Source: an archaeon (GTDB lineage Archaea; EX4484-52; B79-G9). From it: DNA of 25,456 nt. The stretch covers positions 1 through 25,456 of the forward strand of contig JBDRKP010000056.1 of assembly GCA_043813875.1 (NCBI GenBank). The letters run 5' to 3'. The stretch's first letter is position 1. Each line of letters begins with the position of its first letter. The translations under genes were made by a program, and so were the position numbers. Below the pieces are notes generated by a model. That model had not been told where the DNA came from. It saw nothing but the letters and a program-made list of their open reading frames with translations, and made no database searches. Positions 1 to 25,456 of this stretch are shown piece after piece.

Positions 1-102
1 GACTGGGGGACTGCAAGAAAAAATGCAGAGTTGATGCGTGTTTTTTCTCTAGAGATATCTGACCTGGAAAAGAAATGGAAGAGGTTTTGCTTAAAAAGGT
101 GA
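1..102 (+). CDS. 3' end of a CDS running in from the left edge (…DWGTARKNAELMRVFSLEISDLEKKWKRFCLKR*), product unknown
   Basis: Frame 1 is open from base 1 to TGA at 100-102 with protein-like composition; too short to assign. Confidence 0.4.
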   Translation, partial: DWGTARKNAELMRVFSLEISDLEKKWKRFCLKR

Positions 103-283
103 TTTTATGCTAAAAATCATTGGTTTCACCCATATGTTTAAATAATAATAAGTGAAATTTTATGTATTGTTCCAGAGTATCGGAATGAAAACAACAAGAA
201 AAATACTGTATGTGAAAGAGGCACCGAATCGATATACAGGCAGATAAAGAGTGTTTTTCTTTGTAAACAGGAGTACGATTAAA

Positions 284-610
284 ATGAATGGTAAAGTAAA
301 ATGGTTTAATACTACAAAAGGATATGGCTTCATCGCAGGCGATGACGGAAATGAATATTTTGTCCATCACAGCGCCATAGGAAGCGGAACATTGAATGAA
401 AATGATGATGTGACTTTCGACGCTGCACAGACTGAACGCGGCAAGCAGGCTCAGAATGTAAAATTGGGATCCGGTTCCAGCGAAAGTGATAGTGAAACTG
501 ATACTGAAAAGGAACCAGTTAAGGCTAAACGCGCAAAAAAGGCTGCTAAGGCAGCTCCAAGCGATGATGAAGAATCAGATGTGTCAGATGATGACGCGCT
601 TGCTGAATGA
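284..610 (+). CDS. csp: Cold-shock domain protein with a charged low-complexity C-terminal tail
   Basis: MNGKVKWFN…KGYGFI (RNP1)…YFVHHSAI (RNP2)…QAQNV. ATG at 284 is preceded by CAGGAG (268-273), so it is preferred over the GTG at 251. Confidence 0.92.
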   Translation: MNGKVKWFNTTKGYGFIAGDDGNEYFVHHSAIGSGTLNENDDVTFDAAQTERGKQAQNVKLGSGSSESDSETDTEKEPVKAKRAKKAAKAAPSDDEESDVSDDDALAE

Positions 611-640
611 TTCTTTTCTTTTTTATTTTTTGTTATTTTT
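611..640 (+). terminator. Oligo-T tract after the csp stop, archaeal-type intrinsic terminator candidate
   Basis: ttcttttcttttttattttttgttattttt immediately follows TGA at 610. Confidence 0.5.
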
Positions 641-703
641 CTCTATTCTTGATAGGGTCAAAACAAGCTTTGTTCTTGTTTTTATATAAAAGGAGTTGAT
701 AAG

Positions 704-1135
704 ATGCCAGTCAAAAAAGGCGATAAAGTCAAGGTAGATTATGAAGGTACTTTGGATGATGGTACGGTTTTTGACAGTTCGAAGCAACACAACGAACCGC
801 TGGAATTCGAGGTCGGAGGAGGACAGATCATAAAGGGTTTTGATGATGCTGTCGTCGGGATGAATAAGGATGAAGAGAAGGATATCAAATTAGAGCCTAA
901 AGATGCATATGGCGATCATAATCCGCAGCTGCTAAAGGAAGTCCCGAAAGAGCACCTGCCAAAAGATCAGGAGCTTAAGGCGGGAATGATGCTTGCGGCG
1001 ACAACGCCGAACGGTGAGCAGATTCCGGCGAAGATCACTGAAGTGAAGGATGATGCGGTTTTGATTGACCTTAATCATCCTCTTGCAGGGAAAGTCCTGA
1101 ATTTCAAGATAAAGGTTGTTGAGATCCTGTCCTGA
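704..1135 (+). CDS. FKBP-type peptidyl-prolyl cis-trans isomerase (short SlyD-like, with insert-in-flap domain, no His-rich tail)
   Basis: KGDKVKVDYEGTLDDGTVFDSS, GQIIKGF, AYG and DLNHPLAGKVLNF motifs; AGGAG at 691-695. Confidence 0.93.
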   Translation: MPVKKGDKVKVDYEGTLDDGTVFDSSKQHNEPLEFEVGGGQIIKGFDDAVVGMNKDEEKDIKLEPKDAYGDHNPQLLKEVPKEHLPKDQELKAGMMLAATTPNGEQIPAKITEVKDDAVLIDLNHPLAGKVLNFKIKVVEILS

Positions 1136-1147
1136 GGTTCTATTTTT

Positions 1148-2524
1148 TTATTTTTCTTCACATATTAATTTTATCCGGCATAATTCATGGAATCCATGGA
1201 TGCCGTGTTCTTTTCCTATGCCTGATTGCCTGAAGCCACCGAAGGGGTTGCATGGGAGCCAATGGTCGCTGCCATTTATCTCTATTGTGCCTGATTCGAG
1301 GTTTCTTGCAATTCTTTCTGCTCTCTTTTTGTCTTTTGTGAATATGATAGCGCCCAGACCGTATTTTGTTTCGTTTGCAAGGTCTATTGCTTCTTGTTCT
1401 GTCCTGAATGATATCATGGGAAGGACCGGGCCGAACACTTCTTCATGCCAGATGCGCATGTCTTTTGTTATGCCTGTGAGGATTGTCGGCAGGTAGTATG
1501 CGCCTTCAATGTTTTCTGGTCTTTTGGCGCCGATGATTATTTTTGCGCCTTTGTCCAGTGCGTCCTGTACCTGGGATTCTAATAATTCTAATTGTCTTTT
1601 TGCTGCGAGGCTACCGTGATCTGTTTCTGTTTTTTCGGGGTCGCCGACGATTTTGCATTCTATCTTTTTTTTGAGCAATTTTATGACTTCTTCATATTTT
1701 GACTCGTGGACTATCAGCCTTTTTAGTGAATCGCAGGTCTGACCGCAGACATTGTAGCGCTTCGCATATATCTTATCTATTAAATGGCTGATATCCGCAT
1801 CTTCAAATATGATGGCGGGATTTGAGCCGCCCAACTCAAGGATGACTTTGATGAATCTGTCTGCTGCAATTCTGTATAGTTCTTTTCCTGCTTCTGTGCT
1901 GCCGGTGAACCAGATGAAGTCTATGTCGCTTTTTGCGAGTTTTCTGCCTGTGTCGCCTGCGCCGTAGATTTCGATGAATGCTCCGTCGGGCAGGCGGTGG
2001 GAGCGCATTATATCTTCTATGAGTTTTCCTGTAAGCGGACATTCTTCGGATGTCTTGAAGACTACTGTGTTGCCAACTATCAGATTGGGTATCACGCCCC
2101 AGACAAAAATGCCGAAAGGAAAATTCCACGGGGTGATGACTGCTGCCACGCCTATGGGTTCGTATACTATTTTGTGGATGGTGGTTTGATCTATGTGCGT
2201 TATCTGTTCTTTCAGGGCCAGTTTCCCGTTTTCAAGGAACCATCTGAAGTAATCAAGATAGAAGTCAAGCTCTCTTATGCTTTCTTTTATGGTCTTTCCT
2301 GTCTCTTTTGTGATGAGCGTGCTCAGTTCGTCTTTTCTTTTTTTGAAATCGTTGTAAATTGGCTTTAGGAGGGCAATCCTTTTTTTTGTGCCGAGGTCTT
2401 TCCATGCTTTTTTTGCTGCTTTTGCCTGACGGACTTTTTCTTTTACCCCGGAGTCTGTTGTGATCACTACGTTGCCCAAGGTTTCATAGTTTTTTGCGGG
2501 GTTTGTCGATATGAGCATTTTCAT
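1148..2524 (-). CDS. NAD(P)-dependent aldehyde dehydrogenase family protein (substrate unknown)
   Basis: PWNFP, FTGS, ELGG (catalytic Glu), GQTC (catalytic Cys), EEVFGP, YGL and PFGG motifs. Start moved to ATG 2524 (or 2518) because the longer ORF overlaps the upstream gene and the domain begins at ISTNPA. Confidence 0.92.
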   Translation of the reverse strand: MKMLISTNPAKNYETLGNVVITTDSGVKEKVRQAKAAKKAWKDLGTKKRIALLKPIYNDFKKRKDELSTLITKETGKTIKESIRELDFYLDYFRWFLENGKLALKEQITHIDQTTIHKIVYEPIGVAAVITPWNFPFGIFVWGVIPNLIVGNTVVFKTSEECPLTGKLIEDIMRSHRLPDGAFIEIYGAGDTGRKLAKSDIDFIWFTGSTEAGKELYRIAADRFIKVILELGGSNPAIIFEDADISHLIDKIYAKRYNVCGQTCDSLKRLIVHESKYEEVIKLLKKKIECKIVGDPEKTETDHGSLAAKRQLELLESQVQDALDKGAKIIIGAKRPENIEGAYYLPTILTGITKDMRIWHEEVFGPVLPMISFRTEQEAIDLANETKYGLGAIIFTKDKKRAERIARNLESGTIEINGSDHWLPCNPFGGFRQSGIGKEHGIHGFHELCRIKLICEEK

Positions 2525-2550
2525 ATCTGGTTTTATGGTGAAAAAGATAT

Positions 2551-3093
2551 TTATCTTAGAAGTCCTGTGCATCGCCAGTTTATCTCTGATTCTTTTGTCT
2601 CTACATTGACGACGCATGCCGGGCTGCAGCCTTCCTTTTCAAGGTCCAAGTCCATCCACCATGTGCCTGTGTATTCGTTGCAGACGTATGTGCCTTTTAA
2701 TGATCCTTCTTTTGTGCATTCGCCAGATTGCGCTATCTCTTTGGCTTCGTCAAGGGTCATGCTTATATCGGTGTCTTTTTTTGTGCATAGCTCATCTTTT
2801 TGTGGTTCTATGTCCTCTACAAAGGTTTCGCCTTCGGGGGTGGTGCATTGACGCGGTTGTGATTCCATTACGGGATAGCCGAGGGCAGCGCATTCATCGA
2901 AGCTTCTTACCATGCCGGGACATGGCTCTTCCCATGTCCTTAAGCACTTCTCTTTTGATGCGCACCAGCTGTATCCGGCGGCTATGAGGCAGCCGTGCTC
3001 GTCGGTGTCGCCGCCGATGGGTTTTTCGGCGCCTGTGCAGCCTGAGAGGACTACGGTGAGGAGGATGAGGAGGGCGAGGGTTGATTTTTTCAT
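2551..3093 (-). CDS. Cys-rich secreted lipoprotein
   Basis: MKK + hydrophobic stretch + lipobox LSGC; 12 further Cys in small modules (IGGDTDEHGCLIAAGYSWC; SFDECAALGYPVMESQPRQC; CNEYTGTWW…GCSPACVV…WRC). Confidence 0.8.
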   Translation of the reverse strand: MKKSTLALLILLTVVLSGCTGAEKPIGGDTDEHGCLIAAGYSWCASKEKCLRTWEEPCPGMVRSFDECAALGYPVMESQPRQCTTPEGETFVEDIEPQKDELCTKKDTDISMTLDEAKEIAQSGECTKEGSLKGTYVCNEYTGTWWMDLDLEKEGCSPACVVNVETKESEINWRCTGLLR

Positions 3094-3317
3094 GTTATCA
3101 CATCGTTATCGATTGATTATCTATGTTGTATTTGGGGTTTTGGATATAAATAGGATGTGGTTTTTGTGTGGTTAAGACCGAAAGATTTGATTTCTCTTGG
3201 AACTTTAAGTGCGCGCTTTTTGGTCATAACCATGACATAAACCGGAGTAAGGGTTGGTTTTTAGAGATGTGAGCATGAGAAGTGGAGAAATTCAATAAAA
3301 GTTAAACGTAATTTATT

Positions 3318-3605
3318 TTAAGCATATTTCTTCTTTTCAGAATCAGATTTTTTAATTAATTTGTCAGTATAATCAGAATACTTTTCTATGTATATAAGAA
3401 TCAGTATATAGATTACAGAAATTATAATTGTCAATAAAGTTCCAGAAATAACATCTGCGAGAGTAGTCTTGCCAACTACAAATCCTCCTGCTAAAAGTAT
3501 TGCAAGCAATACTGCAGAATGATATTTCACTCTCTCTTCATGTCGCTTCCTAACCTCTAGATTTTTTTCAGATTCGAATGCTTTTTTCCAAAATTTTTTA
3601 AACAT
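3318..3605 (-). CDS. Small hypothetical membrane protein with two predicted TM helices
   Basis: 95-aa ORF with two hydrophobic stretches (AVLLAILLAGGFVV; VISGTLLTIIISVIYILILIYI), co-oriented 22 nt downstream of proS; AT-rich. Confidence 0.65.
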   Translation of the reverse strand: MFKKFWKKAFESEKNLEVRKRHEERVKYHSAVLLAILLAGGFVVGKTTLADVISGTLLTIIISVIYILILIYIEKYSDYTDKLIKKSDSEKKKYA

Positions 3606-3627
3606 ATATCTATCCCATTCATCACTT

Positions 3628-5769
3628 TCAATATGCTCTTGCGAAGTAGACCATGTGCTTTGCCGGTTTTTTGCAGCAGACGCATGTGGCCTTGCTCTCC
3701 AGTTTGCTCTTGCTGTTGCTGTCGAATGGGATTAATCTTGCGGTCGCTCCTGTCTCTTCCTTGATCTTCTCTTCGCAGCCAGGGCTTTCGCACCAGCCGG
3801 CAAGGATGAAGCCGTTCTCTATATTTTTTTTGAATTCAGCCATGTCTTTTGCTTTGAATATGCTCTTTTCGAGGAAGGCCTTTGCTTTGCTGAACATGTC
3901 TTTCTGCATGGCATCTAGCGCTTTTTTTGTCTCTGCTACCAGGTCTTTTTCTTTTATGAATGATTTGGCGCCTGTGTCGCGCCTGACGAGCACAACCTGG
4001 CCTTTTTCCATGTCCCTTGGGCCAAGCTCAATCCTTATAGGGATGCCTTTCAGTTCCCATTCGTTGTATTTGAAGCCGGCCTTGTGCTCTTCGCGGTCGT
4101 CCAGGATGACGGTGTGGCCTTCTATTTCCAGGGCGGCTTTCAGCTCTTTTGATTTTTCGATTGTCTCTTTTTTTGTCTTGTCAAATATTATCGGGACTAT
4201 GACTACGTGCGTCGGGGCTATCTGTGGCGGCATCACTAGGCCCTTGTCGTCTGAGTGGACCATTATGAGCCCGCCTATCAGGCGTGTCGAGATCCCCCAC
4301 GAGGTCTGCCAGACGTGCTTTGTCTGTTCGTCTTCGTCTATGAATTTTATGTCGAAGGCTTTTGCGAAGTTCTGGCCGAGGTGGTGGGATGTGCCTGCTT
4401 GGAGCGCTTTCTTATCCGGCATGAGCGCCTCAAGCGTTGTCGTGTATAGAGCGCCTGCGAATTTCTCGGATTCGGTCTTCTTTCCTGTGAGTACGGGTAT
4501 CGCAAGGACGTTCTCTATGAGGTCGCGGTATAGCTCTAGGATTGTCATGACTTCCCTGTCTGCGTCCTCTTTTGTCGCGTGGGCAGTGTGGCCTTCCTGC
4601 CACAAAAATTCTCTTGTTCTCAGGAAAGGTTTTGCGTGCTTGAATTCCCATCTCACTACGTTGCACCACTGGTTCAACAGAAGCGGGAGGTCGCGGTGGG
4701 ACCTTATCCATTTGGAGTATGATTCGTACATGATGGTCTCTGATGTAGGCCTTATTGCGAGGCGCTCATCCAGTTCGGTCTCGCCGGCATGCGTCACCCA
4801 TGCGACTTCGGGGGTGAAGCCTTTGACGTGCTCCTGCTCTTTGGTGAGGAGCTTTTCGGGAATCAACAGCGGAAAATACACATTCTTGTGGCCGAGGGCC
4901 TTTATCTTTTTGTCGACGTAGGACTGAATCTTTTCCCAGATGCTGTATGAGTTGGGTCTGAACACTATGCAGCCTGATACGGATGAGTAGTCTGCGAGCT
5001 CTGCTTTCTTTATGAGCTGGGTATACCATTCCGAGAAGTCTTCATTCTTCTTTACTGTCAGTCCAAGGTCCTGTATGTCTTTTTCTTTTTTTTCTGCCAT
5101 CATTGTCACCGCATTTTTGAATATTTCTATATCTCTCGCTTTCCCGCCTGCAAAGCGCGTTATCAGTTCTATTGTTTGGTCGAGCGCTTTATTAAGGTTT
5201 TGTTCATGAACTGACACTGCGTATATGTTGATGAGGAGGTTTTTTGTTGATTGTGTGACTTTTGCGAGTTCAGACGATGATGTCGATATGCCGAGGTCGA
5301 GTATCTTTTTTTCGTCTGCCACTACGAGTTCGTTTTTCAATGTGATGTTTTCTTTTGTGCCTATGCTTATGAATTTTTCGTTGTCTGCATCTCTTATTGT
5401 GATGCCGCCTTCTATCTTGTCGAGGTCGTAGGCGCCTATGGAGTAGCCGGTCTGTACGGAGATCGCGTTCATGGCGTCGACTACGTTGTTTATGTTGTAT
5501 AGGTGCTTGTCTTTCAAGACTCTTCTTATCAGGGCGTCGCCTGAGGAGCGGTATCGGTAGTAGTCCATGCCGTGCTTTTTCCAGAGGTTGTGGTAGTTTT
5601 TGAATATCTTTTCGTCTTTTAGGGTGTCGAGGTTCCATGCCGATTTTGCTGCTTTTTCTGCTTGTCTCATGATGTCTTTTAGCTCGTTGTCTGACGGCCT
5701 TACGGTTATGCCTGTGACGGTTGCGCTTGCCACTATTATCGGGTCGCCTGTCTTGAAAGTTATTTTCAT
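3628..5769 (-). CDS. proS: Proline--tRNA ligase (archaeal/eukaryotic type) with an N-terminal B3/4 (PheRS-beta editing-like) domain
   Basis: From residue ~224: FSEWY, RPTSET, RWEFK…FLRTREFLWQEGH, QAGTSHHLGQNF, TSWGISTR, WELKGIPIRIE and C-terminal YFARAY. Residues 1-~215 carry B3/4 motifs (YRSSGDALIRR, INNVVDAMNAIS, IGAYDLDKI). Confidence 0.95.
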   Translation of the reverse strand: MKITFKTGDPIIVASATVTGITVRPSDNELKDIMRQAEKAAKSAWNLDTLKDEKIFKNYHNLWKKHGMDYYRYRSSGDALIRRVLKDKHLYNINNVVDAMNAISVQTGYSIGAYDLDKIEGGITIRDADNEKFISIGTKENITLKNELVVADEKKILDLGISTSSSELAKVTQSTKNLLINIYAVSVHEQNLNKALDQTIELITRFAGGKARDIEIFKNAVTMMAEKKEKDIQDLGLTVKKNEDFSEWYTQLIKKAELADYSSVSGCIVFRPNSYSIWEKIQSYVDKKIKALGHKNVYFPLLIPEKLLTKEQEHVKGFTPEVAWVTHAGETELDERLAIRPTSETIMYESYSKWIRSHRDLPLLLNQWCNVVRWEFKHAKPFLRTREFLWQEGHTAHATKEDADREVMTILELYRDLIENVLAIPVLTGKKTESEKFAGALYTTTLEALMPDKKALQAGTSHHLGQNFAKAFDIKFIDEDEQTKHVWQTSWGISTRLIGGLIMVHSDDKGLVMPPQIAPTHVVIVPIIFDKTKKETIEKSKELKAALEIEGHTVILDDREEHKAGFKYNEWELKGIPIRIELGPRDMEKGQVVLVRRDTGAKSFIKEKDLVAETKKALDAMQKDMFSKAKAFLEKSIFKAKDMAEFKKNIENGFILAGWCESPGCEEKIKEETGATARLIPFDSNSKSKLESKATCVCCKKPAKHMVYFARAY

Positions 5770-5813
5770 TGTGATTGCCTTTGATTTGGTTTTATGTCAC
5801 CTGTCTTTATGAA

Positions 5814-6455
5814 TCACCTGAATATGGCGCTTCCTATCCGCACCATGTTTGCGCCTTCTTCTATCGCTTCCATGTAGTCGCCTGACATGCCCATGGAGAG
5901 ATAGTCCAGTCTTCTTTTAAGTATTTTTTCTGAGTCTTTAAGATATGAATGCATCGCATGATAATATGGCCTCGATTCATCCGGATTCCCATCGAATGGT
6001 GTGATTGTCATGAGGCCGCGTATCTTTATGTGTTTTAGGGTGCCTATTTTGAGCAGGAGTTCATTGAGGTCTTTTGGGGCAACTCCTGTGCTTTTTTGGG
6101 GGTCTGTTTTTACTTGGATGAGTATGTCCTGGATTTTGTTCATATGCTCTGCGGCGTTGTTTATCTTTTCTGTAAGCTTATATGAGTCCACACTCTGAAT
6201 TAGTAGGGGATTTAGTCCTACTACTTTTTTTGCCTTGTTTTTCTGGAGGGTGCCGATGAAGTGCGTTTTCGTGTCTTCTTTGATGCGGGGCGCAATCTCT
6301 TCCATCTGCTGGTATGTGTTGAATCCGATGTGGGTAATGCCTGCATCGAGGGCGGCCTTTATCTGGTCAGAAGTTGCGTATTTGACTGCTGCGACGAGCG
6401 TTGCCTTCCCGCCTATCTCTTTTTGTATCTTCTCGATGTTTTCTCTGATCGGCAT
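5814..6455 (-). CDS. yggS: YggS/PLPBP pyridoxal phosphate homeostasis protein
   Basis: LVAAVKY (PLP Lys), HFIGTLQKNK, QSVDS, GLMTI, LSMGMSGDY and VRIGSAIF motifs. Confidence 0.92.
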   Translation of the reverse strand: MPIRENIEKIQKEIGGKATLVAAVKYATSDQIKAALDAGITHIGFNTYQQMEEIAPRIKEDTKTHFIGTLQKNKAKKVVGLNPLLIQSVDSYKLTEKINNAAEHMNKIQDILIQVKTDPQKSTGVAPKDLNELLLKIGTLKHIKIRGLMTITPFDGNPDESRPYYHAMHSYLKDSEKILKRRLDYLSMGMSGDYMEAIEEGANMVRIGSAIFR

Positions 6456-6505
6456 AAAATAAGAATGAATGAGATTTTTTAAATAGGTTTTTTATGAATC
6501 ATCTT

Positions 6506-7264
6506 TCAATAATCGGTCTCTTTCAGGATGAAGGCAGTTGTCGTGAATCTGTCGTCTATGATCTTTTTCAGGGCAACGAGGCTCATGCGCTCTGTCGCGG
6601 TGTAGTTCGCTATGAAGAGGCTGATGCCCATGTCTTTTGCTGCTGTCTTGAGTGAAATGTCTGCCGTGTTTGCAAGAAGCGCGTTGCAGCCGTTCTTTGA
6701 TGCCAGTTCGAGGATAGCTTCTTTCGGGGTTTCGCCGGCGTATATGGCTGCCTTTCTTATGGTGTCGCTGCTGTTTTTGTAGGATTCTGATGCCTCGTGG
6801 GTGAGCCAGTTTATGCGCCGAAGGAACATCTCATATGTGCTGATGCGGGAACTGCCGAAAAGGCCGCGGCCGGTCTTTGTGTCAAGCACCTGTGGGACTT
6901 TCAGGCCCATCGCTTTTGCGAGAATGTAGTCTGTGCCGTAGACGTATAATGTGTCCATGGACTGCCCGGTCACGTATAGTGTGATCTGGTTGTCTTTTAA
7001 TATCTTCTGCTTTTCTTCTGTTGATTTTTCGTCGAGAAACTCTGAGTTGTGGGCGATTATGATGTCTGCTTTCCTCTTCATGGCTTCCTTTATCGTCTCG
7101 TTTGTCGCGTTGACGCATAGGGCTATCTTTTTTACGTAACTGGTCCCATGTGTTATCGCGCGCGGCTTTTCGGCTGAGATGGATGCGCTTTTTTTGGTGA
7201 ATTTATAATCCGGGGTACCGTAAAGATCGTCCAGAAACTGCTTTAAGGTTGACAGGCGTGGCAT
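6506..7264 (-). CDS. Nif3/YbgI-like protein, apparently lacking most metal-binding His residues
   Basis: Overall layout and length fit Nif3 (VKKIALCVNAT…ADIIIAH…ITLY…C-terminal YTATE), but His ligands are replaced. Confidence 0.65.
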   Translation of the reverse strand: MPRLSTLKQFLDDLYGTPDYKFTKKSASISAEKPRAITHGTSYVKKIALCVNATNETIKEAMKRKADIIIAHNSEFLDEKSTEEKQKILKDNQITLYVTGQSMDTLYVYGTDYILAKAMGLKVPQVLDTKTGRGLFGSSRISTYEMFLRRINWLTHEASESYKNSSDTIRKAAIYAGETPKEAILELASKNGCNALLANTADISLKTAAKDMGISLFIANYTATERMSLVALKKIIDDRFTTTAFILKETDY

Positions 7265-7296
7265 GATTGAATATTTGGATGTTTGAGTTAATATAT

Positions 7297-7740
7297 TTAC
7301 AACTTGATGTTATCTTCCTTGATGGTGTTGAGGATCAGGCGCGTGTTGGTGCGCTCTATGAAGTCGTATTTCTGGATCTCTTTTAAGAATGCGTCCATGG
7401 TCCTGCGGTTCCTGAAGCGGGCAAGTATCACGGCGTCGAATGCGCCTGTGCAGTCATATACTGCAAAGACGTTTTTTGATTTGGCCAGCTTCTTCTCAAG
7501 TTCGAATAGCTTGCCTTTCGATATCTTTATGTCTATCAGGACATCGATATCGTAGCCGAGGCGCTCGTAGTCGAGAAGTACGGTGTACTTTTTTATGTAT
7601 CCCTCTTTCTCAAGGCGCTTTATGCGGCTCAGGACTGTCGCCGCGGAGATGCCTGCCTTGCCTGCGATCTTCCTCAAGGAGAGCTTGGAGTCATCCAGAA
7701 GTATATTGAGTATGATGTTGTCGGTTTCATCTATATCCAT
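7297..7740 (-). CDS. Lrp/AsnC family transcriptional regulator, divergent from the glnA locus
   Basis: IDETDNIILNIL…SLRKIAGKAGISAATVLSRIKRLEKEGYIKKY HTH plus RAM domain (VYDCTGAFD); AGGTGG upstream of the ATG. Confidence 0.93.
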   Translation of the reverse strand: MDIDETDNIILNILLDDSKLSLRKIAGKAGISAATVLSRIKRLEKEGYIKKYTVLLDYERLGYDIDVLIDIKISKGKLFELEKKLAKSKNVFAVYDCTGAFDAVILARFRNRRTMDAFLKEIQKYDFIERTNTRLILNTIKEDNIKL

Positions 7741-7904
7741 AAGAACACCACCTGTTCATTATCATACCATGATCCATGACAAAATTAAACATTTGATTCT
7801 ATTTAAGTCTTAAAACTATATATTTGTTTTGTCAATGGCCAGATAAGTATATTAATTGTAAAAAACAGTTATGAGTTGTGAATGACCGCATATAGGGGAA
7901 TGAT

Positions 7905-8117
7905 ATGGACAAATTGGAAATCATAGAAAGGGCAAGAAAAGGCAAGGTCAGATCTGTGAGGTTCATGTTTTCTGATATCTCTGGGACCATCAGAAATGTG
8001 ACGATCCCTCATGAGAGGCTGAAGGATTCTCTTGAAAACGGAATATGGTCCAGCGGCAATACGATCGAGGGATTGACGAGGACTTGTGACGGAGATATGT
8101 ATTTATATCTCTTGTGA
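7905..8117 (+). CDS. Stand-alone glutamine synthetase N-terminal (beta-grasp) fragment, 70 aa; functional small protein or gene remnant
   Basis: Gapless alignment to the first 67 aa of the downstream GlnA gives 33 identities by hand count. It has its own purine-rich SD (AGGGGA) and an intact frame. Confidence 0.75.
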   Translation: MDKLEIIERARKGKVRSVRFMFSDISGTIRNVTIPHERLKDSLENGIWSSGNTIEGLTRTCDGDMYLYLL

Positions 8118-8174
8118 TTTATGATAATGAAGTTTATGATAGTTTATGATAATGTGATAAGTGAGGTGTTTTGT

Positions 8175-9512
8175 ATGAAAGGGACGGAAGTCATAGAAAG
8201 GGCAAAAAAAGATAAGGTGAAGTTTTTGGAACTGATTTTCACCGACATCCACGGGATGATCAAATCAGTCACAATACCTGCAGATAAGATCGATGAGGCG
8301 CTTGATAAGGGGATATGGTTCGACGGGTCGTCTATCGAGGGTTTCACAAGGATCTGCGAGAGCGACATGTATCTTATGCCTGACCCTAAGACTTATGCGG
8401 TGATACCATGGAAGTCGAAAGAATGCGTCTTTGCGCGCATGATATGCGATGTCTACATGCCGAGCGGAAAGCCGTTTGAAGGGGATCCGAGATACATATT
8501 AAAGAAAGTGATTGCGGAGGCAAAAGAGCTTGGTTTCGAATATTTTGTCGGGCCGGAGCTTGAGTTCTTCCTATTCAAAAGAAACGAGAACGGAGAGCTT
8601 CTGACCCTGCCGCATGACATCGCAAGATATTTCGATTATGCGCCGAGGGACCTTGCGTCTGATGTGAGGCGCGACATAGCGCTTGCGCTCGAGTCGTTCG
8701 GGATAGTTGTAGAGATGAGCCACCACGAGGTCGCCCAGGGCCAGCACGAGATAGATTTCAAGTATTCGGATGCCTTAACCACCGCGGATAATGCCATCAC
8801 TTTCAAGTATGTCGTCAAGTCGATCGCTCATGTGTACGGGCTTCACGCGTCGTTCATGCCGAAGCCGATATTCGGCGAGAACGGGAGCGGCATGCATGTG
8901 CACCAGAGCATGTTCGGCGTCAAGTCAGGCAAGAACGAGTTCTTTGATGACAATGATAAGTACAAGCTGTCGGCTGTGGCAAAGCATTTCATCGCAGGGC
9001 AGCTCGATCATGTGACGGGCATGAGCGCGATACTTTCGCCGACGGTGAATTCTTACAAGAGGCTGGTCCCGGGCTATGAAGCGCCGGTCTATATATGCTG
9101 GGGGCAGACCAACAGGTCGGCTCTTATCAGGATACCGAGGTATTCGAAAGGCAGGGAGCAGTCTACAAGAGCAGAACTAAGGTGCCCTGATCCGTCATGC
9201 AATCCATACATGGCTTTTGCTGTCATGCTCAAGGCAGGGCTTGATGGTATCAAGAGGAAGCTTGAACTTGGGAACCCGGTTGAAGAGAATGTCTACAAGT
9301 TCGATGATGAGACGCGTGTGAGCAAGAACATAAAGACATTGCCTCCGACGCTTTTTGCTGCGATATCTGAGATGCAGAAGGACGAGGTGGTGGCTGAGGC
9401 GCTCGGAAAACATCTTTATCCGATATACGTGCGATCAAAACTCGCAGAGTGGGATGAGTACCGCCTACAGGTCACGAAATGGGAAATAGATAAGTATTTC
9501 GAGAGGACTTGA
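8175..9512 (+). CDS. glnA: Glutamine synthetase type I
   Basis: FDGSSIEGF, GPELEFFLF, HHEVAQGQHEI, FMPKP…NGSGMHVHQS, NSYKRLVPGYEAP, NRSALIRIP and RAELRCPD motifs. ATG 8175 follows GAGGTG (8163-8168). Confidence 0.97.
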   Translation: MKGTEVIERAKKDKVKFLELIFTDIHGMIKSVTIPADKIDEALDKGIWFDGSSIEGFTRICESDMYLMPDPKTYAVIPWKSKECVFARMICDVYMPSGKPFEGDPRYILKKVIAEAKELGFEYFVGPELEFFLFKRNENGELLTLPHDIARYFDYAPRDLASDVRRDIALALESFGIVVEMSHHEVAQGQHEIDFKYSDALTTADNAITFKYVVKSIAHVYGLHASFMPKPIFGENGSGMHVHQSMFGVKSGKNEFFDDNDKYKLSAVAKHFIAGQLDHVTGMSAILSPTVNSYKRLVPGYEAPVYICWGQTNRSALIRIPRYSKGREQSTRAELRCPDPSCNPYMAFAVMLKAGLDGIKRKLELGNPVEENVYKFDDETRVSKNIKTLPPTLFAAISEMQKDEVVAEALGKHLYPIYVRSKLAEWDEYRLQVTKWEIDKYFERT

Positions 9513-9538
9513 TAGTCAACTTTTTGGTAATGGAGTAA

Positions 9539-9579
9539 TTGCGCAAAACCTCTTTTGGAATTTATCCGGGTTTGTGCAA
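9539..9579 (+). terminator. Imperfect hairpin downstream of glnA (terminator or 3' stabiliser candidate)
   Basis: ttgcgcaaaacc (9539-9550) pairs with gggtttgtgcaa (9568-9579) with one G-U pair and one mismatch. Confidence 0.35.
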
Positions 9580-9913
9580 AAAATTTCAACAACAAAGGTT
9601 TCGGATGGTTCTGCCAAAGCAATACCTAAACGGCCCCAGGGGCATCCCTGCCCGCCTGTGAATGAAATTATCGGCAAGCTCGGACTTATTCAGTTGAAGA
9701 CGCGTTAAATGAAATTATCATGGGCGCCTGTGGAATAGGATAGATATAAATATTTTTTATTGTGTATAAAGTATATACTGACAATGAAATCTTCAAAAAT
9801 CCCGAATGTATTTTTGAGCCTTTCTCTATGCTGTTGCATAGAAAGAAGCTTGAAATCCAAAAATTGCACATAAATTTCATGATTTTTCAGGTTCAGTAAT
9901 TTTGGTGATGATT

Positions 9914-10885
9914 ATGGAAATCAAGGAAATAATATTTGATCCGGATGAGATGACTCCTCGCGAGTTCATTGATGAGAAAGTCAAGGAGATCTCTTCTGTT
10001 GTCGATGAGGGGGTTGCGATCAATGCCCTTTCCGGAGGTGTGGATTCTTCGGCGGTTACTATGCTTGCGCACAAAGCGCTGGGCAATAGACTCAAGACAT
10101 ATTTTATCGACAACGGCATCATGAGGGAAGGCGAGCCTGAGCGTATCGTTTCATTGTTTGCTACTCTTGGGGTCAATGTTGAACTGCTTGATGCGCGAAA
10201 GACGTTTTTTGATGCGCTCAAGGGCATCAGTGACCCTGAAGAAAAAAGGGAGGCCATCACCCAGACATTCTATAAAAATGTTTTCAGCAAACTGGTAAAG
10301 GAAAGCGGCGCCAAGTATCTTTTCCAGGGTACAATACTTACGGATGTTGATGAGACTGTTGCCGGCATAAAGAGACAGCATAATGTTTTTGAGCAGATGG
10401 GAATAGATCCACAGAAGGCGTTCGGGTATAAGATTCTTGAACCGCTTGTACAACTCAGGAAACCGGCTGTAAGGCAGGTTGCGAAGGCTTTGGGGCTTCC
10501 TCCTGAAACATATAACAGGCCGCCTTTCCCTGGTCCTGCTCTTTCAGCGAGGGTTATCGGTGAAGCAACGCCTGAGAGGATCGAGACTGTGAGGAAAGCC
10601 ACCAGGATTGTCGAAGAGGAATTGAAGAATTCCGGTGCATTCCAGTATCTGGCAATCCTGCATGATGACAGGGTCACCGGGATGAGAGACGGAGAAAGGG
10701 ATTTCGGTTTCCAGATAGAGGTCAGGTGCTGGGAAAGCACAGATGCGAGAACTGCAACACCGACGAGGCTTTCTTATGATGTTTTAGAGAGGTTATCGGA
10801 AAGAATAACATCCGAGGTTCCCGGTGTTGTGAGCGTGACTTACAATATTACCAAGAAGCCGCCTTCGACTATCGAGGCTGTCTGA
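9914..10885 (+). CDS. guaAB: GMP synthase subunit B (ATP pyrophosphatase subunit, no glutaminase domain)
   Basis: ALSGGVDSS PP-loop, DPEEKR, QGTI, PFPGPAL and YNITKKPPSTIE motifs. GGTGA (9904-9908) lies 5 nt before ATG 9914. Confidence 0.88.
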   Translation: MEIKEIIFDPDEMTPREFIDEKVKEISSVVDEGVAINALSGGVDSSAVTMLAHKALGNRLKTYFIDNGIMREGEPERIVSLFATLGVNVELLDARKTFFDALKGISDPEEKREAITQTFYKNVFSKLVKESGAKYLFQGTILTDVDETVAGIKRQHNVFEQMGIDPQKAFGYKILEPLVQLRKPAVRQVAKALGLPPETYNRPPFPGPALSARVIGEATPERIETVRKATRIVEEELKNSGAFQYLAILHDDRVTGMRDGERDFGFQIEVRCWESTDARTATPTRLSYDVLERLSERITSEVPGVVSVTYNITKKPPSTIEAV

Positions 10886-11695
10886 TTAATCTCCTTTTAA
10901 CTTTGCCTTGAGGTAGTTGGAGATTTCTGCGAGCTTGTCTATGTCCAGCTCGTAGACTTTGGTTTCCATGTCCGGCATGGATTCTCCTATCTCTTTTGCT
11001 TTTTCTTTGCCTAAGTCGAACATGTGTCTTGAGTGGTAGAATGCTTTTTTTGCTTTCTGGTTCTTGTGCATGAAGAGGGCGCTCACGGTCTTTTTGAACA
11101 GATCAACGTCTTTTATTTTGGGGTTCTTTTTTCTGGGTGTGAGCCGCACTATCGCGGAGTCTACTTTAGGGGCAGGATAGTAGCTTGTCCTGGGTACGGT
11201 TGTGATGTATTCCGGGGTGAAGTAGTATTGCGCCATAACGGATATCTTTGAGTATTCTTTCTTTCCGGGCAATGCGATCAGGCGCTTTGCGAATTCTTTC
11301 TGGTACATGAGGACGGACGTCTTTTTTTGTTCGCCGAGTTTTATGGTGAGCTTTCCTGATATTGAATAAGGTATGTTTGATACGCATTTGTCGAAGGGAG
11401 GATATTCTATTTTCAAGGCGTCTGCGTTGATTATCTCGATCGATTCATGGAATTCATTTTTCAATAGGTTTACAAGCGCGGCATCCAGCTCGATAACGAT
11501 TACTTTTTTTGCGTGCTTTATGAGTTCTTTTGTCAGTGTGCCGGGACCGGGACCGATCTCGAGGATGGTTTCTGTCTTTTTTATCTGTGCTGCATCTATC
11601 TCTTTTTTTATTGCTTCTTCATCTATGAGGAAGTGCTGGTCGAGGTTCTTTTTTGGAAATATGCCGTATTTCCTGAGTAAGTCATGCATAGGCAT
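10886..11695 (-). CDS. rsmA: 16S rRNA adenine dimethyltransferase KsgA/Dim1
   Basis: KNLDQHFL, LEIGPGPGTLT, IELD, SNIPY, MYQKEFA and PAPKVDSA motifs. The stop abuts the convergent guaAB stop. Confidence 0.94.
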   Translation of the reverse strand: MPMHDLLRKYGIFPKKNLDQHFLIDEEAIKKEIDAAQIKKTETILEIGPGPGTLTKELIKHAKKVIVIELDAALVNLLKNEFHESIEIINADALKIEYPPFDKCVSNIPYSISGKLTIKLGEQKKTSVLMYQKEFAKRLIALPGKKEYSKISVMAQYYFTPEYITTVPRTSYYPAPKVDSAIVRLTPRKKNPKIKDVDLFKKTVSALFMHKNQKAKKAFYHSRHMFDLGKEKAKEIGESMPDMETKVYELDIDKLAEISNYLKAKLKGD

Positions 11696-11778
11696 TTATT
11701 GGAAATGATGTTTTTTAAGCGTTGAGTATATGGCCGAAAAAGAGATTGATTTTTAAATTGATTATGCAAAGTTATGGC

Positions 11779-12603
11779 ATGCAATGCTCAATATGCAAGA
11801 AGAATGCGGTAATCTCAAGGCAATATGAAGGCCGCGCGCTATGCAGGAAACATTTCTTTGATTCTGTTGACAAGAATATGAGGAAAACGATACGATTAGA
11901 TGGGTTGATGCCCCGTGGCGCTCATGTCGCTGTCGGGGTGTCGGGGGATAATGACTCGATGCTGCTTCTTTATCTTTTGCATAAGCTGAATAAGATGCGC
12001 GGGGATCTTAAGATATCGGCTGTCTTTGCTGATGAAGGCATCAGAGGATACCGGAAAAAGATGATCTCACAAGCCAGGAGATTCTGTCGGGATTTGAATG
12101 TGCCATTCTTTCTTGTTACGTATAAAGATGTCTTCGGGGTAACTATAGATGAGGTTTCCCGTAAGCTTGACGGCAAAGATGCGGACGTGTGCGTGTATTG
12201 CAGGGAGCTAAGGGAATCTTTACTGAAGAGAAAGGCAATTGAAATCAATGCAGACCGGATCGCTTTGGCTTCTAATATGGATGATGAAGTCCAGGCAATC
12301 ATAGCGAAATATTTCGGGTATGATGCACCTGTAGATATCGGCGAGGTTGTGAATGTGCCTGTTGAAGACGAGGATCTTATCAAGATCATAAAACCGCTTT
12401 CTATCGTACCTGAAAATGAGACGGCATTATATGCCAGGCTAAAGAAAATCGAGTGCATGCCAATGACATGCCCGTATGGTGAAACATCGTTCAGATACAA
12501 GATCAGGGGTATCCTGAATGATCTTGAAGAGAAGCATGCGGGCATTAAATTCAATATCCTGAAGACTGAACAAAAGATAAGGATGGTTTCTGAAAAAGTA
12601 TAA
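11779..12603 (+). CDS. TtuA/Ncs6/TtcA-family tRNA thiolation-like protein with a degenerate PP-loop
   Basis: N-terminal CxxC…CxxH Zn finger, central CVYC, IIKPL and CPY are present. PP-loop reads SGDNDS, and GHNxDD reads ASNMDD. Start at ATG 11779 (11764 possible). Confidence 0.8.
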   Translation: MQCSICKKNAVISRQYEGRALCRKHFFDSVDKNMRKTIRLDGLMPRGAHVAVGVSGDNDSMLLLYLLHKLNKMRGDLKISAVFADEGIRGYRKKMISQARRFCRDLNVPFFLVTYKDVFGVTIDEVSRKLDGKDADVCVYCRELRESLLKRKAIEINADRIALASNMDDEVQAIIAKYFGYDAPVDIGEVVNVPVEDEDLIKIIKPLSIVPENETALYARLKKIECMPMTCPYGETSFRYKIRGILNDLEEKHAGIKFNILKTEQKIRMVSEKV

Positions 12604-12696
12604 AGTTGAAGACATAACTTTGGGAACTCATCCCATATTGGCTATATGGGTGGATGGTAAGCTTTTGAACTGTTGTTCAAAATAATGTCTTCACCA

Positions 12697-12816
12697 TATC
12701 CTTAAAATTGCTTTGCAATTTTAGGATTTTGAAAATTTTGATCAAATTTCCAATTTTCGAAATACGAAATGGATGAACATTTCGAAAATCCTATGAATCG
12801 ATGATTCATAAGGATA
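12697..12816. repeat. 120-bp nested inverted-repeat element with a hairpin at each end (REP-doublet/MITE-like)
   Basis: Termini tatcctta/taaggata. Left hairpin taaaattgc-ttt-gcaatttta (12703-12723); right hairpin tatgaatc-gat-gattcata (12792-12810); inner IR attttcgaaat/atttcgaaaat (12753-12763, 12779-12789). Confidence 0.7.
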
Positions 12817-12973
12817 GATTAACGTCTCTTGGTTTTTGGCTAAGTTTGTCCATTTAGTAACGACGTTAACTATAAAAGGAACTGAATAATTTTAGGGTAT
12901 TTCTAAGGTCATTGTTTTTAATCTCTGTCAAGAATATTAATTGGTTAGTAGTAAATCGCTGTCGGCTACATAC

Positions 12974-13060
12974 GTACAATGAATATATTTATATATATTC
13001 TGTACAATTATTACTCATAATAAATAACATATTAGAGTTACTTTGTTGTAAGTAACATCT
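12974..13060 (+). promoter_or_regulatory. Putative promoter and palindromic operators of the wHTH gene
   Basis: TATA-like tttatata (12988-12995) sits inside IR gaatatat-N4-atatattc (12981-13000); a second IR gttactt-N6-aagtaac lies at 13037-13056. Confidence 0.5.
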
Positions 13061-13082
13061 GTAGTCATCCAAAGGTTATATT

Positions 13083-13493
13083 ATGTGCCCGATTGAACAA
13101 CGAGACGACGATGGAATAAACCAATCCGACCGAGATGAACTTGAATTTATCAACCGGAGCCACATCAATGGATATCTTTTTACGAATGATAAGCGCGCTG
13201 CGATAATCTACCTGTTATATAACCAGGAAAAAAATGAAATGCAGACTGAAAAAATATCGTATCATCTTGGCATCTCTCACAGGACTGCCTCTTATCATCT
13301 TGAGATCCTTGAGCAATGCGGTTTTGTCGAGGTAAGGGGATTTCGGAGACATGGTCTTGTACCGACGAGATCTGTATGGGGTCTTAGTTCGAATAATAAC
13401 GAGTTGATCGGTGATGCATTTAAGAAAATAATAGATACTTTCGGAGAAGAAAAACTGAATGACCTGATCAACAAGAAACAGCGCTACAGATAA
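13083..13493 (+). CDS. Winged helix-turn-helix regulator (ArsR-like fold)
   Basis: RAAIIYLL…TEKISYHLGISHRTASYHLEILEQCGFVEV pattern. Confidence 0.8.
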   Translation: MCPIEQRDDDGINQSDRDELEFINRSHINGYLFTNDKRAAIIYLLYNQEKNEMQTEKISYHLGISHRTASYHLEILEQCGFVEVRGFRRHGLVPTRSVWGLSSNNNELIGDAFKKIIDTFGEEKLNDLINKKQRYR

Positions 13494-13510
13494 CATATCC
13501 CTGATAGACC

Positions 13511-14215
13511 CTATTTACCGAATCTCCTTTTCCGATGCGTATACTCGTCAATCGCTTTCAGCAGATCAGCTTTCTCAAATTCAGGCCATAGCTTGTCGCA
13601 GAAATAAAGTTCACTGTATGCTGCCTGCCAGATGAGGAAACCGGATGTCCTCTGTTCGCCGGAAGTCCTTATGACCAGGTCCGGGTCGGGAGTGCCGTTT
13701 GTATACAGGTATTTCCTGTATGTTTTTTCGTCTATCTTGTCTATATTGAATCCAGGCTCTTTTGCAGCGATGATGAGCTTTTTTGTGGCATCCAGTATTT
13801 CCTGGCGCCCGCCATATGCTATCGCAAAATTTATGGTGAAATCATCATAATCTTTTGTCGCGTCTTCTGCTTTTTTTATCGACTGCCGGACACGGTCAGG
13901 CAGCAGATCTATCCGACCTATCACTTTGACTTTAACTCTGTTTTGGTGTATCTTCTCTTTGTTTACAACTTCCAAGAATTCCTTTTCGAAGAGGTTCATA
14001 AGATAGTCAAATTCTACTTTAGGGCGGTCCATGTTCTCGATTGAAAATGACCATAGTGTCACTTCAGGGATCTTCAGTTCGAGGCACCAGTCGAGGACGC
14101 TTTCAACTTTTTTTGCGCCCCACTCGTGACCCTGCCATGGATTTTTCATGAGGCGCTTTGCGAATCGCCTGTTTCCATCCATTATGATGCCTAAATGCTT
14201 TATTTGATGTTCCAT
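13511..14215 (-). CDS. uppS: cis-prenyltransferase (undecaprenyl/polyprenyl diphosphate synthase)
   Basis: HLGIIMDGNRRFA, FSIEN, YGGRQEI, DPDLVIRTSGEQRTSGFL and RRFGK motifs. Start at 14215 or 14233. Confidence 0.95.
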   Translation of the reverse strand: MEHQIKHLGIIMDGNRRFAKRLMKNPWQGHEWGAKKVESVLDWCLELKIPEVTLWSFSIENMDRPKVEFDYLMNLFEKEFLEVVNKEKIHQNRVKVKVIGRIDLLPDRVRQSIKKAEDATKDYDDFTINFAIAYGGRQEILDATKKLIIAAKEPGFNIDKIDEKTYRKYLYTNGTPDPDLVIRTSGEQRTSGFLIWQAAYSELYFCDKLWPEFEKADLLKAIDEYTHRKRRFGK

Positions 14216-14614
14216 TGAACCACAAGAATTCATGATATTAAATATGTTGATTATATATGATAAACTCCTTTTAAATATTTTATTATGACCATTGGATTTT
14301 CATGAATGCCAATATTTATTCAAACAAGTTACAGGTCCGGTGTTCTAGATATAGTCAAAGCCGCAACTTTTTGGACTCAGAGCGCATTGGTTGTTTGGTT
14401 CGTGAGTCTGATTTTCAAGTGACTGCACTGGTTTTGGAATATTTGGTACTTCCGTCCGAAATGGTTGCTAATTAGATTTTAAGGTGGTGTATGCTGATTA
14501 TCGACGTATTGATGGAACCGCAAATCCGCATGGTGAGAACAACCAAACGAATTACAACCATCGTTGAGAAGAGTACCGTATTATCAACACACTGAAAAGA
14601 GACTACTCTGATTT

Positions 14615-15796
14615 TCATTTTATGTGTCTTATAAGGGTGGCGAGCTTAGGATATTTCAAGAATATCTTTATTGCCTTATGAATCTTGCCATTAAGCAAGT
14701 CACATATATCCTGAGGGGTGATGGTATCTGCGAGCATGTTCATGTCTGAGTCGGTCAATTTTTCTAATATATTCACGATTTTTTCGACATTGGACAGAGT
14801 GTTTCCTCTCTTCTTATACCATAGCCCATTGTATTTATTCAGTGTCTTTTGCGATGTGTCGCCGGTAAAGATGGCCTCATTTATTACTTCTGCTGCAATC
14901 TCTGCCGAATATGCGGATTCTTCGAGGCCGCCGCCATGAAGAGGATTTACCTGGTGGGCAGCATCACCAACTGCAAGGAAATTGTCTGTTGTCATGGATT
15001 TTAGAAAACCGCCGATGGGTATTGCGCCGGCGTTCTCTTCGATTATAGAGCCTTTTTTTATGCCTGGCTGGGTTTCTATCCATCTGTCAAGGTAGTATTT
15101 GGCTGTCTTTTCGTCTTTTACACAGGCTCCGATGCCGACGTTGGCTATGTGGCTGCCTTTGGGAAATATCCAGATGTATCCGCGCGGAGCAATACTTGAG
15201 CCCAGATAGATGCATACTTTGTGCGGGTCTTTAAGGTCGATGTTTGCCATCTCATACTGGTAACCGGGCTCTATTGTCCTGAGGGTGTTTTTTGTCTTCA
15301 GGCCTGCGAGTCTTGCAATCTTTGATTCTACTCCTTCTGCAGAGACTATTATCCTGCCGCTGATCTCTTTTTGTTCGCCGTTGTAGATCACTTTTACGCC
15401 ACTTATCATGCCGCCGGTTCTTATCAGGTCGATAACGTCTGCTTTTGTGTATATTTTTGCGCCTGATTTTGCGGCGTCGTATGCAAGAAACTTGTCGAAT
15501 ACTTTTCTTTCGATGATGAAGCCGTGCGGGTGTGCAGCTATTTCAATTGAGTGGCCGTTTGGCGCGAATATCATGCTGGCGTTTATTGTCTGGTTGACAA
15601 ATCGCTCTTTTCCGGTGTAGCCTAATTTGAACAGGTTTTCTGAAAGACCTATGCCTTCTGCGCATCTTTTAGGGGAACCTATCTCTGGCCTTTTCTCAAG
15701 AACCAATACTTTGAGGCCATGTTCTGCGCATCTTCTTGCGGTTATTGTGCCTGCGGGGCCAGCGCCGATTATTATTACGTCGTATTTCTGGTCCAT
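14615..15796 (-). CDS. Geranylgeranyl reductase family flavoprotein (DGGGPL reductase-like), paralog 1
   Basis: GAGPAG, PKRCAEG, YIWIFP (YxWxFP) and GDAAHQVNPLHGGG motifs; AGGTGA SD upstream. Confidence 0.92.
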   Translation of the reverse strand: MDQKYDVIIIGAGPAGTITARRCAEHGLKVLVLEKRPEIGSPKRCAEGIGLSENLFKLGYTGKERFVNQTINASMIFAPNGHSIEIAAHPHGFIIERKVFDKFLAYDAAKSGAKIYTKADVIDLIRTGGMISGVKVIYNGEQKEISGRIIVSAEGVESKIARLAGLKTKNTLRTIEPGYQYEMANIDLKDPHKVCIYLGSSIAPRGYIWIFPKGSHIANVGIGACVKDEKTAKYYLDRWIETQPGIKKGSIIEENAGAIPIGGFLKSMTTDNFLAVGDAAHQVNPLHGGGLEESAYSAEIAAEVINEAIFTGDTSQKTLNKYNGLWYKKRGNTLSNVEKIVNILEKLTDSDMNMLADTITPQDICDLLNGKIHKAIKIFLKYPKLATLIRHIK

Positions 15797-15903
15797 TTTA
15801 TTTCACCTGTTAGATCTCTTTTAATTAATATGTTCTGACGGGGCAGAAACGGGCACTAATACCAGACTCACTATAGTCGTTCTTGTCTTTATTTTTTATT
15901 TTC

Positions 15904-15938
15904 TTCGAAAATTCAGCAAATCGACGATTTGCCCGGAT
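15904..15938. repeat. Second copy of the 35-nt hairpin motif seen at 12781-12815
   Basis: ttcgaaaat-tca-gcaaatc-gac-gatttgc-cc-ggat aligns without gaps to ttcgaaaat-cct-atgaatc-gat-gattcat-aa-ggat. Confidence 0.65.
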
Positions 15939-15977
15939 GGATGAAGGCAAGTTGGTTTGTTGGTAAGTTTTCTTCAT

Positions 15978-17174
15978 TTATTTCTTGCCTTCACTATAGT
16001 TCAAATACTTCACGAAGGTTGCGAGCTTTGGATTCTTTATCAGGATCTTTAGCAGCTTGTGTGTCTTGCCGCATGCAAGGTCAACTATGTCCTGACCGCT
16101 GAATGCTTTTGTAATCATGTTTAAATCGGAATCAGATACCCGACGGTATATATTTACTACTTTTTCGACATCCTGTAATTTCTTCCCTCTTTTTTCCCAC
16201 CATAGGGTGTTGTATGTGTCAAGAGCAGCCTTTGACGTGTCGCATGAATCAATCGCCTGTTTTATTACAGCAGATGCAATCTCGGCGGAAAATGAGGCTT
16301 CTTGGAGGCCGCCGCCATGAAGAGGGTTTACCTGGTGGGCTGCATCGCCCACAGCAAGGAAATTATCTGTTGTCATGACGCTGAGGAAACCTCCTACAGG
16401 GATTGCGCCGCAATTCTCTTCGATTATTGAGCCTTTTTTTATTTCCGGATGAGTATCAATCCAGTTGTCAAGATAATATTTGGCGGTCTTTTCGTGATTG
16501 CTGCCAATACATATGCCTACGTTGGCGATATGAGCACCTTTGGGGAATATCCAGATATATCCGCCGGGAGCAATGCCGGTGCCGACATAGAAATATAGTT
16601 TGTGATGGTCACTGATATCTATGTTTGCCATCTCATACTGATAGCCTGCGTCTAGTGTGTTTTTTGTGTTTCTTGTGGGAAGCCCGGCTATTCTTGAGAT
16701 CTTTGATTCTACTCCGTCTGCGGCAACGAGCATATTGCCATATATCTCTTTCTGTTCTCCGTTATAGTTCACCCTTACGCCGGAGATGATGCCGTCTGTG
16801 CGAATCAAATCGAATGCATCGGCTTTTGTGTAGATTTTCGCCCCTGCTTTTGATGCGTCGTATGCCAGATATTTGTCAAATACCTTGCGCTCGAGGACGT
16901 AGCCGCCCTGGCCGCCGGGCAATTCTATTGAACTGCCGTCGGGGGTGATAAACAGGCCGCCGTCTATTGTCTGTGCAATGAATTGCTCTTTTCCTGTGTA
17001 GCCGAGGCGCTCTAAGTCCTGATGGCCAATGCCTTCTGCACAGCGTTTGGGTGCGCCGATTTCTGGCCTCTTTTCGAGAACGAGCACTTTAAGGCCGTAT
17101 TCTGCGCATTTTTTTGCGGTTATTGTGCCTGCAGGACCTGCGCCTATTATTATTACGTCGTATCTTTGATCCAT
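15978..17174 (-). CDS. Geranylgeranyl reductase family flavoprotein (DGGGPL reductase-like), paralog 2
   Basis: Same motifs as paralog 1; 45 of the first 50 aa are identical to it. Confidence 0.92.
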   Translation of the reverse strand: MDQRYDVIIIGAGPAGTITAKKCAEYGLKVLVLEKRPEIGAPKRCAEGIGHQDLERLGYTGKEQFIAQTIDGGLFITPDGSSIELPGGQGGYVLERKVFDKYLAYDASKAGAKIYTKADAFDLIRTDGIISGVRVNYNGEQKEIYGNMLVAADGVESKISRIAGLPTRNTKNTLDAGYQYEMANIDISDHHKLYFYVGTGIAPGGYIWIFPKGAHIANVGICIGSNHEKTAKYYLDNWIDTHPEIKKGSIIEENCGAIPVGGFLSVMTTDNFLAVGDAAHQVNPLHGGGLQEASFSAEIASAVIKQAIDSCDTSKAALDTYNTLWWEKRGKKLQDVEKVVNIYRRVSDSDLNMITKAFSGQDIVDLACGKTHKLLKILIKNPKLATFVKYLNYSEGKK

Positions 17175-17185
17175 TCAGTCACACT

Positions 17186-17368
17186 CTAGAGGTTTGTGGT
17201 AAGTCTCAATGCGCCTACTGGACAGAAGATGGTGCATGTGGCGCATTCTGTGCACTGGTTTTTGTCGACTATGATCATCATGTCTTTTAATGTGAGGGCG
17301 TCTTTCGGGCATATCGAGACGCAGCCGCCGCATGACAAGCATCTGCTTTTGTTGACGTTTAATACCAT
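17186..17368 (-). CDS. 2[4Fe-4S] dicluster ferredoxin
   Basis: CLSCGGCVSICP and CTECATCTIFCP; 11 nt upstream of GGR paralog 2. Confidence 0.93.
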   Translation of the reverse strand: MVLNVNKSRCLSCGGCVSICPKDALTLKDMMIIVDKNQCTECATCTIFCPVGALRLTTNL

Positions 17369-17581
17369 ATTGCATATCCTGTGATGTTATATCCTTATTG
17401 AATGCTTTTGAAGATTAATAAAATTAACTCTATTTTTGTATCATTGGGTGTAGAATGGCATATTTCCGGTAGTCTGTGGATAACTTGTAAGCGGATTATT
17501 CATACGAATGATATATTTATTATATTTCTTTTTTATATTGATGTTATCGGCCAATGAGGCATAAGAAGGAAATGATCCGGT

Positions 17582-18097
17582 ATGAGCCCTAAAGATGACA
17601 ACTGTTTTGGAAGTAAAGGTCCTGAGGTTTCAAAGAAGGTGGCGGATGATTGTGAGCCCACCACTAATATCGCAAACAAGGATCATGCCAAGAAGGATAC
17701 TGTGACCATAAATGAAAAGGAGAAGAGCGTCTTGTTGTCTCTTAATCCAAGGCTCTACCCACAGACTGCCGTGATGAGGGCATCTTACAGGTTCATCGAT
17801 GATTTTGATGTGATTGTTGACGGTGATCCGCTTTCTATTATCTTTGTGACGATAAAGGCAAAGGCGGAGGATGATGCGTCCCTCTCAGAACTTGAGGAAC
17901 TTGCGCACGCTTTTTTTAAGGAGCTTATCCATGCCAATGTCGAGGAGACGCAGGCGCGAAGGTATGCTGATACGAGGAATGCGCTTATCGGCGCGTCGCT
18001 TAGGAGCATGATGCCTTCTCTTGCTCTAAAGGAAAAGGAAAGCGAGATGGTGAAGGTAAAGGAAAAGAAAGAGAATAAGAAATCTAATTCCTGCTGA
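17582..18097 (+). CDS. hxsD: HxsD-like protein (His-Xaa-Ser system accessory protein)
   Basis: LYPQTAVMRASYRFIDDF…IFVTI…FFKELI…TRNALIGASL fits the HxsD pattern as I recall it (LY…A.Y.F.D…F..EL…R..LI..AL); the HxsB/HxsC-like neighbours support this. Confidence 0.72.
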   Translation: MSPKDDNCFGSKGPEVSKKVADDCEPTTNIANKDHAKKDTVTINEKEKSVLLSLNPRLYPQTAVMRASYRFIDDFDVIVDGDPLSIIFVTIKAKAEDDASLSELEELAHAFFKELIHANVEETQARRYADTRNALIGASLRSMMPSLALKEKESEMVKVKEKKENKKSNSC

Positions 18098-18113
18098 GTC
18101 CGGTCTTTTTTAT

Positions 18114-19172
18114 CTATGGTGGGCAGGGGAGGTAAGGGCTGACGTGTTTTTTGAATACGTCACAAGTGATGCATCCCTGCTTTTTGTTTCCGTTGTTCAG
18201 TATGGCTGCTTTTTTCAGCAATGTGTCGCAGTAGGTGCAGCTTTCGCAGTCTAATGCGCATTTTTGCATGGTGTTGAAGAAGTCAAGCCTGTCGAGGACT
18301 TTGTTGTTTATGAAGGTGAACATGCATTTCATGCCGGTCATGTCGAGAAGGTCTAAGAGGTCGCCGTTGTATTGCTCGTCTATGTAGGCTTTTAATGTGG
18401 TCTCTATCTGTGGTGTCGTGAATGTCCTTGTGGCCAGCTTGAAGTAATCAGTGAAGGGCTTGTAGTGCTTTATGTCTTCGGGCCTTATGAATGGTATCCT
18501 GAATACTTTTTTTGGGTCTTTTCTTATGACTGTTATGCAGGAGTGCGCAAGGAACTGGGCGTCGGGTGTCCTGTGGGCTATCGAGTTGAAATGCATAAGC
18601 CTAAAGGGGCAGTTGCTTAGGCAGCCCTCGTTCAGCAGGAGCTTGATTTTCAGGCCTGTGGCTTTCTTTATATTTTTTATGAGGTCCAGGTCACGGTTTA
18701 TGTCGCGGTCCAATGTCAGGACGTCTATACCCATGTCTTTCAGGTACAGGGCGTCCTCTATTTTTGAGGTGTAGCAGTTCACGGATGAGTGGAGTTCCAG
18801 TTCTGGGATAGTATTTTTAATTTCTGTTATGTAGAATGGGTTTGTTATGGCGGCGCTTTTCAGGCCGATTTTTGCGAGATTGTTTAGGTAATCGGTCACT
18901 TTTTTCATGCGGGCCGTGTTGCCGCATCTCTTGGCTTCGCATGTTGCGTTGAGAAGGATCTGCGAGTTGATGCCGTTCTTTTCGCAGGTCTTTATAACGG
19001 TCCGGATGTTTTCACGATAGTCTTTTTCTATGGGGCGGAACCTGCCTGTTGAAAGGTACTCGGGCGGTATCGGGAAATATAGGCAATCGACGCTGTCGCT
19101 GTAGGCTTCAAGGAGTTCCAGCATCAATAGGTCATTGTTGTAGCCAATTGAATATCTTGTCTTTTTTGCCAT
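18114..19172 (-). CDS. Peptidase U32 family Fe-S protein (putative O2-independent hydroxylase)
   Basis: LLNATC, HSSVN, LDRDINRD, LLNEGCLSNCP, FIRPED and FKLATR motifs, plus C-terminal CxxxCxxCxxC and CxxC. Confidence 0.8.
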   Translation of the reverse strand: MAKKTRYSIGYNNDLLMLELLEAYSDSVDCLYFPIPPEYLSTGRFRPIEKDYRENIRTVIKTCEKNGINSQILLNATCEAKRCGNTARMKKVTDYLNNLAKIGLKSAAITNPFYITEIKNTIPELELHSSVNCYTSKIEDALYLKDMGIDVLTLDRDINRDLDLIKNIKKATGLKIKLLLNEGCLSNCPFRLMHFNSIAHRTPDAQFLAHSCITVIRKDPKKVFRIPFIRPEDIKHYKPFTDYFKLATRTFTTPQIETTLKAYIDEQYNGDLLDLLDMTGMKCMFTFINNKVLDRLDFFNTMQKCALDCESCTYCDTLLKKAAILNNGNKKQGCITCDVFKKHVSPYLPCPP

Positions 19173-19251
19173 CAGTTTTATTTAGCTGCGATAAAAATTT
19201 ATATGAGGGCGTACAATTGTTAGTATCAGATATATTGGGATGTTGAGATTC
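19173..19251. promoter_or_regulatory. Short divergent promoter region shared by the U32 gene and the precursor-rSAM operon
   Basis: One AT block taaaaatttatat (19192-19204) is readable as TATA on both strands; palindrome acaattgt at 19213-19220. Confidence 0.5.
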
Positions 19252-19551
19252 ATGGGCATACGCGATAAGATAAAGAAAATCAGGAAGTGCGAGATATTCA
19301 AGATCGCTGGAAATGAGAAAACAGGGGTTGTCAATAGCCTTGTATTGCTCGGGTCTATCGGTGCTCTTCTTGCCGTGGTTGAGCATGAGGTGGAGGCAGT
19401 CACATGCGATGCCAATAGCGAGATATCGGATACTGATTTAGAGCCTGTCGGACCTGTGATTGATGCAAGCCGGTGGAAAAATCACTGCTGGAACTGGTCT
19501 TGGTGCTGGAGCTGGGGATGGGGTTGGGATAATTCAAGCAGCAGTGAGTAA
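19252..19551 (+). CDS. Putative RiPP precursor with a C-terminal alternating Trp-Xaa core
   Basis: 99 aa (103 from ATG 19240): basic N-terminus, hydrophobic segment, acidic linker, then RWKNHCWNWSWCWSWGWGWDNSSSSE; directly upstream of two radical SAM genes. Confidence 0.85.
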   Translation: MGIRDKIKKIRKCEIFKIAGNEKTGVVNSLVLLGSIGALLAVVEHEVEAVTCDANSEISDTDLEPVGPVIDASRWKNHCWNWSWCWSWGWGWDNSSSSE

Positions 19552-19572
19552 CCCTTTCTGGTGATTGTCATA

Positions 19573-20523
19573 ATGGAGCCGGTAAAGACTGAGCGGAATG
19601 ATGCGGCACATCAACTTAAATTAGACGGTATCGTCTATTTCTCTTTGGGACTTGCGTGTGACAATGCATGCCTTCATTGCGTGGCTGAACACCGCAATGT
19701 CGATACATGGAATTCAAGAGAGAATATGAATACCTGTGAAGTTGTTTCATATTTTGACAGGATAAGCGGGAATAAGAATCTTACGCTTGAGATTTCGGGT
19801 GGGGAGCCGACGATCAGAAATGATTTCCTATACCTGATGGAATACCTGTCCATCAATGCACCGTGGATCAAGAAGATATTGCTGACCAATGGAAGGTCTT
19901 TTTCTAATGCTGATTTCACGTCGAGGGCCGCACTTTATCCACCGGAGTGCAGCCTTGTGCCGCTGCACGCCCATGAACCGAAACTCCATGATATGATAAC
20001 AAGACGTGCCGGGAGTTTCAATGAGACTGTTCTTGGCATACGAAATATGTTCGAATATGGAATGATGGTAATCCCGAAGATCGTGGCGAACAGGCTGAAC
20101 TATAAGATACTGCCGGATTTTGTGGAGTTTGTGGCGCAGAATTTCCCGGAAGCAAAGACGGTCGGCATCGATACGATGGATGTCTCGGGGGCCGCTGAGA
20201 TGAACAAGGACAGGATAGCGGTCAAACACAGCACTGTTGCCCCATACATGGAGAAAGCGATGGATACGGCTGTAAAGTACGGGATGCATGTCAATGCCAT
20301 ATATATGCCTTTCTGCCTCGTGGGCGAGAAATACAGGCAGTATATATGGGAAGGCGCTTCGATTGTCATGTACAAGGACTCTCATGGTGAAACTGTGGAT
20401 ATCAGAGGAGAGCGCGGAGTCGTCGAGGCATGTGGAGAATGCAGGTACATAGGTAGATGTCCGGGTAGCTGGTTCACCTATTTCAAGGAGTTCGGGGCAG
20501 AGGAACTGAAGCCAGTCGTGTGA
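19573..20523 (+). CDS. Radical SAM protein, HxsC-like
   Basis: CDNACLHC, SGGEPT, LTNGRSF, HDMITRRAGSFNETVLGI, PFCL and C-terminal CxxCxxxxxCxG. GGTGA at 19560-19564 precedes ATG 19573. Confidence 0.85.
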   Translation: MEPVKTERNDAAHQLKLDGIVYFSLGLACDNACLHCVAEHRNVDTWNSRENMNTCEVVSYFDRISGNKNLTLEISGGEPTIRNDFLYLMEYLSINAPWIKKILLTNGRSFSNADFTSRAALYPPECSLVPLHAHEPKLHDMITRRAGSFNETVLGIRNMFEYGMMVIPKIVANRLNYKILPDFVEFVAQNFPEAKTVGIDTMDVSGAAEMNKDRIAVKHSTVAPYMEKAMDTAVKYGMHVNAIYMPFCLVGEKYRQYIWEGASIVMYKDSHGETVDIRGERGVVEACGECRYIGRCPGSWFTYFKEFGAEELKPVV

Positions 20524-20575
20524 TTTCTTATTTTTACTCTATTTTACGGATATTTAAAGTTTATACCAAAACAGG

Positions 20576-22009
20576 ATGTTTATGGAGAGCCACATAGTAT
20601 CTCTGATAGATAAAGAGCATGAAAACCAGGATAATGGTCTTCTGCTAAACGAATATTTCCAGAAAAAACTGGGCAACGGCAGAATGCTTGTTGCGACCCG
20701 GCACGGCTCATGGTCTATCCTTTCACTTGAACAGTATGAGGCATTGCGGAGTGGAGAATTCGCCAAGGATAAAATACTTTGTCGCGAACTCAAGGAGAAA
20801 GGCATCATCCTTGATGAAAACTCTGTCCATAAGATTGTTGATGCGTTCAGGGAGAATTATCATTGTCTTGCCGATGCGCGACCTCTGTGTATCGTTTACC
20901 TGACCAACAGGTGCAACCTGAACTGCGAATACTGCCTTTCGGATACGAATGATATTGACGATGCAGATGACCTGTCTTATGAGATGATGGAGGATATTAT
21001 CAATTTCATCGCAAAGATGCCGCATGCTCACATAGCGCTCGAATTCCAGGGCGGCGAGACGCTCCTCTGCTTTGATATGCTGAAGAAATTCCTTCTGCGG
21101 TTCGATGAGAGGATGAAGGCTGCCGGAAAGGTCGTGGACTCGAAGGTCGTCGTGTCCAATCTTACGCTCATGAATGAGGAGATCGCTCTGTTCATCCTGA
21201 AGAACAATATCGGACTTTGCTCTTCTCTTGACGGGCCGAGGGAGCTTCATGATGCGAACAGGAAGTATCCTGACGGGCAGGGGTCTTATGATGCGGTCAT
21301 GAAGGGGATTGATTTTTTTGCAAAAATAGGGCGAAAGATTCCCTTAATGCCGACAATCACAGCGGAGTCTCTTAAGCTTGACCCGAAGGCGATTGTGGAT
21401 GAGTACAGGAAAGCCGGGCTTGATCATATTGTCCTTCGGCCGGTGTGTCCTATCGGGAGGGCGCGCAGCGGGTCGCTTTTGATGGAGCCGAAGGATTATT
21501 TTGAGTTCTGGAAGAAGGCTCTTGATTACATGATCGCTCTTTCTATGGACGGGAATGTGTTCTATGATAAGACTGTACAGGATATGCTGGTTGCGATATT
21601 TACGACCAGGAGGCAGAACATGTGCATGAGGCGGCCGTGCGGCGCCGGCATCAACCATTTCGCGTTCTATCTTGACGGCTCAATCTATGCATGCGATAAC
21701 GGGAAAAAGATGGATGCTTTTAAGCTCGGAAATGTTTGTGAGTCCAGTTATGAAGATGTCTTTCTGAATACATTGCAGCTTCGGGCAAATACAACTGAAT
21801 TCCAGCCGCTTTGCGATACGTGCGTGTATGGCGCTTTCTGCGGGTCGTGCATGTGCAAGTCTTATGCGAGGTCAGGAAAAGTGGTGCCTATGACTCCGAT
21901 GGATTTCGACTGCAAGATCAATAAGATGATGTTTGATCATATTTTCGATAAGATGGATGATCCAACATATCGGACTGTGTTTGAGATGTGGGTACGGCTG
22001 AAAGCATGA
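20576..22009 (+). CDS. Radical SAM/SPASM peptide maturase, HxsB-like
   Basis: N-terminal extension (TRHGSWSILS…LKEKGII), CNLNCEYC, LEFQGGE, SLDGPRELHDANR, RPCGAGI…DGSIYACD and CDTCVYGAFCGSC…C. Confidence 0.88.
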   Translation: MFMESHIVSLIDKEHENQDNGLLLNEYFQKKLGNGRMLVATRHGSWSILSLEQYEALRSGEFAKDKILCRELKEKGIILDENSVHKIVDAFRENYHCLADARPLCIVYLTNRCNLNCEYCLSDTNDIDDADDLSYEMMEDIINFIAKMPHAHIALEFQGGETLLCFDMLKKFLLRFDERMKAAGKVVDSKVVVSNLTLMNEEIALFILKNNIGLCSSLDGPRELHDANRKYPDGQGSYDAVMKGIDFFAKIGRKIPLMPTITAESLKLDPKAIVDEYRKAGLDHIVLRPVCPIGRARSGSLLMEPKDYFEFWKKALDYMIALSMDGNVFYDKTVQDMLVAIFTTRRQNMCMRRPCGAGINHFAFYLDGSIYACDNGKKMDAFKLGNVCESSYEDVFLNTLQLRANTTEFQPLCDTCVYGAFCGSCMCKSYARSGKVVPMTPMDFDCKINKMMFDHIFDKMDDPTYRTVFEMWVRLKA

Positions 22010-22920
22010 TTGAAGCGTATTTTTTGAAGGTCATAGCATTCGCTTTGATACTCTGGGTTCTCGGATTGTTCGGGAGACAGTCAATCTTTTTGTATGTATT
22101 GTTCTCTTCTGTCTCTTTTTTTGTGAGGCCGGTCGAAGCTATGCCTGAATTCATGATATCTGCCATCTTTGTGTTTCTTTTTCTGTATGTGATATCCACT
22201 ACTGTCAGGAATTCTTTCAGGAGCGGTTTTTTGAGGTTTTCAAAGCATGCTCTTCTGCAATCCTACAGGAAAAGGAGCGTGGTCTATTCTGTGTTCGTTG
22301 TGTCTTTTCTTATGATGCTTGCTGGCATCGGCGACAGGACTCTGCTTTTTTTAGGGAGCTTTTTTGGGTTTCTTGCCCTCGGGCTTCTTTCCAAAAGCGT
22401 GAGCTTCGCAAGATATGACTGTTACGGGATAATCAATTATAGGAATGCTTTCATTGCTGCTCTTTTCTATGCAGCTTATCATTCCATGTACATGGAGATA
22501 TTTGTGGGCATGATCATCGGGATACTTTATCTTGCGCTTATTGTCATCTCTTCTCTTGTGTATGATACGTTCACTTTCGAGTGCCCTGTCGGGGCGCTTA
22601 AGGAGGGGATGGTGAGCGCGGATTATGTCGTGAAAAAAGACGGCAGGGTGTACAGGAAAGAGCTGAATAATGTCATCACGTTGCAGTCTTTTTTGAGGAG
22701 AAGGATAATGCTACGCGCAGAGGGTGAGGAGATTGTCATCAGTCCTCTTCGGGCGCTGTCAAAGAAGGATATTGATTTTTTGAAGAACATGAAAAAGGGC
22801 AGGGAGTTTGATTCTTTATGCGTGCAGAATACTGTGGATATGAGAGCCTTTGTCGTTGGGGGCATTATCCTTTCTACTGTTGTCTTTTATATTTACCCTT
22901 ATCTTGTCGTTTTTGTATAG
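22006..22920 (+). CDS. Polytopic membrane protein with a C-terminal region resembling archaeal A24 prepilin/preflagellin peptidases
   Basis: ATGA overlap with the hxsB-like stop; multiple TM segments; GIGD at 22324-22335; soluble insert beginning VGALKEGMV followed by a final TM helix. Confidence 0.6.
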   Translation: MIEAYFLKVIAFALILWVLGLFGRQSIFLYVLFSSVSFFVRPVEAMPEFMISAIFVFLFLYVISTTVRNSFRSGFLRFSKHALLQSYRKRSVVYSVFVVSFLMMLAGIGDRTLLFLGSFFGFLALGLLSKSVSFARYDCYGIINYRNAFIAALFYAAYHSMYMEIFVGMIIGILYLALIVISSLVYDTFTFECPVGALKEGMVSADYVVKKDGRVYRKELNNVITLQSFLRRRIMLRAEGEEIVISPLRALSKKDIDFLKNMKKGREFDSLCVQNTVDMRAFVVGGIILSTVVFYIYPYLVVFV

Positions 22921-22962
22921 GGCGCTGGTCTATTGTGGTCTATCGCGGGCGTATTGAGGCGC

Positions 22963-25456
22963 CTATAATGTCTTGAATGTATCGGATAATGCTATCGATG
23001 AGATGCTCTGGGGGTTTGTCAGTTCGATCTGATAATAATAATCTGTGGCTGGATCGAGGCCGATGATTGTCAGCTCATGATGTGCTGCCAAGATGGATAT
23101 TGGCTCGCTATCGCCGTACATGATTGTTTTGCCATATCTGATAACACCGGTTGTCGGAACGTCTGTGTCGAAGGTTATCTTTGCGTCATTGGTTCCAGGC
23201 TCTATTGTGACGGATCCGACGATATTCGGCATATCAGTTATCATTAGATTAACTGTTGCCTCGGCAGGGTTTCCTGTGTTGGGTGTGGCTACGGCCTTTA
23301 TCCTATACATGCCTGTGTCAGTCACGGTTATTGCGCCGGTATATGGCGATGATGAGCCCGGCGAGGCTATCGGAGGACCGTAGGTGCCTGTATCAGAGTC
23401 AAACACGAAGAATTCTACTGAGACTATGCCGGATGAATGGCGGGCGTCTACTGTCAATGTTACAGGGTTATCTACTGTTTCGCCGTCAAGCGGGGAGGTT
23501 ATGTTTATGAATGGATCTGATGTGTCTATACCGGCGATGAATGTGTATTCGGATGATGTGACTGTCTCTGTGCCGTCGCTCGATTCGACGATTATGTAGT
23601 AGTCCTGTTCCGCAATCAGGCCGCCGATTCCGATGCTGTGTGCAAGAAGCTCTGTGGGGTCGGTGATGTCCGTGTACGGGCCGCCGGCTGTCGTGCTGTA
23701 TTTCAGCGTCGAGTCTGAGAGCCTGTTTGTTGTCCATTGGATTGTTACGGATGTTCCTGAAATAGATGCGGTCGGGCCGGATGTTATCTCGAACGGGCCT
23801 GAAAGTGCAAGCGATGGGGGGATTGTACCGTAAGGATTGTTGCATGATGAGCCGTGAGTGTCGCAGAAATGGGTGGCACCGGGTGGGCCGCAGCAGTTCA
23901 TGTCGACGATGGGCACGGTGACATAGAATCTGAACTTGAGCTTTTGCCAGTTGTTTGCCTCTGGATTATATATCTTGTTCCTGTCGTCTGTTATAGTCAC
24001 GAGGAATTTCAGGTTTTTCAGGATGTACCTGCGGTCGTAGTCCATGGTGCACCTGTTTACGTCTGCGTAATTGGTATGGCCACAGCCACCGCTGTCAGGT
24101 TCGCATGTGCAATCTCCGACATCAGCATATGTCGCCTTTATGTATTCAATGTATTCGAATTTTTCTGACTCGATGTGTTCTGCGGTGTCGCATGCGCCCT
24201 TGTTGACGTTGGTAGTGTCGTGGATAGTGTAATATGAGAGCAGGTATTGTATCTGCCATGTCACGCCCTCTGTTGCTGTCAGATCGTCATAATCTGATGC
24301 GAGCTGATTGAGGGCGGCGATGATCGATGTGTAGATCTCTGCGCTTGTATAGGATTTAACTTGGTCGTCCGGGCACCATGCCGGGTCTGTGCAGGTAGGA
24401 TAGCCGCAGTTCTCTCCGGATGGGCCGGAATGGGCGTTCATGTCTAAGTTATAGAGCATGTCCCAGAGGCGGCTCTGGAGGAGTGTCTGTGAGGTGTCTG
24501 TGAATCTTTCCGCGTAGCTGTAGAGTTTGTAGTAGCGGATTTTTACTTCTTCGGTTATGAGGCCGCTGTCGCGTATCTCGGCCAGATTTTTTGTGGGGTC
24601 CATGATATCTTTGACTGTGGCGGTTATCGCGCCCTGTGCCTCGTCGGGCCAGACGATGGCCTGGGTGTTATCATTGTTGCCTCTTGTCATTGAACAGTTG
24701 AGGGGGGCTATGTCTATCCTGATGTCTGCGTCTGCGTTGCGATCTGCCAGGACCGTGGCCATGCTTGCGTGATATTCGTTCAGGTATTGCCTGAGAAGGG
24801 CGTTCGGAGTTGTTATGACGGCTGGATTGTATATGGATGCTGTGATCTGCTTGACCATCGCGACGCCGTCTATGTCGCCGGTCTCGTTCTTTGCGGTTAT
24901 GTGTATTGATGTGGCGAACTCGTCTGCCTTTATTCTTGTGAGTTTGTAGGTGTAGATGCCGTCTTTGGTGATTGTAGGTGGGGTGGTGCCGACGGGCGCA
25001 AGCGAGAGGCATCCTTCGCTTCCAAGGCACGATACTGTGACTTGCCCTTTTTTGAGCATGAGAATCTGGATAGTTATATATAGGGGGTATTTGTCTGCAT
25101 TTATCTCGTCGATGTATTGCCTGTGGGCCTCATTGTTCAAGAAAAGCATAATAAAGCGGTCGCCTAGCATGGTGTTCACGTCGGTGTCTTTGAGGTAGGG
25201 GACGCGCTTCAATGTGTTTTCGCAGTTGGGCACTGTCCAGAAGGGGATCCTTGATAGGAACAGGAACTCGTTGCCGAGGAGGATTTTGGGCTCTTCAGAT
25301 ACTGTGCTGTCAGCGACATCATCGTTGTCTACGTCTATGAGTGACGCTTCTGCATGGCCGCCGTAGGTTGCGAGCTCTTTTGATGCCGAGTTCAATGAGA
25401 AGAAGGCGGCGGTCTTCAAGAAGCCCTGTTTCATGGCCTGGACTTCCTTGTCCATT
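22963..25456 (-). CDS. Large, probably extracellular protein with Cys-rich region and C-terminal FN3-like / Ig-like / FN3-like domains; 5' end probably outside the window
   Basis: 830-aa frame open to the window edge; VTIQWTTNRLSDSTLKY…GLIAEQDYYI, PFINITSPLDGETV…SVEF and AKITFDTDVPTTGVIRYG…GLDPATDYYY. Confidence 0.8.
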   Translation of the reverse strand, partial: MDKEVQAMKQGFLKTAAFFSLNSASKELATYGGHAEASLIDVDNDDVADSTVSEEPKILLGNEFLFLSRIPFWTVPNCENTLKRVPYLKDTDVNTMLGDRFIMLFLNNEAHRQYIDEINADKYPLYITIQILMLKKGQVTVSCLGSEGCLSLAPVGTTPPTITKDGIYTYKLTRIKADEFATSIHITAKNETGDIDGVAMVKQITASIYNPAVITTPNALLRQYLNEYHASMATVLADRNADADIRIDIAPLNCSMTRGNNDNTQAIVWPDEAQGAITATVKDIMDPTKNLAEIRDSGLITEEVKIRYYKLYSYAERFTDTSQTLLQSRLWDMLYNLDMNAHSGPSGENCGYPTCTDPAWCPDDQVKSYTSAEIYTSIIAALNQLASDYDDLTATEGVTWQIQYLLSYYTIHDTTNVNKGACDTAEHIESEKFEYIEYIKATYADVGDCTCEPDSGGCGHTNYADVNRCTMDYDRRYILKNLKFLVTITDDRNKIYNPEANNWQKLKFRFYVTVPIVDMNCCGPPGATHFCDTHGSSCNNPYGTIPPSLALSGPFEITSGPTASISGTSVTIQWTTNRLSDSTLKYSTTAGGPYTDITDPTELLAHSIGIGGLIAEQDYYIIVESSDGTETVTSSEYTFIAGIDTSDPFINITSPLDGETVDNPVTLTVDARHSSGIVSVEFFVFDSDTGTYGPPIASPGSSSPYTGAITVTDTGMYRIKAVATPNTGNPAEATVNLMITDMPNIVGSVTIEPGTNDAKITFDTDVPTTGVIRYGKTIMYGDSEPISILAAHHELTIIGLDPATDYYYQIELTNPQSISSIALSDTFKTL

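Follow-up and report, generated by a model that had tools for sequence, protein, structure and literature searches.

The DNA analysed here, a stretch of 25,456 nucleotides that we call the window, appears from its gene content to carry an undescribed Trp-type variant of the known His-Xaa-Ser (Hxs, or HXS) radical-SAM system, in a DPANN archaeon with a tiny genome. We consider it probable, though far from settled, that this is a maturation system that, within the genomes searched, does not extend beyond one small DPANN phylum, in which a 99-aa open reading frame (ORF) is the counterpart of HxsA, its core is modified by HxsB-, HxsC- and HxsD-like proteins, and the product goes to the envelope. 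No description of a Trp-rich Hxs-type core was found in the literature searched. All six ORFs claimed in an earlier note (hxsD-like, precursor, HxsC-like, HxsB-like and membrane protein on the plus strand, Peptidase U32 on the minus strand) are present at positions 17582-22920, where the note had placed them. Their spacing is as tight as it had said, with gaps along the cluster of 16, 79, 9 and 52 nt followed by a 22-nt overlap. Every gene in the window is intact, and the locus is surrounded by housekeeping genes with no obvious defence island. The features are as follows:

17186..17368, minus strand: ferredoxin-like ORF, 60 aa; cluster neighbour and candidate electron donor
17582..18097, plus strand: HxsD-like small protein, 171 aa (TIGR03976, 37.1 bits)
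18114..19172, minus strand: Peptidase_U32-family protein, 352 aa (PF01136, 37.1 bits)
19198..19205, plus strand: TATA-box-like element TTTATATG, 47 nt 5' of the precursor ATG; a by-eye reading of low weight
19252..19551, plus strand: Trp-type HxsA-like precursor, 99 aa (103 aa if the ATG is that at 19240)
19474..19527, plus strand: Trp-rich core WKNHCWNWSWCWSWGWGW, the presumed modification site
19561..20523, plus strand: HxsC-like radical SAM enzyme, 320 aa (TIGR03977, 143.5 bits)
20576..22009, plus strand: HxsB-like radical SAM/SPASM enzyme, 477 aa (TIGR03978, 322.4 bits; Pfam Radical_SAM and SPASM)
21988..22920, plus strand: polytopic membrane protein, 310 aa (PF06819 Arc_PepC), overlapping the HxsB-like gene by 22 nt
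22963..25455, minus strand: large surface protein, at least 830 aa (5' end lost at the contig end), convergent with the cluster

The core, WKNHCWNWSWCWSWGWGW, is as the earlier note had described it: 8 of its 18 residues are Trp, and an HxS repeat is absent. Given a Trp share of 0.86% in the 17 other proteins of the window, the binomial probability of such a core is 1.2e-12, and genome-wide no other of the 28,019 stop-to-stop frames with 30 aa or more is as dense in Trp as the precursor (the runner-up has 6 Trp in 20 residues). The precursor has a basic helix (IRDKIKKIRK) at its N-terminus, followed by an EKTG motif and a hydrophobic helix; an 'EVEA' segment and an invariant Cys then lead to the Trp-rich core. 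Because dN/dS is 0.16-0.18 (at dS 1.2-1.5) and the leader is conserved, with G25, C52, W75, W82 and W86 invariant in the precursor, these comparisons indicate that the ORF is a real, conserved gene under purifying selection. The motif W-x-[ND]-H-x-W occurs in 17 of 26 distinct family members, and the cores are net negative in 18 of the 26. No single repeat unit is evident, and the Trp-Trp spacing is mixed: among 173 gaps in Trp-type cores, 68 are of three residues, 42 of two and 25 of five, the window's own core having a period of two. The precursor has no NCBIfam match. A canonical HxsA elsewhere in the genome, which the earlier note had named as a potential true substrate, was not found: at 91.5% completeness, a six-frame scan gave no His-x-Ser repeat ORF, the best TIGR03979 match had an E-value of 0.12, and a profile of archaeal and CPR HxsA had zero matches at E-values up to 1.

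When the enzymes were scored against NCBIfam, the best family for each was HxsB, HxsC or HxsD by a wide margin, with every score below the curated equivalog cut-off (370 bits for HxsB, 267.9 for HxsC and 50 for HxsD); the proposed grouping with these families is borne out, though below the cut-offs. The HxsB-like enzyme (322.4 bits) covers profile positions 7-466 of 466 and scores 184 bits above the next family, PapB (138.6 bits), which is followed by DynA (111.8) and CbpB (101.7); no HxsB copy in the genome exceeds the TIGR03978 cut-off. Its invariant cysteines (113, 117, 120, 355, 373, 413, 416, 422 and 425) are those of a radical SAM and a SPASM domain. For the HxsC-like enzyme (143.5 bits; next family HxsC4, 82.2 bits), TIGR03977 is the best match in 13/13 homologues, with a best E-value of 8.9e-91, and CxxxCxxC at C33/C37/C40 is accompanied by four more invariant cysteines. 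TIGR03976 is likewise matched by all ten homologues of the HxsD-like protein (37.1 bits), which has the conserved stretches 'LNPRLYP' and 'ELIHAxVEETQARRYADTRNAL'. The HxsD motifs LYW and LLNDYxLRE, as named in the portions of PMC13128918 drawn on here, appear in it as 'LYP' and 'ELIHAxVEE'. In the HxsB tree, a branch with an SH-aLRT support of 99 sets the Trp-type enzymes apart as a clade of their own: it separates all 13 HxsB proteins that have a visible Trp-type precursor, plus two contig-edge rows and one long-branch row, from all 48 His-x-Ser-associated ones.

Of the 42 genomes from the window's phylum, 19 have matches to the precursor profile; there were none in 359 other archaeal genomes searched, and 17 among 1.84 billion cluster representatives. 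The earlier note's expectation of a Trp-rich small ORF at homologous loci was confirmed, with all 22 profile matches in the 19 genomes adjoining an HxsC-like gene (in two of these loci the only Hxs-like gene detected). The precursor, also marked by phmmer, lies directly upstream of hxsC in all 13 loci with readable orientation. Relatives share the window's order, hxsD-(U32)-precursor-hxsC-hxsB, and five of the phylum's families keep the gene set, with identities of 30-70%. One member of the proposed cluster had to be demoted: the U32 gene (PF01136, above its cut-off of 22.4 bits) separates hxsD from the precursor in just 6 of the 22 loci, all from one subclade, and is an accessory gene outside the conserved set.

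A24 peptidases have two catalytic aspartates, the second in a GxGD-like motif. The window's membrane protein matches Arc_PepC, the archaeal A24 C-terminal domain, with 38.3 bits (cut-off 23.4), as do 8 of 9 homologues, and none of the nine Trp-type proteins matches PF01478 at E-values up to 1. In His-x-Ser-type loci their profile picks out proteins of 360-425 aa encoded upstream of hxsD, and 12 of 15 of these tested have PF01478 at E-values of 0.01 or lower. The Trp-type proteins are without the first ~85 residues (the region of the first Asp), and S/T/A replaces the 'AGDAKLF' of PF01478-positive homologues. With both Asp motifs missing, we read the membrane protein as a truncated, catalytically dead relative of the A24 prepilin-type peptidase that archaeal loci of the His-x-Ser type encode, an identity that the earlier note had missed. 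A prepilin-type peptidase turned into a dead partner of its own system would be an evolutionary oddity by itself.

Also overlooked was the large surface protein on the opposite strand, a conserved convergent neighbour of Trp-type loci, with homologues adjoining 14 of 15 examined. Pfam sees only Ig/fn3-like domains in it, near the C-terminus, and its full-length homologues start with a pilin-signal-like arrangement of a basic stretch, G/A and a hydrophobic stretch. Its gene shares an operon, distinct from that of the cluster, with small pilin-like ORFs, and a short 'EKT[GA]' motif is common to the protein and the precursor leader.

The bacterial HXS of Pseudomonadota is an anti-phage system (Li et al., Nat Commun 2026, PMC13128918). 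In the parts of that study on which we rely, E. coli HxsA bears a signal peptide, is matured by HxsB/C/D and exported, the model has its basic repeats binding DNA, and all that is described of the chemistry is a mass change of +8 Da on SHRSS. The window's locus resembles this canonical system, as there described, in its two radical SAM enzymes (HxsB-type with SPASM, and HxsC-type) and small HxsD, none of the enzymes having a signal peptide, and in an operon-encoded target, presumed in the window's case, with an N-terminal export signal and a repeat region. It differs in the host, an archaeon, in the Trp-rich, mostly acidic core (basic His-x-Ser there), in a target of 99 aa with no peptidoglycan-binding domain, and in the order D-A-C-B (hxsD-hxsB-hxsC-hxsA in 99.6% of HXS systems). 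Relative to NCBIfam TIGR03976-03979, its three enzymes are below the curated cut-offs and there is no TIGR03979-type HxsA. The dead A24 homologue and the large surface protein are extra conserved partners.

DPANN archaea, Patescibacteria, Omnitrophota, Elusimicrobiota and Myxococcota also have Hxs-like loci of the His-x-Ser type that resemble the window's. In these HxsD and HxsB are also adjacent, the precursors (of DPANN and bacterial loci) have a KIKK helix, an acidic/Gly motif, a hydrophobic helix and then C-terminal repeats, and the archaeal loci encode a membrane protein of the A24 family that contains Arc_PepC. However, their repeats are H-x-S, the precursor lies downstream of hxsB, the archaeal A24 peptidase keeps both Asp motifs, their HxsB lies across the branch of 99% support, and no homologue of the large neighbour was detected in them with the window's protein as query. 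The two precursor profiles have a weak similarity in the N-terminal helix only (hhalign probability 54%, E-value 1.3e-4, 19 columns).

Radical SAM/SPASM maturases that cross-link Trp in RiPPs include StrB/SuiB (Lys-Trp), DarE/DynA, WgkB and the three-residue cyclophane formers GrrM/OscB and YhhB. The HxsB-like enzyme shares their superfamily and an aromatic-rich presumed substrate core, and the W-x-x spacing of three is the commonest in Trp-type cores. Its scores for DynA (111.8 bits), WgkB (76.5), GrrM/OscB (74) and YhhB (58.2) are nevertheless well under that for HxsB, and those maturases are not known to have HxsC or HxsD partners. The HxsB-like enzyme did not fall within the triceptide maturase families GrrM/OscB (TIGR04261, cut-off 310 bits) and YhhB (NF041707, cut-off 445 bits), the scores for both being far below that for HxsB. 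Triceptide systems have a repeated aromatic-X-X motif in the core; here a spacing of three makes up 68 of 173 gaps, but spacings of two and five are also frequent and the window's core has a period of two.

In the Trp-type Hxs reading that we favour, the N-terminal part of the precursor (basic helix, EKTG, hydrophobic helix and Ala-rich end) would act as leader and export or anchor signal, and the Trp-rich, mostly acidic C-terminal core would be the substrate. Radical chemistry on the core would take place in the cytoplasm, carried out by the HxsB-like SPASM enzyme and by the HxsC-like enzyme together with its HxsD-like partner; its likeliest products would be C-C, C-N or C-S cross-links involving the indole rings and the interspersed Cys and His. 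The modified product would then enter or cross the membrane, with the dead prepilin-peptidase homologue probably a receptor or chaperone and not a protease, and would finally act at the cell envelope. It may serve there as an antiviral barrier, as HXS does in bacteria, or may mediate surface or host contact jointly with the pilin-like neighbours; PADLOC models gave no match beyond generic radical SAM (viperin) similarity. Since Trp-type cores are mostly net negative and the E. coli model relies on basic DNA-binding repeats (PMC13128918, as far as drawn on here), the bacterial mechanism cannot simply be transferred. We give only a slim chance to a bolder version, in which a rigid, cross-linked poly-Trp peptide is passed by the dead peptidase 'receptor' to the envelope and works with the pilin-signal giant protein as an anti-viral gate or host-attachment part, making it a new archaeal surface molecule and indole cross-links at W-x-[ND]-H-C-W a new modification class.

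The locus had been framed as a RiPP cluster, and a classical natural product, in which the leader would be removed and the cross-linked poly-Trp peptide set free to diffuse as an antibiotic or signal, would suit the small precursor with its leader-plus-core layout, the peptide maturases among the next-best families of the HxsB-like enzyme (PapB, DynA and CbpB) and an Ala-x-Ala-like segment seen by eye beyond the hydrophobic helix. We think it unlikely, given that the locus encodes no transporter and no active leader protease, the A24 homologue being without both Asp motifs, and that its carriers span five families of a single phylum, where it has housekeeping genes as neighbours. The one Hxs system studied so far, as presented in the sections of PMC13128918 cited here, gives an envelope-retained effector and no diffusible compound. 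The plain 'RiPP natural product' framing leaves out this 2026 result, in which the effector protein that bacterial HXS matures is exported and acts against phage, and needs changing.

That the Trp-rich protein is instead a small membrane-anchored accessory, the enzymes acting on another target such as the large neighbour with its pilin-like signal or a molecule that is not a peptide, strikes us as highly doubtful. The large protein's presence beside 14 of 15 Trp-type loci and the shared 'EKT[GA]' motif fit such an arrangement, but its gene is convergent and in another operon, whereas the precursor is on the same strand between hxsD and hxsC and beside hxsC in all 22 loci; moreover, in His-x-Ser-type loci (those compared here and, within the parts consulted, PMC13128918) the corresponding small repeat ORF is the established or presumed substrate. 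Enzyme scores under the family cut-offs and a degenerate peptidase homologue could also mark a decaying or non-functional Hxs remnant with a drifted core. This has next to no probability in our estimate and is already contradicted by the conservation data: purifying selection on the precursor, invariant catalytic cysteines, a gene set retained across five families and intact genes throughout the window.

A natural branch of these enzymes that works on a Trp-based core would offer a second, spectroscopically convenient substrate for working out how HxsB and HxsC act, and an Hxs-type system would then be tied neither to His-x-Ser nor to DNA binding by basic repeats. Little is known about the surface biology of DPANN archaea or their defences against viruses, and the system would also give them a lineage-specific envelope component that is conserved. 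The ferredoxin-like ORF, a homologue of which lies beside Hxs-like genes in five loci (L042-L045 and L053), may belong simply to the adjacent geranylgeranyl-reductase genes; it is also a possible electron donor.

All six open reading frames that the earlier note had described at 17582-22920 are present:

17582-18097, + strand, HxsD-like protein, 171 aa; TIGR03976 HxsD, 37.1 bits (cut-off 50)
18114-19172, - strand, U32 protein, 352 aa; Pfam Peptidase_U32, 37.1 bits
19252-19551, + strand, Trp-rich precursor, 99 aa; no family match
19561-20523, + strand, HxsC-like protein, 320 aa; TIGR03977 HxsC, 143.5 bits (cut-off 267.9)
20576-22009, + strand, HxsB-like protein, 477 aa; TIGR03978 HxsB over the entire profile, 322.4 bits (cut-off 370); Pfam Radical_SAM and SPASM
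21988-22920, + strand, membrane protein, 310 aa; Pfam Arc_PepC, 38.3 bits

The likeness to HxsB, HxsC and HxsD that had been read from the sequence held up, with these three as the best families (37.1-322.4 bits), though all scores are below the cut-offs. Given the lead of HxsB (322.4 bits) over the runner-up family for the same protein, PapB (138.6 bits), the family scores mark the cluster enzymes as clearly Hxs-like, each under its NCBI equivalog cut-off. A complex prediction for the HxsB-like protein and the precursor (score 0.01, mark 0.32) weighs neither way, and PADLOC returned nothing beyond generic radical SAM (viperin) similarity. A 60-aa ferredoxin-like ORF directly adjoins the cluster, and its homologue also flanks the related loci L042-L045 and L053.

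The Trp-rich small ORF is a real gene. Its product ends in WKNHCWNWSWCWSWGWGW-DNSSSSE, with 8 Trp within 18 residues against a background of 0.86% Trp in 17 others encoded by the window (binomial P of 1.2e-12 for the tail), and its Trp density ranks first among 28,019 open frames in the whole genome. Compared with two relatives, the window's copy has a dN/dS of 0.16-0.18 (dS 1.2-1.5); by eye, a TATA-like TTTATATG can be read 47 nt upstream. An alignment of 12 homologues has a conserved basic N-terminal helix (M..KDKIKKIR), a conserved hydrophobic segment 'EKTGV.NGLVLLGA.AG', an 'EA.A'-like end, and one Cys and three Trp that are invariant. Across 26 distinct family members, the core holds 3-13 Trp (median 7.5) at dominant W-W spacings of 3 (68), 2 (42) and 5 (25), begins with W-x-[ND]-H-x-W in 17, and carries a net negative charge in 18.

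A profile built from this alignment detected the precursor gene in 19 of 42 genomes from the same phylum as the window and in none of 359 sampled archaeal genomes outside it, so that 19 of the 401 archaeal genomes sampled as relatives were positive. Run against 1.84 billion proteins, this profile matched 17 cluster representatives, 16 of which have at least five Trp within the last 50 residues (the remaining one has three); the sole name on any of them is 'hypothetical protein'. Loci homologous to the cluster do carry a Trp-rich small ORF. An HxsC-like gene adjoins every profile match (22 of 22, in 19 genomes), and for the 13 loci in which phmmer, too, marked the precursor, this ORF sits directly upstream of that gene. 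The usual order is hxsD - precursor - hxsC - hxsB; hxsC is the only Hxs-like gene detected in 2 of the 22 loci. Some relatives have two Trp-type loci, or a doubled HxsC (L029, L031, L032, L048; L030) in the form of a 587-608-aa fusion with two radical SAM domains or of two genes flanking the precursor.

U32 had been listed as a member of the cluster, and this did not stand: just 6 of the 22 loci have it between hxsD and the precursor, each of them from the window's nearest subclade, and it is thus not core. It recurs in an unrelated Hxs-like clade. A separate clade (L037, L062, L063 and L069) has the order hxsD-hxsC-(second hxsD-like)-hxsB, the gap between hxsC and hxsB coding for the second HxsD-like protein; L037, L062 and L063 have an hxsC-like gene on the opposite strand and also yielded a divergent U32 gene, while L069 has an hxsC-like gene on the same strand and yielded no U32. 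A search of all four loci for a precursor detected neither a Trp-rich nor a His-x-Ser ORF.

A canonical HxsA elsewhere in the genome, which the earlier note had named as a possible real substrate, was not found in this assembly (91.5% complete). HxsA (TIGR03979) had no match in the genome better than an E of 0.12, a profile of archaeal and candidate-phyla HxsA found nothing at E up to 1, and a triple His-x-[ST] repeat was absent except for one chance frame; the Trp-type gene is present in a single copy. Small ORFs ending in (H-x-S)n do accompany distant HxsB homologues (~30-36% identity) in Woesearchaeota, other Aenigmatarchaeota, Omnitrophota, Elusimicrobiota, Patescibacteria and Myxococcota, usually downstream of hxsB. 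They start with an N-terminal 'PKIKK.I..FL..EEGKISK' followed by a hydrophobic helix, the same layout as in the Trp-type peptide. Because hhalign aligned the two precursor profiles with a probability of just 54% over only 19 columns, we call the layouts similar and dropped leader homology as a proven result; common descent of the two leaders is likely but unproven.

At an E of 1e-30 or better, the HxsB-like protein turns up in 29 of 61 relatives. Searching for related loci with the single HxsB-like sequence as query gave no match, whereas an alignment query succeeded: scanning one genome per prokaryotic species, it found 596 relatives among 604 candidate stretches, of which the best 80 were retained. 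The nearest public contigs among these best 80 of 596 are labelled DPANN (Candidatus Nanohalarchaeota, Aenigmatarchaeota and 'Nanobdellati'). Three DNA sequencing runs contain 0.06-0.30 of the sampled words, and no RNA run was among those listed. A tree was made of 92 HxsB proteins by IQ-TREE quick search (LG+G4, with SH-aLRT as the sole support measure), and its rows were labelled for precursor type by hand. One branch, with 99% support, separates all 13 rows that have a visible Trp-type precursor, along with one long-branch row and two others truncated at contig ends, from all 48 His-x-Ser-associated rows and 28 rows in which no precursor was seen. Since HxsB subclades largely track family codes and the locus is surrounded by housekeeping genes, long residence in the lineage fits better than a mobile defence island. 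The HxsB of L044 is identical to that of L045, and the HxsB of genome G041 (L042, family code f4) is identical to that of G004 (L043, the window's genus), with L051 noted alongside; the lone f4 genome counted as Trp-type may reflect shared or cross-binned contigs.

The coupled membrane protein noticed in the earlier reading is indeed present at 21988-22920; what had been overlooked is its homology to A24 peptidases, now in dead form. A profile of nine Trp-type copies matches proteins of 360-425 aa that archaeal loci of the His-x-Ser type encode immediately upstream of hxsD, and among 15 of these submitted to Pfam, 12 had Peptidase_A24 at an E of 0.01 or better and 13 had Arc_PepC. In a joint alignment, the proteins from His-x-Ser loci carry two motifs, 'S-x-x-D-[IVL]-K' in the first helix and, in a later helix, 'AGDAKLF'; we take their two Asp to be the catalytic pair of A24 enzymes. 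The Trp-type proteins begin ~85 residues later, and where the second Asp would stand they carry S, T or A. In the window a stop codon immediately precedes the start codon, and the truncation is therefore real. The alignment thus identifies the membrane protein as a dead peptidase homologue; one intact A24 peptidase is encoded elsewhere in the genome. The reading of 'AGIGD' in the window's protein as the mark of an active A24 protease was rejected, the motif being unconserved and out of register with the catalytic one. An AlphaFold2 model (pLDDT 80.3) had no Foldseek match at an E of 0.001 or better, and its best VIA-align Z of 7.2, to helical bundles, is uninformative.

The large convergent gene at 22963-25455 (- strand), which the contig end truncates, is a conserved neighbour of Trp-type loci. 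Its homologue adjoins 14 of 15 of them, the sole miss sitting at a contig end, and was missing from the 5 non-Trp loci of the same set and undetected in the 71 non-Trp loci of another set. The N-terminus of full-length homologues opens with a short basic stretch, followed by Gly or Ala and then ~20 hydrophobic residues, which by eye resembles archaeal class III (pilin-type) signals, and small ORFs with similar N-termini precede them. Pfam found fn3/Ig-like domains only, ESM Atlas gave no usable match, and a model of the N-terminal 620 aa (pLDDT 72.4) had no Foldseek match at an E of 0.001 or better. A conserved 'FEKTA(A/L)F' occurs ~40-60 residues past the N-terminal hydrophobic helix in 7 of 11 homologues (L029-L048), with 'FLKTAAF' as its counterpart in the window; its likeness to the precursor leader's 'EKTGV' may reflect coincidence or a recognition element common to both.

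According to the E. coli study (PMC13128918), HxsA processing there needs HxsB, HxsC and HxsD, with HxsD bound by HxsC; HxsA has a signal peptide, is altered by +8 Da at an SHRSS motif and, in the periplasm, counters the entry of phage DNA. By analogy with this processing and export, we propose that the HxsB-like enzyme, and the HxsC-like enzyme in partnership with HxsD, would modify the Trp-rich core in the cytoplasm, and that the peptide would then be exported or anchored via its hydrophobic helix, with the dead A24 homologue as a putative membrane partner and not a protease. The conserved side chains are Trp, Cys and His, and related SPASM enzymes form Trp C-C, ether or thioether links. Unlike in bacterial HXS, for which an electrostatic DNA-binding model applies, Trp-type cores are acidic, so this model is not transferable. 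Our best guess, as an inference only, is a role at the envelope, either antiviral or tied to the pilin-like neighbours and host contact. No account of a Trp-type Hxs system turned up in the literature searched, which covers few subscription journals; PMC13692751 concerns a different archaeal SPASM family (TIGR04463). The locus has real interest for chemists working on radical SAM enzymes and RiPPs and for biologists studying DPANN, but its identification rests wholly on comparative genomics.

Two further features of the window lie outside the cluster. Within 14615-17368 (- strand), a stretch that also takes in the ferredoxin-like ORF, two tandem ORFs of 393 and 398 aa are visibly alike and, by eye and without a family search, geranylgeranyl-reductase-like. 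At 3628-5769 (- strand) lies a prolyl-tRNA synthetase of 713 aa in which a B3_4 domain (PF03483, residues 71-206) stands N-terminal to the class II core, an unusual fusion that may provide an editing or tRNA-binding add-on.

Follow-up and report, generated by a model that had tools for sequence, protein, structure and literature searches.

A tryptophan ladder in a DPANN archaeon as the putative core of a divergent Hxs-type radical-SAM substrate

The region under study encodes a protein tail in which Trp recurs at every second position, and on balance we regard this Trp ladder as the C-terminal core of an approximately 99-aa substrate of an archaeal, divergent Hxs-type radical-SAM maturation system, a core that would be modified and then exposed at the cell surface. 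The ladder spans positions 19489-19527 of the window (i.e., the whole 25,456-nucleotide stretch of DNA that was analyzed) and is read in the frame of a plus-strand ORF (19240-19551) whose product ends in ...SRWKNHCWNWSWCWSWGWGWDNSSSSE before the stop codon. Its TGG codons are located at 19489, 19495, 19501, 19507, 19513, 19519, and 19525, confirming the original prediction of seven such codons at an exact 6-nt spacing, and an eighth Trp codon of the precursor is located at 19474. The codons AAC, TCT, TGC, AGC, GGA, and GGT serve as spacers, and the reported use of differing codons for the same residue was also borne out, with two codons each for Ser and Gly. Tandem Repeats Finder detected no DNA repeat between 19400 and 19600. 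When the genome (1.64 Mb) was translated in six frames, giving 3.27 million residues with a Trp frequency of 0.0118, the ladder was the sole case of a period-2 run of at least four Trp. The chance expectation per genome is ~1e-7 for seven period-2 Trp and 0.06 for four.

Alignment of 10 orthologues (57-69% identity) indicated that W79, N81, H82, C83, W84, W86, W88, W90, and W92 are invariant and that the positions between ladder Trp are variable (N/S/G, S/G, C/G, C/S, and S/G/T). This combination of invariant Trp and varying spacers upholds the earlier proposal of protein-level selection on the Trp pattern and indicates that, judging from these orthologues, the Trp spacing is under selection at the protein level. 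The expectation that the spacing would be kept among orthologues held within the orthologous clade, but not for more distant family members, whose repeats have periods of 3 and 5. Across the family, repeat periods of 2, 3, and 5 are found with no single i/i+2 rule evident, and the number of ladder Trp ranges from 4 to 9.

The precursor gene (HxsA-like, Trp type; 19240-19551, plus strand) has a longest ORF of 103 aa, with translation most likely starting at the ATG at 19252, which encodes the invariant M5, to yield a protein of 99 aa. Nine homologues of the precursor were identified (E values of 1e-26 to 1e-37), and searches against Pfam and NCBIfam found no family match for it. At the N-terminus, a basic segment (residues 5-21, GIRDKIKKIRKCEIFK; 19252-19302, plus strand), which is conserved in Trp-type and HxS-type members and contains a helix predicted by AF2 at residues 7-15, is the probable recognition part of the leader. 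Further along is a hydrophobic stretch (residues 30-47) followed by V-E-A (residues 51-53; together 19327-19398, plus strand), with a predicted helix at residues 29-48 in the AF2 model and a mean Kyte-Doolittle hydropathy of 2.49 over 15 residues. A small-x-small site is present after the hydrophobic stretch in 49/49 distinct family members, and a strict A-x-A in 25/49. Read as a pattern, the hydrophobic stretch and V-E-A fit a putative signal-peptide-like or membrane-anchor segment, and because such a segment would direct export, the modified Trp-rich tail would be expected at the cell surface. An acidic linker (residues 54-78; 19399-19473, plus strand) that carries a conserved GEI.DT motif in the alignment of 10 orthologues, with C56, E61, I62, and T65 invariant, then leads into the core (19474-19527, plus strand), which consists of W-K-N-H-C and then the period-2 ladder WNWSWCWSWGWGW with its seven Trp. 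The core is modelled as disordered because AF2 pLDDT is below 50 for residues 83-103. A search of the ESM Atlas with the precursor returned no match by features and structural TM scores of only 0.40 or less.

The precursor gene is the first of an operon with tight spacing or overlap between genes, followed by those for an HxsC-like enzyme, an HxsB-like enzyme, and a membrane protein, with the gene for an HxsD-like protein located upstream. The HxsC-like radical-SAM enzyme (320 aa; 19561-20523, plus strand; TIGR03977, PF04055) has its start 10 nt downstream of the precursor stop codon. TIGR03977 was the best of its 32 NCBIfam matches (143.5 bits, cut-off 267.9), and HxsC4 (NF038332) scored 82.2 bits against a cut-off of 500. 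The HxsB-like radical-SAM/SPASM enzyme (477 aa; 20576-22009, plus strand; TIGR03978, PF04055, SPASM) matched TIGR03978 with 322.4 bits over profile positions 7-466 of 466 (cut-off 370); its second-best NCBIfam match was PapB at 138.6 bits, and its nearest solved structures are anSME (4k37) and CteB (5wgg). The small HxsD-like protein (17582-18097, plus strand) matched TIGR03976 with 37.1 bits over profile positions 3-88 of 90 (cut-off 50), and its gene adjoins the substrate gene in most related loci. Complex prediction for the HxsD-like protein and the precursor gave 0.00 in both runs, a result that is informative neither way. The NCBIfam scores agree with the earlier description of the neighboring enzymes as Hxs-like and not DarE-like, and no DarE model was among the best 25 of 69 NCBIfam matches of the HxsB-like enzyme. 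In an HxsB tree of 24 rows, the enzymes of Trp-type systems formed one clade (99/99), separate from PGAP-named HxsB proteins, and the period-2 enzymes formed a subclade within it (100/100). Membership in Hxs proper is nevertheless not established, because all three enzymes score below the curated cut-offs and the substrate matches no HxsA model.

The leader of the precursor is homologous to leaders that precede other cores, namely period-3 Wxx, DHxWW, or true His-Xaa-Ser repeats. Comparison of the Trp-type and HxS-type leader profiles with hhalign gave a probability of 85.7% (E value of 5.5e-6 over 42 columns). Since a shared leader stands before Wxx, DHxWW, and HxS cores, the ladder would therefore be a Trp variant of the Hxs substrate HxsA. 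The 44 distinct tails of the family comprise 16 with period-2 Trp runs of at least four, 10 with period-3 runs of at least four, 9 with HxS runs of at least three, and 9 that are mixed. Archaeal HxS-type members matched the HxsA4/HxsA3 models from the N-terminus, just below cut-off (best 50.6 vs 55 bits). The Trp-type proteins gave no match to the HxsA, HxsA2, HxsA3, or HxsA4 models even at E values up to 10, and the HxS repeat is absent from the window precursor. Many family members carry Cys near their repeats, and some HxS-type members (L032 and P0151) have no Cys in the tail.

A match to the substrate-family leader was found in 24/42 genomes of the DPANN phylum, which are mostly incomplete, often in several copies, and the system is near-universal in several families of this phylum. 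An HxsB-like gene was present in 29/61 genomes searched (G000 counted), and in related loci with enough flank, a family substrate adjoins the HxsB-like gene. The genomes compared are incomplete MAGs, and the locus in one ladder genome (G041) may derive from mis-binning. A profile search of metagenome contigs yielded two true further loci (L072 and L073) and three spurious ones. No locus was found in metagenome contigs searched with an alignment of P0141 and P0142, which, together with P0145, are other period-2 ladders. Five loci from a profile search of genome contigs were rejected, being either GC-rich DNA read off frame or penicillin-binding-protein-like genes bearing a WGWGWCW motif. The matching sequencing runs listed include no RNA run; the DNA runs, labelled as groundwater metagenome, have 0.31 and 0.21 of the sampled words.

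Several other genes accompany the system. A U32-like Fe-S protein (352 aa; 18114-19172, minus strand) is encoded between the HxsD-like protein and the precursor and matched PF01136 with 37.1 bits (cut-off 22.4), a match confined to profile positions 1-86 of 233. Six sequences of this protein share nine invariant Cys, including C184-x3-C188 and a C-terminal CX3CX2CX2C; the 4Fe-4S motif given for U32 proteins in PMC6747719 is CX6CX15CX3/4C. The U32-like gene occurs in 8/8 ladder loci, and none of the other substrate loci examined has it at this position. It is a predicted clade-specific accessory of ladder systems, and given that the 8/8 loci belong to one clade and are all related, the link between the U32-like gene and the ladder could reflect inheritance alone. 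A 2x[4Fe-4S] ferredoxin (60 aa; 17186-17368, minus strand), homologues of which adjoin the system in L022, L034, L037, and L073, is a possible electron donor, or it may belong instead to the upstream geranylgeranyl reductase operon. The genomic neighbors are housekeeping genes.

Downstream, a multi-pass membrane protein with an Arc_PepC-like domain (21988-22920, plus strand) matched PF06819 with 38.3 bits (cut-off 23.4), and the start of its gene overlaps the HxsB stop by 22 nt. A homologue is located directly after HxsB in L022, L023, L024, L026, and L029, and in L034 on the opposite side of the cluster, beside HxsD. The AF2 model of the membrane protein has a pLDDT of 77.5; a Foldseek search against the PDB returned no match at E <= 0.001, and the best hit in a wide VIA-align search (Z of 7.0) was among generic helical matches, leaving the Pfam Arc_PepC match as the only guide to its fold. 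The protein has no match to the A24 catalytic domain, and an 8-sequence alignment contains no invariant Asp, the G-I-G-D of the window protein not being conserved among these sequences. The junction of a class-III signal is usually basic-Gly/Ala. A role for the membrane protein as an active prepilin peptidase that cuts a class-III-type signal in the precursor was considered and rejected on account of the lack of a conserved Asp and the K-T-G junction of the precursor.

Convergent with the operon is the gene for a large surface protein with fn3 and Big_7 domains (22963-25455, minus strand), its 5' end cut by the contig end. Homologues of this protein adjoin the system in 8 loci and are duplicated together with it, and the whole module is duplicated within a genome, with each copy having its own membrane protein and giant protein. 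Full-length homologues of the giant protein have N-termini that are short and basic, then hydrophobic, and its N-terminal 680 residues gave no usable match in the ESM Atlas. The proposed link between the giant surface protein and the system is through synteny only.

In the mechanism we favor, modification of the Trp-ladder protein probably takes place in the cytoplasm and precedes its export. The basic N-terminal helix would act as the recognition element, HxsB and HxsC, together with HxsD, would modify the aromatic repeat in the cytoplasm, and the U32-like Fe-S protein may contribute an extra step specific to the ladder clade. The hydrophobic segment and the AxA-like site would then provide for export, either by cleavage or as a membrane anchor. 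At the surface, together with the membrane protein and the pilin-like giant protein, the modified tail would form part of the envelope, as a barrier or in attachment, and would not be a diffusible antibiotic.

Bacterial HxsA has a signal peptide, is matured by HxsB, HxsC, and HxsD in the cytoplasm, and is then exported (PMC13128918). Like the bacterial HXS systems (models TIGR03978, TIGR03977, TIGR03976, and TIGR03979), the archaeal system has two radical-SAM enzymes, one of them SPASM, an HxsD protein, and a substrate with a putative N-terminal export signal and a short-period repeat; its enzymes match the HXS models best and over their full length, below the curated cut-offs. Unlike the bacterial systems, the repeat is Trp-x and not His-x-Ser, no peptidoglycan-binding domain is present, and the gene order is D-(U32)-A-C-B, compared to D-B-C-A in bacteria (PMC13128918). 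The three extra conserved partners, i.e., the U32-like protein, the membrane protein, and the giant surface protein, are a further difference, as are the archaeal host and the housekeeping context, 99.7% of HXS systems being found in Pseudomonadota according to the text of PMC13128918. The small substrates described by the NCBIfam models HxsA3 (NF038309) and HxsA4 (NF038313), of ~80-95 aa, are matched by the archaeal HxS-type members, which share their leader with the Trp types. In contrast, the Trp-type proteins themselves match neither model, and the HxsC-like enzyme falls far below the HxsC4 (NF038332) cut-off. In the literature searched, neither Trp-type Hxs substrates nor Hxs systems of archaea were described, and the words archaea and tryptophan are absent from the text of PMC13128918, its supplement aside.

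The homology of the maturation proteins to HxsB, HxsC, and HxsD, and of the leader to that of HxS-type substrates, would also fit a different role, unlikely but deserving real weight, in which the protein is an antiviral envelope effector that blocks viral genome entry from outside the membrane, as the archaeal counterpart of bacterial HXS defence. The bacterial system is anti-phage, with an effector that is exported after radical-SAM maturation (PMC13128918), and the diverse, fast-changing repeat cores would fit an arms race. However, the model for the bacterial system requires DNA-binding, basic HxS repeats as well as a peptidoglycan-binding domain (PMC13128918), whereas here the core is Trp-rich, the linker is acidic, and no peptidoglycan-binding domain is present. 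Moreover, the locus has housekeeping neighbors and is not in a defence island, and PADLOC 2023 gave weak, generic radical-SAM (pVip) matches and no Hxs model. The occurrence in 24/42 genomes, often in multiple copies, suggests a core envelope function, with which a defensive role would still be compatible.

Returning to a modified Trp ladder as part of the envelope, the likeliest chemistry would be side-chain crosslinks over three-residue windows, which at a period of 2 would result in successive W(i)-W(i+2) fusions along the ladder, and the conserved Cys may take part in the modification. Fused i/i+2 Trp crosslinks, up to six of them in the original proposal, are plausible and would fit the three-residue logic of the wider family, with its Wxx and HxS relatives. 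The published Hxs chemistry is limited to an unexplained +8 Da on one SHRSS motif and is not a simple crosslink (PMC13128918). It is conceivable, though in our estimation quite unlikely, that the Trp are unmodified and that the enzymes act on Cys, forming thioethers, or on other residues, with the bare ladder serving as a membrane-interface anchor or a Trp-zipper-like hairpin. C56 and C83 are found in every orthologue and C91 in almost every one, and Cys occur near the repeats in many family members. The ranthipeptide thioether maturase PapB is the next match after HxsB (138.6 bits), and among solved enzymes, anSME and CteB, the latter forming thioethers, are the closest, all consistent with chemistry on Cys. 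However, it is the aromatic repeat, and not Cys, that defines every family member, with the L032 and P0151 tails lacking Cys, and the clades of the enzymes correspond to the aromatic types of their substrates.

Among known peptides, triceptides, in which radical-SAM enzymes form three-residue cyclophanes through aromatic carbon to C-beta crosslinks, resemble the family in their aromatic-x-x repeats, as a pattern only, with Wxx runs of at least four in 10/44 tails, and the ladder itself can be read as overlapping W-x-W. Unlike triceptide systems, the scores here are low for GrrM/OscB (TIGR04261, 74 bits, cut-off 310) and YhhB (NF041707, 58.2 bits, cut-off 445), two radical-SAM enzymes are combined with HxsD, and the leader is signal-peptide-like. 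Beta-helical peptides of the gramicidin A/polytheonamide type have Trp at every second position, and in polytheonamides, the alternation of D and L residues arises through a radical-SAM epimerase. Unlike these, the period-3 and period-5 members of the family do not fit an alternating D/L helix. In its boldest form, to which we give only a small chance, the crosslinked structure would be a continuous, fused Trp(i)-Trp(i+2) poly-cyclophane of up to six rings, with the U32-like protein, in the manner of its UbiU/UbiV relatives, providing oxygen from a source other than O2, so that darobactin-type ethers could form anaerobically. The product would be a secreted block that assembles with the pilin-like giant protein on the DPANN surface and not an antibiotic, and the switch from three- to two-residue repeats would have first allowed ring fusion.

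The original prediction had drawn attention to darobactin. In darobactin and dynobactin, fused crosslinks that each span a three-residue window are introduced by a SPASM radical-SAM enzyme (PMC9055067, PMC10705402), and like those systems (DarA/DarE, DynA), the precursor has a Trp-rich core with W-x-W. Unlike in darobactin, the enzyme family is one that matches HxsB with 322.4 bits, compared to 111.8 for DynA (cut-off 450) and 73.8 for DarW (cut-off 650), and the precursor is long, with a putative signal, a 13-residue ladder, and an archaeal host. Only the first four residues of the darobactin heptapeptide core match, and of these, the N and S at positions 2 and 4 differ between the 10 orthologues. 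The WNWS match is therefore coincidental, as the earlier suggestion of convergence had allowed, and a specific link to darobactin could not be sustained given the lack of K-S-F, the signal-peptide-like segment, the lack of an exporter among the neighbors scanned, and the DPANN host.

We consider it highly improbable that the protein is a darobactin-like RiPP antibiotic, from which the leader is removed to release a short, rigid, Trp-crosslinked peptide acting as a beta-strand mimic against another organism. The core does open with W-N-W-S next to SPASM radical-SAM enzymes, the HxsB-like enzyme has weak matches to DynA and DarW (111.8 and 73.8 bits), and, like RiPP precursors, the core is predicted to be disordered before modification. 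Yet the orthologues read WSWGW or WGWGW, with no K-S-F, HxsB and HxsC match the enzymes far better than DynA or DarW, and the precursor contains both a conserved acidic linker of 25 residues and a segment resembling a signal peptide. Furthermore, no transporter or dedicated leader protease was found among the 9 neighbors scanned, and several families of the phylum have the system almost without exception, together with co-inherited envelope proteins. Finally, a chance ORF or low-complexity artefact, as might be suspected from the low AF2 confidence and the lack of a Pfam/NCBIfam family, is refuted by conservation and synteny and retains practically no probability, given homologues with the same gene neighbors in several genomes and metagenome contigs, an expectation of ~1e-7, and synonymous spacer codons that differ.

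As a substrate of an Hxs-like system, the Trp ladder would represent a substrate type without earlier description in the literature searched. Hxs radical-SAM enzymes have been in annotation databases for years, with a single functional study on their chemistry so far, and Trp-rich cores are easily followed by UV, fluorescence, and MS. The occurrence of one leader with HxS, Wxx, DHxWW, and Wx cores, each with its own enzyme clade, provides a natural experiment on enzyme recognition and product. Should crosslinks indeed join every second residue of the ladder, no fused cyclophane scaffold known so far would be longer. The system would also extend the Hxs theme, known from anti-phage defence in bacteria, to archaea. 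More than half of the phylum genomes available contain it, sometimes in multiple copies, each with its own membrane protein and giant protein, which makes it a likely major component, so far undescribed, of the envelope of small DPANN archaea.

The small ORF at 19240-19551 (+) of the window encodes a putative precursor of 103 aa whose C-terminal core carries seven Trp at period 2, with TGG codons at 19489, 19495, 19501, 19507, 19513, 19519, and 19525 (+). An eighth TGG lies at 19474, all eight are in frame with the ORF, and the stop codon occupies 19549-19551. Sequence inspection bore out the original prediction for 19474-19551, including the differing spacer codons (AAC, TCT, TGC, AGC, GGA, and GGT), and Tandem Repeats Finder detected no DNA repeat in the ladder region. 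In a six-frame translation of the whole assembly (G000; 1.64 Mb, 90 contigs, 91.5% complete), this ladder is the sole period-2 Trp run of at least four, and from Trp frequency the chance expectation for a seven-Trp run is ~1e-7. Searching 5.8 billion proteins through a word index recovered nine precursor homologues, 97-162 aa long, with E-values from 1e-26 to 1e-37 and BLASTP identities of 57-68%. The source names under which homologues are recorded point to DPANN archaea (Candidatus Aenigmarchaeota, Nanohalarchaeota, Woesearchaeota, and Diapherotrites). Among the nine, M5 is invariant, and its ATG at 19252 is probably the true start. The leader motif T-G-V-V-N-S-L, C56, W79, N81, H82, C83, W84, W86, W88, W90, and W92 are likewise invariant in the alignment, and the residues between the ladder Trp are variable (N/S/G, S/G, C/G, C/S, and S/G/T). 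Trp spacing is thus kept among orthologous precursors, and fixed Trp positions combined with variable spacers imply selection on the Trp positions, in agreement with the earlier proposal of selection on the protein pattern. The proposal that the resemblance to the darobactin motif WNWS may be convergent also fits, as its N and S vary among orthologues. Collectively, these alignments demonstrate conservation of the ladder gene and selection upon it; period-2 members as a whole carry ladders of 4 to 9 Trp.

The precursor gene is embedded in a cluster resembling the His-Xaa-Ser (Hxs) radical-SAM system. It is preceded by genes for an HxsD-like protein (17582-18097 (+); TIGR03976, 37.1 bits against a cut-off of 50) and a U32-like protein (18114-19172 (-); PF01136), and followed by those for an HxsC-like radical-SAM enzyme (19561-20523 (+); TIGR03977, 143.5 bits against 267.9), an HxsB-like radical-SAM/SPASM enzyme (20576-22009 (+); TIGR03978, 322.4 bits across the full profile against 370), a membrane protein with an Arc_PepC-like domain (21988-22920 (+)), which overlaps the 3' end of the HxsB gene by 22 nt, and a convergent large fn3/Big_7 surface protein (22963-25455 (-)), truncated by the contig end. 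Runner-up models for the HxsB-like enzyme were PapB (138.6 bits), DynA (111.8), GrrM/OscB (74), and DarW (73.8). With HxsB and HxsC as best models, each under its curated cut-off, the enzymes are Hxs-like, as had been predicted, yet do not fall within the curated families. Elsewhere the window encodes housekeeping functions (ProRS, glutamine synthetase, a GMP synthase subunit, KsgA, a prenyltransferase, and two geranylgeranyl reductases, among others), and no mobile or defence genes were found there. The ProRS (3628-5769 (-)) is an unusual fusion in which an N-terminal B3_4 domain (PF03483, 81.1 bits) precedes the class II core, anticodon-binding domain, and ProRS C-terminal domain. The geranylgeranyl reductases (393 and 398 aa) form a tandem pair of paralogues that lies, together with an upstream gene for a 2x[4Fe-4S] ferredoxin of 60 aa, at 14615-17368 (-). 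Ferredoxin homologues adjoin Hxs-like systems at loci L022, L034, L037, and L073; that of the window may instead serve the adjacent reductase.

HxsB-like genes occur in 29 of the 61 genomes searched, G000 counted, and small ORFs with the ladder-type leader adjoin those of related loci. Their cores differ, comprising period-3 Wxx cores (up to 10 consecutive units in L024), DHCWW and DHxWW repeats (L025, L065), and genuine HxS repeats (L028, L032). The D-H-x-W-W repeat, in 3-4 copies at L065 1471-1818 (-), L060 1495-1833 (-), and L069 1312-1647 (+), alongside Wx and Wxx, indicates that the substrate family explores periods 2, 3, and 5, the three-residue unit (HxS, Wxx) being the norm. A family profile of 17 proteins, Trp-type and HxS-type mixed, retrieved only 23 proteins at E <= 0.001 from 1.84 billion representatives, all 88-162 aa; two of the 23, P0006 and P0007, belonged to the query rows or were close to them. 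Of 44 distinct tails, 16 contain at least 4 Trp in a row at period 2 and 10 at least 4 at period 3, whereas 9 hold at least 3 consecutive HxS units and 9 have a mixed core. Since this profile held both types, their link was checked separately: hhalign of 21 Trp-type against 7 HxS-type proteins (85.7% probability, E 5.5e-6, N-terminal 42 columns) establishes, at the profile level, that the ladder-gene leader is homologous to HxS-substrate leaders. HxS-type archaeal members match NCBIfam HxsA4 and HxsA3 just under cut-off (best 50.6 vs 55 bits), and Trp-type members match no NCBIfam HxsA model. A short period-2 Trp run, W-G-W-G-W-C-W-D-D-D, is also shared by unrelated, folded enzymes, the penicillin-binding-protein-4-like proteins of Bacteroidales (L040 203-2164, L041 98-1405, L042 7455-8732).

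A maximum-likelihood tree covering 24 HxsB-like proteins, rooted only at the midpoint, groups the enzymes beside Trp-type substrates in one clade (99/99, 13 rows), with the period-2 enzymes as a subclade (100/100, 3 rows), and places HxS-type and PGAP-named HxsB proteins in the other clade (100/99). The match between clades and substrate types implies that enzyme and substrate type diverged together, and the genomic comparisons demonstrate that the ladder gene is co-operonic and co-evolving with the Hxs-like enzymes. HxsC-like proteins are fusions of two radical-SAM domains (587-611 aa) in L024 (4780-6615), L026 (8045-9811), and L029 (3892-5655), and are encoded twice in L025 (4103-5068, 5509-6405), on both sides of the substrate gene; ladder systems have one HxsC-like gene plus the U32-like gene, compared to fused or doubled HxsC in period-3 systems.

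The U32-like gene separates HxsD from the precursor in 8/8 ladder-clade loci (six genomes and metagenome contigs L072 and L073) and is absent from this place in the remaining substrate loci examined, which have nothing extra there (L023, L034, L049, L060, L065), a second HxsC-like gene (L025, L058), or the double-radical-SAM HxsC (L024, L026, L029). As the eight loci fall in a single clade, this association could reflect inheritance alone. The U32-like protein has nine invariant Cys, and its subfamily is widespread, often fused to TPR repeats in Omnitrophota. Its nearest relatives outside the ladder clade (P0165-P0235) are 45-54% identical, and P0192 also lists a radical-SAM domain. Among U32 proteins are UbiU and UbiV, Fe-S hydroxylases that are O2-independent (PMC6747719, PMC10990095).

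A homologue of the membrane protein is directly 3' of HxsB in L022, L023, L024, L026, and L029, and in L034 it is at the opposite side of the cluster, adjoining HxsD. No conserved Asp was found in the membrane-protein alignment, ruling out an active A24 peptidase. A giant surface protein adjoins the system in 8 loci. The giant proteins beside Hxs-like systems at L022 5847-9155 (-), L023 3742-5766, L026 2529-5765, L027 3217-5463, L029 7938-10916, and L030 8126-10354 share a conserved K-Q-G-F-E-K-T-A motif, and full-length homologues have short basic N-termini directly followed by a hydrophobic stretch, resembling archaeal pilin-type signals. Their N-terminal 550-680 residues matched no Pfam family or ESM Atlas entry, and fold searches and Atlas look-ups on system proteins gave no usable match. 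Genomes G004 and G041 each carry two paralogous systems, each with its own membrane protein and giant protein and a ferredoxin gene beside it, and this co-duplication argues that the membrane protein, giant protein, and system genes work together.

Family members share a basic N-terminal segment, an acidic or K-T-G junction, an ~18-residue hydrophobic stretch, and, a few residues on, a small-x-small site (49/49 distinct sequences; strict A-x-A in 25/49; V-E-A at residues 51-53 in the window precursor). The AlphaFold2 model built with the family alignment (mean pLDDT 56) has helices at 7-15 and 29-48 and a disordered core (pLDDT below 50 for residues 83-103). We read this pattern as a putative recognition helix and, C-terminal to it, either a Sec-type signal peptide or a membrane anchor. 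Bacterial HxsA, which acts in the periplasm, has a signal peptide, and its N-terminal processing depends on HxsB, HxsC, and HxsD (PMC13128918); the precursor, with its putative signal segment, parallels it. In G049, an archaeon outside the phylum, an HxsA-like protein of ~425 aa (L031 7230-8537 (+)), encoded directly after an HxsB-like gene, combines a basic and hydrophobic N-terminus of the family type with a long HxS run and ~300 additional residues that make up a C-terminal domain. By these predicted features it is a bridge between bacterial HxsA and the short archaeal substrates.

Within the phylum (one order, 42 genomes, all incomplete MAGs), 24/42 genomes, 6/10 high-quality ones among them, yield a substrate match at E <= 0.001. 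Period-2 ladders were seen in six genomes (G000, G001, G003, G004, G012, G041). Contigs C63 and C64 of G041 and C36 and C9 of G004 (L034, L037, L022, L068) carry identical precursors in the same gene order, although the two genomes are placed in different families; judging from these sequences, one of the two bins probably includes the other organism's contigs, and the G041 ladder copy may be mis-binned.

Triceptide and darobactin enzymes bridge three-residue windows, and at period 2 each Trp is both the first and third residue of a window, so that any such bridges would fuse. The originally predicted fused Trp crosslinks are our leading guess for the chemistry, a tentative one that is more apt to be wrong than right. 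The single Hxs modification published is +8 Da (PMC13128918), which does not look like a simple crosslink. Compared with Hxs, the system is predicted to work alike, but its substrate lacks the defining HxS feature and all scores are below curated cut-offs; from darobactin and triceptide systems it differs in enzyme family. Neither the literature searched nor the main text of PMC13128918 describes a Trp-type Hxs substrate or an archaeal Hxs system. In the mechanism we propose, maturation proteins would bind the precursor leader, the aromatic repeat would be modified in the cytoplasm, the precursor would then be exported, and the Trp tail would act at the surface with the membrane protein and giant protein. 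The Trp-rich product might be an antiviral effector, as the bacterial HXS anti-phage system could suggest, but of the two readings this is the less favoured. We lean toward a function as an envelope component, because the system is close to universal in several families, occurs in multiple copies, sits among housekeeping genes, and is linked to surface proteins.
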